Shown here: in pieces, positions 1-64,000 of the stretch
Numbering within the stretch: position 1 is the first letter of the stretch
How the letters are laid out: each line of letters opens with the position of its first letter
Assembly: GCA_963835065.1 (NCBI GenBank)
Contig: CAWIEK010000045.1
Location: 32,001 to 96,000 of the forward strand
Direction: 5' to 3'
Origin: an uncultured Chthonomonadaceae bacterium
Lineage (GTDB): Bacteria > Armatimonadota > Chthonomonadetes > Chthonomonadales > Chthonomonadaceae
Length of the DNA stretch: 64,000 nt
Notes under the pieces: generated by a model
What the model saw: the letters and a program-made list of their open reading frames with translations, nothing else
Told to the model about the DNA's origin: nothing
Databases searched by the model: none
Made by a program: the position numbers and the translations under genes

Positions 1-416
1 CGGAAGTCTTCCATCGCTGAATACAGCACTTCCTCAACGGAGCGGTTCAGGCGGTGGATTTCGTCAATGAAAAACACGCTGTCTTTTTCCAGACTGGTCA
101 GAATGGCGGCCAGATCACCGGGTTTTTCCAGCGCGGGGCCGGACGTAATGCGTATCGGCACTTCCATTTCATTGGCGACGATGTTGCTCAAGGTGGTTTT
201 GCCCAATCCGGGCGGGCCGTACAGCAGGACGTGGTCCAGGGCTTCGCCGCGCGATTTCGCCGCTTCAATGGCAATGCCTAAATTCTGCTTGGCTTTGGGC
301 TGCCCGATCATCTCGCGCAGGCGCTTTGGCCGCAGCGACAACTCGCCCGAATCGTCGGGCTGTTCGCTCGGCGACATAAACCGCCCCTCCTCGTCCTCTC
401 CTCCACGTCGTGACAT
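1..416 (-). CDS. ruvB: Holliday junction branch migration helicase RuvB (5' part, runs off window)
   Basis: Own translation of minus strand from ATG 416: [13 protein letters not shown]...[27 protein letters not shown]...[16 protein letters not shown]...[31 protein letters not shown] upstream. Confidence 0.95.
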
Positions 417-552
417 AGCGATTCCTTTCCGCGTCAGCAGCAAATACAAAATAGTTCTGATAGATTATTGTAACACGAAAGTGTCTTTTTGTCTACTATA
501 CGGCTGGCGTTCAAGGAGGAAATGTGAGACAGGATGGTATAGGAGGCGAAGG

Positions 553-849
553 TTACGTCCGATTGGTAGGCCATATCTCGACGGAAACGTAGTCATAGCG
601 CGTTTCATGCGAACCCTCTTTGACAGCCTCCTTGTCCGCTTCCCTGCCTGCCGGGGTTGCCGTTGACGCATTGTTCGGCGGATTGGCAGGCGCGGGCGCG
701 CGGACGACGCGCACCCATCCACTCGCGGGAGCCACGACGACCCCATTGGCTTCCGTATTCAAGCCTAAGATCGCGCCGCGCTGCACAAACTCGCCATCGC
801 GGTAAATGGCTCCATAAATCGGGTGAACGGATAAGCGCCAGGGTTCCAT
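553..849 (-). CDS. hypothetical protein
   Basis: 98-aa ORF with GGGAGA SD, co-oriented upstream of ruvB; no family recognised. Confidence 0.45.
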   Translation of the reverse strand: MEPWRLSVHPIYGAIYRDGEFVQRGAILGLNTEANGVVVAPASGWVRVVRAPAPANPPNNASTATPAGREADKEAVKEGSHETRYDYVSVEIWPTNRT

Positions 850-1174
850 GAATAACTTCTCCCATGCAATCTGCGCCAGAAATAAGGCTGTAATTAAGGA
901 AGGGCCGACAGAAAAGGGGCACGAATAGAGTGCTGCCGTGTATTATGGCAGTTGGCGCAAGGGAATACAACGGGAGTGTGTCACGCGCCGATTGTAAAAC
1001 CGGTAACACGGCGGGGTATTACCTGAAGCGAGCGAAAAGAAGGACAACAGATGCTTTTTCGCGCCTATTCTGCTTTGACCGATTCAAGGCGAAATTGTTC
1101 CGTTCTCCTGCCGGTATTTTCGCGCGTTCTTCCCGCCTTGACAGCATTTGCTGTGTGCTTCATAATGCGGGCTA

Positions 1175-3672
1175 ATGGCTTCACTCTTTCCTTACAATTA
1201 TTTGCCCTTTCCGCGTCGGGACGTCCGGCGTATTCGGGTTTGCTCCTGCGTTGCGTGGATACTGTTGTGGCTGTGCGGCATGGGAAGCGCAAAAGCGCAA
1301 ACGCCACCAGTCCCCGCGCACCGCGTTATTGTTCTGCTGGTTCCCGGCCTTCGCGCCGAGGACCTGACGCGAGTGGATTTGCCGGGACTGGCTGCCCTGC
1401 GCACGGAAGGCGCGGCAGGCTGGATGATTTGCCGCGCCGCCCGCTCCGCTGACCGCAATCTGCTGCTCCCGGATGGCCGCGACACCCCGGCTTCGCTCAC
1501 TCTTACGCTTAGCAGCGGCGGGCGCGTTCTGGCAGGGCGTCCGGCAGAAGAGAAGAAAAGAAGAAAAGAAGAAGAGAAGACAGAACAACAGGGAACAGGG
1601 AACAGGGAACAGGGAACAGAAGAAACGCAGTCGGCAATCGGCAATCCACAATCGAAAATCGAAAATCGAAAATCGAAAATCGCTGGGTTGGGCGATTTGA
1701 TACATGCAAAAGGCTGGCACACGGTTGTTTACGGCAATTCAGATACGGATGTTGTTGATGATGAGGGAACGCTGCTGGCGGCGGATAGCGCGGGAAAAGT
1801 TGACTTTCTCCATACGGAAGCCTTGACGGATGCGCAAGCCCTGTACGCGCCCTACGGCAAGCGCGACAATATCCCTGCCCTACTGCTCGCGCTTTCCACA
1901 GCCTCAGAGCGGTATGCGCTGGTGACACTGGTGTTTGGCGATCTGGCGCGGGCGGACGCTTACGGCGCGTTGTGCCTGCCCGCGCAGCGCGACCTTCACC
2001 GCCTAACGGCTTTGCGCTCTCTTGATGGACTGCTGACAACACTCCATTCCCAAATGCAGGCCGCGCCCGGTCCGCCGATCCGCTTTTTCCTGCTATCCCC
2101 TGCTCCGGCAACATCAGCCGACTTGCATGACCGGCTTACGCCCATTCTGATGTGGGGGCACGATGTACGCGCCGGGATTCTGGCATCCCCTTCCACGCGC
2201 CTGCCCGGTATCGTCGTCAACACGGATTTTCTGCCGTCTCTCGCCGAAGCGTTCGGCGTCGCGCCACCTGCGGGAGCGATTGGGCGGGCTTTTCAAGCGC
2301 AGCCCACGCGCAATGCCAACTCGCTTACCGACTGGCAAGCGGCTCACAATCAAATTTTACAATCGGAGCGCTTGAAAGACGTTTACGGCGGATTGCCCAC
2401 CCTGCAAATGCTGCTAGTAATTGCGGCGTTAGGATGCTTCCACTTCCGTCGCTATCGCTTCGCCGGTTCCTTTATCACCGCGATTGTCGCCCTGCCGCTT
2501 GCCCTTTTGCTGCTGCCGTACCTGTCCTTTGCTGCGGCCTCGGTAACTGGCGCGGGCATCGCAATCACAATTTTCCTTCTAGCCTTCGCCACAGTAGCAT
2601 GGTGTTTGTACCCGTCCCGGCGTGGGGTTCCGTTCCTCCTGACAATGCTGTTTACAGTTCTGCTCAGCGTCCTTGCCCTTGATCTGCTTACCGGCTCCCA
2701 TCTCTTGCGTCAGGCATGGATGAGTTACTCCGTCATGGAAGCGGCCCGCTTCTACGGCATTGGCAACGAGTACATGGGCGTTATGATCGGGGCGGCATGT
2801 ATTGTGATAGGGAAAAGGGATAAGGGAAAAGGGAAAGGGATAAGGAAGAGGGGGAGAAGAGGAGAGAGGGAGAAGAGAAGACAGAAGCAAGCGAACCGCC
2901 GCCTATCAACTATCAACTATCAACTAAAAACTCCTTATCCCTTATCCCTTACACCTTATCCCTTTTCTTCCTCCTCTTCCTCCTCGGCTACAACCGTTTC
3001 GGGGCGAAGGTCGGCGCAATTCCTTCAGCGGGCATGGCGCTGGGCGTGGAAGGGTTGATGCTGTGGCGGGGCAGGCTTCGCGCCCGTGACCTGCTCCTGA
3101 TTGGCGGGGCGGCGGTGTTGGTTTTGGCCGGGTTGCTGCTGCTGGATATGCGGCACGGAATGGGTGAGCAATCCCATTTCGCCCGCGCGTTTGCCGGTTC
3201 GGGCGGCAGCCTGCCCGAAATAGCCCTGCGCAAACTCCGTCTGGAAGGCTATCTGCTCCTGCACAGTCCGTGGAGCGCGGCCCTGCTTGCGGCCTCACTT
3301 GGTTTCTTTGCTGTGGTGACAGGCAGGGGAAAAGAAGAGAAGACAGGGAACAGGGAACAGGGAACAGAAGGGGAGATACAAGATACAAGATATAAGATAC
3401 AAGCAGGAGGTGAGGCTTCATCACTCATCACTCATCACTCATCATTTCCTGCCCTATCAACTATCAACTATCAACTATCAACTACTTACGGTCTTATAAC
3501 CGGCGCAATGGCGTCGCTGCTTTGCAATGATTCGGGAGTAACGGCAGCCGCTATGATTATGCTGTTCGGGTTTGCGTGGGTATTGGCGCAGGAGGCAGAG
3601 GACAAGCGTTTGGGCGTTTTCCCTGTTTCCTCTTCTGATGCTGCGAGTGGCGTTTCGGAACCCATTGATTGA
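1175..3672 (+). CDS. multi-pass membrane protein with alkaline-phosphatase-like N-terminal region; one frameshift at ~2835
   Basis: ORFs 1175-3058 and 3034-3672 join across a repeat tract; motifs ARFYGIGNEYMG, FGAKVG, NDSGV; several low-complexity heptamer inserts. Confidence 0.7.
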
Positions 3673-3736
3673 AACCTGCCTTTTTGACGCCTGTCTTTCA
3701 CTTGGTCTTATCACCCGCTTACAGTCGCGTACGCAA

Positions 3737-6598
3737 ATGACCCAACACTCAACACCCGATACCCAACACCCGATACCTCCTCCTACAAAGAGGAGGTTGC
3801 GCCACGTCTTGCGGGAGCGTTGGCAGGCATGGAGGCCGCGCTTGCTGTTTGTGGAACGCGCGGTTTTTGTTGTGTCGGTAATCGGGGCGCTGTTGTTTCC
3901 CGGCTGGCGCGAAAACCTTGCCGGCCTGTGGATGAGTCTGAACGGCGTTTACGCCTTGATTGCCTGCGCGTGGGTGACGCTGCATGGCCGTGCGCTATGG
4001 CACGTTCGGGACAGCATCTTGCGTTGGGCCATTTGTTTGTCTGTGCTGTGCGGGCTGATGATTTATACCACGCAATTTGACGCGGCGGTTTCTATCGGCA
4101 ATCCCGCCGGAATCCCTTCCCCCATCGAAGCCATTGGGCCGACCCTGCTCCTGCCTATCTGGTTCCTATTATTCTGCGGGCTGATGGTGGTTGGACTGAT
4201 CGGGGGAAGCGTCGGCTCGTTTGTGGGGCGACGGAGCGGAGACAATGAGCGCTCCGCCCGCGTCGGCGTTACAATGAGTATGGTATCTACGATTGCGCTG
4301 GCGGTTGCCGTCGCGTTCCTGCCGAAAAATGTCGGCGCGGATGGTTTGGGAATGGGCTTACTGTTTTGCAGTTTTCCCCTGCTGACGCGCCTGTATACGC
4401 AGACACAGCCCAATTTTTCAGGTCCCGTAAAGCATTGGATGCAGCCTGCAAAGCGCCTGCTTACCACCTGCCTGATATGGCGCTGGCATACGCCCGCGCT
4501 TCCCTTCGCCAAAGCGATTCCATCCGCCAATCGGATTCCGGCCCGCAAGTCAATGGTCACGCTGGACATGCGGGGCGCGATACTGGGATTTGTGGTTGCC
4601 GCGCTGCTGCTGCGGATTCCGGCGCGGTTTGTCGGCCCGCTGCAAAGCCAGGCGCTGACCGGGCTGACGCATTTGCGCGCAAGCGTAACGGCAGCCACGT
4701 CGCCGTTCCCGTCGGAAATGTTTCCAGCCGAACAGCGGCGCAAAGCGGCGAAGGCGCGCGAGGGGTTTGTAATTCTGCGCATGGACTTGCAAACGCGCTA
4801 CGATGCCGCGCGCGGCTCCGAAGCGGAAGTTCAGGCAGACATGATCGCGCGGCTTGAAAAATGGGGCGTAAAGCGCGTCGTTTTGCCCCTGCCTGTCCTG
4901 AAAGGCAAAATGATTTCCGGCCAAACGTCGCAAAATGACGGCCCGGCTCCCGATGACGACGATGTAAAGCATAATCGCGCTTATGCGCCCCTGCTGGCAC
5001 GGCTGCTCCATGCAACGCCGAACGTTGCGCTGGCCGTGCCTTCCAATGTTGATTTCGAGGACGCCCGCGTGAAACTGCTTGTCGGCGCGGCTTCCTCGGC
5101 AGGAACCGCCGAGGTTTCGCGTTCCCCGGCCACGTATCTGCCCATCGTGCCCGAAGCATGGCGTGACCGCCCGCCCCTGCCCGCCCTGCTGTGCGCGCAA
5201 ATCCTAACGTCTTCAGCGCCGCCTGCTCCGGCATTGCCGCCCATCAGACGGCAGGGCGCTATGCCGCCACAGTCTGAAAAGGCTCCGCTAAAGTCTCAAA
5301 AGGCTCCGCAGAACAGCGCCTTGCCGCATACGTTACGGGAGATACCCGGCTGCGCGCGGCCCGGCGTTTATGACGACAGCGTACTGGTTGATTTCGTCGG
5401 GCAGGGGCCGCGCGAGGATTTTCTGCATGCCACCTACAGTGAAATCCGCGCCAACGCGCCCCTGCTGTCTCTTAAAGCAGGAGACGCGCCGCCGCAAAAA
5501 GCTTCCCCGGATACTCCCAGAGTCCGGGGCGAATGGAAGCCGGCTTCCGAACTGCTGCGGGGGCGGGTGGTCTTTCTGGATGCCCTGCCCCATACGGCTG
5601 TACTCACGCCTGCCGGTTCCATGACGCAATCGGAAGCGCAGGCGTATGCCGCGTCCACGCTGCTGTCGCAGGAAGCCTTTACGCGGACTGCGCCGCTCAC
5701 ATTCGCCATTTTGACGCTGCTGCTCGGCGCGTTCGTCGGCCATACCTGCGCGCGGCAGGAGCCGCTGGATGCCATTATCCGCCTGCTTATTCCCCTCTTT
5801 CTCGTGGTCGCCGGAAGCATTGAATTGTTTCTGTTTCAGTCTGCGTGGTTCGATCCCGTCTTGCCCCTGCTGACGATGGCCGCGACGGGTATGCTTGCCA
5901 CGCAGTTCCGCTTTGCCCGCGAACGCGCCGAAAAACACCGCGCGTCGGCGCTGTTCGGGCGGTTTGTGGCCCCGCACATGGTGCAGAGGTGGCTGGCGCA
6001 GCGCGAGGAAGAGTTGGGGATGGGCGGAACCCGCGAGAAAATCTGCGTCCTGTTCGCCGACGCGCGCCAATTCACCGCGTTTGCCGAACAAAACGACGCC
6101 ACCATTGTCCTCGATGTCATCAACGCCTACATGACCGCGCTGACGGATGCCCTTCACGCGCATGGCGGCATTTTGGACAAGTACACGGGCGACGGCCTGA
6201 TGGCGTTTTTCCAGATCACCCACTCGCCTTCCGAAGACATTGGCCGCGCCGTACACGCCGCGCTTGCCATGCGCGACGCCGCGCTGCAATTGTCCGCGCA
6301 GCAGGAACGCGACGGCAAGCCGATGCTGTCATTGGGAATTTCGCTGCATTACGGCGAAGCGATTGTGGGCTTGGTGGGCAACCCGAAGCTGCAGATCAAT
6401 TATACGGCGATGGGGTTGGCGGTTGTAGTCGCCGCCCGCCTGCAAACCATAGCGGGCGGGGGCGATGTAGTGGTCAGCGAAGAAGTCTACCGCGAAACGC
6501 AGGAAGCGTTTGCGTTTGTCGTGGGCGAACCGGTACAGGTCAAGGGCTTAACGCAGCCCGTGCGCCCCTACCGCGTCCTTGCCGCCCAATCGGAATAG
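3737..6598 (+). CDS. membrane-bound class III adenylate/guanylate cyclase with CHASE2-like sensor region
   Basis: C-terminal VLFADARQFT, LDKYTGDGLMAFF, YTAMGLAVVVAARLQ, VQVKG; N-terminal TM helices; start moved to ATG 3737. Confidence 0.85.
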   Translation: MTQHSTPDTQHPIPPPTKRRLRHVLRERWQAWRPRLLFVERAVFVVSVIGALLFPGWRENLAGLWMSLNGVYALIACAWVTLHGRALWHVRDSILRWAICLSVLCGLMIYTTQFDAAVSIGNPAGIPSPIEAIGPTLLLPIWFLLFCGLMVVGLIGGSVGSFVGRRSGDNERSARVGVTMSMVSTIALAVAVAFLPKNVGADGLGMGLLFCSFPLLTRLYTQTQPNFSGPVKHWMQPAKRLLTTCLIWRWHTPALPFAKAIPSANRIPARKSMVTLDMRGAILGFVVAALLLRIPARFVGPLQSQALTGLTHLRASVTAATSPFPSEMFPAEQRRKAAKAREGFVILRMDLQTRYDAARGSEAEVQADMIARLEKWGVKRVVLPLPVLKGKMISGQTSQNDGPAPDDDDVKHNRAYAPLLARLLHATPNVALAVPSNVDFEDARVKLLVGAASSAGTAEVSRSPATYLPIVPEAWRDRPPLPALLCAQILTSSAPPAPALPPIRRQGAMPPQSEKAPLKSQKAPQNSALPHTLREIPGCARPGVYDDSVLVDFVGQGPREDFLHATYSEIRANAPLLSLKAGDAPPQKASPDTPRVRGEWKPASELLRGRVVFLDALPHTAVLTPAGSMTQSEAQAYAASTLLSQEAFTRTAPLTFAILTLLLGAFVGHTCARQEPLDAIIRLLIPLFLVVAGSIELFLFQSAWFDPVLPLLTMAATGMLATQFRFARERAEKHRASALFGRFVAPHMVQRWLAQREEELGMGGTREKICVLFADARQFTAFAEQNDATIVLDVINAYMTALTDALHAHGGILDKYTGDGLMAFFQITHSPSEDIGRAVHAALAMRDAALQLSAQQERDGKPMLSLGISLHYGEAIVGLVGNPKLQINYTAMGLAVVVAARLQTIAGGGDVVVSEEVYRETQEAFAFVVGEPVQVKGLTQPVRPYRVLAAQSE

Positions 6599-6668
6599 GA
6601 AGTTCTTTCAACCCCCAACATCAGCCAAAGCTTTGCTAAAACGGGAAAAGCGGTCTGTACAAAAAAGG

Positions 6669-6813
6669 TATGTAGAGTCATCGTCGAAATCTTGGCAATG
6701 CAGCGCTTCCAGCCCGATGTCTCGTTGTGTCAAATTGTAGGAGAGAGGCATCGTGACCTCGTAAGCATCAGGGCGAACGGGAGGGGTGAAACATAGGACT
6801 GGCACCTCCCTTC
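6669..6813 (-). repeat. 145-bp conserved element, copy 1 (candidate sRNA or small-peptide gene)
   Basis: Gapless near-identity (about 5 differences) to 38847-38991. Confidence 0.8.
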
Positions 6814-6888
6814 TCAGTTGATAGTTGATAGTTGATAGTTGATAGGAACTAGCAACGTTCAGCCTTCTTGTTTGTATAGCAGACGTTG

Positions 6889-6927
6889 TTCTACTGTTTA
6901 GACGACTGTGTGGGGCAAAGGTTTCGT
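6889..6927 (-). promoter_or_regulatory. ECF-sigma-type promoter upstream of 145-bp element copy 1
   Basis: Minus strand GAAAC-N16-CGTCTAAACAGTAGAA; same arrangement upstream of copy 2. Confidence 0.55.
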
Positions 6928-7003
6928 TCTTTTTGCGTTGTTTGGCTTTTTTCTGTCTTTTTGGAATTATTTTTGCAGAATGGTTTTGGCGAGAGGGTTG
7001 CTG

Positions 7004-7591
7004 TTAGCGTGGTATGGGAATGGGGAATGTGCTTCCGCGTGGAGCAAGGGGAAAGGGCGCTTGCTTCAGGTTCGTACATCCAGCATTTGCCAGGGACGCC
7101 GGGACATGGCTGCTGAGGACGTTGCCGCTCGTGTCCAGCCGAACCGCAACACTGCCTTGCACATCAAAGGCATAGAACACGCTGCCGCCGCCTACCCCGT
7201 TCACATGCCGAGCAACCAAGCCGTTCGCGCCAACGGTGTTGACGGCTGTGACGTTGCCGCTTGCGTCGAGTTCACAGACGGGAACAAGCCCATCGTAGAG
7301 GAAGTACGTTCTGCCAGCCGAAGATTGCTTCCAAGCCCGCAAGCCGTCGCTGCCATACCCTGCCGTGAGCGCCGTGCCAATGCTCGTCAGCTTGTTGTTG
7401 GCGTCGTAGGCGAGCGCACTCCCGTTCCAACTTTGCGGGTTGCCGTTGGCATCGAAGGTGACAGTTCCGCCCTGCGTGTTCTGGTTGACGCTGTTGAAGG
7501 TCTGCGTTACGCCCTTGAACGTGGTCGGATTGCCCACAAGGTAATACCCATAGCCGTTGCTGTACCCACCTGTGCCCTTCCATGTAGTCAC
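7004..7591 (-). pseudogene. RHS/YD-repeat protein fragment
   Basis: YD-like repeats (FDANGN, YDANNKL, YLYDG, FDVQGSV); lacks the N-terminus, RHS core end and toxin tip. Confidence 0.75.
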
Positions 7592-7637
7592 TAACCTCTG
7601 ATAGCAGAAGGTTAGTCAGAATCTGAGTCAGGCGTAG

Positions 7638-8168
7638 TCACCTAGTTTCTTTATGCGCTTCATCATCCAACCACTGTAGGTTCTCGGCTCCCGCTTCCTT
7701 CACTCCCATGTTTGTACTCTGGTACGCACGAGTGGCAAACTTGCGTGTGAGATCATCGCTGACTTTTCGACATAGTATCAACATCTCCACAACTTCTTGT
7801 TCGTCCATGTTCTGAAAGTAAGGTTCTAAAGCCTCTTCAAGCGGCTGAATAAGTTCATCGTATGGCACAGAAACTATCACCTCTTGAATAATATCTGTTT
7901 GCCCGCTCCAATAACTAAGACGCTTCAGCAATTCAGGCAGTAACTTCACTTTGTCATCGTTGCTTAATTCTTTCACAATGAACGGAGTACACAGATATGC
8001 CCTCCGCTCATTGTAATCGGTCAGCCCGTTACGAAGATACTGCTGATAGTTGGGACCGGTCACAAACGTTTCCAACAATTCTTTATACAGCAGAGGATTC
8101 CTGGCATGTTGAGAAACGGCATAGACGAGCTTTTGCCAAAGCAAGCCAGCCTCATCCTGAGATAACAT
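7638..8168 (-). CDS. hypothetical helical protein, possible orphan immunity protein
   Basis: 176 aa, visibly lower GC than flanks, adjacent to RHS fragment. Confidence 0.55.
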   Translation of the reverse strand: MLSQDEAGLLWQKLVYAVSQHARNPLLYKELLETFVTGPNYQQYLRNGLTDYNERRAYLCTPFIVKELSNDDKVKLLPELLKRLSYWSGQTDIIQEVIVSVPYDELIQPLEEALEPYFQNMDEQEVVEMLILCRKVSDDLTRKFATRAYQSTNMGVKEAGAENLQWLDDEAHKETR

Positions 8169-8171
8169 TCC

Positions 8172-9152
8172 TTAATCCGCCACTTTGAGGACGACTTTGC
8201 CGTTGATGTGGCCTTCCTGCTGGATTTGCTGCGCTTCGGCGGCGTGTTCTAAGGGCAGGATGCGGGCGACAAACGTGCGCAGTTCGCCCGTGTTCAGTTG
8301 TTTGGCGATGTCGGACAGCAGCATCCCGCTCGGCTGCATTTGAAACATTTGGGCGCGGACGTTGTACTCCTTCGCGGTATCCTGTGAAGGCGGGTCCGTT
8401 GTCGTGACCAGAATTCCGCCCGCGTTGAGCGTCCGCCATGTCCGTTCGCGTATGTCGCCGCCAATCGTGTCCAGAGCCACATCCACGCCGCTGACGTGCT
8501 GTTCAAATTGGATGCTGTTGTAATCCAGTACGGTATCCGCGCCTAACTCGCGCAGCAGAGACGTGTGTTCGTGGGTACTCAGCGCGACGATATGACAGCC
8601 GACCTGCCGCGCGAACTGAATGGCGTACATGCCGACGCCGCCCGCTGCACCGTGTATCAGCACCTTGTCGCCCCTGCCGATACGCGCCGCCTGATGCAAT
8701 GCCTGCCATGCCGTCATCGCTACAACCGGAACGCTGGCCGCTTCCACAGCCGTCAGCGCCCCTGGCTTGTGCGCCACTTCGCCCGCGCGGGCAATCGCGT
8801 ACTGCGCATACGCCCCGCCTCTTTCGCTCGCCGCCACGCCGTACACATGTTCGCCAACCGCAATGTGCTTGACGCCCTCCCCGACTTCCACGACCACGCC
8901 CGCAAAGTCAGAGCCGAGGATTGCCGGAAAAGTCAGCGGAAATACCGCCTGCACCGCGCCACTGCGCATTTTATAATCAATCGGATTCACACCCGCCGCC
9001 TGTACGCGGACCAAAACTTCGCCTTCTCCCGGCTGTGGAATGGGCGCGTCCTCATATTGCAGCGCTTCCGGCCCGCCATAACCGTGTATCCGCACCGCCT
9101 TCATCGTCGCCGGTCTTGCCGACGCCACGCTTCCCGCCTCATAAATCGTCAT
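8172..9152 (-). CDS. NADP-dependent oxidoreductase (MDR/quinone reductase family)
   Basis: AAGVNPIDYK, ILGSDFAGVV, VLIHGAAGGVG, GKVVL. Confidence 0.92.
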   Translation of the reverse strand: MTIYEAGSVASARPATMKAVRIHGYGGPEALQYEDAPIPQPGEGEVLVRVQAAGVNPIDYKMRSGAVQAVFPLTFPAILGSDFAGVVVEVGEGVKHIAVGEHVYGVAASERGGAYAQYAIARAGEVAHKPGALTAVEAASVPVVAMTAWQALHQAARIGRGDKVLIHGAAGGVGMYAIQFARQVGCHIVALSTHEHTSLLRELGADTVLDYNSIQFEQHVSGVDVALDTIGGDIRERTWRTLNAGGILVTTTDPPSQDTAKEYNVRAQMFQMQPSGMLLSDIAKQLNTGELRTFVARILPLEHAAEAQQIQQEGHINGKVVLKVAD

Positions 9153-9490
9153 TGCCGTCCCTCCTCCACGCGCCCAAATTCATATTGCTTCCTACTTTGC
9201 TATACGCGCCAACTTCCCGCCCGTTCCGCTTGCAAAAGAAGAAAAGGAGAAGAGGAGAAGAGGAGAGGGAGAGAAGACGGAATATAGGAATATGGAATAT
9301 AGGAAGCCTGAACACCGAATACCGAATACCGAACACCTAAATACCCTAGAACCCTAAAACCATAAAAACCTAAAACCTTAACCCTCCTACAAAGGAATCT
9401 GCCCGTGCAATGCGGAATATACCGGTAATCTGATTACCTGCCGGGCGGCAATCCTTACAATGCCCGGCATACTCCGAGGAGCCAACGCCG

Positions 9491-10852
9491 GTGACTGCAA
9501 CAGATTTCAGTTCGATACCATCCGAGGAAACGGAACTTGCTCCGTTTGAACGCGAGGCGCTTGTCCGCCGCGTGACCATGCGCCTGATCCCCTTTTTGTT
9601 TTTTCTTTATGTGATCGCCTACCTTGACCGCGTGAACGTGTCCATTGCCAAACTGCAAATGCAGCCGGCCTTGCACTTCAGTGACGCGGTTTATGGGTTG
9701 GGAACGGGTATCTTTTTCATCGGCTACTTCTTTTTCGAGGTGCCGAGCAATCTGATGCTGGCGCGGTTTGGGGCCAGGCGCTGGATTGCGCGCATTATGT
9801 TTACGTGGGGATTGCTGGCGATGGCAATGGCGCTGACGCGGAGCGCGCCTACCTTCTACGGCCTGCGCTTCCTGCTTGGCCTGGGCGAAGCCGGCTTTTT
9901 CCCCGGCGTGATTTTGTACCTGACGTGCTGGTTTACGCGGGCGGAACGGGCGCGCATCGTGGCCCTGTTTATGACCGGAAACATGGTCGCGCTCATCCTG
10001 GGCAATCCGATTTCCGGCGCGCTGCTGAAAGTGCAGGGGCATGGATTGGCGGGCTGGCAATGGCTGTTTGTGCTGGAAGGCTTGCCCGCCGTCGTGGTCG
10101 CGTTCGTGGTTCTCTGGTATCTGCCGAATGGCCCCGAAGACGCGCGCTGGCTGACTTCAAAGGAACGGAACTGGCTTATCGGACGATTGCAGCAGGAGGA
10201 CCGCGCCTGTACGGGGCATGGCCTCTCGCTGTTCCAATCCATCACCCAGCCCCGCGTCGCCCTGATGAGCCTGCTGTACTTTACGCTCGTCCTCAGCATG
10301 TACGGGTATGGGTTCTGGCTGCCTTCCATCATCAAGAGTTTCGGCAAACTGTCGGATTTGTACGTCAGTTTCCTGACCGACATTCCTTATATCGCTACCG
10401 CTATCGGCATGGTGATGATTGGAATTCATTCGGATCGGAAGAAGGAGCGACGGCTGCATGTCACCGCGTCCGCTTTGATGGGATGCCTGGGGCTGACGGT
10501 TGCGGCGTTCACGATTCATTGGCCTGCCATTTGCCTGGCCGCGCTTGCGGTTGCCGCCATCGGCATGTGGGGCACACTGGGACCATTCTGGAGCCTGGCA
10601 ACGGAGTTTCTGGCGGGCGCGGCGGCGGCGGGCGCGATTGCGCTGACCAACAGCATTGGCAATTTAGGGGGGTTTGTCGGCCCCTACACCATCGGCAAAC
10701 TCGACCCTTCCAAGTTCGGTTTCACTATTCCCCTGCTGGTACTGGCGACATCCGCGCTGATTGCCAGTGTGATCGCATTCTGCTCCGGCAGCAGTCCCGG
10801 CTCCCCTGCCAAAGAAGTTCAAAGCTATCAAGTTCAAGAACAACCAACTTAA
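9491..10852 (+). CDS. MFS transporter (anion:cation symporter family)
   Basis: AYLDRVN, FEVPSN, GARRWIARIM, EAGFFPG, GWQWLFVLEGLP, NSIGNLGGFVGP. Confidence 0.93.
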   Translation: MTATDFSSIPSEETELAPFEREALVRRVTMRLIPFLFFLYVIAYLDRVNVSIAKLQMQPALHFSDAVYGLGTGIFFIGYFFFEVPSNLMLARFGARRWIARIMFTWGLLAMAMALTRSAPTFYGLRFLLGLGEAGFFPGVILYLTCWFTRAERARIVALFMTGNMVALILGNPISGALLKVQGHGLAGWQWLFVLEGLPAVVVAFVVLWYLPNGPEDARWLTSKERNWLIGRLQQEDRACTGHGLSLFQSITQPRVALMSLLYFTLVLSMYGYGFWLPSIIKSFGKLSDLYVSFLTDIPYIATAIGMVMIGIHSDRKKERRLHVTASALMGCLGLTVAAFTIHWPAICLAALAVAAIGMWGTLGPFWSLATEFLAGAAAAGAIALTNSIGNLGGFVGPYTIGKLDPSKFGFTIPLLVLATSALIASVIAFCSGSSPGSPAKEVQSYQVQEQPT

Positions 10853-10885
10853 ATCCAATACTATTCGCTTGTGGGAGGTTTACAC

Positions 10886-11770
10886 ATGTTCGTTCGCAAT
10901 TCACTGGCCGCTTTACTGGCGGCGGGACTGTTCCTGACGACAATGACAACAATTCGCGCCGAAACCAAGATACCGGAAGAGTGCGCGTCCGGCGGCTGGT
11001 TCATCGGCTGCCAGGCGTGGACGTGGAACCACTTTACCGTGTTTGAGGCCATCGAGAAAACCGCGCAGGCGGGCGGCAAAATCATCGAGTTTTACCCCGG
11101 CCAGAAACTCAGCGCGGAAGAGCCGAACGTCTCGTGGGATCAGAACGCCAGCACGGAAACCATTCAAAAGGTGAAGGACAAACTGGCGCAGTTTCATATC
11201 ACAGCCGTCAACTACGGCGTTGTCGGCATTCCCAAAGACCCCGCCGGGGCGCGTAAACTGTTCGAGTTCGCCAAAGCGCTCGGCCTGCGCGCGATTACGA
11301 CGGAGTCCGTAGACGCCATTGACACGTTCGAGCCGTTGGTCAAGGAATTCGACATCATGGTTGCGTTCCACGATCATCCCAAACGCGCCAATGATCCGAA
11401 CTACAAGATGTGGGATCCGAATTACATTCTGTCCGTCGTGCATAATCGTGACAAGCGGATTGGAGCCTGCGCGGATACGGGGCATTGGGTGCGTTCGGGC
11501 GTGAAGCCCGTCGAGGCCCTGCGCATCCTCAAAGGCCACATCATCAGCAGCCATCTGAAAGACCTGAACGAAAACAGCCCCGGCGCGCACGACGTTCCTT
11601 ACGGCGAAGGCGTCAGCGACGTGCCGGCCATTCTGGACGAACTGAAGAAGCAGGGATTTGAGGGCAATATCTCCGTCGAGTACGAGTACCAGATGGATCG
11701 CTCCATGCCGATGGTCGCGCAGTGTATCGGGTTTGTGCGCGGCTATGGCAGCGCGAAGAACAAAAAGTAG
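10886..11770 (+). CDS. secreted sugar phosphate isomerase/epimerase (xylose isomerase-like TIM barrel)
   Basis: Signal peptide; CADTGHW, HLKD, SVEYE; GGAGG SD before ATG 10886. Confidence 0.88.
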   Translation: MFVRNSLAALLAAGLFLTTMTTIRAETKIPEECASGGWFIGCQAWTWNHFTVFEAIEKTAQAGGKIIEFYPGQKLSAEEPNVSWDQNASTETIQKVKDKLAQFHITAVNYGVVGIPKDPAGARKLFEFAKALGLRAITTESVDAIDTFEPLVKEFDIMVAFHDHPKRANDPNYKMWDPNYILSVVHNRDKRIGACADTGHWVRSGVKPVEALRILKGHIISSHLKDLNENSPGAHDVPYGEGVSDVPAILDELKKQGFEGNISVEYEYQMDRSMPMVAQCIGFVRGYGSAKNKK

Positions 11771-11953
11771 GGCAAAGGATATGTAACATTCAGCATAAGA
11801 GGTTTTATCTCCTTAGATATAGGTAAATTTTATGCGCAAGAGGCAAATTTCGTGCAACATTGCCGTTTTCCGGTAGATTTTGCGGGATTTATGCACTATA
11901 ATGAACACGAAATTACCACTTTGAAGAGCTATACCGTCGAAGGCTGAAGTTCC

Positions 11954-12496
11954 ATGCTTGACAAAAACCCCTTTGTGATACGGACGCTTGCCCGCCCGGC
12001 TGCGTCCGTATCCCCTTCCCTACTCATTTCCAACCTCAACCGCTCCAGCGACACCGCGCTGACAGTGGTTGGCTCCTCCTACCTGGTGGCGCAATGCTTT
12101 CGCGCGGATGAGAATGGCGGCGAATTACAAAGCGTTGTGATTACGCTCGCTTCCAATCGCGGCAGCGCGTGTCTTGACCTGTATTCCAACTCTTTGGGCA
12201 AACCGGGAAAACAACTGGCGCGGCTGGGTCATTCCGGGCGATTAACGACCAGTCCTGCCAACATCGCGTTTGTGCCGGATACGAGCGTAACGCTGGAACC
12301 GGACACCGCCTACTGGCTTGTGCTGCGCTCCCTGGATGAAAGCGTCAGTTGGTGGAAGACGTTCGCCACCAAAACCATCGGTTCCGGCTGCATCCCCGCG
12401 CCCGCTTCCGGGGCATGCAGCTTTAACGCCGGCGTCACCTGGAACACGCATCCCCTGTCCAGCGGCCCGCAACGCTTTGAAGTTCATCTGCGCTGA
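11954..12496 (+). CDS. choice-of-anchor R-like beta-sandwich domain protein
   Basis: SNL...AQCF...LYSNSLGKPGKQLARL...TLEPDTAYWLVL pattern; no sorting signal. Confidence 0.55.
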   Translation: MLDKNPFVIRTLARPAASVSPSLLISNLNRSSDTALTVVGSSYLVAQCFRADENGGELQSVVITLASNRGSACLDLYSNSLGKPGKQLARLGHSGRLTTSPANIAFVPDTSVTLEPDTAYWLVLRSLDESVSWWKTFATKTIGSGCIPAPASGACSFNAGVTWNTHPLSSGPQRFEVHLR

Positions 12497-12513
12497 CAGA
12501 AAAAATATAACGG

Positions 12514-12550
12514 CAGCCTCCTTCCCAAGTTGGAAGGAGGCTGGCTTTGT
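12514..12550 (+). terminator. intrinsic terminator between convergent genes
   Basis: cagcctccttcc / ggaaggaggctg 12-bp stem followed by T-rich tract. Confidence 0.7.
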
Positions 12551-12621
12551 CTTGAACCATGAGGGATACCTCTCCTCAATCATAATAATCCTAAAATCCT
12601 GAAAATCATGGTTCAAGACAA
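12547..12621. repeat. small inverted-repeat element, copy A (ends TTGTCTTGAACCATGA)
   Basis: 16-bp perfect terminal IR shared with 43820-43966 and 47651-47813. Confidence 0.75.
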
Positions 12622-12638
12622 GAATTTCATTATTCCGG

Positions 12639-14172
12639 CTAGTTCCCCGCTCCACCTGACGGCGGACGCGCCCCGCCGCCTGTTGTCACCGTAACCGGGC
12701 CGAACTTTTTCAAGCCTTCCTCGATCTGCGCCCGCTCACCGACGGCTACCAGTTGGATTTTGTTGTCACCGAGATACTTTTTCGCCACGCGCTGCACATC
12801 AGCAGGCGTGACAGCCGCAATCAGAGCCGGATAGTTGTCCCAATAGTCGCGGGGCAGGCCGTACTGCACCAGTTCCAGCGTCCGACCCAACACTCCCTCC
12901 GGGCTTTCCAGCGTGCGGGCGAAGCTGCCGATCAGGGCGCGTTTGGCGCGGGCGAGTTCGTCACTCGTCACGGGCTTGTCCTGTATGCGCTTGAACTCGT
13001 GGAAGAACTCTTTGACCGCGCCTTCCGTAACGGGAGTGCGGACGCTTGCGGTTGCCTGCCACAGCCCTGTCCAGCGCGGAGCCGTCAGACTGGAGTACGC
13101 GCCATACGTATAGCCCTTGTCTTCGCGCAGGTTCTGGAACAAGCGGGCGGATGCGCCGCCGCCCTAAAATGTGATTGGCGACGACGAGCGGAATGTAATC
13201 CGGGTCGGTGCGGCTGACGCCCGCGTTGGCAAACAGCAAATACGTTTGCGTGGACGCAGGACGGTCAATCAGATAGATGTGCGTTGTGTCTTTTGCCTTC
13301 ACATCCCCCGTCGGCAGGGTCGGCTCCTGCGCTCCCGGCTTCCAATCGGCTAAGGCGCGGGTAAAGTACGCGATCACGTCCTTTGCCTTGACATCTCCCG
13401 TCACGCCCAAGACCGCGCCGTTGGGATGGTAAAAGCCGTCGTAAAAAGCGCGTAAGTCTTCCGTTTTCAGGGCGCGGCGCTGCGTTGTCGTGGCAGGCTG
13501 ACGCGCAAACGGCGTACCCGCATAAAACAGGCGCTCCACCTGCCGCGCCGCCAGCGCGTTTGGACCGCCACCTCCACCGGGACCACCGGGACCACCGCCC
13601 CCACGCCTGCCGCCACCTCCACCGCCAAAGCCACCGCCGCCGCGCCCGTTCAAAGCGTTGTCCAGCCGATCCGAAGGGAACGTTGGATGCAGCAGTACGT
13701 CGGCTAGCAATTCTTGAAAAGCGTCCGCGTGGTCACTGGTTCCTCCAACCGTCAGGGTTGTGGTTTCCAAATTGGCGTTTGCCGACAAATTCGCGCCCCA
13801 ATCTTCCAGTGGCTGCGTAATGTCGGCAAACGAGCGCGACGTGGTTCCTTCCGTCAGCAGGGAAGCGGTCAGCTGCGCCAATCCGGGCTTGGGTTCCAGC
13901 AGGGTTCCGGCTTTCAGGGTCAGCGCCATACGGACGGTCGGCAGGTGATGGTTTTCCAGCACAAAAATGCGCAGGCCGTTGGGCAGCGTGGCTTCTACGG
14001 GGCGCGGCAGTTTCAATTGCAGCAGTTCGGAAGCGACGGGCGCTTTATTTTTCAAAATCGCGCGGCGTCCCGTATCGCCGCTCAGGTCTTCGCCCTCCTG
14101 CGCCCGCGCCACAAGCGACAGGCACAGCAAACCGGCGCACAATACTGGTATTTTCAAGAACGATTGGTTCAT
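12639..14172 (-). CDS. M16B (pitrilysin-family) peptidase, non-catalytic subunit; frameshift at ~13165
   Basis: TLPNGLRIFV; removing one G restores HILGGGASARLFQNLREDKGYTYG; no HXXEH. Confidence 0.85.
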
Positions 14173-14293
14173 GGCTTCACCACCTCCAGCCTAACAAGTT
14201 AATTTTCCATGCGCAGGTACGCCCTATCGTATGAAAGCTACCGCTCCATTCGCGTTCATTCGCGGCTGCTTCATACTTGACAGGAAAACTGAT

Positions 14294-15703
14294 TCAGGGA
14301 GCGCCTGCGGAACCGTCGCCGTCATCCGCAGGGGTTGTGGCGCGGCGGGCAGGCTTGCCAAGCACGATCAGCCGATGCTTTTCCACCAGATATTTTTGCG
14401 CCACGCGCTTTACATCCTCGGCGGTCACGGCTTCCAGATGCGGCAGCAGCGAATTGATGCGGCCCGGATCGTTATAAAACACGGTATCCTCGGCCAGCGT
14501 GTTGGCGCGGTTCAGGGACGTTTGCAGGCCGGACAGGGTTTGGGTCAGGGCGGACGCTTTGGCGCGGCGCAGTTCTTCGGCAGTGGGGCCGTCCGTCTGC
14601 ACCTTGCGGATCACGTCGGAGACCGCCGCTTCCACTTTTGACGGGTCGCCGTTTACGCCCATATTGAGGGCAAACGTGAACAGCGAGATGCCCCGCGACT
14701 CGCTGATGCGGGCGCTGGCGCTTTGCGCCAGATTGGTCGTGACAAGGGCTTCACGCAATCGGGACTGCCGCCCCTGATTAAGAACGCTGCTCAAAATGCG
14801 CAGGGCGTAATAATCGGGATGGTTGCCGGGCACGGTGGGAAACGCGATAGACAGGCGCGGCGTTCGCGCCAGTTTATCTTCCACCGTCTGCCGCTTTTCC
14901 GCCTGCAATTCCGGTTCGGAAACATCCAGCGCGGGCGGGTCAGGATGCTTTTCCAGTTTGCCGAAATACTGCTCTATTTTCGTTTTTGCCAGTCGCGGGT
15001 CGAAATCCCCGGCAACGGCAAGCACGGCATTGTTGGGCGCATAGTACGTCTTGTAAAACGCCTTGACATCCTCCAGCGTGGCCGCGTTCAGGTCGTCCAT
15101 GCTGCCGATGGTCGTATGCTTGTACGCGAAATTGGTATACGCCAGATCGAGCAGCGCGTCCTGAAATCCGCTGTACGGTTGATTGTCATACCGCTGACGG
15201 CGCTCTTCCTGCACCACAAGGCGCTGGTTATCCAGATTGTCCTTGTTGATGTCCAGCGCGCGCATCCGGTCGGCTTCCAGATACAGGGCAAGGTCGAGTT
15301 GGTTGGCGGGCAGAGTTTCAAAGAAGTTGGTGCGGTCAGCGTTCGTGGTTCCATTAAATGAGCCGCCGTTGTCATTGACAAGCACGAAATGCTCGCCCCT
15401 GCCGATGTTTTCGGAGCCTTGAAACATCAGATGCTCGAACAGGTGGGCAAAACCCGTCCGTCCGGGCCGTTCATTGCGCGAACCGACATCGTAGGTGACG
15501 CTGACGGCCACAACCGGCGCGCTTTTGTCGGGAGCGAGGACGACGCGCAGGCCGTTTTTCAGCTTGAACTGCGAAAACTTCACCTGCGGAATTTTGAGAT
15601 GGCGGGCATTGTCCGCGCTGTCCTGCGCCGCGCACATCACAGATGAAAACGCGCAGGAGCCAAACAACGCCGGGAGCAGCAGCAAACGGGATGATAGGCG
15701 CAT
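14294..15703 (-). CDS. M16B peptidase, catalytic subunit
   Basis: GRTGFAHLFEHLMFQGS (HXXEH), YYAPNNAVLAVAGD; signal peptide from ATG 15703. Confidence 0.93.
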   Translation of the reverse strand: MRLSSRLLLLPALFGSCAFSSVMCAAQDSADNARHLKIPQVKFSQFKLKNGLRVVLAPDKSAPVVAVSVTYDVGSRNERPGRTGFAHLFEHLMFQGSENIGRGEHFVLVNDNGGSFNGTTNADRTNFFETLPANQLDLALYLEADRMRALDINKDNLDNQRLVVQEERRQRYDNQPYSGFQDALLDLAYTNFAYKHTTIGSMDDLNAATLEDVKAFYKTYYAPNNAVLAVAGDFDPRLAKTKIEQYFGKLEKHPDPPALDVSEPELQAEKRQTVEDKLARTPRLSIAFPTVPGNHPDYYALRILSSVLNQGRQSRLREALVTTNLAQSASARISESRGISLFTFALNMGVNGDPSKVEAAVSDVIRKVQTDGPTAEELRRAKASALTQTLSGLQTSLNRANTLAEDTVFYNDPGRINSLLPHLEAVTAEDVKRVAQKYLVEKHRLIVLGKPARRATTPADDGDGSAGAP

Positions 15704-16034
15704 AGTTTCACTTCCGGTTAGATCAGGGTAAATGAGGATGGCAATGAGGCAACAACGATGTTCCAAAATGACAGACGACAGCCCATATATAAGGTTAGCA
15801 CAAAGACGCCGGATTTCAAACGGAAGAAAGTAGTAAAACGCAGGAAGGAAGAAACAGCAAGCAGTCCAAAGAGGAAAAAGAAAAACTGTCCGTAGAAGTT
15901 TGCAGAGCGTGGTCACGATAAACCCATGAAATTAATCACGGAGTTGCATTAGGTGTGTAAGCTCCAACGGTCAGGCTGCGGACAGTTATGAGAAATAGTA
16001 TGCGGCATCAACACCAGTTTGTCAAGCACGAACA

Positions 16035-16586
16035 TTATAACACACAAGGGCCTTCAATCAATGGCAGCAGATGCGCGGCTATTTTGGCGATGTTGCGGGC
16101 ATCATCTATGCCACGATGGTGGGTTCCCGATAGCGGGATGTTCAGCATTGCCAACGCGCCTCTCATGCCTGTCGGCTTGACGCTCTTCTGCCGCGAGAAC
16201 TCTTTCTTCAGGTTGATGTGGTTCTCGAACGAAGGCGGCAGTTCCATTTTGTGCCGTTCGCAATCCGTTCGGAACTGGTTCAGATCGTAAGCGCCCCACG
16301 AACACAGCCGAAACGGTTCTTCGCCAATCCAGTTGACGAACTGCGGAAACACGGCCCAGAAATAACCCGCCGCGTCTATATCTTCCTGCCGAATGGAAGT
16401 CAGCCGCGTACAAAACTCGCTCAACTGCGGCGAAGCAACCGGCTTGACAAACGCCGCAAACTCACGGCTGACTGTCCCCTCGCTCAACTCCAGCATCACC
16501 GCGCCGATTTCAATGATCTCCATTCGGCTCGGAGTTTGCCCCGTTTCCCAACAGGTTGCTTCCAAATCTACAATCACGTATCGCAT
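16035..16586 (-). CDS. DEDDh 3'-5' exonuclease, ERI-1/KapD-like
   Basis: VIVDLEATCWE, EIIEIGAV, LSEFCTRLTSI, SWGAYD, HHRGIDDARNI. Confidence 0.9.
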   Translation of the reverse strand: MRYVIVDLEATCWETGQTPSRMEIIEIGAVMLELSEGTVSREFAAFVKPVASPQLSEFCTRLTSIRQEDIDAAGYFWAVFPQFVNWIGEEPFRLCSWGAYDLNQFRTDCERHKMELPPSFENHINLKKEFSRQKSVKPTGMRGALAMLNIPLSGTHHRGIDDARNIAKIAAHLLPLIEGPCVL

Positions 16587-16598
16587 GACATATCCTTG

Positions 16599-17234
16599 CT
16601 AAAACGGACGAACGGCAAAGTCGCCAAGCGTGACGGTGTAACTGTTCTGCTCGTTTCGCGCCACGTAGCTGACGATGGTTTCTCCGGCTATGGCGACGGC
16701 AAGCCCGACGAGATTGCGGGCAAGCGGGTAATCGCAAACATCATCGTTGACATCGGAGGGAACGCGGTACGCGCTGTTCCAGATGATTTCGGCGTAATCG
16801 CCCGCAAGCCCGACGTGCAGGCACGGCAGATTGGCTTTTTCGCAGGCGTCTTTAACCGCCTGCCGAGAACCGCTGTTGTCGAACGTGTCTACCACCAGAC
16901 CGCTTCCCGCCAGCAGTTTGCCCGCATTGGCCGGCGTCAGTTCTTCGGCATAAGGCTCCACTTTCACGGCAAGGGCGCGGTACAGCGTATTCGCCAGAAT
17001 TTTCGCTTTGTGCGCGCCAATGTCCGAACGGTAAAACGGCTGCGTGGATAGGTTGCGCTCCTCCACTCGATCCCGGTCAATCACGCGCAAGCGCCCAAAC
17101 CCCTGCCGCGCCAAACTCTCCACAAGATTCGCCCCCAACGCCCCACCCCCGCAAACCGTAACAGGCAGATCCTTCATCCGCCGCATCACCTCTCCGCTGC
17201 GGTAAAGTTGTTCATGATAAAGCGCGTCATTCAT
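16599..17234 (-). CDS. ThiF/MoeB/E1-like adenylyltransferase
   Basis: CGGGALG nucleotide-binding loop, IDRDRVEERNLSTQ, KA, VDTFDN; no CxxC pairs; DDVCDYP is a candidate catalytic Cys. Confidence 0.9.
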   Translation of the reverse strand: MNDALYHEQLYRSGEVMRRMKDLPVTVCGGGALGANLVESLARQGFGRLRVIDRDRVEERNLSTQPFYRSDIGAHKAKILANTLYRALAVKVEPYAEELTPANAGKLLAGSGLVVDTFDNSGSRQAVKDACEKANLPCLHVGLAGDYAEIIWNSAYRVPSDVNDDVCDYPLARNLVGLAVAIAGETIVSYVARNEQNSYTVTLGDFAVRPF

Positions 17235-17281
17235 CCTTCATCCTTGTCTTTCATCACTCATCACTTATCACTCATCATTCA

Positions 17282-18208
17282 TCAATACTCTTCGTCGTCC
17301 CAATAGCCGGGTTCGCGCTTTTCAATCACGCCTACGAGCGATTGCAGGTCGAACTTTTGGTCTTCCCCGCTCAGGCAGATGCCGGAACTGATGACCGTCA
17401 AATCTTGTTTGCTGATGGCGGAATGGTGGGCTTTGCCGTCACCCGTTGTCCATGCCACCTGCCAGAACTCGCCCTTGTCCTCATAACTGCGCAGGTTGCC
17501 GCCCGCGCCCTGCAACGCGCCGCGCAAGCGTTCCTCATCCCGCCGCACACTCAGGCGGTCGTAAAGTTCCTTAACTTGGGGCGCGTTCGGGTTGTAACGT
17601 TCGCCCACCAGCGCGTTGAAGGCCGTATCACTTTGCAGCGACAGTTCATAGGTGGCGCGCATCTCCGGCGTCAGTCCCGCAAAGCGCAGCGTTTCTGATG
17701 CCTCAACGCGCATTAGCGATTCCTGCAAGGCTTCGGCAGGCGCGGGGTCAGCGCGGCGATCCAGTGTTTCAAACCACCACGTTCGCCCATCCCCGCGAAC
17801 AATCACCTGCTCGAAACTGCGCGCGGCCTCCACCAGATGTACCAGCAAAGGACGCGCGCTGCCTACCTTTTGCTTGGCATCCGACTCGTTGACGGGGTAC
17901 GCCAGCCAGCTTCGATGCTGCAGCCGATGCACCAGCCGAACGCGCAGGGGCAGCAGTTTCCTCAGATACTCCTCAATCAGCATCAAGTCTGCCGTTTCCG
18001 CCACATCCGCGTTGCGCTCATCGCGGGGGCGAAACAACCCCCATCCTTCAAAGTCGCGCGGGCGCGGCGTAAACGTCTGCACGAGTCCGGCAATGCGCGT
18101 CCGCGCGGTTCCCCCACGGACGCAAGGCGCAAGAAACGTGGTTTCTCGCGCCTTTGCTTCTTCGGAAGCCATTTGTTTTAATAGATTCTGAATGTTGAAA
18201 CGGCTCAT
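17282..18208 (-). CDS. hypothetical protein (308 aa) with C-terminal SGICLSG motif, possibly E2-like
   Basis: In operon directly upstream of ThiF; start ATG 18208; E2 likeness rests only on the motif and context. Confidence 0.7.
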   Translation of the reverse strand: MSRFNIQNLLKQMASEEAKARETTFLAPCVRGGTARTRIAGLVQTFTPRPRDFEGWGLFRPRDERNADVAETADLMLIEEYLRKLLPLRVRLVHRLQHRSWLAYPVNESDAKQKVGSARPLLVHLVEAARSFEQVIVRGDGRTWWFETLDRRADPAPAEALQESLMRVEASETLRFAGLTPEMRATYELSLQSDTAFNALVGERYNPNAPQVKELYDRLSVRRDEERLRGALQGAGGNLRSYEDKGEFWQVAWTTGDGKAHHSAISKQDLTVISSGICLSGEDQKFDLQSLVGVIEKREPGYWDDEEY

Positions 18209-18454
18209 AATCGTCTGTTCGCGCGCAAGTTTGAAAAGCAAAGCGCTGTCATGTCAGTTGGCTCCGCCGGGCTGCTGTTACGCGCTCATTAAAGGGTGGC
18301 TGCTTCTAAGCCTACCTGCCGGGTTCATCGCGTCCCTGCCACTTCGCGCCCGTCCACAAACCGACTGTCGCCACAGCCTATATGTGAACGGTACTGTTCC
18401 TCTCGTACTTGTGTATGTAGGCTTCTGCGGTTGGGGCGCGCGAACTGACGATTA
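18208..18454 (-). ncRNA. Y-RNA-like scaffold RNA 3 carrying 23S rRNA sarcin-ricin-loop and L11/GAC mimics
   Basis: 19-bp closing IR with one mismatch (18208-18226 / 18436-18454); shared scaffold motifs; AGUACGAGAGGAAC at 18396-18409; GGCUUAGAAGCAGCCACCCUUUAAUGAGCGCGUAACAGC within 18267-18323. Confidence 0.8.
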
Positions 18455-18524
18455 CGAGTTCCGTTACATCCTCTATCGCGCGCCTACCCCGTTTGCTAAA
18501 CGCATTGCTTCCAAAGCTCAATAC

Positions 18525-20101
<1,577 letters not shown>

Positions 20102-20107
20102 AAAGTC

Positions 20108-20234
20108 CTGCCTCGCATAAGTTCGGAAAGCTGTGGGTATACATAGGATTTGAACCTATAACAGTCTGGGTATCAACCAGATTGTCCTACCAATGGACAT
20201 GTATGTAAGCTTCCACAGTCAGGATGCGAGGCAG
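20108..20234 (-). ncRNA. Y-RNA-like scaffold RNA 2 with tRNA-Ile(GAU)-like cloverleaf
   Basis: 11-bp closing IR; D arm GUCC-AUUGGUA-GGAC; anticodon arm UCUGG-UUGAUAC-CCAGA; T arm AUAGG-UUCAAAU-CCUAU; 4-bp acceptor remnant, no terminal CCA. Confidence 0.8.
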
Positions 20235-20261
20235 AAGTGTCGTATGTGATTATAAAAGGGT

Positions 20262-20415
20262 TTTGTTCCGCGCAAGTTCCAAAAGCGGGTTTTCACTGGC
20301 GCTCTGCCACTGAGCTACAGCCGCCCAATGTATGCGGCTGACAGGATTCGAACCTGTGACTTCCCCATTAAGAGTGGAATGTGTGTACGCTTCTCGCGTC
20401 AGGGCGCGGAACAAA
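20262..20415 (-). ncRNA. YrlA-like scaffold RNA 1 with circularly permuted tRNA-Lys(CUU)-like domain
   Basis: 12-bp closing IR; order is anticodon arm UUCCA-CUCUUAA-UGGGG, AAGUC, T arm ACAGG-UUCGAAU-CCUGU, loop-closed acceptor stem CAGCCGC/GCGGCUG, UA, D arm GCUC-AGUGGCA-GAGC. Confidence 0.85.
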
Positions 20416-20449
20416 CTGTCAAATTTGAACTATTCTCAACCCTCAACTC

Positions 20450-20871
<422 letters not shown>

Positions 20872-20981
20872 AGAAACACTGTGGAATGTGCTATATGTTT
20901 GTAGAAAGTTATTGTCCCTTTGCCACAAAAAATCTTCAACGGTTTATCACAAAGTAACGACTTAGGTTAGCACTTAAATTC

Positions 20982-22256
20982 ATGGCAATTAAATTCGTAG
21001 CACCCTCTAATGCAGACGCCGTGAGCGATCCTAAAACGATCCGGCACTATTTCATGCTCGTTTTCACAGGCTATTTAGGGTTAATCCTGATTAGCCCAAA
21101 AAGCGGGTTGGGATTACTGCCTCTCCGTTTTCTTCTGAAAAACCAACTGCATGTTACTGCAAAGGACATGGCGTTATTCCTCGCGGTAGGCACGTTTGCG
21201 CTTTACCTCAAGCCCTTAGCCGGAATTTTCACAGACAGCATTTTGCTGTTTGGAACCAGACATCGGCATTACTTTCTTTTTAGCGCCGCAGGCATTGCCA
21301 TCTTGTGGCTTGTTTTAGGTCTGGTTCCCAAAACCTATCCTGCTCTGCTTTGCGCCACAATCGCTTTGACCCTCTGCTGGACGGTGGCACAGACGACACT
21401 TGGCGGACTGGCTGTTGAAATCGGGAAAGAGCATGGCATACCGGGAAGGTTGGCCTCATTGCGGGAAGGTGCGGCAGCACTTACCATTTTGGTACGAGGG
21501 CCTGTTGGAGGCTTTCTCGCAACGCAAGCCTTTATTCTTTGCGCGTTTGTAAACGGCGCTCTCACTGCTTTACTGGCTCTGCTCTTCTTTTTCTGGTTAC
21601 AGGAAGCGCCCGGTGACCAAAATTATGAAGGAGCCTGGAACAGTGTGCGCGAACAATTCGGGCTTCTGTTTCAATCCCGCACCATGTGGGTTGCGACAGG
21701 CTTATATTGCTTGGTGTGTTTCAATCCGGCCTCGCATACCCCTTTGTTTTATTATCAATCAGAGAAACTTAAGTTCACGCCTGAGTTTATCGGCAAGCTT
21801 GGAGTTATCAATGGCGCTTTAGATTTAACCGGCGCGATCCTTTATGCGTTTGCCTGTAAACGTCTGCGCCTCCAAACATTATTAACCATAGGTATCTGTA
21901 TCAACACGCTCTCAGCCCTGCTGTACCTCGCTTATCGCTCTCATAATTCGGCGATGGTTCTCGAAGGAGCCGAGGGACTGGGATTTGGTTTGGCAACACT
22001 CCCACTCCTCGATTTACTGGCCCGCGCAACGCCGAAATATTGTGAGGCATTCGGCTATGCTCTGATGTTCAGTTTGGGATATGCGTCTGTTGCGCTCTCC
22101 GACGTGGTTGGCTCATGGGTGTTCGACCACTATCATCATAATTTCTCGCTGTTAATCTGGCTGAACGCCGGAACGACCGCTTTAGTCTTCCTGGCAGTTC
22201 CCTTCCTGCCGCGCGCCGTGATCAGGTGGCGGGATGGCGAAAGTATGCCTGACTGA
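20982..22256 (+). CDS. MFS transporter, folate-biopterin (BT1)-like
   Basis: LKPLAGIFTDSILLFGTRHRHY, PLFYYQ, ARATPK..EAFGYAL; about 12 TM. Confidence 0.8.
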   Translation: MAIKFVAPSNADAVSDPKTIRHYFMLVFTGYLGLILISPKSGLGLLPLRFLLKNQLHVTAKDMALFLAVGTFALYLKPLAGIFTDSILLFGTRHRHYFLFSAAGIAILWLVLGLVPKTYPALLCATIALTLCWTVAQTTLGGLAVEIGKEHGIPGRLASLREGAAALTILVRGPVGGFLATQAFILCAFVNGALTALLALLFFFWLQEAPGDQNYEGAWNSVREQFGLLFQSRTMWVATGLYCLVCFNPASHTPLFYYQSEKLKFTPEFIGKLGVINGALDLTGAILYAFACKRLRLQTLLTIGICINTLSALLYLAYRSHNSAMVLEGAEGLGFGLATLPLLDLLARATPKYCEAFGYALMFSLGYASVALSDVVGSWVFDHYHHNFSLLIWLNAGTTALVFLAVPFLPRAVIRWRDGESMPD

Positions 22257-22357
22257 AAGGCATAAGCATCAACATAGAACCACCCATATTGTAGGATGCG
22301 GACGGCAGTTCATGCCGCTCATTTGTACCTGTTGGTCATTTTATCGGAGGAACACGG

Positions 22358-23161
22358 ATGTATCGAACCACGCAACGAGGGTTTACGCTGATTGAACTGC
22401 TCGTCGTTATCGCCATTATCGCCATTCTGGCTGCGATTCTCTTTCCCGTCTTTGCGCAGGCCCGCGAGTCGGCGCGTGTGACAAGTTGCCTGTCCAATAC
22501 CAAGCAACTCGCTATAGGACAACTGATGTACGCTCAGGACTATGATGAAATTATCATGGCGAGTGTGATCGTTGACCGCAACGCGGTTCCCGTTGATGCC
22601 CAGATCGAGGGTCTCTGGACAACAACCATTCAACCCTATATCAAAAGCACTCAGGTTCTGTTTTGTCCTTCCTATAATGCTTCCAACACCGCGCGATCTC
22701 TGGATGCGGCGGATTGTCAGGGGAATGGTACGCCGGGCAGCTATAGTGCAAGCCGGATTCCACCGCTGACGACTTACGGCCCGAAACATGACGGTTTTCT
22801 GGCGAATTACGGTGTAGCCTTACGCTTTGTGGGGGGAAACTGCACCCAAAACAGTCCCCATGCCTATTATCCTGGTTCGAGTTTCAATTATCAGGAGTCG
22901 CTTGCCGCAGTTGTGTCGCCGGCTCGCACCGCCATCATTGGCGATGCGTACACTCTGATTTTCCATTCGAGCGCAAGTCCGGGTGGGTTGCGCGAATCCG
23001 CTGGTTTCGGCTGTGACGGGCAGTTCAGTCACAGGGACGGCGGTGGGAACTATAGCTTCCTGGACGGGCACTCCAAGTTTATTTCGAAGAATGCCGAGCG
23101 TCATATTCTACAGGACAGTCAGGGATGCTGGTTCGAGGAGTACTTCTCAGCAGATGAGTAG
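22358..23161 (+). CDS. DUF1559 prepilin-type N-methylation / H-X9-DG protein
   Basis: [46 protein letters not shown]. Confidence 0.92.
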
Positions 23162-23188
23162 GAAAAGCGAGAGGGAAGGAAAACCATC

Positions 23189-23368
23189 ATGCAAAAACAA
23201 GGACGCATTGTTACTCAAGCGCTTGCCATTCTGTTCGTCGGCATGATTGCCGTCACGACGGCAGGCTGTAGCCACAAGGAAGAAAAAACCGAAGCGGACT
23301 ACTACTCCGGCAAGGATTTTCAGCGCCCCAATACTGCCGCAAAAGAAGGAAAAAAGGAAGAACGATAA
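23189..23368 (+). CDS. small lipoprotein (59 aa, not in ORF track)
   Basis: MQKQGRIVTQALAILFVGMIAVTTAGCSHKEEK...; lipobox TAGC; AAGGA SD. Confidence 0.7.
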   Translation: MQKQGRIVTQALAILFVGMIAVTTAGCSHKEEKTEADYYSGKDFQRPNTAAKEGKKEER

Positions 23369-23499
23369 ACATTATCTATCACCCAGGATGCTGTCTTACG
23401 CCGCCTTTGAGATCAGGTTGCCAATCAGAAAACCCTCTCAGCGATTATTGAGAAATCTTCTCACATTTTCATCCAAAATTAAGCAAAGGAAGGCGCGCA

Positions 23500-24783
23500 T
23501 TAGAGTTGACGCGCCAATTGATCCAGCTTTTTCTGTCGCGCAGGGAGGGGAGCCAGCATCAGCAGCGCCTGTGTTTCGTCGAGGTAACGCGCGGCGGCAC
23601 TCGTGTCTCCTGCCGCCAGGTACACCTCCGCCCATATCATCAGTTCATGGATGTGCCTGTCGCCCAAGGAAAAGGGAGGAAGCCACGCCAGCGCGTCGCC
23701 AGGCTTGCCGCTGCTCAAGAGGACGCGCGCTTTTGCAAGGCGAAAATGCCTGGCTTCTTTTTCATCTCTGTTACAACTGTCCGGCAAGCATTGCTCCGCC
23801 TGCCGGATGAAAGACGCCGCCTCGTCATGGCGATGGGCCTTGCCGGCGTACACGGCCATATCGCTCAAAAGGGAGGAGTGCAGCGCGGGAGGCAGCAGGC
23901 GCAGCCAGGGATACAGCAGTTTGACGCCATTCTCCGGGCCGCTTGCCCCGTTCGCGGCGTGTGAGGAGAGAATATTGAGCGCGGTTGAGCAGAATTGCGC
24001 CGGCGCAATTCCGCCCCGCGCCAGTTTCAGTACGCGCCAGCTTACCGCGCAGGCGTCGGCTGTGCGCCCATGCATACTCAGCCACCAGCCATGCTGTGAT
24101 TCCAACTCCGCCAGGAGCGGCAATGCCTCCTCCGATCCCTCCAACAGCAGTCGCAGTTGGCGTTTCAGCGCCAGGAAGTACAAATCCGCCAGGGGTAGGA
24201 GCGTGAAATTACCTTCATGAATCTGCATCAGGGTTTCATATTGCTGCCAACACTCTTCCAGCGTCAGGTGAGGCGGCCATTGCGGGAGAGATAGACGCCC
24301 GGATTGTAAAATAGCCTGTTCCTGCGGCGAAGCGCGAAGGGCGCAGCACAAACGCGCCATATCCTCGTGGGAAGGGAGCGTTCTCGTGGCCTCCCAACGG
24401 ATAATTGTCGCTCGATTAACTCCCATTTCAACGGCAAGCTGCTCCTGCGTCGAGCCGTGCCGCGTTCGCATGGCGCGAAGCAAGTCGCCGATACCTGGCA
24501 TCGGCCCCAGCAGGGGTGTTGCATTGTTGCCCGTTCCCCCGCTGCCGAAAGTCGCGTGGAGACTGCGCCGGCCAGGCAGCAGCACATAAATTTGCGCTCG
24601 CTCCTTTGGCGTCGCTTCCAGCGCGGCCAGGACGTTTTCCAGTTCTATCGCGCGGGGCTGCTGCTGATCGGCCTCCCAGTAGCGCAGCGTCCGCGCGGTT
24701 ATTTGCGCGGACGCCGCCAGCCGTTCCTGCGATAACCCCCGTTTCCGGCGCAACTCGCGCAGGGCTTCCCCCAAACGATACAT
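23500..24783 (-). CDS. XRE-family regulator with two HTH domains and TPR-like C-terminus
   Basis: LRRKRGLSQERLA...LRYWE; MRTRHGSTQEQLA...IIRWE; paralog of 27178-28470. Confidence 0.88.
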   Translation of the reverse strand: MYRLGEALRELRRKRGLSQERLAASAQITARTLRYWEADQQQPRAIELENVLAALEATPKERAQIYVLLPGRRSLHATFGSGGTGNNATPLLGPMPGIGDLLRAMRTRHGSTQEQLAVEMGVNRATIIRWEATRTLPSHEDMARLCCALRASPQEQAILQSGRLSLPQWPPHLTLEECWQQYETLMQIHEGNFTLLPLADLYFLALKRQLRLLLEGSEEALPLLAELESQHGWWLSMHGRTADACAVSWRVLKLARGGIAPAQFCSTALNILSSHAANGASGPENGVKLLYPWLRLLPPALHSSLLSDMAVYAGKAHRHDEAASFIRQAEQCLPDSCNRDEKEARHFRLAKARVLLSSGKPGDALAWLPPFSLGDRHIHELMIWAEVYLAAGDTSAAARYLDETQALLMLAPLPARQKKLDQLARQL

Positions 24784-25079
24784 TTCACAACCCCTCCCCA
24801 AAGTTATATTGAATCATTATTCTCCTGCCCGCTTTATTCCTGCTCAACGCCGTCGCCCTGCACCGGAATAAAACCTGTAACATCGGAATATCACCTGTAA
24901 CATTTGCGGGTTTGGCACGAAAGTTGCAGGGATATAGATGAGGACGCCTATTTCATCCAAAAAGGTGGTTTAGGCTGAAATTCACCCTTGTTTTCGGGCA
25001 TCCGATTCCCGCGCAAGCGCTGCAACCGGCGTGTGCTTCTGCCTGAAACTTCTCACCACGACACGAAAGGAACACGCGC

Positions 25080-26147
25080 TTGAAACCCAATATCTTCACT
25101 CGCGCGCTGGGAGTGGCCGCCATGACTGCCGGGGTATTTACCCCGACTGCCAACGCCAACGCGCAGTATGCCTACGTGGCCGACTACAATGGCGGCCAGA
25201 TACTTCGGTATGACGCCACAACCGGCGCTCCGGTCAGCCCCAATCCCTACATCCCCGGTATCGGCGGCGTCGAAGGCATGGGAGGTCGCGATAACATCCT
25301 CGCCGCCGCCACGCTCGGAGGCCCTATCCACTTCATTGATGTCAGCGCCCCCACTCCCACGCTGATCCATACCCTCTTTACGCCGATCAACCCGCTGCGA
25401 ATAAACTTCTCCCTCGATGGAAGCAAATTCTACGTCGCGGGCAACAACGAGGTACTGGTCTACGACTATAAGGCGGTCATCAACTCGCCCACGAACACAG
25501 CCATAGCGCCGCTCAATTCCATTATTGACGTAGGCCATAGCGACTGGGGCGTTGCTGTCAACCCGCTCACCAATGAGGTCTACCATACCACCGGATGGTT
25601 CGGCGGCCCTGCCGGCGTCATCAAGACCGATCCGTTGCTCAACTCTCCCGTCACAGTCGTCGCAGCAGGCGCGAATGGCATCACCGGGCTGGCGGGCATT
25701 ACCTTTGCCAAAAATGGGCAGTCCTTTTACGTCGTCAACGGCGGGCTGACCAATCAAACTTCCAACGATTTTATCCAGCACTACAAGTCCGACGGGACTT
25801 TCATAGACACCCTGGATTTGACGGGACTGCCCGCCCACGCCCTCGATCTCGCGCTTGACGCCGAAATCGGACCCGATGGCAATCTGTATGTTACCTCCTT
25901 TACCAGCGGCACAAATCCCGCCAGTGGTTCCGTGCTGGAATTCAATACCACCACGGACAGTTACATGGGCTATTTCGTCGCGCCCGGTTCCGGCGGGTTG
26001 CTGTCGGCGAAGACGATTCACTTCACTTCCAATAACATCAACACCGCCGTCCCCGAACCCGGCAGCCTGGCATTGTTCCTCGGCATGGGCGTGACGGGAT
26101 GCTGTTTCTTGGCCCGCCGCAAAGTTCGCGCCCGTCAGGCCATCTGA
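25080..26147 (+). CDS. PEP-CTERM protein, beta-propeller-like
   Basis: Signal peptide; GPDGNLYV; VPEPGSLALF + TM + RRK. Confidence 0.88.
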   Translation: MKPNIFTRALGVAAMTAGVFTPTANANAQYAYVADYNGGQILRYDATTGAPVSPNPYIPGIGGVEGMGGRDNILAAATLGGPIHFIDVSAPTPTLIHTLFTPINPLRINFSLDGSKFYVAGNNEVLVYDYKAVINSPTNTAIAPLNSIIDVGHSDWGVAVNPLTNEVYHTTGWFGGPAGVIKTDPLLNSPVTVVAAGANGITGLAGITFAKNGQSFYVVNGGLTNQTSNDFIQHYKSDGTFIDTLDLTGLPAHALDLALDAEIGPDGNLYVTSFTSGTNPASGSVLEFNTTTDSYMGYFVAPGSGGLLSAKTIHFTSNNINTAVPEPGSLALFLGMGVTGCCFLARRKVRARQAI

Positions 26148-26324
26148 AAACTCTTGTATTCTCCGGCATTTTCACCGGAATAATATCAGTCACATTGCCC
26201 GAATAGCATGAATTATGCAACAATCGTTTACGACCACGCAGTTCATCCGTAAGCAGGAATGATTTTCTGAGCTCATACCCGCCTGCGATGGCATAACCCC
26301 TGGCTGAATATGACAAAGGAGCAA

Positions 26325-27020
26325 ATGATCTTGAAAACGGGAATTTTATCCATGCTGATGCTAAGCGCGCTTATGGGCGCGTGTACTGTTGCCGCGCATG
26401 CCCAATCGGTTGACACGGTTGATTGGGCAACAGATGTTACCCCGGATGGCACGGGAACAGGAACCCTCGCCGGGGGCGCAATCACCGTCACCTATTCCAC
26501 GATTCCGGCGGCGGGCAATGCCGGAATTACCATCGCGGATAACTGGAACGTTTCCCTGGCTACGAATGGCGCAGTCGGAACCGGCGTCACGCACCAGAGC
26601 GGTGGTGTCTTCGGGACGCTCACGGGCAGCTTTGTCCAGGCGGTTCAGTTCAGCGCCAGCGTCATGAACCCGATTCTGTACGTCAACTTCTCAGACGCGA
26701 CCACGACGATGGATTTCGGCGCGCAAACGCTGACATTCCTCGACAGCAACAACGCGCAGTTGGCAGGCAACATCGTTTCGTTTGTCGGTTCGAGCAACGG
26801 CTTCAATGACGGCTTCGCCGCGCAGATCAACGGCACGTTCGGGCCGGGGGTCCCGATCCAGTTTACGTACTTCAGCAATGGTTCCGTATCGGGCTTCGAC
26901 TCTGTCGGCTTCACGGTAGGCGTTGCCCCGGCGGCCGTTCCCGAACCCGGCAGCATCGCCTTATTCGCCGGTCTTCTCACGGTTGGCGGAATGTTCGCGC
27001 GCCGCCGCGCCCGCAAGTAA
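26325..27020 (+). CDS. PEP-CTERM protein
   Basis: Signal peptide; VPEPGSIALFAG...RRRARK; AAGGAG SD. Confidence 0.88.
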   Translation: MILKTGILSMLMLSALMGACTVAAHAQSVDTVDWATDVTPDGTGTGTLAGGAITVTYSTIPAAGNAGITIADNWNVSLATNGAVGTGVTHQSGGVFGTLTGSFVQAVQFSASVMNPILYVNFSDATTTMDFGAQTLTFLDSNNAQLAGNIVSFVGSSNGFNDGFAAQINGTFGPGVPIQFTYFSNGSVSGFDSVGFTVGVAPAAVPEPGSIALFAGLLTVGGMFARRRARK

Positions 27021-27119
27021 TCTCCATTTGCCGGAGATAGTTCCGTTCTTGCTCACGGCGCGGCGGCAGACTCTTGCCTTACCAACGCCCTTGCGATTGC
27101 GGCGCTGTCCTAACCTCAC

Positions 27120-27151
27120 AAAGCCCTCTCCACGATGCTGGAGAGGGCTTT
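27120..27151. terminator. bidirectional intrinsic terminator
   Basis: aaagccctctcca / tggagagggcttt. Confidence 0.8.
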
Positions 27152-27177
27152 CATGCGCTGCCTTAAAATCAAGGGGA

Positions 27178-28470
27178 TTAGAGTTGCCGCGCCAATTGAT
27201 CCAGCGTTTTCTGGCGGGCAGGCAAGGGAGCCAGAGTCAGCAGCGCCTGTGATTCGTTCAGACAGCGCGCGGCGGCGTCCTTCTCCCCAGCGGCCAGATA
27301 CATCTCCGCCCATATCATCAGTTCATGGATATGTCCGTCGCCGGCGGCAACGGGCGGAAGCCAGTCTAATGCCTCAAGCGCCTTGCCGTGGAGCAAAAGA
27401 ACGCGCGCTTTCGTCATGTGAAAATAGTCTCTGTTTATTTTACTTTCCTGGCCCCGGCTATGCAAAGACCGCTCCGCCTGCTGAAGAAACGAGGCGGCTT
27501 CCTCCTGGCGGCGTGCCATGCCCGCATACAGGGCCATATCGCATAGAAGGCAGATGTGCAGCGCAGGAGAAAGCAGGCGCAGCCAGGGATACAGCAGCTT
27601 GACGCCATTTTCCGGCCCGCCGGCGCCACTCATGGCATGGGCGGAAAGGATGTTGAGAGCGTCCACAAAAAAATAATCCGGGGCTGTCGCGCCCCGCGTC
27701 AGGTTCAGCGCGCGCCAGTTCCCCGCGCAGGCCTCGGCTTTGCGCCCTTGCATAAACAGCCACCAGCCATGCAGCGCCTCCACTTTCGCTAACAACGACA
27801 AAGCCTCGGAAGACTGGCTTAACAGCGGACGCAACTGAAGCTTCAAGGCCAGCGCGTACAAATCCATCAGGGGAAGAAGCGCGAAGTCACCCTTGCGTAT
27901 CTGCATCAGGGTTTCATACTGTTGGCGACACTCCTCCAGCGTCAATTGCGGCGGCCAATGTGAAGGAGAGAGACGCCCCGACTGCAAGGCCGCCAGCTCA
28001 TGCGGCAAAGCGCCAAGCACACCGCACAAACGCGCGCTATCGTCTTCGGAAGGAACCGTCCGCGTGGATTCCCATCGAAATATGGTTGACCGGTTGATAC
28101 GCATCTCATCAGCAAATTGCTCCTGTGTCCAGCCGCGCCGCATACGCATAGTCCGTATCATATCCCCTGAGCCGGGGAGTGGGCCGAGCAAACTTGCCGG
28201 AATATTCCGTGTTCCCTCGCCTTGCTGCACGAGAGGATTTCGACGACGATCCGGCAATAGCGCGTAGATTTCCACCCGCTCTGACGGGGTCGCTTCCAGC
28301 GCTTTTAGTACATTTTCCAACTCCACGAGGCGTGGCATCTGATAGTTATCAGACTCCCAGTAACGCAGCGTCCGGGGCGTAATCCGCGCCTGTATCGCCA
28401 CTTGTTCCTGCGACATACCCCGCTTCAGGCGCAAAGCGCGTAAACTATGTCCCAAACGATACACCGCCAC
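27178..28470 (-). CDS. XRE-family double-HTH regulator (paralog)
   Basis: Highly similar along its length to 23500-24783. Confidence 0.88.
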   Translation of the reverse strand: MAVYRLGHSLRALRLKRGMSQEQVAIQARITPRTLRYWESDNYQMPRLVELENVLKALEATPSERVEIYALLPDRRRNPLVQQGEGTRNIPASLLGPLPGSGDMIRTMRMRRGWTQEQFADEMRINRSTIFRWESTRTVPSEDDSARLCGVLGALPHELAALQSGRLSPSHWPPQLTLEECRQQYETLMQIRKGDFALLPLMDLYALALKLQLRPLLSQSSEALSLLAKVEALHGWWLFMQGRKAEACAGNWRALNLTRGATAPDYFFVDALNILSAHAMSGAGGPENGVKLLYPWLRLLSPALHICLLCDMALYAGMARRQEEAASFLQQAERSLHSRGQESKINRDYFHMTKARVLLLHGKALEALDWLPPVAAGDGHIHELMIWAEMYLAAGEKDAAARCLNESQALLTLAPLPARQKTLDQLARQL

Positions 28471-28726
28471 ATACCTCCTTTGGTTTAGTTATATACCGTT
28501 CATTCTGCATGTATACGCCTGACTCCTGCTTGGTCCATTTCTTGTGTTTACCGGAAATATACCTGCAACATCGCTTTAATGGGCATGGAATATGCAATAC
28601 CTTATTCTTGAGGCCCTCGCGCTTGTACCGGGAACGCGCCTTGTATCCGGCATAGTATATTCAACGCGCCCGCTCTTACAACAGCGCGCCTTTCGCTCCT
28701 GCCGTTCTTGAAAGGAACACGCATTT

Positions 28727-29413
28727 ATGTACCTCCGACATGCTCTTCGCAGCGCTATTGCCATTGCTGCTTTCACCGCTCTCGCCATTGCCCAACCCGC
28801 TCATGCACAGCAGATTGACACTATAGATTTCACACCTGATAGTGTGGCTGATGGAACGGGAACCGGTACGCTTGCCAATGGCACAATTGCCGTCACCTAC
28901 ACAACACAATCCAACGCCGGGTTTACTCTCGGCATCAACTGGAACGCTTCGCTTGCTACCAATGATGCGGTCGGAACGGGTGCCACCCACCTCATCGCAG
29001 GCGCCTTCGCCGCCGATAATCTCACGGCGGCGACACAAACCGTCACGTTCGATTCTGCCGTGACCAATCCGATTGTGTATGTGGTCTTCGCGGATCCCAG
29101 TACCAGCCTAACTTTCGCTTCCCCCCTGACGCTGCTGGACAGCAACAACGCGCAACTGTCAGGCGGCAGCCTCGTCAGTTTCGTCGGCGCAACAAACACG
29201 CCTGATGATGGGTTCGCGGCGCAAGTCAATGGAACGTTCGGCCCCGGCAATCCACTGACATTCCTTTACAGCAATCAATCCGGGGGCACACAGTCTTTCT
29301 CCCTGACTGTCGGCCTCAATCCCGCCGCCGTTCCCGAACCCGGCAGCATCGCCTTATTCGCCGGTCTTCTCACGGTTGGCGGAATGTTCGCGCGTCGCCG
29401 CGCCCGCAAGTAA
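28727..29413 (+). CDS. PEP-CTERM protein, paralog of 26325-27020
   Basis: Shared DGTGTGTLA, LDSNNAQL, DGFAAQ.NGTFGPG; identical C-terminal tail. Confidence 0.88.
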   Translation: MYLRHALRSAIAIAAFTALAIAQPAHAQQIDTIDFTPDSVADGTGTGTLANGTIAVTYTTQSNAGFTLGINWNASLATNDAVGTGATHLIAGAFAADNLTAATQTVTFDSAVTNPIVYVVFADPSTSLTFASPLTLLDSNNAQLSGGSLVSFVGATNTPDDGFAAQVNGTFGPGNPLTFLYSNQSGGTQSFSLTVGLNPAAVPEPGSIALFAGLLTVGGMFARRRARK

Positions 29414-29511
29414 TCTCCACTTGCGGGAGAGGGTTCCGTTCTCGCTTGCGGCGTTGCGGCAGCCTCTTGCCCTACTAACGCCTTACGATTGCGGCACTGT
29501 CCTAACCTCAG

Positions 29512-29543
29512 AAAGCCCTCTCCACCATAGTGGAGAGGGCTTT
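29512..29543 (+). terminator. intrinsic terminator (copy of 27120-27151)
   Basis: aaagccctctcca / tggagagggcttt. Confidence 0.8.
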
Positions 29544-29752
29544 CTGAGTTTCCATGAAAATTAAGAGTATTAGAGCGGTCGCGTTCGTTGTTCCTGATGT
29601 TGTGGCGGGGAACAGCGCGTCGTATACTGCCCTTCGACGCCGGGTATACGAACCTTTACCATTTTCCTTTTCCCCTTGCAGCGCGGGCAAACTGCCCGTC
29701 GGCGCGTGAGGTATACTGTATTACCCCCAGTTTTCACGGAGGAACCCGTCTC

Positions 29753-30349
29753 GTGGCCTACAACAAGTTTACAATGGCGCAGTTGCGAAAAGAGTATCAG
29801 TTGGAAGATACGGCGCAGGCCGCGCTTTTTGCCGCCGCGCCGCCTGCGGTCATTTCCGATTGGCTGCGCGAAACGCTGGCGAAACAAACCGAAACCGCTC
29901 TGCGCAGCGGTTCGGAGAAAGCCCGCGCCGAGTACATCATTGCGCCCATTTTACAGGAGATTTATGATCAATCCTGTGATCGCGCCAATCTGTTCTCCGG
30001 TATCGAATTCAATGTAGACAAGAAGCGTGGGCTTGCTGGTTTCTGCGATTTCCTGTTTACCCTCGCACCGCGCAAGATAACGATACAGGCTCCTATCATC
30101 TCCGTTGTGGAAGCAAAAAAGGAGGACATACCTTCAGGGATACCGCAATGTTTTGCAGAACTTATCGCCGCGCAGATATTTAATGCGGCGGAGGAACACA
30201 GCATAGACACGCTTTACGGCATTATCACAACCGGCGAAATCTGGAAATTCTTGCGTCTTCGGGGAACGGAGGCTACCATAGACACCGACGACTACTTCCT
30301 CAACCAACCGGAAAAGATTGTCGGCATCGTCCTTGCCATGCTGCGCTGA
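29753..30349 (+). CDS. hypothetical PD-(D/E)XK-like protein (HsdR N-terminal-like)
   Basis: SEKAR.E.II.P, GFCDF, VVEAKK, QC.AEL.AA, GIITTGEIWKF; GTG start after GGAGG. Confidence 0.7.
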   Translation: MAYNKFTMAQLRKEYQLEDTAQAALFAAAPPAVISDWLRETLAKQTETALRSGSEKARAEYIIAPILQEIYDQSCDRANLFSGIEFNVDKKRGLAGFCDFLFTLAPRKITIQAPIISVVEAKKEDIPSGIPQCFAELIAAQIFNAAEEHSIDTLYGIITTGEIWKFLRLRGTEATIDTDDYFLNQPEKIVGIVLAMLR

Positions 30350-30541
30350 AAGCGCTCTGACATCCTAATCGCGCTTTCAAGCGAATAGTCAATCCTACAG
30401 TCCGCCCGATTATGTTGGGGCGGACTTTTTTGTTTTGGCAGAAATCAGCGGTCACACAGGCAGGAGACGCGGCCATGCAGCGCGAACAAGCGTGTATCAC
30501 AATTTCGCGTATCACAATTTCTGACAGGGGAGGAAACACGC

Positions 30542-31336
30542 TTGGAAGCTGAAACACTGAAAGAGCAATTGGAACAGTTTCACCGGGAGGGCTTTCTGGT
30601 ACTGCCCGGCTTGCTGCCCAAAGAAGACGTCGCCGAATTGCGTATGGGCGTGGAAGCCGCGTTTGCCAAACCCAGCCCCGTTGCCGACGTATACGGCCCC
30701 TATCTGGCAAAGATTTGGCGTCCGCTGATGTTTGAACACGGCCCGGCCTTTGAACAACTGGTAGACCATCCCGCCATCATTGATCTTATCGAAGCGATTT
30801 TAGGCAAGGACTGCCATCTCATCGCCAACAGCGCCTTACGCACGGGCGCGGACGAAACCATTTCCGCATGGCACGTAGACGAGTGCGTCCGCTTTCCCCG
30901 CCCGGACGATGTGCCGCTCGACCCGCGCATCCCCATGCCCTGCTTCGTTATCAACCTCAACTACTACCTGTGCGACGTGGACGACGATCTCGGCCCCACC
31001 GAATTCATTCCCGGCAGCCACCGCGCCGGACGCTCGCCCCTGCCTTCCGACAAAGACGCCAATGGCAACCCGACGTATGAAGGCCGAACTGCCGTCAGTA
31101 CGCCCGGACCTGCCGGAACCGCCGTGCTGTGGAACGACCAGGCATGGCATCGGGGTGGCCTGAATAAGACGCCCGACCGCATCCGGTGGGTACAGCAAGC
31201 CCCTTACGCCAAACGCTTCATCGCGCAGCGCTTCTACCCGTTCCTCAACTACCAAATGCCTCCCGCCATTCTGGAACGCGCCAATCCCCGCCGCAAGCGC
31301 CTGCTCGGTCTTCACGCGCCGGGAGCGTTCGGATAA
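30542..31336 (+). CDS. phytanoyl-CoA dioxygenase family protein
   Basis: FHREGFLVL, WHVD, GPTEFIPGSH, WHRGG. Confidence 0.9.
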   Translation: MEAETLKEQLEQFHREGFLVLPGLLPKEDVAELRMGVEAAFAKPSPVADVYGPYLAKIWRPLMFEHGPAFEQLVDHPAIIDLIEAILGKDCHLIANSALRTGADETISAWHVDECVRFPRPDDVPLDPRIPMPCFVINLNYYLCDVDDDLGPTEFIPGSHRAGRSPLPSDKDANGNPTYEGRTAVSTPGPAGTAVLWNDQAWHRGGLNKTPDRIRWVQQAPYAKRFIAQRFYPFLNYQMPPAILERANPRRKRLLGLHAPGAFG

Positions 31337-31386
31337 GGATCAAGGATGAATAAACATGGCAACTCTACCTTTCGTCTATCGGTTGC

Positions 31387-32127
31387 CTAATTCCTACTCT
31401 CCAGCCATTGGCTGATTGCAGCGCGGGCGCGGTCGGGGGCTTCGAGGTGGGAAGCGTCTATCACGGCAACCTGCGCGGACGGACCGGCAAGCTGCGCCAA
31501 GCCTTCCACGCGGGCAACGGGTATAAGAACGTCCTGACGGGCGGCAATGAACAGAGCGGGCAGGCTGCCGAGATGCTGCGCGGACGGGACGAGGCTTTCG
31601 ATTTCGGTTAGAAGCTGCACGGCGGGAGCGCCGGCAACGTAATCGCTGCGCTGCGTCAGCATGGCGCGGCCAATGGCTTCCATAAAACCGCGCGACGGCT
31701 CCAATCCCATGCAGATGCTCACTATCCCCGCCAAATGCGGCAAATTCGCGTTTGGCGGGTTTTGTTGTTCCTGCGCGGCTACCGCAAGCGAAGCCGCCGC
31801 GCCCATCGAATGGCCGACAAGCGCAATCTGTTCCGCCCGCGTATTCTGCCGCAGCCAATCCAGCGCGGCTTGCAGATTTTCCACAGCCTGACGCGCATGG
31901 CGCATTTCCCCGCCCGTCGCGCCCAACTTATGCCCCACAAAGTCAAACGTCAGCCCTTCGTACCCTTTTCCCGCCAGATAACTCGCCAGCAGGTCAAGGC
32001 TGTACTTGCCCGACGTAAAGCCGTGCGCAAACAGCAGCGCGGTGGGATGCGCCACCTTCACCGGCACATAGCGCAAGGCGGCAATACTGACCTCTTCACC
32101 GGGTATTGTCACTGCTTCTAACTTCAA
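31387..32127 (-). CDS. alpha/beta hydrolase
   Basis: AHGFT, GHSMG nucleophile elbow, Asp and His. Confidence 0.88.
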   Translation of the reverse strand: MKLEAVTIPGEEVSIAALRYVPVKVAHPTALLFAHGFTSGKYSLDLLASYLAGKGYEGLTFDFVGHKLGATGGEMRHARQAVENLQAALDWLRQNTRAEQIALVGHSMGAAASLAVAAQEQQNPPNANLPHLAGIVSICMGLEPSRGFMEAIGRAMLTQRSDYVAGAPAVQLLTEIESLVPSAQHLGSLPALFIAARQDVLIPVARVEGLAQLAGPSAQVAVIDASHLEAPDRARAAISQWLESRN

Positions 32128-32227
32128 TCAAAGTTCCTCATAATCTACAGACATAAGTTCATGTTGACGGGCGCGTATCAGCGCCGCAAAGCCTGCCAAC
32201 GTTACTTCAACCATCTGCTTCATTGGT

Positions 32228-33046
32228 TTAGCCACCGGCTTCATTGGGAGGAGGCTGTACTGCCTGCTGCGTTCCCATCACGCCGCGCGTTTTGTGCCGC
32301 GCGCCCTCTTCCTGCTGAGTGCGCCAATTCGGGTCTTGCAGGGAACGAACAACTACATCACGCGCTTCTTCCGGGCTGTCGGTGACGATCAGCAGGTCCA
32401 TGTCGGCGGCAGTGATATTGCCGTGTTCCAGCATGGTTGTGTTGAGCCAATCCAGCAAGCCCTGCCAGTACGCGGAACCGAACAGCACGACGGGGAAATT
32501 CCTCACTTTGCCGGTTTGTATCAGCGTCAGGGACTCGAACAGTTCGTCCATTGTGCCGAAGCCGCCGGGGAAAATGACGAACGCCTGCGCGTACTTTACC
32601 ATCATGGTTTTGCGGGCGAAGAAGTAGCGAAAGTCTACGCTGATGTCTACATAACGGTTCAGGGATTGTTCAAACGGCAGTTCGATGTTCAGGCCGATAG
32701 ACGTTGCCCCGGCTTGCTTCGCGCCTCGATTAGCCGCTTCCATGATGCCCGGCCCGCCGCCCGTGATAATGGCAAGTCCCGCGCCTCCCAACAATCGCGC
32801 CGTTTCCATCGCCGCCCTGTACATCGGGTCGCTGTCTTGCGTTCGCGCCGAACCGAACAGCGTCACGGCAGGCCCAAGCCCCGCCAGCGCGTCAAAGCCT
32901 TCCACGAACTCGCCGCTGATGCGCCAGATACGCCAGGGGTCGGAATGGGTAAACGCGGCCTTATTCGGATCGGGGACGGCCAGCAGTTTTTCGTCTTCGG
33001 TTTCCTCGCCGCGCGATGCGGCGCGGTTCAAAGCGCGAACAGGCAC
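32228..33046 (-). CDS. LOG family (TIGR00730) nucleotide phosphoribohydrolase
   Basis: FGSAR, TGGGPGIMEAAN, PGGFGTMDE. Confidence 0.92.
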   Translation of the reverse strand: MPVRALNRAASRGEETEDEKLLAVPDPNKAAFTHSDPWRIWRISGEFVEGFDALAGLGPAVTLFGSARTQDSDPMYRAAMETARLLGGAGLAIITGGGPGIMEAANRGAKQAGATSIGLNIELPFEQSLNRYVDISVDFRYFFARKTMMVKYAQAFVIFPGGFGTMDELFESLTLIQTGKVRNFPVVLFGSAYWQGLLDWLNTTMLEHGNITAADMDLLIVTDSPEEARDVVVRSLQDPNWRTQQEEGARHKTRGVMGTQQAVQPPPNEAGG

Positions 33047-33206
33047 GATATGTGACGTCAGAAGATTGGTTTTCCGGGTTGTTTGAAATGTTGGTCATGG
33101 TGTTCAGGTGTTCAGGTGTTCAGGTGTTCCGGTGTTACTTGTATTTAAGGCTAAGTAATGTGTCAACAGAGTACCATATTCAGGTCTTTCCGAACACCTG
33201 AACACC

Positions 33207-35070
33207 TTATCCTTTCTTTTCAGGACGCGGACCGTAATGCGGCAATTCCGCGCCATATTCATACGCGCCTAAATCCGGGGCGGAGCCTGCGTACCCATCG
33301 TTGAAACCCGGCAACGGTTCGCCCCGGTCAATGGCAGGGCTGCCGGGTTTCAGGCGCAGGTCGAGTTTGGCAGGATCGAAAATCGTCAGGTCGCTTTGCG
33401 GGGCGCGAGTTTGATTTTGGAACAAGGCCAGTGGATCAAGGCTCAATATATGGCGTTCCACCGGGCATTTGGCTTTTACTTCTTCGGGAGTAGCGTACTT
33501 GACGTTGTTCCATTTGAAAAACACGTCGCCGGACCAGCCCGCAAAACCGTCGTAATCCCAATCGCAATTGAGGGCGGGCGCGCTGCAATCGAAGGCTCTG
33601 CCGCTCGTGCCGACAAGCAGATTGTTGCGCAAATAGCAGTTGCTGAAGGGATCGGATGTATTTACCTGCAGCGCGTAACCGGCGCGAACCGTCGTGTTGT
33701 GGACAATCACCGCGCCGCTTGGGGAATTATGCAGTTTGAACGGCTCGTTGCGGATGTTGTAGATGACGTTGCGGAACGCATACACCGGGCCGCCATAGAC
33801 AGGCTGAAACGAAACGCCGCACAGCACATTGGTATAGCGATTATAGAAGTTGCGGGTATTGCGATCCGAACCATCCATTTCCGAGCCGTCATCGAACATC
33901 TCGCTGACATCGTTGTTGTGGAAATCGTTGGACACGCAGGCGCGGCAGTCGTCCAAATCCAGCCCGTCTTTGCAATGCGCGATGCGGTTGTAACACGCCA
34001 CATTGCCCCGCCCTGTAATCCAGATGCCCCGCGATTCCGGCAGTTCGTGCCATTGCTTATCCGTGACCGGCCAGGGCATAAAGCCTTCGATGGTGTTGTC
34101 ACTGATGAAAAACCCGCCTAATTGACCGGTTTGGTCGTTGGTGGCATACACGCCGCACAGCACATCATGGATATGGCAGCGCCGGACAACGATACGCGCC
34201 GACTCGTGTCCGCAAATCCCGGAATAAGCGTTGCAAAGCGTGAGTTTTTCAAACCACAGATCGTGCAGGCCGCGCGCATCAATACAATGGGCGGTCAAGT
34301 TCTCATGCGGCTGTTTCGCGTCAATGACAACTTCGCCATCGCCCGCGCTCCGCCAGATAATCGGCCTGCCCGGTTCGCCACTGACGTGAAGCACAAACGG
34401 CGCGACGTAGGTTCCGCCGTGCAGCAGAAACAGATCGCCCGGTTTCGCGGCGGTTCCGGCGGCTTGCAGGCCGCGAAACGGATCAATCCGCGTTCCCGTT
34501 CCCCCACCTGTACCCGGCACAACATGCCGCTCCCGCATATCCGACGGCGCAGCAGGTTCCCCAATGGTACGCGCCCGCAATATCTTCTGCACCGTTGCGC
34601 CGTCATTGGAATGCAGCGTCAGGCGCAATTCATACGGCGTATCCGGTTCCAGCAGGAAGACACTGCCCGCGTACAAATGCGCGTTAGAGGGAACCTCAAT
34701 AGCAGGCGGCTTCGGCCTTCCGCCCTCGTCCTTGAACGGCCCGCGCTCCGCCCGGAACAACGGCGGGCCGGACTTCCAGGCAGCAGTTCCCACCTTCCGA
34801 TACGCCACATCCACTTTCAGCGGACGCTCGTCCGTATCCTGAAGTATCCAGTACACGCCCAAACACCGCAAAGTCGGCGGATCCAGAACAGGCTCGCCCA
34901 ACCGGCACAACCCGACTGGAGCAGGGAACAGGGAACAGGGAACAGGGAACAGAAGAGAAGACAAGCGCCGGTTCCCCAACCGACACAACCCGACCCGACC
35001 CGCCAGCCGTTGCCATCAGCCCAAGCAGCCATAAAACAACCGTCAATGAAAGTAGCCGAGAATACATCAA
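33207..35070 (-). CDS. secreted right-handed beta-helix (lyase-like) protein; signal peptide out of frame across (AGGGAAC)4 tract
   Basis: Main ORF ends LKPGSPAIDRG...APDLGAYE; signal peptide MMYSRLLSLTVVLWLLGLMATA lies in ORF 34696-35070; loss of one 7-mer fuses them. Confidence 0.75.
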
Positions 35071-36863
35071 TGTTCTCCTCTCCCTTTCTTCTCCGTGTTC
35101 TCCGTGTCCTCCGTGATTCTACTTCTTCCCTTCTCCTCCCCGTGTCCCCCGTGTTCCCCGTGGTTTCTCCTTGTTCTGACGGCAAGGCCGGTGAGGAACA
35201 GCAGGCACAGGAGCGGGAACCAGTCACCAACGCGGGTATACAGCGTTTTGCCGGTCAGCATTTGCATGGTACGGACGCCATACGCTTCTTGATTGAGCGG
35301 CAGTTTGTCCAGAACGCGGCCCCGGCTGTCTAAGAAGCAGGTCACGCCCGTTGTAGTCGAGCGCACGGTTTCGCGGCGGTTTTCGATGGTGCGCAGGACG
35401 ACGGCGGCAAGGTGCTGTTCCATCGCGGCGCGGGACTGGAACCACGAATCATTGCTTTGCGTGACCAGCAGGGTCGCGCCCTTTGCGGTCATTTCGCGGG
35501 CATACGGCGGGAACATCGCCTCGTAACAGATGAACGGGCCTAAATCAACCCTGCCATACGTGGGGTCTTCATAGGAAAGTACCGTCGCGCCCTCGCCGGT
35601 CACGTCGTCGTGGCTGGGAAACTGAAAGGTTTGGGTGACGGGTTCGGGGATTAAATCGCGGTAGGGAATGAACTCGCCGAACGGTACAAGCTGCCGCTTT
35701 ACATAAAACGCGGGTGTGGCGGCATGGCCGTTCGGATCGAAAAGAACGCTGGCGTTTTCCCGAACATCATACGTCCTTGATTCCGAACCAATGGTGGCTT
35801 TGCGCGTTTCCCGCCGCGTTTCCGTCAGCGTCGCCCCGGTAATCACGGCGGCATGGGCGTCACGCGCAAGATACGTGAGAAACGAGAGAACGCGCCCGTC
35901 GTGGATGGCATCCCCCGGCGCGGCGGACTCGGCCCACACATACAGGGAGGGGCGCGGCGTTGATTTTGCCGCCTGCGCCGTCAGGTTCGTAAACACAGCG
36001 GCCTGTTCGGAGGGAGACGTAACGGGCGCGGGGTTGAAATCGCTTTGCAGCGAGTTGAAGCCGCCCTGCATCGCGGCAACAGGCAGCGGGCGTCCGGTTT
36101 CGGGCTGCATCAGCCGCCCCCAACCGTACAGGCACACCATGACCGCGATTGTGCCGGATGCCCACAGATACCGCCCGCTTTCCGCTTTGCCCCGATGCGT
36201 CCACCACCAGGCGATTGCGCCATTGACGAGCATCATCAGGAAACTCACGCCATACGCGCCCGTAATGTCGGCGATTTGCAGCACGGGCAGAAACTTGTAC
36301 TGCGTGTAACTTAACTGCGCCCAGGGCATCGTCAGCGACCCGCGCGTACGCAGATACTCCACCACGACCCACGCGGCAGCCAGTCCAATGATTTCGACGC
36401 CGCCCGTGATTTTACCCGCCGTAAATTTCTGATGCAGCCACCACGCCATGCCGCCCCACAGGGCATAAAAGCCCGCCAGTATAAACGTCAGGCCGAACCA
36501 GCCGCCCCACCCCATCAGCGCGGCTGTGGGTCCCGGCGACGTGTTGTGCAGCCACGCGCCAATGGTCAGGCCGATCCAGTACCACACAAGCCCTAAAAAC
36601 ACCCATCCGAACAGATAGCCGCGCCACATCGCCTGCCGCAGCCGCGTTGCTCGCGTCACGCTCAAAATCAGGGGCGCAATGGCAAGCCAGGCCAGCGGCC
36701 ACAGCGAAGGCGTCGGGTTGGCAAGCCAGAGCAGAATGCCCGCCAGGAGCGCAAGCCGCAAGCCGGGTTTACGCGGGAACGAATTGCCGATGCCTGCAAT
36801 GGCTGCGGGTGGCGCTGTTGGCGGGCGAATGTCTGCCGGGTTGGGAAGAAGTTCGGTAGTCAC
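35067..36863 (-). CDS. lnt: apolipoprotein N-acyltransferase
   Basis: N-terminal TMs; WAESA, YVKRQLVPFGEFIP, ICYE, SNDSWF, TLYTRVGDW; start uncertain. Confidence 0.92.
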   Translation of the reverse strand: MTTELLPNPADIRPPTAPPAAIAGIGNSFPRKPGLRLALLAGILLWLANPTPSLWPLAWLAIAPLILSVTRATRLRQAMWRGYLFGWVFLGLVWYWIGLTIGAWLHNTSPGPTAALMGWGGWFGLTFILAGFYALWGGMAWWLHQKFTAGKITGGVEIIGLAAAWVVVEYLRTRGSLTMPWAQLSYTQYKFLPVLQIADITGAYGVSFLMMLVNGAIAWWWTHRGKAESGRYLWASGTIAVMVCLYGWGRLMQPETGRPLPVAAMQGGFNSLQSDFNPAPVTSPSEQAAVFTNLTAQAAKSTPRPSLYVWAESAAPGDAIHDGRVLSFLTYLARDAHAAVITGATLTETRRETRKATIGSESRTYDVRENASVLFDPNGHAATPAFYVKRQLVPFGEFIPYRDLIPEPVTQTFQFPSHDDVTGEGATVLSYEDPTYGRVDLGPFICYEAMFPPYAREMTAKGATLLVTQSNDSWFQSRAAMEQHLAAVVLRTIENRRETVRSTTTGVTCFLDSRGRVLDKLPLNQEAYGVRTMQMLTGKTLYTRVGDWFPLLCLLFLTGLAVRTRRNHGEHGGHGEEKGRSRITEDTENTEKKGRGEH

Positions 36864-36984
36864 GTTTTCTTGTACGCGGAATTGGAAAAAGGAGTTGCGG
36901 AAAGAAATGGCGAAGTATGCTTTCATCTCTTCTCTGTTGTTGAGCGCGTTTCAACAAACCAATTTCAACCGAAAGTAGCCTGCT

Positions 36985-37863
36985 ATGTTTTCAACCTTTT
37001 ACAAACGATCTGCCCGGCGAAACAAATTGTCGCTTCGCCGTTGGTTCGCGCTGCCGATGCTTGCGCTGCTGCCGTTGTCCCTCAGTTGCGCCCGCCTGCC
37101 GCCAAGCGTGAGCGGATTTACCGGTCGCCGGATTCGCGTCACCATGACGTTCAACGGCACGATGCAATCGGCCTTCTACTATTACTTTCTTATCAACCGC
37201 TATGGCCCGACAGGAACGCTGAACGCCAACGGCCCGGTTCCGGTACTCGGCACTCTGCCCGGTCAGAACGGCTCATTGGGCAACGGCTACGCAACCGGTT
37301 CTAACGCCAGCTCCACCGGCACAATCAGCGGCCTGCCGGATTATGGCATCACCGACTTTGTGCTGTTCCATTCGCCGCAGCAAAACAACATCGGCCTGTA
37401 CCACTACACCGCCGATCCGAACACGCAGCCCACGCCGCCTAACTACAGCCGGCCCTTCAATGTGGTTTTGCCGAGCAGTTCCAGCGTTGACATTGACCCT
37501 AACGCCGCGAAAACGCTTCAATTCGATCTGTATATCTCCCAGCTTGTCACCGATACAACCGATACAACGGCCCGGAACCAGGAAGCGCAAAACATTCAAT
37601 ACCTGCAAGTCAACATCGTGTCCACAAACGTCACGCCAATAACGGCAAATGAAAACGTTTTCAAGGAAGTGGACGCTTTCGGAGACACGCTGCACCCGAA
37701 CAGCCAGCAGTTCCTGACGATTGATCTCACCCAGAACAAAACTTATACGAGTACCGACAACATCTCCACGCTGCCGGAGCCAACGAATGACGTGTTTCCC
37801 GGCGGCAACAGCGAACCGTCGCTTGATCTCATCTCGTGGTCTATCCAAGTCATACCGAACTGA
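36985..37863 (+). CDS. lipoprotein, unknown family
   Basis: Lipobox SLSC; tandem paralog of next gene. Confidence 0.75.
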   Translation: MFSTFYKRSARRNKLSLRRWFALPMLALLPLSLSCARLPPSVSGFTGRRIRVTMTFNGTMQSAFYYYFLINRYGPTGTLNANGPVPVLGTLPGQNGSLGNGYATGSNASSTGTISGLPDYGITDFVLFHSPQQNNIGLYHYTADPNTQPTPPNYSRPFNVVLPSSSSVDIDPNAAKTLQFDLYISQLVTDTTDTTARNQEAQNIQYLQVNIVSTNVTPITANENVFKEVDAFGDTLHPNSQQFLTIDLTQNKTYTSTDNISTLPEPTNDVFPGGNSEPSLDLISWSIQVIPN

Positions 37864-37904
37864 GTATCTCACGCCTGCCTGAACATCAGGAAAGAAAACC
37901 GTCT

Positions 37905-38780
37905 ATGTTGTCGTGGTTTCGTTTTTGGATTATTGGTTTCCATCAAATCTTCCGGCGCACAGGAATGTTGCTGCCTGTCTTTGGCTGCCTGCTGTGGTCT
38001 ATGGGATGCGCCCGCCTGCCTCCGAGCGTAAGCGGACTTTCCGGGAGGCGGATTCGGGTCAAGATGACGTTTGCCGGAACGATGCAGTCCAATTTGTACT
38101 ATTATTTCCTCATCAACAAATATGGCCCGACAGGTGAACAAAATGCTCATGGCCCGGTTCCGGTTCTCGGCCCTCTCCCTGAATTCAGCAATTCCTACGG
38201 AAATGGTTACGCTACGGGGTCCGGCCCCGGTTCTCAAGGAACAATTAACGACTTGAAGGATTACGGTATCACCGATTTTGTACTGTTCAATTCGACCGTG
38301 CCAAAACCGAACAACATTGGCCTATACCACTACACAACAGACCCCAATACACAACAATACCCCTTATTCCCTTCTCAGCCCATCAATATCATAACGCCTA
38401 ATTTTTCAGACACCGATGCTTATGCGTCTCGAACGCTGCAATTCGATTTGTACATCTCGCAACTTGTCACCGACACCAACGATCAGACAGCGAAAAATCA
38501 GGAAGCGCAAACTATTCGTTGGCTGCAAGTCAACATCGTTTCCACGAATGTGACTCCGATCACTCAAGAAAACGTTGTCAAATATGTAGATGCTTTTGGC
38601 GACACGCGCGACACTTCCAACCTGCATTTCCTGACGATAGACCTGACACAAAACACAACCTACTCCGATTCAGACAACATCTCCAATCTGCAAGAGCCAA
38701 CGGGTGACGTGTACCCTGTTGGCAGCAATCAACCGTCACTGGATCTCGTCTCATGGTCTATTCAGGTGATTCCGAACTAA
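37905..38780 (+). CDS. lipoprotein, paralog of upstream gene
   Basis: CARLPPSVSG...YYYFLIN...SWSIQVIPN shared; start uncertain. Confidence 0.75.
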   Translation: MLSWFRFWIIGFHQIFRRTGMLLPVFGCLLWSMGCARLPPSVSGLSGRRIRVKMTFAGTMQSNLYYYFLINKYGPTGEQNAHGPVPVLGPLPEFSNSYGNGYATGSGPGSQGTINDLKDYGITDFVLFNSTVPKPNNIGLYHYTTDPNTQQYPLFPSQPINIITPNFSDTDAYASRTLQFDLYISQLVTDTNDQTAKNQEAQTIRWLQVNIVSTNVTPITQENVVKYVDAFGDTRDTSNLHFLTIDLTQNTTYSDSDNISNLQEPTGDVYPVGSNQPSLDLVSWSIQVIPN

Positions 38781-38846
38781 ACAAGGGGTTCACAAATCTT
38801 GAAGTATTCGACCCAGTGGGAAGTCCTGCAAAAGTTGGGAAAAGGA

Positions 38847-38991
38847 TATGTAGAGTCATCGTCGAAATCTTGGCAATGCAGCGCTTCCAGCCCGATGTCT
38901 CGTTGTGTCAAGTTGTAGGAGAGAGGCGTCGTGACCTCAGCAGCATCAGGGCGAACGGGAGGGGTGAAACATAGGACTGGCACCTCCCTTC
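38847..38991 (-). repeat. 145-bp conserved element, copy 2
   Basis: Near-identical to 6669-6813; upstream GAACC-N16-CGTCTAAACAGTAGAA at ~39022-39058. Confidence 0.8.
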
Positions 38992-39182
38992 CTGTATCTA
39001 ACATTTGAATACTAGACCTTATTCTACTGTTTAGACGGTTGTGATGGGCAAAGGGTTCAATTTTTCGCATTGTTTTGCTCTTTTTTCTGTTTCTTTGATG
39101 TTACGAGCCACTCTCCATAGGCTGGGGATTGAAAGTACCCGGAATTGTCGCAAATGCCGCGACTGTTGGAAGTGGCTCTAAT

Positions 39183-41835
39183 CTACAGTGTCCTAATTTC
39201 GTACCAGGCTGTCTGGTATTGCGGGTCTATGGCGAAGCGGAGGCTGCCGTTTTGCAGGGTGCAGTCTACTTCGCGGACGCGCTTGCCGGTTGCGTCTAAG
39301 GCGTAAACTGTCGCTTTTTTGGCTTCCGTAGTGAGCAGGATGGTGGCGGCGACGCCTTCCGCCTGCGTTGGCCCGGTTCCCCACGGGTCGCCTACCGAGG
39401 TATGGTTTGCGTTCCACACCATGCCCTTGTTTTCCACGTTTGCCAATGCGGTTAATAGCAGGGTGTGGGATTGCTCAATCGGCCTGCCGTCTACGGCGTT
39501 CAGGGTCAGGGCGGCGAAGTTGCGCGGGCTGCTTTTTGCCTGCACTTCCCAACTGCCCACGCGGATGCTTTGCCCGCCCACAAACCCGACAATCACGCGG
39601 GAAGACGGCGAATCGGCGCGAAACAATGCTTTGTCCGTGCCTTGATCTGTCCATTGGATTGCAGCGCCGGGCTTTTCCGCGTTGATAAATTCGCTCTGGT
39701 CGTGTTCCCCGGCTTTGGTGCGGCGGATTGGCTGACTGCCCGTGTCAAACGCTACCGACAGGCGATTGTCCAACGTGTCCAGATTGTCCACGCCCGCCGC
39801 CTGCCACGACGCGCCGATGTTCGGCCCGTTTCTTGCCATCAGGCCGGCAATGTCGTTTTGCCCGATGTGCAGCCGCGACTCGCGGTGCGCGAACGCAATG
39901 TCATAGCGCCCGAACATCAGGGCGGCGGCGGGAAGAAACGTCATTATCGCCGGGTCGGTGTCCACGTTGAAGAAACTGCTGATTTGATTGCGGTCCCAAT
40001 TGCCGTTTTCCTCGTGGTAATCGAACAGGTAAATGCCGTCCCAATCCTGCACCGACGCGAACGCGGCCAGCATCGGCAGGGTTTCCACGCGAAACTCGTT
40101 GGGCGCGGGATGGTGGTACTCGCTGATCGTATACGGCTTGCCGGCCAGCCGATACCGCGCCAGTTCCGGCAGCGTACCACCATAAGCCGAACGAGTCATG
40201 GGCGTGTTGGCGATGTTCCAGTTCTTCATGTCCCAGGGTTGGCCGGGAAAGGCGGGATGCTCCCAATACGCATGGTTGTCGGCAAAATCAAACATAGATT
40301 CGCGCCATGCGCCGCCCATGCCGCCGTAACTGTCCTGCGAACCGGTGACATTCGCTTTTGCGCCCAACGTGACCTTGACGTAATCGCGCATGGTCGTCAT
40401 ATACGCGCGTTCCGTGACCATCAGAAACGCGATCCAATCCTGACCTTCCGGCGTGTTTTTGGGGCGGCTGAGGGGGATATTGCCCGCTTCCAGGCTGACG
40501 CCTTCGGGGAACGCCTGAATCGCTCCGGCGCGTAAACTCATCCCGGCCAAATCAATGGTTCCAAGCGCGTCGCCCAATACCATTGTGAGGCGATTTTTGT
40601 TTTTGATGGGACGGGCGGCGACAAAGTTGAGCGCGTACTGCTTCCACTCCGGCGTTAATTTGATTGTCTCATCCAGCCCGACGTGATGGTAATCGTCCTG
40701 ATTGACGCCCGTGTAAATCGGCAATGTGCGCGGCTTGTCCGATCTGGCCCAAAACGAAACGGTGTACGGCTCGCCTTCCACAAGATCAATCCCCGCCTGA
40801 TGGAACTGCACGTGCCAGTTTTGCGCGCCCAATTTTGTAATCGTCAGCCGCGCCACGCGACCTTTGACGCCCGAAGGCGGTTCCGCATCGTCCGGCAGGG
40901 TCAGTTTGGCTTCCGCAGGCGGCGTGTTCATTTCCACGTTCCAGTACAGCGCCCCCTCCTCAAAAATCGGGTTTTGCAGGATGTTAGGGCCAAACGGCTT
41001 GTCTATCGCGCCCCACGCCCGCTTCAGTCCCGGCGTATCCGTATACTTACGCTTCAGCCAGCCGTTCCACAATCCCGCCAGTTCCGCTTTGTAGTGTGGC
41101 GGCAGGTTTTCCAGTCGGCTGTTCCACGCTTCGCCTAAGAGCGTGTTCTCGTTATTGATTTCCACGACAGCCACAGCGGGTTCTTCCACATAGCGGGTTT
41201 TGGTGTACGGGTTTTCATGCGTGAGCAGGTCGCGGGCATAATTTTTTTGCAGTTCGATCATGCGCGGTTCAAAGAAGTCTACCGCTTTGTCGAAGTTGCC
41301 CAACTGGTCGGTTTCGGGAAAGCCGTCTGCCGCGCCGAACTCCCGCGCCACATGCAGGTTGATGTTGACATAAATGCCGTGCAGCTTCAACTGATAGACA
41401 AAGTAATCTAGACGGGCAAGCGAGTCCACGCTCAAATGCTGCTTGTCGAGAAACGAGCGGTCAAAGATGTTGGGCTTGGCCCAATCCGCGTCGGCATGGT
41501 GCAGGCGAACGATATTGACGCCGAACTTATGCAGCCGCGCGGCCACTTTTTCCGCTGTTGTTTTATCGGGAAAGTTCGCGCCCGCCACCATGTTGACGCC
41601 GATGAACCGGACGCGATGCCCTTTCTCATCATAGAAATGGCCGTTACGAGACGTGACAAAGCCATTCCCGCCCGCCGGGGTCGGGTTCAGTCCTGCCATG
41701 CTGGTAATCGTCTGCGTCGCATCGTCCCAGGGCAGCGCCCACGAAAACCGCTCCGGTTCCGCCGCCTGCGTTCGGACTCACGGGAAGCATCAGCAAAAGC
41801 GCGACCAGTCTAAACAAACTGTATTTATATTGCAT
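39183..41835 (-). CDS. secreted clan GH-A (GH5-like) glycoside hydrolase with CBM4/9 insert; frameshift at ~41778
   Basis: GVNIVRLHH, EINNEN, HAYWEHP, ISEY; signal peptide lies in the adjacent frame (41644-41835). Confidence 0.8.
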
Positions 41836-41858
41836 GGTAATTTCTTGAGCGACAAAGA

Positions 41859-41882
41859 GGGCGCAATAAATTGCGCCCCTAC
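41859..41882 (-). repeat. GTAG-type REP palindrome
   Basis: GTAG-GGGCGCAAT-TT-ATTGCGCCC. Confidence 0.6.
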
Positions 41883-41898
41883 GGAGTTTTATCTGTGT

Positions 41899-42937
41899 TT
41901 ACTTTTTTGCGCCCGCCGCAAGGAGCATTTTTTCTATGTCGGGGCGGCTATGGGTTCGCGCAATCGCCGTCAGGCCGGCTGCGGAGCGCACATTTGCTCC
42001 ATGCGCCAGCAGCAGGCGTACCATTTTGGGTTTATCGAAGGTTACGGCGTCGTAAATGACGGGCAATCCGCCGCTCTTGCGGTTGCCATCTATTACATTC
42101 GGGCTGACGCCCCGCGCCAGCAGTTCCTTTGCCAGTTCCAGATTGTCGTTTTCCACCGCAATCACAAGCGCCGGTTTGTTATGATTGGGATGGCTATTCG
42201 GGTTGGCTCCATGCTGCAAGGCAAGAATAGCCATCTGGTCGCGCTTGTCGTTCATAGCCCGCACAAGCAAATTGGAAGCCGATTTCTTATCCGGCGTCGC
42301 GCCCTTTTCCAGCAGCCGTCGGCACAACGCCCAATTTGAATTTCCAACTGCCGCGTCCAGTGGCGTTGTTCCCTGTCCATGCTTCGTATTCGGATTCAGC
42401 CCCTTGTCCAGCAGGGCATAAGCCACTTTATTATCGTTGGGATTGTACTGAATGACCTGCAAAAGCAACGCAGCGCCGTCGTCGGTTGGAGGCAAACGCG
42501 CGCCCTTTTCAATCAGCGCCACTGCCAATGTCGCATTATTGGCTTCAACAGCCCTCTGCACAAGCGTTTGCCCATGCGCCAACCGGTTGATGTCCAGGCC
42601 ATGCTGTATCAACGCATCCAACGCCTTTGAAACCTGCGGCCCATACGAATTTACCAGCGCCATGTTCTAGTTCATCGGTTTCCGCATGAACGTCCGCCCC
42701 ATTTTCAAAAGCGGCGTCAATGCCCCTCACACTCCGCTGTTGAAGCGCTTCGCGCAGTTTCCGGTTCGAGTCATGCGCGATCCTGTACGTCTTCCATCCC
42801 GTCAGCCCGACAAGAAACACCGCCAAAACCAACGCCAGTCCCAAACCAATCCAGTCCGGTCGCCGCTTGTCCAAACGCGCGAGGGGTTGAGGGGTACTTG
42901 GTTGAGGGTTGAGAGTTGAGGGTTGAGGGTTACTCAT
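41899..42937 (-). CDS. membrane-anchored ankyrin repeat protein; frameshift at ~42665
   Basis: Repeats GTTPLDAAV, LLAHGANV, LLAAGAK; TM helix and ENGADVH in upstream ORF. Confidence 0.75.
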
Positions 42938-43032
42938 GCGCAATCTTCCCCTGTGTTGGATATGTATATCAGCCTGAAACGGATTGAGTATGGCATGTTA
43001 CTCTCAATTTCATCCTTCATCCTTCATCCTTG

Positions 43033-43806
43033 TCAGCGCGCTGTCCAACCGCCATCCAATGTCAGCGTCGTGCCGGTCATAAAGTCGGACGCGGGCGAGC
43101 ATAAGAAAACGACAGACGGGCCGAGTTCTTCCGGCTGGCCCCATCTTCCGAGCGGGATGTTGGACAGAAACGCTTTGTAGGCTTCGGGGTCGTTCATCAG
43201 GACGCGGTTCATAGGCGTCTCGAACGGGCCGGGACACAGGCAGTTGACCGTTACGCCGCTTGTCGCGCCCTCCTGCGCCAGTGTCCGCGTCAGGCCAAGC
43301 AGGGCGGATTTGGCAGTGGCATACGCGGCGCGATTGGGCAGGGACACAAACGACATGATGGAGCCGAGCATCACGATGCGCCCCCAGCCCCGCTCCATCA
43401 TGCCGGGCATAAACGCCTGCGAACACAAAAACGAGCCTTTCACGCTGATGTTTACAACCGCGTCCCAATCATCTTCAGTCAGGTCGGGCGTGGCCTTGCG
43501 AATGTTGATGCCCGCATTGTTGATGAGAATGTCAATTTTGCCCAGGCGTTCGTTGCAGTCGTGAAGCAGCTTTTGTACCGACTCGCGGTTGATAACATCC
43601 GTTTCAAAGGCCACAAATGTCCGTCCCGGCACGGCTTGCATCAATTCTTCGGCGGCCTGTTGCCCTTCCGCCAGATTGCGGCTGCACAGAGCCACGTCTG
43701 CCCCGGCTTCCGCCAGCGCCTGCGCCATCGCCCGCCCCAGTCCCTTACTGCCGCCCGTCACCAGAGCGGTCTTGCCCTCCAATCGAAAACTATCCAGTAC
43801 GCTCAT
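43033..43806 (-). CDS. short-chain dehydrogenase/reductase
   Basis: TGGSKGLG, NNAG, YATAK. Confidence 0.93.
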   Translation of the reverse strand: MSVLDSFRLEGKTALVTGGSKGLGRAMAQALAEAGADVALCSRNLAEGQQAAEELMQAVPGRTFVAFETDVINRESVQKLLHDCNERLGKIDILINNAGINIRKATPDLTEDDWDAVVNISVKGSFLCSQAFMPGMMERGWGRIVMLGSIMSFVSLPNRAAYATAKSALLGLTRTLAQEGATSGVTVNCLCPGPFETPMNRVLMNDPEAYKAFLSNIPLGRWGQPEELGPSVVFLCSPASDFMTGTTLTLDGGWTAR

Positions 43807-43819
43807 AATTTCCTTTCCG

Positions 43820-43966
43820 TTGTCTTGAACCATGATTTTTCATGATTAGGATGATTATCATGATTGGCTGGTCTTCATCATGTTAATCAGTCTGATCATG
43901 AAAAATCTGGTTGGCGGTCTTCATCATGTTAATCACTCTAATCATGAAAAATCATGGTTCAGACAA
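43820..43966. repeat. small inverted-repeat element, copy B
   Basis: TTGTCTTGAACCATGA ... TCATGGTTC-AGACAA with internal 9-nt ATCATG-rich units. Confidence 0.75.
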
Positions 43967-45316
43967 TGTTCCAACATACCGCCACAAGGCCCAAAAGACC
44001 AGCAGAAACGCCGCCAGCGTCAGGTAGCCACAAATGGGCGTCAAGGGCAGCCATCCGGTGGGAACCACGACATGCTGATACCAGCGTTGAAGCAAGCCGG
44101 CGCTGAGAAGGTACGCGAAAAACACCGTCACGCCCAACAGCAGCCACGCGCTTTTATCCTGCCGATTGCGTTCCAGCAAGGCGAGTGATACGGGCATCAG
44201 CGGAATCAGGGCAACGGCGTCATAACGCTGATGGTACACAACGAGCAGCGACAAACTCATGAACATGCAAAAGAGCAGGCTTTGGAACAGCGTGTCTTCG
44301 GCAAGCGATGTTCGCATAGTGCGTCTTGCAAGCCCAATCAAACCTGCCACAACCAGCGCTATAAAAGGCCATTGCAGCCATGTTGCCCAGGGCGCGGCCT
44401 GCTTCCACGCGCTTAAAATAAAAGGCAGATGAATTTGTTCGCCCGACCACTCGCCGGCTTTACGATTGTGCGGCGTGTAGACAGCCAGGGGCGAAGTCGG
44501 CGCATCCAGCAAAAACGGCGTCAGAAAATCCAGCGCGTCCGGGTAGTTCTGCTTGCCTATGTCCTGCATGTGCCGCAGGGATTGCCGGTACGCCTTCAGG
44601 GTGGCAGTCGGGCCGGTGGGAAGCAGCGCGAAGCCATTCAGGAGCAGCACAATTCCCAACAGCGCGGCCAGCCATTTTCCCTGTCCGCGCCACAGCAGCA
44701 ATCCGACAACAGGGAGCAGGTACGTCACCTTGATGCTGATGATAATTCCAAGCGCAATCGCCACCTTCCAGCGATTGTCCAGAACGGCACAGGCGAAGAG
44801 GAGGAGCAGCGCGACAATCAAAGCCGTCGGCTGCCACTGCATCAGGTTCCAGCGCAGGCTGCCGGACAGCGCCGTTACGCCAAGCAGAAATAATCGCGCA
44901 GACACGGGCCAGCCGGACAGCACATGCCGCATAAAGCGCCACACCGCCCATAGAAATAGTCCGAACACGCCCGTTTTCCAGACAAAACTCGCCAGAGGAA
45001 ACGACAGAAATGAAAGCGGACTGGCAAGCATACCGCACAGGGGCGTATAGAAATACACGCCGAATATCTGGCTTGTCGGCCCGTCCGCAACGCCGAATTC
45101 AGGCGTTGTTTTCACATAAGGCACAATCCCATGCCGCCAGGCAAGCCCCGCCATATATATCTGGTCAAAATCCGAATACCCGATCCAATGCCGTTTCAAG
45201 ACCATCAGCGCAAAGGCCAATATGCCGCAAATACCCAGGAAGGCCAGCAGGCGGTCTAATCCTGCCGGCAAACGCTTGCCATTCAACATTGACTGGGTAG
45301 GAAGGCTTTGAGCCAT
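43952..45316 (-). CDS. GT87/DUF2029 membrane glycosyltransferase
   Basis: SDFDQIY, YFYTP, QWQPT, IKV, YHQRYD; multi-TM. Confidence 0.8.
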   Translation of the reverse strand: MAQSLPTQSMLNGKRLPAGLDRLLAFLGICGILAFALMVLKRHWIGYSDFDQIYMAGLAWRHGIVPYVKTTPEFGVADGPTSQIFGVYFYTPLCGMLASPLSFLSFPLASFVWKTGVFGLFLWAVWRFMRHVLSGWPVSARLFLLGVTALSGSLRWNLMQWQPTALIVALLLLFACAVLDNRWKVAIALGIIISIKVTYLLPVVGLLLWRGQGKWLAALLGIVLLLNGFALLPTGPTATLKAYRQSLRHMQDIGKQNYPDALDFLTPFLLDAPTSPLAVYTPHNRKAGEWSGEQIHLPFILSAWKQAAPWATWLQWPFIALVVAGLIGLARRTMRTSLAEDTLFQSLLFCMFMSLSLLVVYHQRYDAVALIPLMPVSLALLERNRQDKSAWLLLGVTVFFAYLLSAGLLQRWYQHVVVPTGWLPLTPICGYLTLAAFLLVFWALWRYVGTLSEP

Positions 45317-45362
45317 AGCGCTTTCTTAACAAATGATCCGTCACATCTCACAAGTTACCAGT

Positions 45363-45406
45363 CTCCCCTCTCCCAGACTTTTTTGGGAGAGGGGCGGGGG
45401 TGAGGG
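45363..45406 (-). repeat. REP-like palindrome CCCTCACCCCCGCCCCTCTCCCA...TGGGAGAGGGGAG
   Basis: Intergenic hairpin of a widespread repeat type. Confidence 0.6.
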
Positions 45407-45411
45407 CTAGT

Positions 45412-47445
45412 TTATTTTGCGACGCTGCCCTGCTTCAAGAACGCTACAAACTCGCTGATGTTTTTGTTGTAGCCATCGAATCGCGCCAGAAGAGTTTTGC
45501 CATCCGGTGACACCGCCGCGTATTCAGGCAAAGCGGTCGTGTTCATCAGCTTTTGCTCTAAATTTTGATTGGCGAGATTTTCGGCATCGCCTAACCGATC
45601 CGTGTACAACTGTACACAGATATAACGCTTAAACTCTTCCTGTACAGACGGTTCAGGAAAAACGTTTCCTTCCATCAGGCGACAGTTCACGCAGCTATAG
45701 CCTGTGAAATCAATGAAAATCGGTTTCTTCTGCTCGGTTGCCAGCTTTACAGCCTCATCGAAGTTATGGAGCGGCTTTTCGGACGTGCCCACTTCCATTG
45801 CCCCGCCGCTTCCCGGAGCCGATCCACTCCCCGGCGTTGCAGACGGCTTATTGGCGGTCGGCGTGGTCTTGTAGGGGTAAGGAACCGGGGGCACGAAGGC
45901 ATCCAGATCGCCAAGCGAGCGGCCTTCAATGGCGCGGAGGCACAACACACAACCAATGAGCGTCAACACGCCTAAAATGCGCCGGACAATGCCTGCTTTC
46001 ACCTTGTCATCGTGCGGGAAGCGGAGCCAGCCGAGCAGGTAAAAGCCCGCGATTGCCGCGATTCCGGCCCAGATCGCCAGAAAGACAGGCTTGGTCAGCA
46101 GTCCCGTTCCCCACGTCAAATCCGCGCTGGAAAAGAATTTCAGGGCGGCGGCCAATTCCAAAAAGCCCATGAACGCTTTTACCGTCACCAGCCACGAGCC
46201 GGACTTGGGCAGTTTCGCAAGCGCCTGCGGAAACAAAGCCAACAGGAAAAACGGCATGGCAAAGGCCGAACTGAACGCCAGCATTCCGACGAACGGATAG
46301 AAATAGTGGCCGTGCGCCGCGTCGAGCAACACCGTTCCCACAAATGGACTGGTGCAGGTAAACGAGGTCAGGCTGAACGTGACGCCCATCAGCAGGGGCG
46401 CGATTACGCCGCCTTTTTTCTGCCCCTTTAGCGTACTGTTGAGAAGCCATGACGGCAGCAGAATCTCAAACGCGCCCATCAGATTCGCCGCCAGAATCAC
46501 AAACAGCAAGCCAAGCCCGATGTTGACCCAGGGGTTCGCCGCGAAGTTTTGAATTCCGGTTGCGCCGAACAGCACCGTCATCAGCAATCCCAGGCCCGTA
46601 AACGTCACCACGATGCCCAGGCAATACACCAACGCGCCCTGTACGCCCGATATGCCGGTATCGTCCTTGCGCTTGGTGAAAAAACTGACGGTAATCGGGA
46701 TCATGGGGAATACGCACGGGGTCAGGAGGGAGGTCAGGCCGGCGGCAATCGCCACGAACAAAAACGAGAGCAGCCCCTTCGATTGGGACGGCTCTCCGTT
46801 GCGATTTGCGGCGTTCACCGTTCGGGCAGGAGGCGCGTCGGGCGGTCCTCCTGCCAAAATCAACTTGCCCACGTCCGCGCTTACCACGCGGGGCGCTTTG
46901 CCGATATACGCGGCAGTGGGCAGTTTCATCGGGGGCTTTTTACGGTTGGCGCGAACCGCGCCTGCCGCAACGCTGAACGTAACCGGAACTTCGGTCTGTG
47001 CAGGCGGCAGGCACTGGTGTTCGTTGCAAATCTGGTACTGGATTTTCAACGCGGCCTTCTGGCTGCCCTTGCTGCCCGGCTTGACCACAACGGGAACCGC
47101 AAACGTCGCCGTGTTCTCGTATTCTTCCAGCGTCACCTTGAGCGTGGGTTCCGGGACCTTCTTAAACGCGCCCCCAACCGGCTTGCCTTCGGCAGTCAGC
47201 GCCGGGCCGGCCACGTCTAGTTTCAGCGCTGTGCCGCCGTTCGGGTCCTGCGTCAGCGAGTACATGTGATACCCGGCGGGGATTTTGGCGATTACAATGA
47301 CCTGAGCGCCCTCGCCCGCGCGGGCATCGGGCGGCGCGAACTTGGCGGTAAAGGCCACTTTCTGCGCCTGCGCCATAAAGGGCAGGGACAGTACGCTTAA
47401 CATCAGGCCGAACAAAGCAATACGTAGGGTGCGCAGTACGCTCAC
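45412..47445 (-). CDS. dsbD: protein-disulfide reductase DsbD family
   Basis: N-domain QICNEHQCLPP, TM LTPCVFPMIP and SFTCT, thioredoxin CVNC. Confidence 0.9.
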   Translation of the reverse strand: MSVLRTLRIALFGLMLSVLSLPFMAQAQKVAFTAKFAPPDARAGEGAQVIVIAKIPAGYHMYSLTQDPNGGTALKLDVAGPALTAEGKPVGGAFKKVPEPTLKVTLEEYENTATFAVPVVVKPGSKGSQKAALKIQYQICNEHQCLPPAQTEVPVTFSVAAGAVRANRKKPPMKLPTAAYIGKAPRVVSADVGKLILAGGPPDAPPARTVNAANRNGEPSQSKGLLSFLFVAIAAGLTSLLTPCVFPMIPITVSFFTKRKDDTGISGVQGALVYCLGIVVTFTGLGLLMTVLFGATGIQNFAANPWVNIGLGLLFVILAANLMGAFEILLPSWLLNSTLKGQKKGGVIAPLLMGVTFSLTSFTCTSPFVGTVLLDAAHGHYFYPFVGMLAFSSAFAMPFFLLALFPQALAKLPKSGSWLVTVKAFMGFLELAAALKFFSSADLTWGTGLLTKPVFLAIWAGIAAIAGFYLLGWLRFPHDDKVKAGIVRRILGVLTLIGCVLCLRAIEGRSLGDLDAFVPPVPYPYKTTPTANKPSATPGSGSAPGSGGAMEVGTSEKPLHNFDEAVKLATEQKKPIFIDFTGYSCVNCRLMEGNVFPEPSVQEEFKRYICVQLYTDRLGDAENLANQNLEQKLMNTTALPEYAAVSPDGKTLLARFDGYNKNISEFVAFLKQGSVAK

Positions 47446-47650
47446 GTCAATTACCTCACAGCGCGAACGAATTCCGCGCCAATACCATTTTCAAGAGAAC
47501 GAGCTTATATCCGGTTGGAAGAAAATGCAGATATACAAGCAAATTCGTCCTTTAAGCGCGAATATCCTGCTTCATTTCATTCAAGAGGTCAAAAATATTA
47601 TTCCCGTGAAGGCTTAATTCAACGGCTTCGCGGACAGGTCTGCGGCGTTT

Positions 47651-47813
47651 TTGTCTTGAACCATGATTTATGTGATTAGGATGATTACCATGATGAACGC
47701 CCCTGCTCAATCCCGCTAATCTTAAAAATCATGAAAATCACAGTTCATCCAATGCAAGGCGCCTTCTCAATCATGATAATCATAATAATCACATAAATCA
47801 TGGTTCAAGACAA
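47651..47813. repeat. small inverted-repeat element, copy C
   Basis: 28-bp perfect terminal IR ttgtcttgaaccatgatttatgtgatta. Confidence 0.8.
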
Positions 47814-47996
47814 AGTAAACGAGCAACATCATCTAGCATACGCCGATTATGCTCCGTCTGGTTCCATCAAAATCACTGTCCTGAACTCTAAACCTGAAAA
47901 ACTCCGGCAGGAATCTGCGCAGGCGAAACACTGTCAGGTATTCAGGCAGGATTTTAGAACAAAGATGCGGCAATGATGGTTCAGGAGGCGCTTTAT

Positions 47997-48734
47997 ATGG
48001 AAATTACGCCCGAAGTGGTCAACGAACCGACCCGGCAACTGGAACAAGCGGCGGCAGAACTGCGCGCCGCATTAGAAGCGACGAACCGCGCCCGCGAGGA
48101 AGCGCTGCGCCTGTCGCGGGAAGTGATACAATACGCCTCGCGGGCAATACGCGCTATTCATCGAGGCGAATCACAGGCCGCAAGCGCTTTGGTTGCGGAA
48201 GCGAGGGCACGAGTTGTCGCTGTGCGCCTGTCGCTGCAAAATCATCCTGATCTATTTTACGCGGGCTACGTCCACGATTCGCAGAAAGAGTATGTGGAAG
48301 CCGAAGCGATGCTGGCGATTGTGGGCAACTTGCCCCTGCCCCTGCCCGCTTTGCTCCTTGTGGAACCCCCGGCGTACCTGAACGGACTGGCCGAAGCCGC
48401 CAGTGAAAGCCGCCGGCATGTGCTGGACTTGCTGCGGTTAGGCAATATGGAACAGGCCGAGCGCGTTCTCAAAGTGATGGACGACATCTATTACGAACTG
48501 GTTACGTTCGACTTTCCCGACGCGATTACGGGCGGGCTGCGGCGCACAACTGATGCTTTACGCGCCGTGCTGGAACGAACGCGCGCCGACCTGACCATGA
48601 CCCAATCTCAGCGACGGCTCGAAGCCGCCCTGAACCGCGCCATTCAACACGGGCATTTATCGGCATCCCCTGCCCTTGCGGAAATTCAGGAACAGCCTGT
48701 ACCTGATTCTGATCTTCCCACCAGTGAAGACTAA
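47997..48734 (+). CDS. translin/TRAX family protein
   Basis: REEALRLSREV...AIRAIHRG, QKEYVEA, YLNGLAEAASE.RR, LRRTTD. Confidence 0.8.
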   Translation: MEITPEVVNEPTRQLEQAAAELRAALEATNRAREEALRLSREVIQYASRAIRAIHRGESQAASALVAEARARVVAVRLSLQNHPDLFYAGYVHDSQKEYVEAEAMLAIVGNLPLPLPALLLVEPPAYLNGLAEAASESRRHVLDLLRLGNMEQAERVLKVMDDIYYELVTFDFPDAITGGLRRTTDALRAVLERTRADLTMTQSQRRLEAALNRAIQHGHLSASPALAEIQEQPVPDSDLPTSED

Positions 48735-49051
48735 TCTAATTGATTATGCCATTTTCATCCATCCTAAAGGCGTAAATCTACGCCTTTCAAGAACTTTCGG
48801 GAACATTGGGAACATTCTATATCACGTTACCGTCAATGTGAGTGTGATCTCCTTTCTGTATCAATGATGGCAAAACCGCTGTCGCCACCAGCTTGCTGGT
48901 GAATTGCGCTGACAGCGGTTCTTTTTGTCTGCCACAATTTCAAATTCCATGTTATAGTAGTATCAGGCTGTTGTCACTTTCTTCCTGTCAACCGTTTCCA
49001 GTGGGAACAAGAATTGTCAGGGCAAGCGTAAGGTAGACAACAAGTTCAGCA

Positions 49052-49975
49052 ATGACGCTGCTTTCGCTGTTTGTTGTGGAGAACATTGGCGTGTCCGGCA
49101 ATCAAACACAATTCGCTTCCGCAATGTTGGCAATTCCGTCCGCGCAGCCTCAATCTTCCGATGAGACGAACAGACGGGCGGCGTTCGTCCAGACTGCCCC
49201 GACTCAAATCTCCTCTCGCGTTGAGAATTTGGAGACTTATACCGCTTCCGAGCGGGAAAACGCTGCCCCTTCCCCTGTCACAACCGGCGTTTTGAGCGTC
49301 CTCATGCCGATTTATAATGAGCGCGCTACGCTGCCGGGATTGCTGGCGCGAATTCAGGCCGTTCCTGTCGCCAAAGAAATCATTCTGGTGGATGACGGCA
49401 GCACGGACGGTACGCGCGAACTGCTGCAATCGGAATTAGCAGGCGCGTACCCGAATATGCGCGTGTTTTACCACGATCATAATCAAGGCAAGGGCGCGGC
49501 CATCCGCACCGCCATACCCTATGCTATGGGCGACTACTGCATCATTCAGGACGGCGATCTGGAGTACGATCCCGAAGATTACGCGACCATCCTCCACGCT
49601 TTTGAAACATCGGGCGCGAGCGTGGTATACGGTTCTCGTTTTCTGCATGGCTGGCCGCCCATGCGCCTGCCCAACCGCCTTGTCAACAAACTGCTGGCGT
49701 GGATGGTGCGCTTCTTCTTTGCCATGCCCATGACCGACGAGGCCACCTGCTACAAAGCCTTCCACACAAACGTGCTGCAATCGCTTCCCCTGACCTGCCG
49801 CCGCTTCGAGTTCTGCCCCGAAGTAACCGCCAAAGCGATACGAAGGGGACATCGCATTGTGGAAGTCCCCATCCGGTATGAAGCCCGCAGCATGGACGAA
49901 GGCAAGAAAATCCGGTGGACAGACGGAGTCGCCGCCATCTGGACCCTGCTCAAGTTCCGGTTTGCCCGCTTTTAA
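49052..49975 (+). CDS. GT2 glycosyltransferase (DPM1-like)
   Basis: MPIYNE, VDDGSTDGT, NQGKGAA, QDGDLEYDP; start uncertain. Confidence 0.92.
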   Translation: MTLLSLFVVENIGVSGNQTQFASAMLAIPSAQPQSSDETNRRAAFVQTAPTQISSRVENLETYTASERENAAPSPVTTGVLSVLMPIYNERATLPGLLARIQAVPVAKEIILVDDGSTDGTRELLQSELAGAYPNMRVFYHDHNQGKGAAIRTAIPYAMGDYCIIQDGDLEYDPEDYATILHAFETSGASVVYGSRFLHGWPPMRLPNRLVNKLLAWMVRFFFAMPMTDEATCYKAFHTNVLQSLPLTCRRFEFCPEVTAKAIRRGHRIVEVPIRYEARSMDEGKKIRWTDGVAAIWTLLKFRFARF

Positions 49976-50070
49976 GCAGTTGATAGTTGATAGTATATAG
50001 TTGATAGGAGTATAGGAACTACACACATTCCATAACCAACCGCTTAATCAAATTTCAATCACAAGCAGCC

Positions 50071-50379
50071 TTAACGCCCGCCGCTTGACGGATACCCGCC
50101 CGAACCGCCGCCCGAACGCGGATAGCCGCCCGAACCACCAGAACCGCCGGATTGAGGGTACCCGCCGGAACCGCCGTAGCCGCGAGACACGTTTCCCCCG
50201 GTCGTGGTGGGGGGCGGGCTATTGGGAACGTTATGTTCGGTAAAACGCTTCTGCATATCGGCTGCCGATGTGGTTGCCCCATGCTGCGGCCCCAGGATTT
50301 TGTAACCCACAAAACCAAGCGCGACCACCAAGACAATGATAATGGCGATGATAGCGCCTACTGGTATGCTCTGCTTCAT
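50071..50379 (-). CDS. small membrane-anchored Gly-rich protein
   Basis: N-terminal TM; SGGYP repeats; overlaps upstream stop (ATGA). Confidence 0.7.
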   Translation of the reverse strand: MKQSIPVGAIIAIIIVLVVALGFVGYKILGPQHGATTSAADMQKRFTEHNVPNSPPPTTTGGNVSRGYGGSGGYPQSGGSGGSGGYPRSGGGSGGYPSSGGR

Positions 50380-52238
50380 TGTTTATTAGCCTCGATGAAT
50401 GATGCGCGAGGGTCTTCGCGGATGTCGCGCCCCTCGGTGATGAGATACTGCCGGTCTGCTTTAAGCCCCTGCGCCCGATCCACGACGCCGCTCGGCCAGC
50501 GTACTTCCACAGATTCCGCCTGTTCCTGCAACCCAAGCCCAAACGTCGGTTGCCGCTGGGATTCGGACAGGAAACTGCCGCCACTGTGGACATACTGCGA
50601 CTGCGTAACGCCCGCATTGGTCACGCGAATCAAGGCGCCGATGCCATCCCGGTTAGAGCGAACGCCTTCCGTTCGGAAACGAATCCAATGATTGTGGTTC
50701 CTCCTTTCGTTGCGGAACAGGCGAAACTTGCCGCCATTGTCCACCAGGGCGATGTCCAGATCGCCGTCATTGTCCATGTCGCCATACGCCGCGCCCCGGC
50801 CCACCACTTTGTCCGTCAGGCCCGCCACTTCCCCGGCCTCCTGAAACTTGCCGTTGCGCAGATTATGAAACAGCAGCGGGCGCTCCTTGAACGTCAGCAT
50901 GGATTCGTAGGTGCTGATAATGTCGTCCACATGCCCGTTGGCTGTAAACACATCCTGCCAGCCATCCAGGTCATAATCAAAGAAGAACAGGCCGAATGTC
51001 AGATACGCCAGGCTCGGCGCGGCGATCCCGGTCGTGTGCGCGTTGTCTGTAAACAGGGGCGTCTCGCCCGTATGGGCGTCCGTTTCCAGCAGGGACAGGC
51101 TTTCGTTGGAGAAATTACCGATGAGCAGAGCAAACTGACCGTTGTTGCGCCAGTCCGCCGTATCTATGCCCATGCCCGCTTTGAAATGCCCGTTTTCCCC
51201 GGTGGCAATGCCGCTCATCGCGCCCTGCTCGACAAATCGCTTGCCTTTGTCGTTGATGAATAAATAGTTGGCCCAGGTGTCGTTGGTGACGACCAAATCC
51301 GGCCATCCATCCCCATTATAATCCGCCACCACAACTCCGAACGACTTGCCAAGCGTACCGCTACGTATGCCCATTTCCTGACTTACATCGCGGAATCGCC
51401 CGCCGCCCTCGTTGTGGTACAGCGTACAGTAGCTGCCTTCAAAGGTTCCGGGCGGGCAGTATCCGCGCAGGCCGTTGTGCCCGCACCAGGGGTTGAGTTT
51501 CGGCGACCACTTCACATACTGCGTAACGAACAGGTCGAGTTTGCCGTCTTTGTCATAATCCAGCCACGCCGCGCTTGCGCTCCACTTCCATTTCAGTTCC
51601 ATACCCGGCATCGGAACGCCGACAACGCCGGCTTTGGCGGTGACATCCTGAAAAATCGGACCTTTGCGGTTCGGATCGCCCAATGTATTGCGCAAAAGGT
51701 GGTTCGGGCCGATAGCGGTAAGATAAATATCCTCGTAGCCGTCGTTGTCGAAATCGCCGACGGCAACGCCCATGCCATAGATTTCAATGTCCAGGCCCGC
51801 TTCTTTGGTAACGTCCGTAAAGGTTCCGTTGCGGTTGTTATGGTACAGATGAGGCGTACTGCGCGGCCCTTTGTCGCCCGGCCAGTTAGCGCTGTTGACG
51901 ATGAGAATGTCCTGCCAGCCGTCGTTGTCGTAATCCAGAAACGCCACGCCCGACCCGACCGTTTCCGGCATGTTCTTATGCCCTTTGGCTCCATTGTTGT
52001 GCGTAAAGTCAATACCGGCCTGCCGGGAAACTTCCACAAAGGTGACGCTCGCGTCCTGCGGCGCAACGGACGGCGTTGCCGGTTTTGCCACTGCACTATG
52101 CCGCGTCCCGCACCCGCACAATATCGGCAGTATCGCCAGCAACAACGTCGTGACCAGAAGCGCGCGGCCTCCGCATCCCGAAGGCTTTGCCCAATTTCCT
52201 CTGGCTCCGCCATCAAACTTGTCAATCAAAATTGTCAT
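50376..52238 (-). CDS. CRTAC1-like FG-GAP repeat / ASPIC-UnbV protein
   Basis: DYDNDGWQD-type repeats; NRDGIGA...FGLG...VRWPSG; start uncertain. Confidence 0.9.
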   Translation of the reverse strand: MTILIDKFDGGARGNWAKPSGCGGRALLVTTLLLAILPILCGCGTRHSAVAKPATPSVAPQDASVTFVEVSRQAGIDFTHNNGAKGHKNMPETVGSGVAFLDYDNDGWQDILIVNSANWPGDKGPRSTPHLYHNNRNGTFTDVTKEAGLDIEIYGMGVAVGDFDNDGYEDIYLTAIGPNHLLRNTLGDPNRKGPIFQDVTAKAGVVGVPMPGMELKWKWSASAAWLDYDKDGKLDLFVTQYVKWSPKLNPWCGHNGLRGYCPPGTFEGSYCTLYHNEGGGRFRDVSQEMGIRSGTLGKSFGVVVADYNGDGWPDLVVTNDTWANYLFINDKGKRFVEQGAMSGIATGENGHFKAGMGIDTADWRNNGQFALLIGNFSNESLSLLETDAHTGETPLFTDNAHTTGIAAPSLAYLTFGLFFFDYDLDGWQDVFTANGHVDDIISTYESMLTFKERPLLFHNLRNGKFQEAGEVAGLTDKVVGRGAAYGDMDNDGDLDIALVDNGGKFRLFRNERRNHNHWIRFRTEGVRSNRDGIGALIRVTNAGVTQSQYVHSGGSFLSESQRQPTFGLGLQEQAESVEVRWPSGVVDRAQGLKADRQYLITEGRDIREDPRASFIEANKQ

Positions 52239-52355
52239 AATCAACGGTACTGTACTGCGCTCCCAACAGGGCATTGCCCACCAATCCTCCATACGCAAGA
52301 CACGCTTGCGCATAAATTGCCGCATTGTCCGAACACCGAACACCTGAATACCTGT

Positions 52356-54338
52356 TCAGTTGGAACCCGACGCCTTATTGCCGCCATTTCCGAGCATGGT
52401 TTGCAGGCGCTGCACCTTAGCTTCCAGCGCGGCATCATGCGGACGCAGGGACTGCGCCAGGCGGTAATACGCAACGGCAGTGGAATAATCGCCTGACTGC
52501 TCCAGAAATTGCGCCACAGCCAGCTGCGCTTCCGGGTCTTTGCGCGCCGCTCTGGAGCGCGTGAGCAGGGTCTGCCGTTTCAGGTCATAATCCACATATT
52601 TACGGTACAGGGCAAACATTTGTTCACTGCCCGCCGTGTCGCCCAAATGCGCGTACACCCGGCCCAATTCCTGATAGGTCGCGCCATCGCCGGGTAGCAG
52701 GTCGAGGGCATGTTCCAGATTACGCGCCGCCCGCGTCCAATCGCCTTTCGCGCCGTACGCCACGCCCAGCTGCTGGTAGGCGACAACCTCGTTGGGCGTC
52801 AGGCGGCTGAGTTGATTGTACTCTTCAATGGCCCTGTCGAGCCGGTCGCCTTCGCCCCGGCGTTCCAAATACACCTTGCCCAGTTCCTGATGATATAGCG
52901 GATTGTCCGGGGCCAGGCGAACACACTGCTGAAGTTCGGCTTCGGCGCTGTCGCGCCGTCCCTGCTGCAGCGCAACCTGCGCCAGTTGAAAATGTACCTG
53001 TGTGGGATCGGCAGGATGTTTGTTCAGCGCGCTTTGCAGCATTTTCTGCTGATCACCCAGACGATCCGCATAGCCATACGCGGCTGCCATCGTCAGTTCG
53101 GCATCCGCCGTATGCGCCGAAGTCAACTGCTTCATCACGGCCAGGTAATCGTTTACCCGGTTCATGTCCCGATAAATCGCCGCTTGCAAGGTCAGGCCGC
53201 GATTATGCCAGCCGGCCTGCGCGCTCACCTGCTGCGCCAGTGTCAGGGCTGTCGCGTAGTTTTTGGTCAGGCGCGCTTGTACGCCGCGCCAGTAGGCTGT
53301 CTCGATTTTCAATCCGGCCTGTTCGCAAGCGCGCGCGGCCAGGCCAACCACGATGGGGTCGGAGCTTTGCAGCAGAGCCAGTTTTTGCAGCACAAAAGCC
53401 TCGCGCGCGTAATCCTTTCGTTCGGCATACAGCTTGACCAACTGCTGATAGGCGTCAGGGGTGTTCGGATTGCAGGCGACGGCTGCGCGCCATTGGGCTT
53501 CCGCTTCCGCCTTGCGTCCGTTTTGGGAAAGCGCCAGGCCATATTGGTACAGCAGGGCGGCTTCCTTTGGAGCCAGGCGAACGGCGGTTGCCAGCAATCC
53601 AAGCGCCTGCTGTGGATTGTGACGCGCCAGAAGCAGTTTGCCGGCAATGGAGTAGCCATCAGGCTGGTCGGGAGCCAGGCGAATCAGGTTTTGCGCCATG
53701 CGCAGGGCAGTGTCTTCATCGCCTGCCTGCAGGCAGTAGAACATCAGCCGTTCCGCCTGATCCCGAATCGCCGGCCCGCTGTCCGTCAGCAGGGCCGGGT
53801 GGCGCGCGGCAAACGCGCGCAAAGCATTGGCCGCCGCGTCCGTATTGCCGTCCGCCTGCTCCAATTGCGCCAGCGTTGCCGCCGCTTCCAGGTTATCCGG
53901 CTCCAGGCGTACTGCCGTTTGCAGCTCTTTGCGCGCCTCGTTGTAATGGGCCAGATAGGTCAGCGAGCGTCCCATGAGAAGCGCGGTGTCCTGGTCTTTG
54001 GCTCCCAGGGCGCGGGCAATGGTCAGCTGCCGAATGGCGTCGGTGTAGTAATCGGTGTCCACGTCCAATCTGCCCAGTTGCAGATACGCCGCAACATCGG
54101 ACGGGTCGGATTGAATCCGCTCGGAATAATAGCGCATAGCGGCGCGCGTCCCTTGCGACGCGGGAGGAGGCGGCTTCCTGAAAAAATAGCGACGGCTGAG
54201 GGGCAGCAACAGGAGCAGCGCAAGCAGCAGGCCAAGCAAAGCTAGAAAACGCGCGCGTAGTGGCCGGCGGTTGTGCTGCGGCTTATCCGCATCCTGTATT
54301 TTGGGGGAAGACATAGGTGGGGTGGAAACGCGCTTCAT
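52356..54338 (-). CDS. tetratricopeptide repeat protein
   Basis: Multiple TPR motifs; N-terminal TM; start uncertain. Confidence 0.85.
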   Translation of the reverse strand: MKRVSTPPMSSPKIQDADKPQHNRRPLRARFLALLGLLLALLLLLPLSRRYFFRKPPPPASQGTRAAMRYYSERIQSDPSDVAAYLQLGRLDVDTDYYTDAIRQLTIARALGAKDQDTALLMGRSLTYLAHYNEARKELQTAVRLEPDNLEAAATLAQLEQADGNTDAAANALRAFAARHPALLTDSGPAIRDQAERLMFYCLQAGDEDTALRMAQNLIRLAPDQPDGYSIAGKLLLARHNPQQALGLLATAVRLAPKEAALLYQYGLALSQNGRKAEAEAQWRAAVACNPNTPDAYQQLVKLYAERKDYAREAFVLQKLALLQSSDPIVVGLAARACEQAGLKIETAYWRGVQARLTKNYATALTLAQQVSAQAGWHNRGLTLQAAIYRDMNRVNDYLAVMKQLTSAHTADAELTMAAAYGYADRLGDQQKMLQSALNKHPADPTQVHFQLAQVALQQGRRDSAEAELQQCVRLAPDNPLYHQELGKVYLERRGEGDRLDRAIEEYNQLSRLTPNEVVAYQQLGVAYGAKGDWTRAARNLEHALDLLPGDGATYQELGRVYAHLGDTAGSEQMFALYRKYVDYDLKRQTLLTRSRAARKDPEAQLAVAQFLEQSGDYSTAVAYYRLAQSLRPHDAALEAKVQRLQTMLGNGGNKASGSN

Positions 54339-54568
54339 TACGACGGACTTAGCCCTGAGCAACGCCAGGCAAGCGAAGTAAATATCAACAAACCTTTTCA
54401 TAAGTTCTTGAGGCGGCAAGTAAACTTATATAACAGGTCTAACCGACGCAAAAGGCGCGTTATGCGCCCGCCACAAGAAAGCGGCAGGCGCATGACAAGC
54501 TGCTTTATTCCAGCGATTATGATAAACGATTTACGCAATCGAAAATCGCAGGAGTAACATCTGTCGGC

Positions 54569-55402
54569 TTAGTTCCAGCCTCCGACACTGGCGCCGCGTA
54601 CGCCTTCCTCGCCGAAAATATCTTTCGGGCCGTTCCAATCGGCTTTGTGGGCGTGACTTAGCCAGTACTGACTCAGATGGATGGCTTTGGCATGGCCGTC
54701 GTGGAAAGCCACGTTGCACAGGCCCTGATGGCGCGCAACCGCCAGCCGGTAGGCGTCATGATTTTGCGCCTCATGCCAGTTGGCGCGGTCTTCGTTAAAG
54801 AAGTAGGCGCCGACCGCAATGGACTGATAATCGGTTTTGTAGCCATCGGGGTGTAAATCGTAGGCGGCGTAGCCAGCAGCGCGCCCGGTCCAGCTATCCC
54901 CGGTGGCCGAGGTGTAGGCCGTGCCCGCATCCGCGAACTGCACATGGTTGGCCGGTTCCTGAACGGCAGCCAGTTTCACCGTATCCGCATCCCAACTCGA
55001 CATCAGATCGTTGGCGGCATACGCGCCCAGGTCGCGATGGTTTTCCAGATCGTTGGTCCAGTCCGGGCCGTTGTCGGTGGCGTCCGGGCAGACCGTGACC
55101 TGATAGTTTTTAATGTACGGCTGCATGAAAAACGGCCAGTAGCGCCGCCAGTCGCGCACCTGCCCATTGGTGGACCCGACATCGGCATCCGTAGTGCTGA
55201 CATGCTCGTTCATCACGCGCTCATCGTAGTCCTGCGTGTACATTTGCGCGCCGGTGCCGATTTGTTTCAGGTTAGAGATACAGGAAATGGCGCGGGCTTT
55301 GGCGCGCGCCTGCGCAAAGACCGGGAACAGAATCGCGGCAAGAATTGCGATAATGGCAATGACAACCAACAATTCGATCAGAGTAAACGCCTTACGCTTC
55401 AT
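54569..55402 (-). CDS. DUF1559 prepilin-type / H-X9-DG protein
   Basis: [30 protein letters not shown]. Confidence 0.92.
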
Positions 55403-55864
55403 TGGTTAAGCTCCTCCTCATGTTCCTCTCAGATCGGGAACATTTTTGTCACCGTCTTGTAGTCGCAAGCATCTGCTTGCAAAATTAGTGCGGTATGTGT
55501 CACAACAGACTTCACTTCTGTAGCGATATAATGATTATAGGGTCTATGGAATAATTTGTCAATAGGTATACAGTCGCAGAAGTTAGTTTGCCCTGATTTT
55601 CTTCACAAAATTTCGGCAAATAGCGAGGATTGGGAAGCCACATGCCTGAATTGGAAGCAGAGCCATTTACCGTTTGACGCCAACAACTGGACAGTTGTTC
55701 TGCCCCAAGTTCGGAATACGTCCTTGCCTTCGGGTACACTTTTCTTAATGAGTCAATGTTTACCCTCCAGAATACATAGAATCAACTTTCAAGCGTCAAA
55801 CCTGTTGCCCTCACAGAGCGTGTTGCCGCCATCACTCCTGCGCGGTTCTGTAGAGCAGAGGCGT

Positions 55865-56800
55865 ATGGTGTCCCTCATCCTGTTATGTTTGTTCGGCAGC
55901 TTGCTTTCTCCTCCTGTTCCTGCGCAATCCGTACACTTGCGGGCGGTTGGCGACATCATGCTGGCGCGGGATGTAGGACAGTGCATGGCGCGGAAGGGAC
56001 GCGGCTATCCGTTTGCGGCGATACGCCCCTTGCTTCAAGGCGCGGATATTACGTTCGGGAATCTGGAGTGCTGCGTTTCCACGCGGGGCAAGCCGATCCC
56101 CAAGCAGTTCAACTTCCGCGCTGATCCCGGCGTGACCAAGGTACTGGCGGAGAACGGCTTTCGGATTGTGTCGCTTGCCAACAACCATGCGTGGGATTAT
56201 GGACGCGACGCCCTGCTTGACACGGTTGCCAATGTCCGCAAAACGGGTGTCCAAACCGTAGGCGCAGGCGCGAATCGAATGGAAGCGCACCAACTGGTGA
56301 TTGTGCAAAGCAAAGGCTTGCGCATCGGGTTTCTGGCGTATTTAGGCTTGATTCCCGCTCTGGTTGCCGAATCCGACACGCAGCCCTCATTAAGCATGGC
56401 GAGCGTGGAAGCGATCACGCGGGAAGTGCAGGCGGCGCGAAGCCAGGTAGACGTGCTGCTCGTATCGCTCCATGCGGGACAAGAGGGCGCCGCCGGTCCC
56501 ACGCCGCGCCAAAAGCGTTTTGCGCAGACGGCCATTGACGCGGGCGCGGACATGGTAATCGGGCATCATCCGCATGTCCGGCAACCGCTTGTTATGTACA
56601 AAGGCAAGCCCATCTGCTACAGCCTGGGCAACTTCGTGTTCTCCACAGCAGGCCGGGGCAGCGGCGCGATGCTGGAAGCGACATTGGAGCGCGGCCACCA
56701 AGTTCACGCGCATTTGATCCCCCTCGTTCTGAACGGCGCGCAGCCCTGTCTCCCCCACTCCTCCTCATATCCCAGGCGTCAACGCCGGAGAAAGCGATGA
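55865..56800 (+). CDS. CapA family metallophosphatase-like protein
   Basis: VGDIM, GNLE, SLANNHAWDYG, GHHPHV, YSLGNFVF. Confidence 0.9.
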   Translation: MVSLILLCLFGSLLSPPVPAQSVHLRAVGDIMLARDVGQCMARKGRGYPFAAIRPLLQGADITFGNLECCVSTRGKPIPKQFNFRADPGVTKVLAENGFRIVSLANNHAWDYGRDALLDTVANVRKTGVQTVGAGANRMEAHQLVIVQSKGLRIGFLAYLGLIPALVAESDTQPSLSMASVEAITREVQAARSQVDVLLVSLHAGQEGAAGPTPRQKRFAQTAIDAGADMVIGHHPHVRQPLVMYKGKPICYSLGNFVFSTAGRGSGAMLEATLERGHQVHAHLIPLVLNGAQPCLPHSSSYPRRQRRRKR

Positions 56801-56857
56801 ATATTCGGCCTTTCTTCGCTTGCTGCCTGTGCAATGGTGACGGTTTTGAAAAGAACC

Positions 56858-56886
56858 TTGACAATCCGGCAAGGCTGTGGCATACT
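56858..56886 (+). promoter_or_regulatory. sigma70 promoter of the tRNA
   Basis: TTGACA-N17-CATACT with extended TG. Confidence 0.75.
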
Positions 56887-56897
56887 AAATGTGTTGA

Positions 56898-56974
<77 letters not shown>

Positions 56975-56979
56975 ATTAT

Positions 56980-57013
56980 AAGCCGTTCGGTCACTTGACC
57001 GAACGGCTTTTTT
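56980..57013 (+). terminator. intrinsic terminator
   Basis: aagccgttcggtca / tgaccgaacggctt + T tract. Confidence 0.85.
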
Positions 57014-58145
57014 CGTTCGCTAGAATCAGGCTTCGTTCTCGTTCAGTGTTGTGTTCGTCAACGTTCACGTTCAGTTCGGCTTCAATGCGTCGCGCTAAAT
57101 CGGTAACAAATTCGGCTACGCCGATAGGTGTGGCAACATTCCGCAGCGCGTATTCTACCGTCAACGCTTGCTTTTTGCGACACAGCAGCAGGCCAATGCT
57201 GGGCGCGTCGTGTTCATGCCGAAGCGTATCGTCCACAGCGGCAAGATAGAAGTTCATTTTGCCTACAAACTCCGGCTGAAACTCTGTCGCTTTCAGATCT
57301 ATCACGACGAAGCAGCGCAGACGCAGATGATAGAACAGCAGGTCCAGATAGTAGTCTTTGCCGTCTACTTCCAGCGGGTACTGGCTTCCCACAAACGCGA
57401 ACCCCACTCCCATTTCCAGCAGGAATAAGCGAATATGTTCCAGCAGGCCGCGCTCAATCTCGCGTTCGCGCGCATCATCGCCCAATGTCAGAAACTCGAA
57501 ATTGTACGGGTCTTTAAGCAAGGCTTGCGCCAAGTCGGACTGCGGCGGAGGCAGTGTACGGGCGAAATTGTTGATGGCTTTGCCCTGCCGCTCGTGCAGT
57601 CGGCTTTCGATCTGCATCTCCAGAATGTTCCGGCTCCAGCCGTGTTCAAATGCTGCCTGCGCATACCATTCACGGGTTGCCGCGTCTTTTACCTTTTCCA
57701 GCAGACTGACGTTATGCGCCCAGGGAATTTGCGCCACAGCTTGTGGCATAGCTTCGCCTGTCTGTTCCGCAGTCTGAGAAAGCATATCCTTTAATTGTCC
57801 CACCAGCGGTGGGACAATTTCAGAATGTGTTCTATAAGCCAGGTAGAAAGCCCGAATCCGGTAAAGATTGGTGCGTGAAAAGCCGGAAACACCGGGAAAT
57901 GCCGCCTGCAAATCCTTCGCCAACTGAGGCAGAACGCCGTCGCCCCACCCTTGCGCCGCCTGATGCGCCACAATTTCTTTGCCGAGGTTCCAGTAGAGTT
58001 CCAGCAGTTCCCGGTTGACCGCAAGACTTGCCTGCATTTGCGCTGAACGAATACGCTGCTTTACCTGTTCCAAAAACGTGCCGTAACCCGCAAATCGTTC
58101 CTGCACGTTGGCAGTTAGATCATTGTCCTGTTTTTGTGCAGACAT
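56991..58145 (-). CDS. DUF1016 / YhcG-like PD-(D/E)XK nuclease domain protein
   Basis: LYWNLG, GFSRTNL, LKDPYNFEFL, DLLFYH, GKMNFYL. Confidence 0.92.
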   Translation of the reverse strand: MSAQKQDNDLTANVQERFAGYGTFLEQVKQRIRSAQMQASLAVNRELLELYWNLGKEIVAHQAAQGWGDGVLPQLAKDLQAAFPGVSGFSRTNLYRIRAFYLAYRTHSEIVPPLVGQLKDMLSQTAEQTGEAMPQAVAQIPWAHNVSLLEKVKDAATREWYAQAAFEHGWSRNILEMQIESRLHERQGKAINNFARTLPPPQSDLAQALLKDPYNFEFLTLGDDAREREIERGLLEHIRLFLLEMGVGFAFVGSQYPLEVDGKDYYLDLLFYHLRLRCFVVIDLKATEFQPEFVGKMNFYLAAVDDTLRHEHDAPSIGLLLCRKKQALTVEYALRNVATPIGVAEFVTDLARRIEAELNVNVDEHNTERERSLILANEKSRSVK

Positions 58146-58215
58146 TTGCCTCCTTCACTTTGCGCGAATTCACTTTTAAGCAGAATTTAGCGCAATATTG
58201 GAGCAGGATTATTAC

Positions 58216-58752
58216 TCAATTATCTGGCGTCGCTTCCCCCAGAAGATGACGCGCCGAATACATCTGCCCCGTGTGATACGCGACGTGAAACGCCGCATAC
58301 GTCAAAAACGCGCGGTACGTGTAAAACGGCGGCCAGCCAGGCGGGTTGCTGTCCAGATCAGGAGCGAGCGCCTTGAAATGTGCCACCGCCTCGTGATGTA
58401 CGCGCAGCAATTCGCCGCACACCTGCGAGGCCGTCATTGCCCGATGCTCCTCCGAAGGCGGCGTTGCTACCGTTGTCGGATGATACCCGAACCGATGATC
58501 AATCAACAGACTGCTCACCCGGCACTTCGCCAGATCAGGCTGCAGCGAAATGCCGTTGGCTTCGGGACTCGCCTCCCCGCCCTCTCCCGCAAACCGCACC
58601 GCCTCCCAATAGGCAATGTGCCCCGCCAGTTCCCCTACGGAGAGAAGCCCCTCCGCAGGCCGTTTCCAGACGTTCGCGTCCGCCAGTCCCTTGAACGCCT
58701 CCTGGACCTCGTAATACCCCTCTTCCAAAATCGCCAGATAAGCCTCAACCAC
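58216..58752 (-). CDS. DinB family protein
   Basis: SVGELAGHIAYWE; HVAYHTGQM. Confidence 0.8.
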   Translation of the reverse strand: MVEAYLAILEEGYYEVQEAFKGLADANVWKRPAEGLLSVGELAGHIAYWEAVRFAGEGGEASPEANGISLQPDLAKCRVSSLLIDHRFGYHPTTVATPPSEEHRAMTASQVCGELLRVHHEAVAHFKALAPDLDSNPPGWPPFYTYRAFLTYAAFHVAYHTGQMYSARHLLGEATPDN

Positions 58753-58920
58753 CTTCTTGTTCCTTTCTTATGGAAAACGCAGTAAACCACTCCCTGTCCT
58801 CAATATGTTTGCGTTTGTGCTATGATAATTCCTGTGCAGGGTATGAGCGCGATGCCCTTGCGCTGAGATGTTCAACGAAATTCCACAGTGCGCGATTTCA
58901 AAACACAGGAGGACGCAACC

Positions 58921-59280
58921 ATGAAACATCTGTTCCACACTCTGCTCGCCGCCTCGGCTATCAGCCTGGGCAGCCTGACCCTCAGTCCGGTGTTCGCCCA
59001 GGACAAAATGCAGCCCCCTCATCCGCAGACCGGGAAAATGGCTCCGGGGAAGATGGCTTCCGACAAGATGGCTCCCGGCAAGAAGGATAACCGGGCTTCC
59101 GACGTTTACGTTTGCAAGCCCTGCAAGACCTATTATCCGTCTGCCTCCGCCAAGACGATGGGCTACAAAGACCCGATGGGCCATAAACTGGTACACGCGG
59201 ACAAAGCGCCCGTTGGGTACAAAAACGGCAGCAAAATGTCAATGGGTAAAATGCCGGGCAAAACGTCGGGCAAAATGTAA
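58921..59280 (+). CDS. small secreted Met/Lys-rich protein, possibly metal-binding
   Basis: AGGAGG SD; signal peptide; KMAPG repeats; YVCKPC...DPMGHKLV. Confidence 0.7.
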   Translation: MKHLFHTLLAASAISLGSLTLSPVFAQDKMQPPHPQTGKMAPGKMASDKMAPGKKDNRASDVYVCKPCKTYYPSASAKTMGYKDPMGHKLVHADKAPVGYKNGSKMSMGKMPGKTSGKM

Positions 59281-59327
59281 TTTCATCAACGCAACATGAC
59301 AAATCCGGTCACAAGCGCATGTTTGGT

Positions 59328-59360
59328 AAAGGTCCCGCCTCTGGCGGGACCTTTATATTT
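59328..59360 (+). terminator. intrinsic terminator
   Basis: aaaggtcccgcc / ggcgggaccttt. Confidence 0.8.
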
Positions 59361-59479
59361 TGTCTCTTTTCATCAGATAGCTTTCATAAGTCTACTCGCT
59401 GAGATAGAGCTTCACTTGTGCGCAGAATTTATCAAGGAGGTCTGATAAAATTTTACTGGCTGCGTGGGTTTTCACTGTC

Positions 59480-60892
59480 ATGCGCGTCTTAACAAATAGA
59501 ATGACGAACACAAGCGCACAAAATGAGAAGGCCTGTCAGGAGATTATCCTGGTACGCCGCGCCCAAACCGGCGATAGAGCCGCCTTTGACCGGTTGGCAC
59601 AACATTATCGCCCGCTGTTGTTCGCCCTGGCTTTCCTGCGAACCGGCCACAAGGAAGAGGCCGAAGACCTGGTGCAGGAAGCGCTGACAAAGGCATGGCT
59701 GAAACTGCCCACGCTTACGGATACGGCCCTGTTCCTGCCCTGGCTGAAATCCGTGACGGCCAATGCCTGCATCAGTTGGTATCGTCGCGTGGATAAATTT
59801 CCTCGTTCCCTGGAAGAAGACACGAAGGACACGTTACGAGCAAACAAAGGACTCCCCTTAGAAACGCTTCTGGAACGCGAAAGGCAATGGCGGTTGCAGC
59901 AAGCGTTATGGACGCTGCCGGAAGTCAATCGCCTCGCCTTAGTGATGCGTGTCTGGAAGGGAGCTTCCTACGAGGATATTGCCGCCTTTACGGGAGTTCC
60001 GGCTTCGACCGTAGATGGCCGCATTTATCGCGCAAAGCGACAGTTGCGCCGCCTGCTGCATGATGCCGGAGCTGAGTTTTTCGGGGAAGAACCTCGCCCC
60101 CGGCAGCCAAAGTCACATTTGAATGAATTTTCCCCACAACGGAGCAGCAAAATGACCATTCCAGAAACAACTGCCACTATTCCCCATTGGGAACAAGCCC
60201 TGGCGCTTACCTTGTTCACCCGTCGTTTCTCACTGATGCTGAATGCGGGCGTTACCCTCTCGCGGACGCTGGAACTTCTACAGGATATACCGGCTCCCTA
60301 CGGAGCAGCGGCTCGCGCATTGCGCACACAAGTGGAGGATGGAGCCTGTTTATCGCGGGTAATGTCGGAGCGCCCGGACCTGTTTTCTCAAATCTACATT
60401 GGCATGGTCCGGGCGGGCGAAGTAGGAGGCGTATTGGAAGAAACCGCGCAGAGGCTAAAGAAAGCATTGGCAAGAGAGTGGCATCTTGCCAGCCGACTCC
60501 CGCCTCAGGAAATATCGCTCTTTCTGTTGCTTCCCGCCGACAGGCCTTTGTCCGAGAAGTGGGATTCTATGTCTGCCTATCAACAAACGATGACCTTCAG
60601 CCTCTTCTTCGAGACTTTCGGAACACTGCTTCAGTCGGGCGTTCCAATTCTTCAGGCAATGGAAACTGTCGCCGAACTGTTGCCCCTAAACTCGCGCGAA
60701 GGCTGGATGCAGGCCCGTGAACAAGTAACAACAGGGTTGCCATTTGTGCCGACAATGGCGCGAATGGGTATTTTTCCGACATTCGCGCTGGAAATGCTTC
60801 GGGTAGGCGAGGAATGTGGTTCGCTGGACGCAATGCTGCATAGTTTGGCGGAAGCGTTCGAGGATGACCTGGAATATCAACTACTGCCATAG
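59480..60892 (+). CDS. ECF sigma-70 factor fused to two GspF/PilC-type domains
   Basis: AEDLVQEA, region 4 SYEDIA...TVDGRIYRAK; then LFTRRFSLMLNAGV...MVRAGEVGGVLE and LLQSGVPILQA...VGEECGSLDAML. Confidence 0.85.
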   Translation: MRVLTNRMTNTSAQNEKACQEIILVRRAQTGDRAAFDRLAQHYRPLLFALAFLRTGHKEEAEDLVQEALTKAWLKLPTLTDTALFLPWLKSVTANACISWYRRVDKFPRSLEEDTKDTLRANKGLPLETLLERERQWRLQQALWTLPEVNRLALVMRVWKGASYEDIAAFTGVPASTVDGRIYRAKRQLRRLLHDAGAEFFGEEPRPRQPKSHLNEFSPQRSSKMTIPETTATIPHWEQALALTLFTRRFSLMLNAGVTLSRTLELLQDIPAPYGAAARALRTQVEDGACLSRVMSERPDLFSQIYIGMVRAGEVGGVLEETAQRLKKALAREWHLASRLPPQEISLFLLLPADRPLSEKWDSMSAYQQTMTFSLFFETFGTLLQSGVPILQAMETVAELLPLNSREGWMQAREQVTTGLPFVPTMARMGIFPTFALEMLRVGEECGSLDAMLHSLAEAFEDDLEYQLLP

Positions 60893-60974
60893 CCTGTCTG
60901 ATTGATTCAGGAAGGAATTGGCGTGGCCGTGCAGAATTAAAGGAGTATCATCGAACTACTCAGGAGAGCATAGC

Positions 60975-61913
60975 ATGAAAACACGGGCTATCGGGGCGTT
61001 ACAGGCGACGGTTGTGGGCGTGGGATGCAACAACTTCGGCGGGCGGTTGGATGCGGACGCGACGGCGCAAGTGGTTCAGGCGGCGTTGGACGCGGGCATC
61101 AACTTCTTCGATACCGCCGACATTTATGGCGGCACAAAAAGCGAGGAGTTTCTTGGCCGCGCGTTGGGCAACAAGCGCGACGAGATTCTGATTGCTACGA
61201 AATTCGGCATCAAACTGGATGATGCGCGGCCAGGGGGCGCGGCTCCCGATTATATTGCGCAGGCGGTAGACGACAGCCTGCGCCGCCTGGGAACGGATCG
61301 CATTGACCTGTACCAATTGCACACGCCGGACAAGAACGTTCCCATTGCCGACACGCTGGCCGCGCTGGACAAAGCGGTACAAGCGGGCAAAGTGCGCGAA
61401 ATCGGCTGTTCCAACTTTTCCGCCGAACAACTGCGCGAGGCCGAAAGCGCGGCAAAAACGGGAGCGCGGTTTGTCAGCGTGCAGAACCATTACAGCCTGC
61501 TGCACCGCGAACCGGAAAACGACGGCGTACTGACGGAGTGCGAACATCTCCATCTCGCCATGCTGCCCTATTTTCCGCTTGCCAACGGCCTGCTGACCGG
61601 CAAGTACCGCAAGGGCCAGCCGCGCCCGGAAGGAACCCGGCTGTCGGGAGCCAACGCCGACAAGTGGCTGACCGAGCAAAACCTTGACATTGCCGAGGAA
61701 TTGCTTGCTTACGCCGAAGAACGCGGTCATTCCCTGCTGGAACTGGCGTTCGCGTGGCTTCTCGCGCAGCCTACCGTCGCTTCCGTCATTGCAGGCGCGA
61801 CCAAAGTAGAGCAAATCCACGCCAACGCCGCAGCCGCCGAGTGGCAACTCACACCGGAAGAACTTGCCGAAATCAACCGGATTGTAACTGCTCGTCTTGA
61901 ATCCGGTATATAA
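60975..61913 (+). CDS. aldo/keto reductase
   Basis: GINFFDTADIYG, SLRRLGTDRIDLYQLH, IGCSNF, PLANGLLTGKY. Confidence 0.95.
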   Translation: MKTRAIGALQATVVGVGCNNFGGRLDADATAQVVQAALDAGINFFDTADIYGGTKSEEFLGRALGNKRDEILIATKFGIKLDDARPGGAAPDYIAQAVDDSLRRLGTDRIDLYQLHTPDKNVPIADTLAALDKAVQAGKVREIGCSNFSAEQLREAESAAKTGARFVSVQNHYSLLHREPENDGVLTECEHLHLAMLPYFPLANGLLTGKYRKGQPRPEGTRLSGANADKWLTEQNLDIAEELLAYAEERGHSLLELAFAWLLAQPTVASVIAGATKVEQIHANAAAAEWQLTPEELAEINRIVTARLESGI

Positions 61914-62024
61914 AATACCGGATGTTAGGCCTGCGGCGAATTGTCCTGCGAACAGAGGATTGCGCAAAATTCAAGTAGTTTGTCACCCAAACACCCGACA
62001 CCTAACACCGAATACCCAATACCT

Positions 62025-62348
62025 ATGAATACTCCCACCGGCTTTTTCCACAATGTTTACTTCTGGCTGCGCGAGGCGGGTAATACCGCACAGGCCGAGC
62101 AACTGGCGCAGGGCTGCCGACAATTCCTGTCTTCCATTCCCGGCGTTTTGCGGCTGGAAGTGGGTTTTCCCGCAGGCACGGAACGCGAGGTTGTAGACAA
62201 TTCTTACGGCGTTGCGCTGCTTGTCGAGTTTGCGGATGCGGACGCCCATGATGTGTATCAGGAACATCCCGATCATTTGCGCTTCATTGCGGAGTGCAGC
62301 CCGCTGTGGTCACGAGTGCAGGTTTACGATACGAAAGTTACTCTATGA
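62025..62348 (+). CDS. Dabb family stress-responsive A/B barrel protein
   Basis: HNVYFWL, IPGV, YQEHPDH, VQVYD. Confidence 0.85.
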   Translation: MNTPTGFFHNVYFWLREAGNTAQAEQLAQGCRQFLSSIPGVLRLEVGFPAGTEREVVDNSYGVALLVEFADADAHDVYQEHPDHLRFIAECSPLWSRVQVYDTKVTL

Positions 62349-64000
62349 AACTTCCTTTTTCCTTTGTGTCCGGGCTGGTTTGCTGCGGTTTCGTGGCGGC
62401 GGTTCTGATGCCGTTTTCGCCCGTTTCCGCGCAGGGTACGCAGGCCGATTATGACCGCGCCAATCATCTGGATCGCTTGTTGGGCGGCAAAGTGGTTCAT
62501 GGCGCGGTTCGTCCCAACTGGATAGGCAACGGCAGCCGCTTCTGGTATCGCAGCGATCTGGCGGACGGCAAGCGCGAATTCGTTGTTGTGGATGCCGCCG
62601 CGTCCGTGAAGAAACCGGCATTCGATCACGTCCGCATGGCGCAGGCTTTGACGGCAACATTAGGCAAAGCTGTTACGGCGGAACGGCTGCCAATTGACAG
62701 CCTTGCGTTTGCGCCGGACAATGATACCCTTCGCGTTCAGGCAGGTGGGAAAACCTACGTCTGCGACCTGCAAACCTACGCGCTGCATCTGGAACCGAAA
62801 GCTATTACGCAAGCGAACGGCCTTGCGCCTGATGCCGGGCCGCGCGCTTCCCTGCGCACCGGCGATGAAACAACGCTTACCTTTCAGAACGACCTCAAGG
62901 AGAATATCGCGCTGTTCTGGCTGGACACGGACGGGCAGCGCAAGCCCTACGGAACTCTGAAACCGGGTGAGCGGCGCGACATGCACACGTATGCGGGGCA
63001 CGTCTGGCTTGTTGTGGACAGCAACGGCAAACCCCTGTCAAAATGGATTGGGGCAGATACGCCCGATGTCGCCGTTATCAACGGCCTCGCGCTGGCTTCC
63101 GCGCCGCGTCCGCGCCGACAAAGCGCCCGCCGTCAGGATGGCATTACTTCGCCCGACAGCAAATGGCGCGTTGTCTTCCGTGACAACAATGTCGTCCTCG
63201 TGGACGCGCAGAGTGGACAGGAAACGCGGCTTCACGCAAGGATGGAACGCCCGATGATCGCTATAATGACGGCCCGTACTGGTCGCCCGACTCGTCCCGA
63301 TTTCGTGGTAATGAAAACCGTTCCCGCGCAGGAGCATAAAGTCTATCTGGTGGAATCTTCTCCAAAAGATCAGGAACAGCCTAAAGTTCATATCAACGAC
63401 TATCTGAAACCCGGCGACCGTATCGCGCACCCGCGCCCGCACCTGTTTGACGTTGACCACGAAGCGCGATATTCCTATTGCCGATACCCTCTTTCCCAAC
63501 CCGTGGGAACTCAGCGACTTGCAATGGGAACCGGATTCATCGCGCTTTACCATCCTGTACAATCAGCGCGGGCATCAAGTGATGCGGCTTATTGGCGTAA
63601 ACGCGCAAACCGGCGAAGCGCGGGCGGTCATTGACGAGCAGGCGAAAACGTTTATTGACTGGACGAACAAGGTTTACCTGCACCGCCTGCCTCCAACCCA
63701 TGAAGCCGTCTGGATGTCGGAACGGGACGGCTGGAACCACCTGTATTTGTACGATACCGCAGCGGGAAGCGTGAAAAACCAGATTACGAAGGGCAATTGG
63801 GTTGTGCGCGGCGTGGATCGCGTGGACGACGCCAAACGGCAGATATGGTTTCGGGCGGGCGGGCTTGTGCCGGGTCAGAGACCCCTACTACGTTCATTTT
63901 TGCCGCATCAATTTCGATGGAACCGGCCTGACCGATCTTACTCCCGGCGATGGCACGCACACGATTGCCGCTTCGCCGGATGGCGCGTACCTGATTGACA
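62345..64000 (+). CDS. S9 dipeptidyl-peptidase IV-like protein (N-terminal part, several frameshifts, runs off window)
   Basis: Signal peptide; AFDH.R.A..L; VHL-like insert; YLKPGD; WMSERDGWNHLYL; QITKGNWVV across shifting frames. Confidence 0.8.

Follow-up and report, generated by a model that had tools for sequence, protein, structure and literature searches.

In the Ro60/Y RNA particle, as laid out in 10.1101/312249, a terminal stem serves the protein ring and an effector domain lies at the opposite end of the RNA. Deinococcus radiodurans Yrn1 has an established role in tethering PNPase (PMC4201824), and for YrlA, Hughes et al. have proposed nuclease inhibition (PMC7790460). A sponge role against toxin RNases has been suggested for the TrcR-controlled trn arrays of Anabaena (PMC8421152, PMC10272220).

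Here we describe a handle RNA that is neither YrlA nor tRNA-Ile, and that is best read as part of a divergent variant of the Ro60/Y RNA system. All coordinates are positions in the window, the whole 64,000-nt stretch of DNA that was analysed, and the RNA element of interest is read on the minus strand. The locus comprises:

20713-20740 (minus): TGCAACTT-N14-CTGTCA, a conserved promoter-like motif preceding the operon
20450-20650 (minus): conserved 66-aa ORF ending in VYG; no family match
20262-20415 (minus): neighbour RNA with the same handle and a circularly permuted tRNA payload; partial YrlA match of 32.3 bits (gathering 69)
20108-20234 (minus): the element, a 127-nt Y-type handle RNA whose payload mimics a tRNA in the unpermuted order D, anticodon, T, as drawn from sequence, folding, Rfam and covariation
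18525-19979 (minus): divergent Ro60-like protein of 484 aa, helical repeats plus vWA domain with a DxSxS MIDAS
18217-18445 (minus): third handle RNA, with a sarcin-ricin-loop 12-mer (18409-18398) and a mimic of the 23S GTPase centre (18322-18267)
17282-18208 (minus): conserved 308-aa protein, function not assigned, which co-occurs with the locus
16599-17234 (minus): ThiF/E1-like adenylyltransferase
16035-16586 (minus): DEDDh 3'-5' exonuclease (KapD-like)
15885-15986 (minus): fourth handle RNA, further diverged, whose payload is a hairpin; it has its own TTGACA-N17-CATACT promoter-like site (34.9 bits; z = -3.18)

On the minus strand the order is 66-aa ORF, neighbour RNA, element, 484-aa protein, third RNA, 308-aa protein, ThiF homolog, DEDDh exonuclease and, downstream of the exonuclease gene, the fourth RNA. 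The element ends 129 nt upstream of the start codon of the Ro60-like gene, on the same strand.

Searches with the single 484-aa sequence gave a weak VWA_2 match in Pfam and none in PDB (phmmer) or NCBIfam, and its single-sequence fold was poor (pLDDT 53). A profile built from 92 homologs, chosen among the 120 and 150 matches listed, recovered human RO60 (E = 8e-17), Xenopus and phage Ro60 (5e-12) and Deinococcus Rsr (1e-7). The structure model reached a pLDDT of 94 and its 12 best fold matches were all Ro60 (TM 0.59-0.70 over ca. 500 columns; 14-16% identity to solved Ro60s). The match extends over the whole length, a helical-repeat region followed by the vWA domain, and in the 92 sequences the MIDAS residues D307, S309, S311 and D393 are invariant and T369 nearly so. 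On its profile and predicted fold the 484-aa vWA protein is a divergent Ro60. The Pfam TROVE model (PF05731) matched nothing in the genome and none of the 92 homologs; vWA_Ro60 was matched weakly by 21 of them. Since the TROVE model does not reach these proteins, surveys based on TROVE annotation (PMC4201824) may have missed this clade.

In the protein atlas the 308-aa protein had no usable match and the 66-aa ORF matched unnamed clusters only; the C-terminal glycine of the latter and the nearby ThiF homolog suggest that it is ubiquitin-like. A sigma-70 promoter scan of 19900-21100 found none. The TGCAACTT-N14-CTGTCA motif precedes the operon in four related genomes (the window, L001:340, L143:1087 and L146:421), and its 20 matches in the genome compare with 5 for the reversed pattern; it appears ECF-sigma-like and possibly defines an ECF-sigma regulon. 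The same motif also precedes a 484-aa unannotated protein near position 115230 (minus) of contig C37 in genome G000, which we take to resemble another TROVE-like family. There are two long intergenic inverted repeats: one made of 7-nt repeats lies between the element and the Ro60-like start (20006-20100), and a 26-nt pair lies upstream of the operon promoter (20744-20846). Elsewhere in the window, at 25080-29413, several VPEP... proteins, presumably of the PEP-CTERM type (labels from motifs), alternate with helix-turn-helix regulators.

The element itself is composed of the following parts:

20224-20234 (minus): outer stem, 5' strand, and after it the conserved CCYRAC bulge (20223-20218); presumably the end that binds protein
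20201-20214 (minus): 5' strand of the inner stem and conserved AGCNUACAUAC core, the final four bases being the 5' strand of the pseudo-acceptor
20143-20198 (minus): D arm, anticodon arm (loop 20176-20170, GAU 20174-20172), variable region and T arm
20139-20142 (minus): GUAU, 3' strand of the 4-bp pseudo-acceptor helix
20108-20125 (minus): conserved ACUU (20122-20119) and 3' strand of the outer stem

The outer stem (20234-20224 with 20118-20108) has 11 bp and 100% complementarity, and the inner stem (20214-20209 with 20131-20126) has 6 bp. The original prediction of a cloverleaf within a scaffold, with canonical D, anticodon and T order and the loop UUGAUAC, agrees with the sequence, in which we located a D stem GUCC/GGAC (20198-20184), an anticodon stem (20181-20165) closing UUGAUAC, a variable region of 5 nt and a T arm (20159-20143) with the loop UUCAAAU. 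The Rfam tRNA model scores 37.3 bits (gathering 29) with three acceptor pairs deleted. The original prediction that tRNA finders would probably call the element a pseudo-tRNA or miss it held for ARAGORN (no call), although the Rfam model calls it above gathering. The RNA folds with a z of -3.71, none of 200 shuffles being equally stable, and the full cloverleaf lies at -37.6 kcal/mol against -41.7 for the minimum free energy structure. The acceptor-like helix joins AUAC (20204-20201) to GUAU (20142-20139) in four pairs, with C-A at the fifth position; it is weak, its pair probability being 0.16-0.18 in a thermodynamic ensemble without protein or tertiary contacts. There is no free CCA, as had been stated: the sole CCA nearby (20136-20134) is internal, two bases past the helix at tRNA positions 72-74 rather than 74-76, and is followed by the 3' strands of the handle.

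Compared with the consensus this copy has UCGCAU for CGCGC in the handle, the deviating bases being compensated on both strands, and an extra base after the D stem. A contig of public DNA run X1 spans 19977-20456 with 0 differences, but since that run may be the source sample the match gives no independent support. In run X2, a related strain shows changes at 5 of 97 bases; the three listed fall outside the stems and outside GAU, and one of them gives the usual G in the T loop.

The family set drawn from 138 loci contains 301 handle elements, 266 of them distinct. An automatic and imperfect classification by payload gave 104 unpermuted, 59 permuted, 19 anticodon plus T, 25 short, 6 SRL/GTPase-centre and 11 unidentified elements, plus 42 others of which 9 match the 23S helix-69 region; these counts are biased, since 69 of the loci came from a pattern selecting unpermuted elements and supplied 76 of the 104. 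The unpermuted class occurs in Armatimonadota-like, cyanobacterial and acidobacterial genomes and in a large phage. To assess covariation, 50 members were picked by hand, 48 from the 104 and two more that are orthologs whose T loops have eroded. Every stem is supported, 96.7% of cells being paired with two-sided changes in 27 of 36 pairs, and 9 of the 11 outer-stem pairs covary; none of 500 shuffles paired as highly and slid controls reached at most 55%, although relatedness among the members inflates the value.

Among the other payloads, one class (L083:635, L090:1135, L097:283, L118:2043) matches positions ~2259-2291 of this genome's 23S rRNA, which we take to be the helix-69 region. Another, the GCUGCAAGCC class, consists of two hairpins joined by UGCAA and has 11 members (L004:4780, L007:4176, L096:1697 and others); it matched neither this genome's rRNA operon slice nor Rfam at E up to 0.1, and may resemble an SRP-Alu domain. 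Weak Rfam matches to miRNA and other families were rejected as chance. A literature search, beyond whose reach lay key reviews and preprint supplements, yielded no description of this handle family, and a term search of the supplements of PMC4201824 (all but file 6) did not find the handle motif.

RNA and gene are tightly linked. Of 41 related genomes, exactly 5 gave a covariance-model score above 100 bits, and these are the five that have the Ro60-like gene; the RNA always lies directly upstream of it, and two of the five were absent from the model; the remaining matches scored at most 55 bits and were mostly ordinary tRNAs. A handle lies within 1.5 kb upstream of 35 of 39 homologs of at least 60% identity, and the same scan detected one at 1 of 10 more distant homologs (<60%). 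Of the 69 loci that were identified from the RNA pattern and nothing else, 58 hold an operon gene, 51 the small ORF and 30 the Ro60-like gene. The gene is patchy, being present in 22 of 401 genomes of its own phylum (in a few the match is weak and partial), in 26 of 201 genomes of a cyanobacterial sample, and in one 595-kb phage among 50,697 phage records. The locus occurs in the named cyanobacteria Vacuolonema LEGE 07170 and Kovacikia CCNUW1. The phage (L187; LR756511.1) carries the Ro60-like gene, the small ORF, a homolog of the 308-aa protein and several handle RNAs, including an unpermuted one of 88.8 bits. A pattern scan of viruses returned 23 stretches, with a strong unpermuted element in L174 and two more with short handles; operon genes lay within 2.5 kb in none of the 23.

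Tpt1/KptA (4 of 10 loci), L7/L12 paralogs, RNA ligase and RsgA are among the genes that neighbour the RNAs in related loci (45 of 81 ORFs scanned). At 18 loci (L046:4176, L052:6, L083:540 and 15 more) TrcR-type direct repeats, a motif taken from PMC8421152, lie directly behind a TTGACA hexamer; the repeat is absent from this window. The available passages on Anabaena asr0855/alr0857 and alr0739 gave no sequence link to this operon. As a separate observation, rtcB in genome G000 is split in two pieces ca. 1 kb apart (contig C7: 25776-28023).

The element had been likened to tRNA-Ile(GAU), with anticodon diversity at homologous loci named as a check. The five positional orthologs, which have the handle, D stem and anticodon-stem core in common, carry GAU, GUU, UAA, GAC and UAG (loops UUGAUAC, UCGUUAA, CUUAAGA, UUGACAC and CUUAGGA), which argues against that identity. 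Neither of the genome's two ordinary tRNA-Ile(GAU) is close: aligned to the element they come 17th and 30th among 75 in score, and its D stem GUCC/GGAC and anticodon stem are unlike theirs. The body determinants of tRNA-Ile are C4:G69, U12:A23, C29:G41 and A38; at these positions the element has A:U, C:G, U:A and C38. It possesses the D, anticodon and T arms of a tRNA-Ile(GAU) without the 7-bp acceptor or CCA at 74-76, and is not a tRNA-Ile. On contig C49 of genome G000 (430274-432286), an array of 16 tRNA genes with an unusual Ile(UAU) and a second Ile(GAU) resembles a cryptic long tRNA array.

Across the family, 114 of 116 candidates were parsed and 105 had seven-base loops. These display 32 anticodons, GAU in two; Y32-U33-R37 is kept in 89, A34 occurs in 21 and a stop-reading anticodon in 7. 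Arrays place different loops side by side, with up to six unpermuted copies. Some donor identity survives, since Leu anticodons are over-represented (21 of 31) in a subgroup whose D stems are of the Leu type. The T loop is off consensus in three of four orthologs which, together with the weak 4-bp helix, suggests relaxed selection on the elbow.

The 4-bp AUAC/GUAU helix had been interpreted as an acceptor remnant. The four pairs are present, but their 5' strand is the handle's conserved ACAYAC motif and not a remnant. The ACAYAC/ACAAAC core is found in handles of all payload classes, and a 3' strand complementary to it in 87 of 104 unpermuted elements (5.8 expected), as against 0 of 6 rRNA-mimic, 0 of 10 unidentified, 3 of 24 short and 6 of 57 permuted ones. 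Since the core occurs in every class and is paired mostly in the unpermuted one, the 5' strand is a handle motif reused as a pseudo-acceptor; such reuse makes it likely that the tRNA was grafted at position 8, the handle motif replacing the inner acceptor pairs. The pseudo-acceptor pairs hardly vary across the alignment, and covariation is therefore little informative on them. Of acceptor-like pairs, 70 of the 104 members have four to five and 13 have seven contiguous; CCA stands at 74-76 in seven. Those relatives with seven pairs or an in-register CCA could be processed, unlike this copy which, having neither a 7-bp acceptor stem nor a terminal CCA, is likely to be unchargeable. Unpermuted members with a near-complete 7-bp acceptor, one with CCA in register, lie at L007:3142-3270 and L049:407-532. 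ARAGORN reports elements of this sort as tRNA-Asn(AUU), Leu(AAG) and similar; public genomes therefore probably list them wrongly as tRNAs, and the handle family accounts for a class of odd-anticodon 'tRNAs' called by gene finders in genomes with the locus.

A strict scan for handles over all 8.0 Mb of the genome gave three matches, all in this operon (the first three RNAs). The neighbour RNA reads anticodon arm (CUU), T arm, closed acceptor hairpin and D arm; the original prediction was right that its permuted topology differs from the D-anticodon-T order of the element. The payload of the third RNA matches the genome's own 23S GTPase centre at 36 of 39 nt (E = 7e-11; none of 520 shuffles match). 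Six distinct SRL/GTPase-centre elements were found in the loci, some close to L7/L12 paralogs. The view that the two tRNA payloads were captured independently fails at the level of this genome, as handle and payload class go together across genomes. For 153 of 163 elements, the most similar handle at a different locus bears a payload of the same class (class shuffles: mean 87, maximum 112), a comparison in which kin are not independent and the core is included; the handles of element and neighbour are identical at 71% of positions. By this handle comparison, permuted and unpermuted elements form two old paralogous lineages that were passed down with the locus, and are not captures in this genome. 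Two ancient grafts are possible, and are indistinguishable from one graft with later permutation.

We propose, with about an even chance of being right, that the element is a Y-type RNA whose handle is probably bound by the Ro60-like ring and whose tRNA body, which would be unchargeable, serves as bait for tRNA-attacking enzymes under translational stress. The proposal begins with the covarying handle and D, anticodon and T arms, the strict linkage to a Ro60-fold gene, and the sister handles bearing tRNA shapes and 23S sites. A stress promoter would drive the operon (compare the TrcR boxes at 18 related loci and the ECF-like motif here), with the transcript trimmed to the stem ends. By analogy with Ro60/Y RNA biology, the ring would bind the outer stem and bulge and stabilise the RNA. 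Pairing of the handle AUAC with GUAU would let the T arm stack and keep the L shape, and the missing 7-bp stem and free CCA would exclude RNase P processing and charging. These four steps, from handle conservation and linkage through transcription and ring binding to pseudo-acceptor stacking, we consider jointly very probable. In the fifth and least certain step the exposed anticodon loop and elbow would absorb or report anticodon nucleases and other tRNA-binding attackers, and the bound proteins or cut RNA may pass to the ubiquitin-like/E1 or RNA-repair partners.

The bait reading is favoured by the tRNA-shaped loops with diversified anticodons in arrays, the rRNA-site sisters, the TrcR operators and the Tpt1, ligase, RsgA and L7/L12 neighbours. 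The rRNA sites displayed are targets of ribotoxins and translation factors. Against it, loops with A34 or a stop-reading anticodon are poor imitations of host tRNAs if the target is a sequence-specific nuclease, and an L7/L12 paralog beside a GTPase-centre mimic fits active recruitment of translation factors equally to a decoy. The absence of the YrlA Ro60-binding motif, the missing TROVE match, the off-consensus ortholog T loops with the weak helix, and the single handle among ten distant homologs also count against the proposal. A broader proposal, which we offer as speculative and rather doubtful, is that the system represents a branch of Ro60 particles, not previously described, in which one modular handle would display whole and permuted tRNAs and 23S factor-centre and helix-69 mimics, for a surveillance in which tRNases and ribotoxins would be lured in, to be marked or neutralised via the ubiquitin-like/E1 module, the element being one of the anticodon baits.

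A tether or adapter, in which the tRNA body of the Ro60-bound RNA recruits a normal host factor such as an exonuclease, ligase, elongation factor or modifying enzyme to the ring for RNA decay, repair or ubiquitin-like tagging, fits almost as well, and we regard it as a tentative alternative. It has the precedent of Yrn1 and is consistent with the DEDDh exonuclease and ThiF homolog in the operon, with Tpt1, RNA ligase and L7/L12 paralogs in related loci, and with stems kept while anticodons vary freely. A single partner, however, does not call for arrays in which as many as six unpermuted copies present different tRNA-like loops, and no DEDDh exonuclease was seen in the homologous loci examined. 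The position of the element, on the same strand and 129 nt upstream of a gene which handles nearly always precede, could also be that of a cis-regulatory leader, bound within the mRNA by the Ro60-like protein or tRNA-processing enzymes so as to control the downstream gene. This we think improbable, as handles also occur downstream of the gene and before unrelated ORFs, the gene-proximal payload varies freely between genomes, and the outer stem closes each unit in the manner of a stable small RNA. Still less credible is a processing frame that releases a working or suppressor tRNA. The above-threshold Rfam score, the ARAGORN calls on some members, the relatives with seven acceptor pairs or CCA at 74-76 and the M. 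smegmatis YrlA, which RNase P cleaves and which acquires CCA (PMC4201824), speak for it; yet this copy, like most, falls short of seven pairs, the ortholog anticodons differ without matching acceptor identity, and the genome has two normal tRNA-Ile(GAU). Finally, a functionless, decaying tRNA pseudogene fallen into a repeat, to which the off-consensus handle, extra base and eroded ortholog T loops might point, is highly implausible and largely refuted by stem covariation over the 50 members, given also the two-sided compensation in the handle, the conservation of the class from Armatimonadota-like, cyanobacterial and acidobacterial genomes to a large phage, and the three listed X2 changes outside the stems.

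Whether bait or tether, the element bears on the role of the tRNA-like domain in bacterial Y RNAs. The family is a natural payload-swap experiment, one handle being found with an unpermuted tRNA, a permuted tRNA, rRNA sites or almost nothing, and the handle RNAs are a natural protein-bound scaffold for RNA display. Since the locus occurs in cyanobacteria, named strains included, decoy and tether can be directly tested against each other.

A canonical tRNA-Ile(GAU) shares with the element its cloverleaf order, GAU in a 7-nt loop and the T-loop consensus, and is set apart by its 7-bp rather than 4-bp acceptor and CCA at 74-76, by different D and anticodon stems, and by an anticodon that varies among the element's orthologs. 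The Anabaena trn arrays are likewise arrays of tRNA-shaped RNAs, induced by translational stress, and the same operator repeats precede 18 handle-RNA loci; they are, however, real and mostly charged tRNAs without handle or Ro60 partner (PMC8421152, PMC10272220). The Ro60 of Thermus phage phiLo is also a divergent ring, with two upstream RNAs, Yrl1 and Yrl2, and gives the best TM-score (0.70) to the model of the 484-aa protein; its RNAs are simple hairpins with a CGAA motif, for which the available part of PMC12135203 describes no tRNA or rRNA payload. Deinococcus Yrn1 has T and D features oriented unlike those of YrlA, with an anticodon-like arm between them, and so provides a precedent for an unpermuted tRNA-like Y RNA. 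As described in PMC4201824, it is without a full D arm or variable arm and has a 6-nt loop and a metazoan-like Ro60 helix; the handle family, with complete D, anticodon and T arms, 7-nt loops, 32 anticodons and another handle, is set apart by this description. YrlA (RF02553) resembles the element in lying on the same strand beside a Ro60-fold gene (within ~4 kb), with several RNAs per locus (PMC4201824, 10.1101/312249), in its terminal stem formed by 5'/3' pairing, in a tRNA-like domain at the far end with no free CCA, and in the ACUUG that the Rfam consensus shows ahead of the 3' stem strand. An RF02553 search of the element nevertheless gave no match at E up to 10, and the YrlA Ro60-binding motif GNCGAAN0-1G is absent from it and occurs in 4 of the 266 handles. 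YrlA is permuted (T, closed acceptor, D), attached by the anticodon stem and devoid of an anticodon loop, whereas the element is unpermuted, attached on the acceptor side and has a full anticodon arm; the neighbour RNA is permuted and yet retains its anticodon arm.
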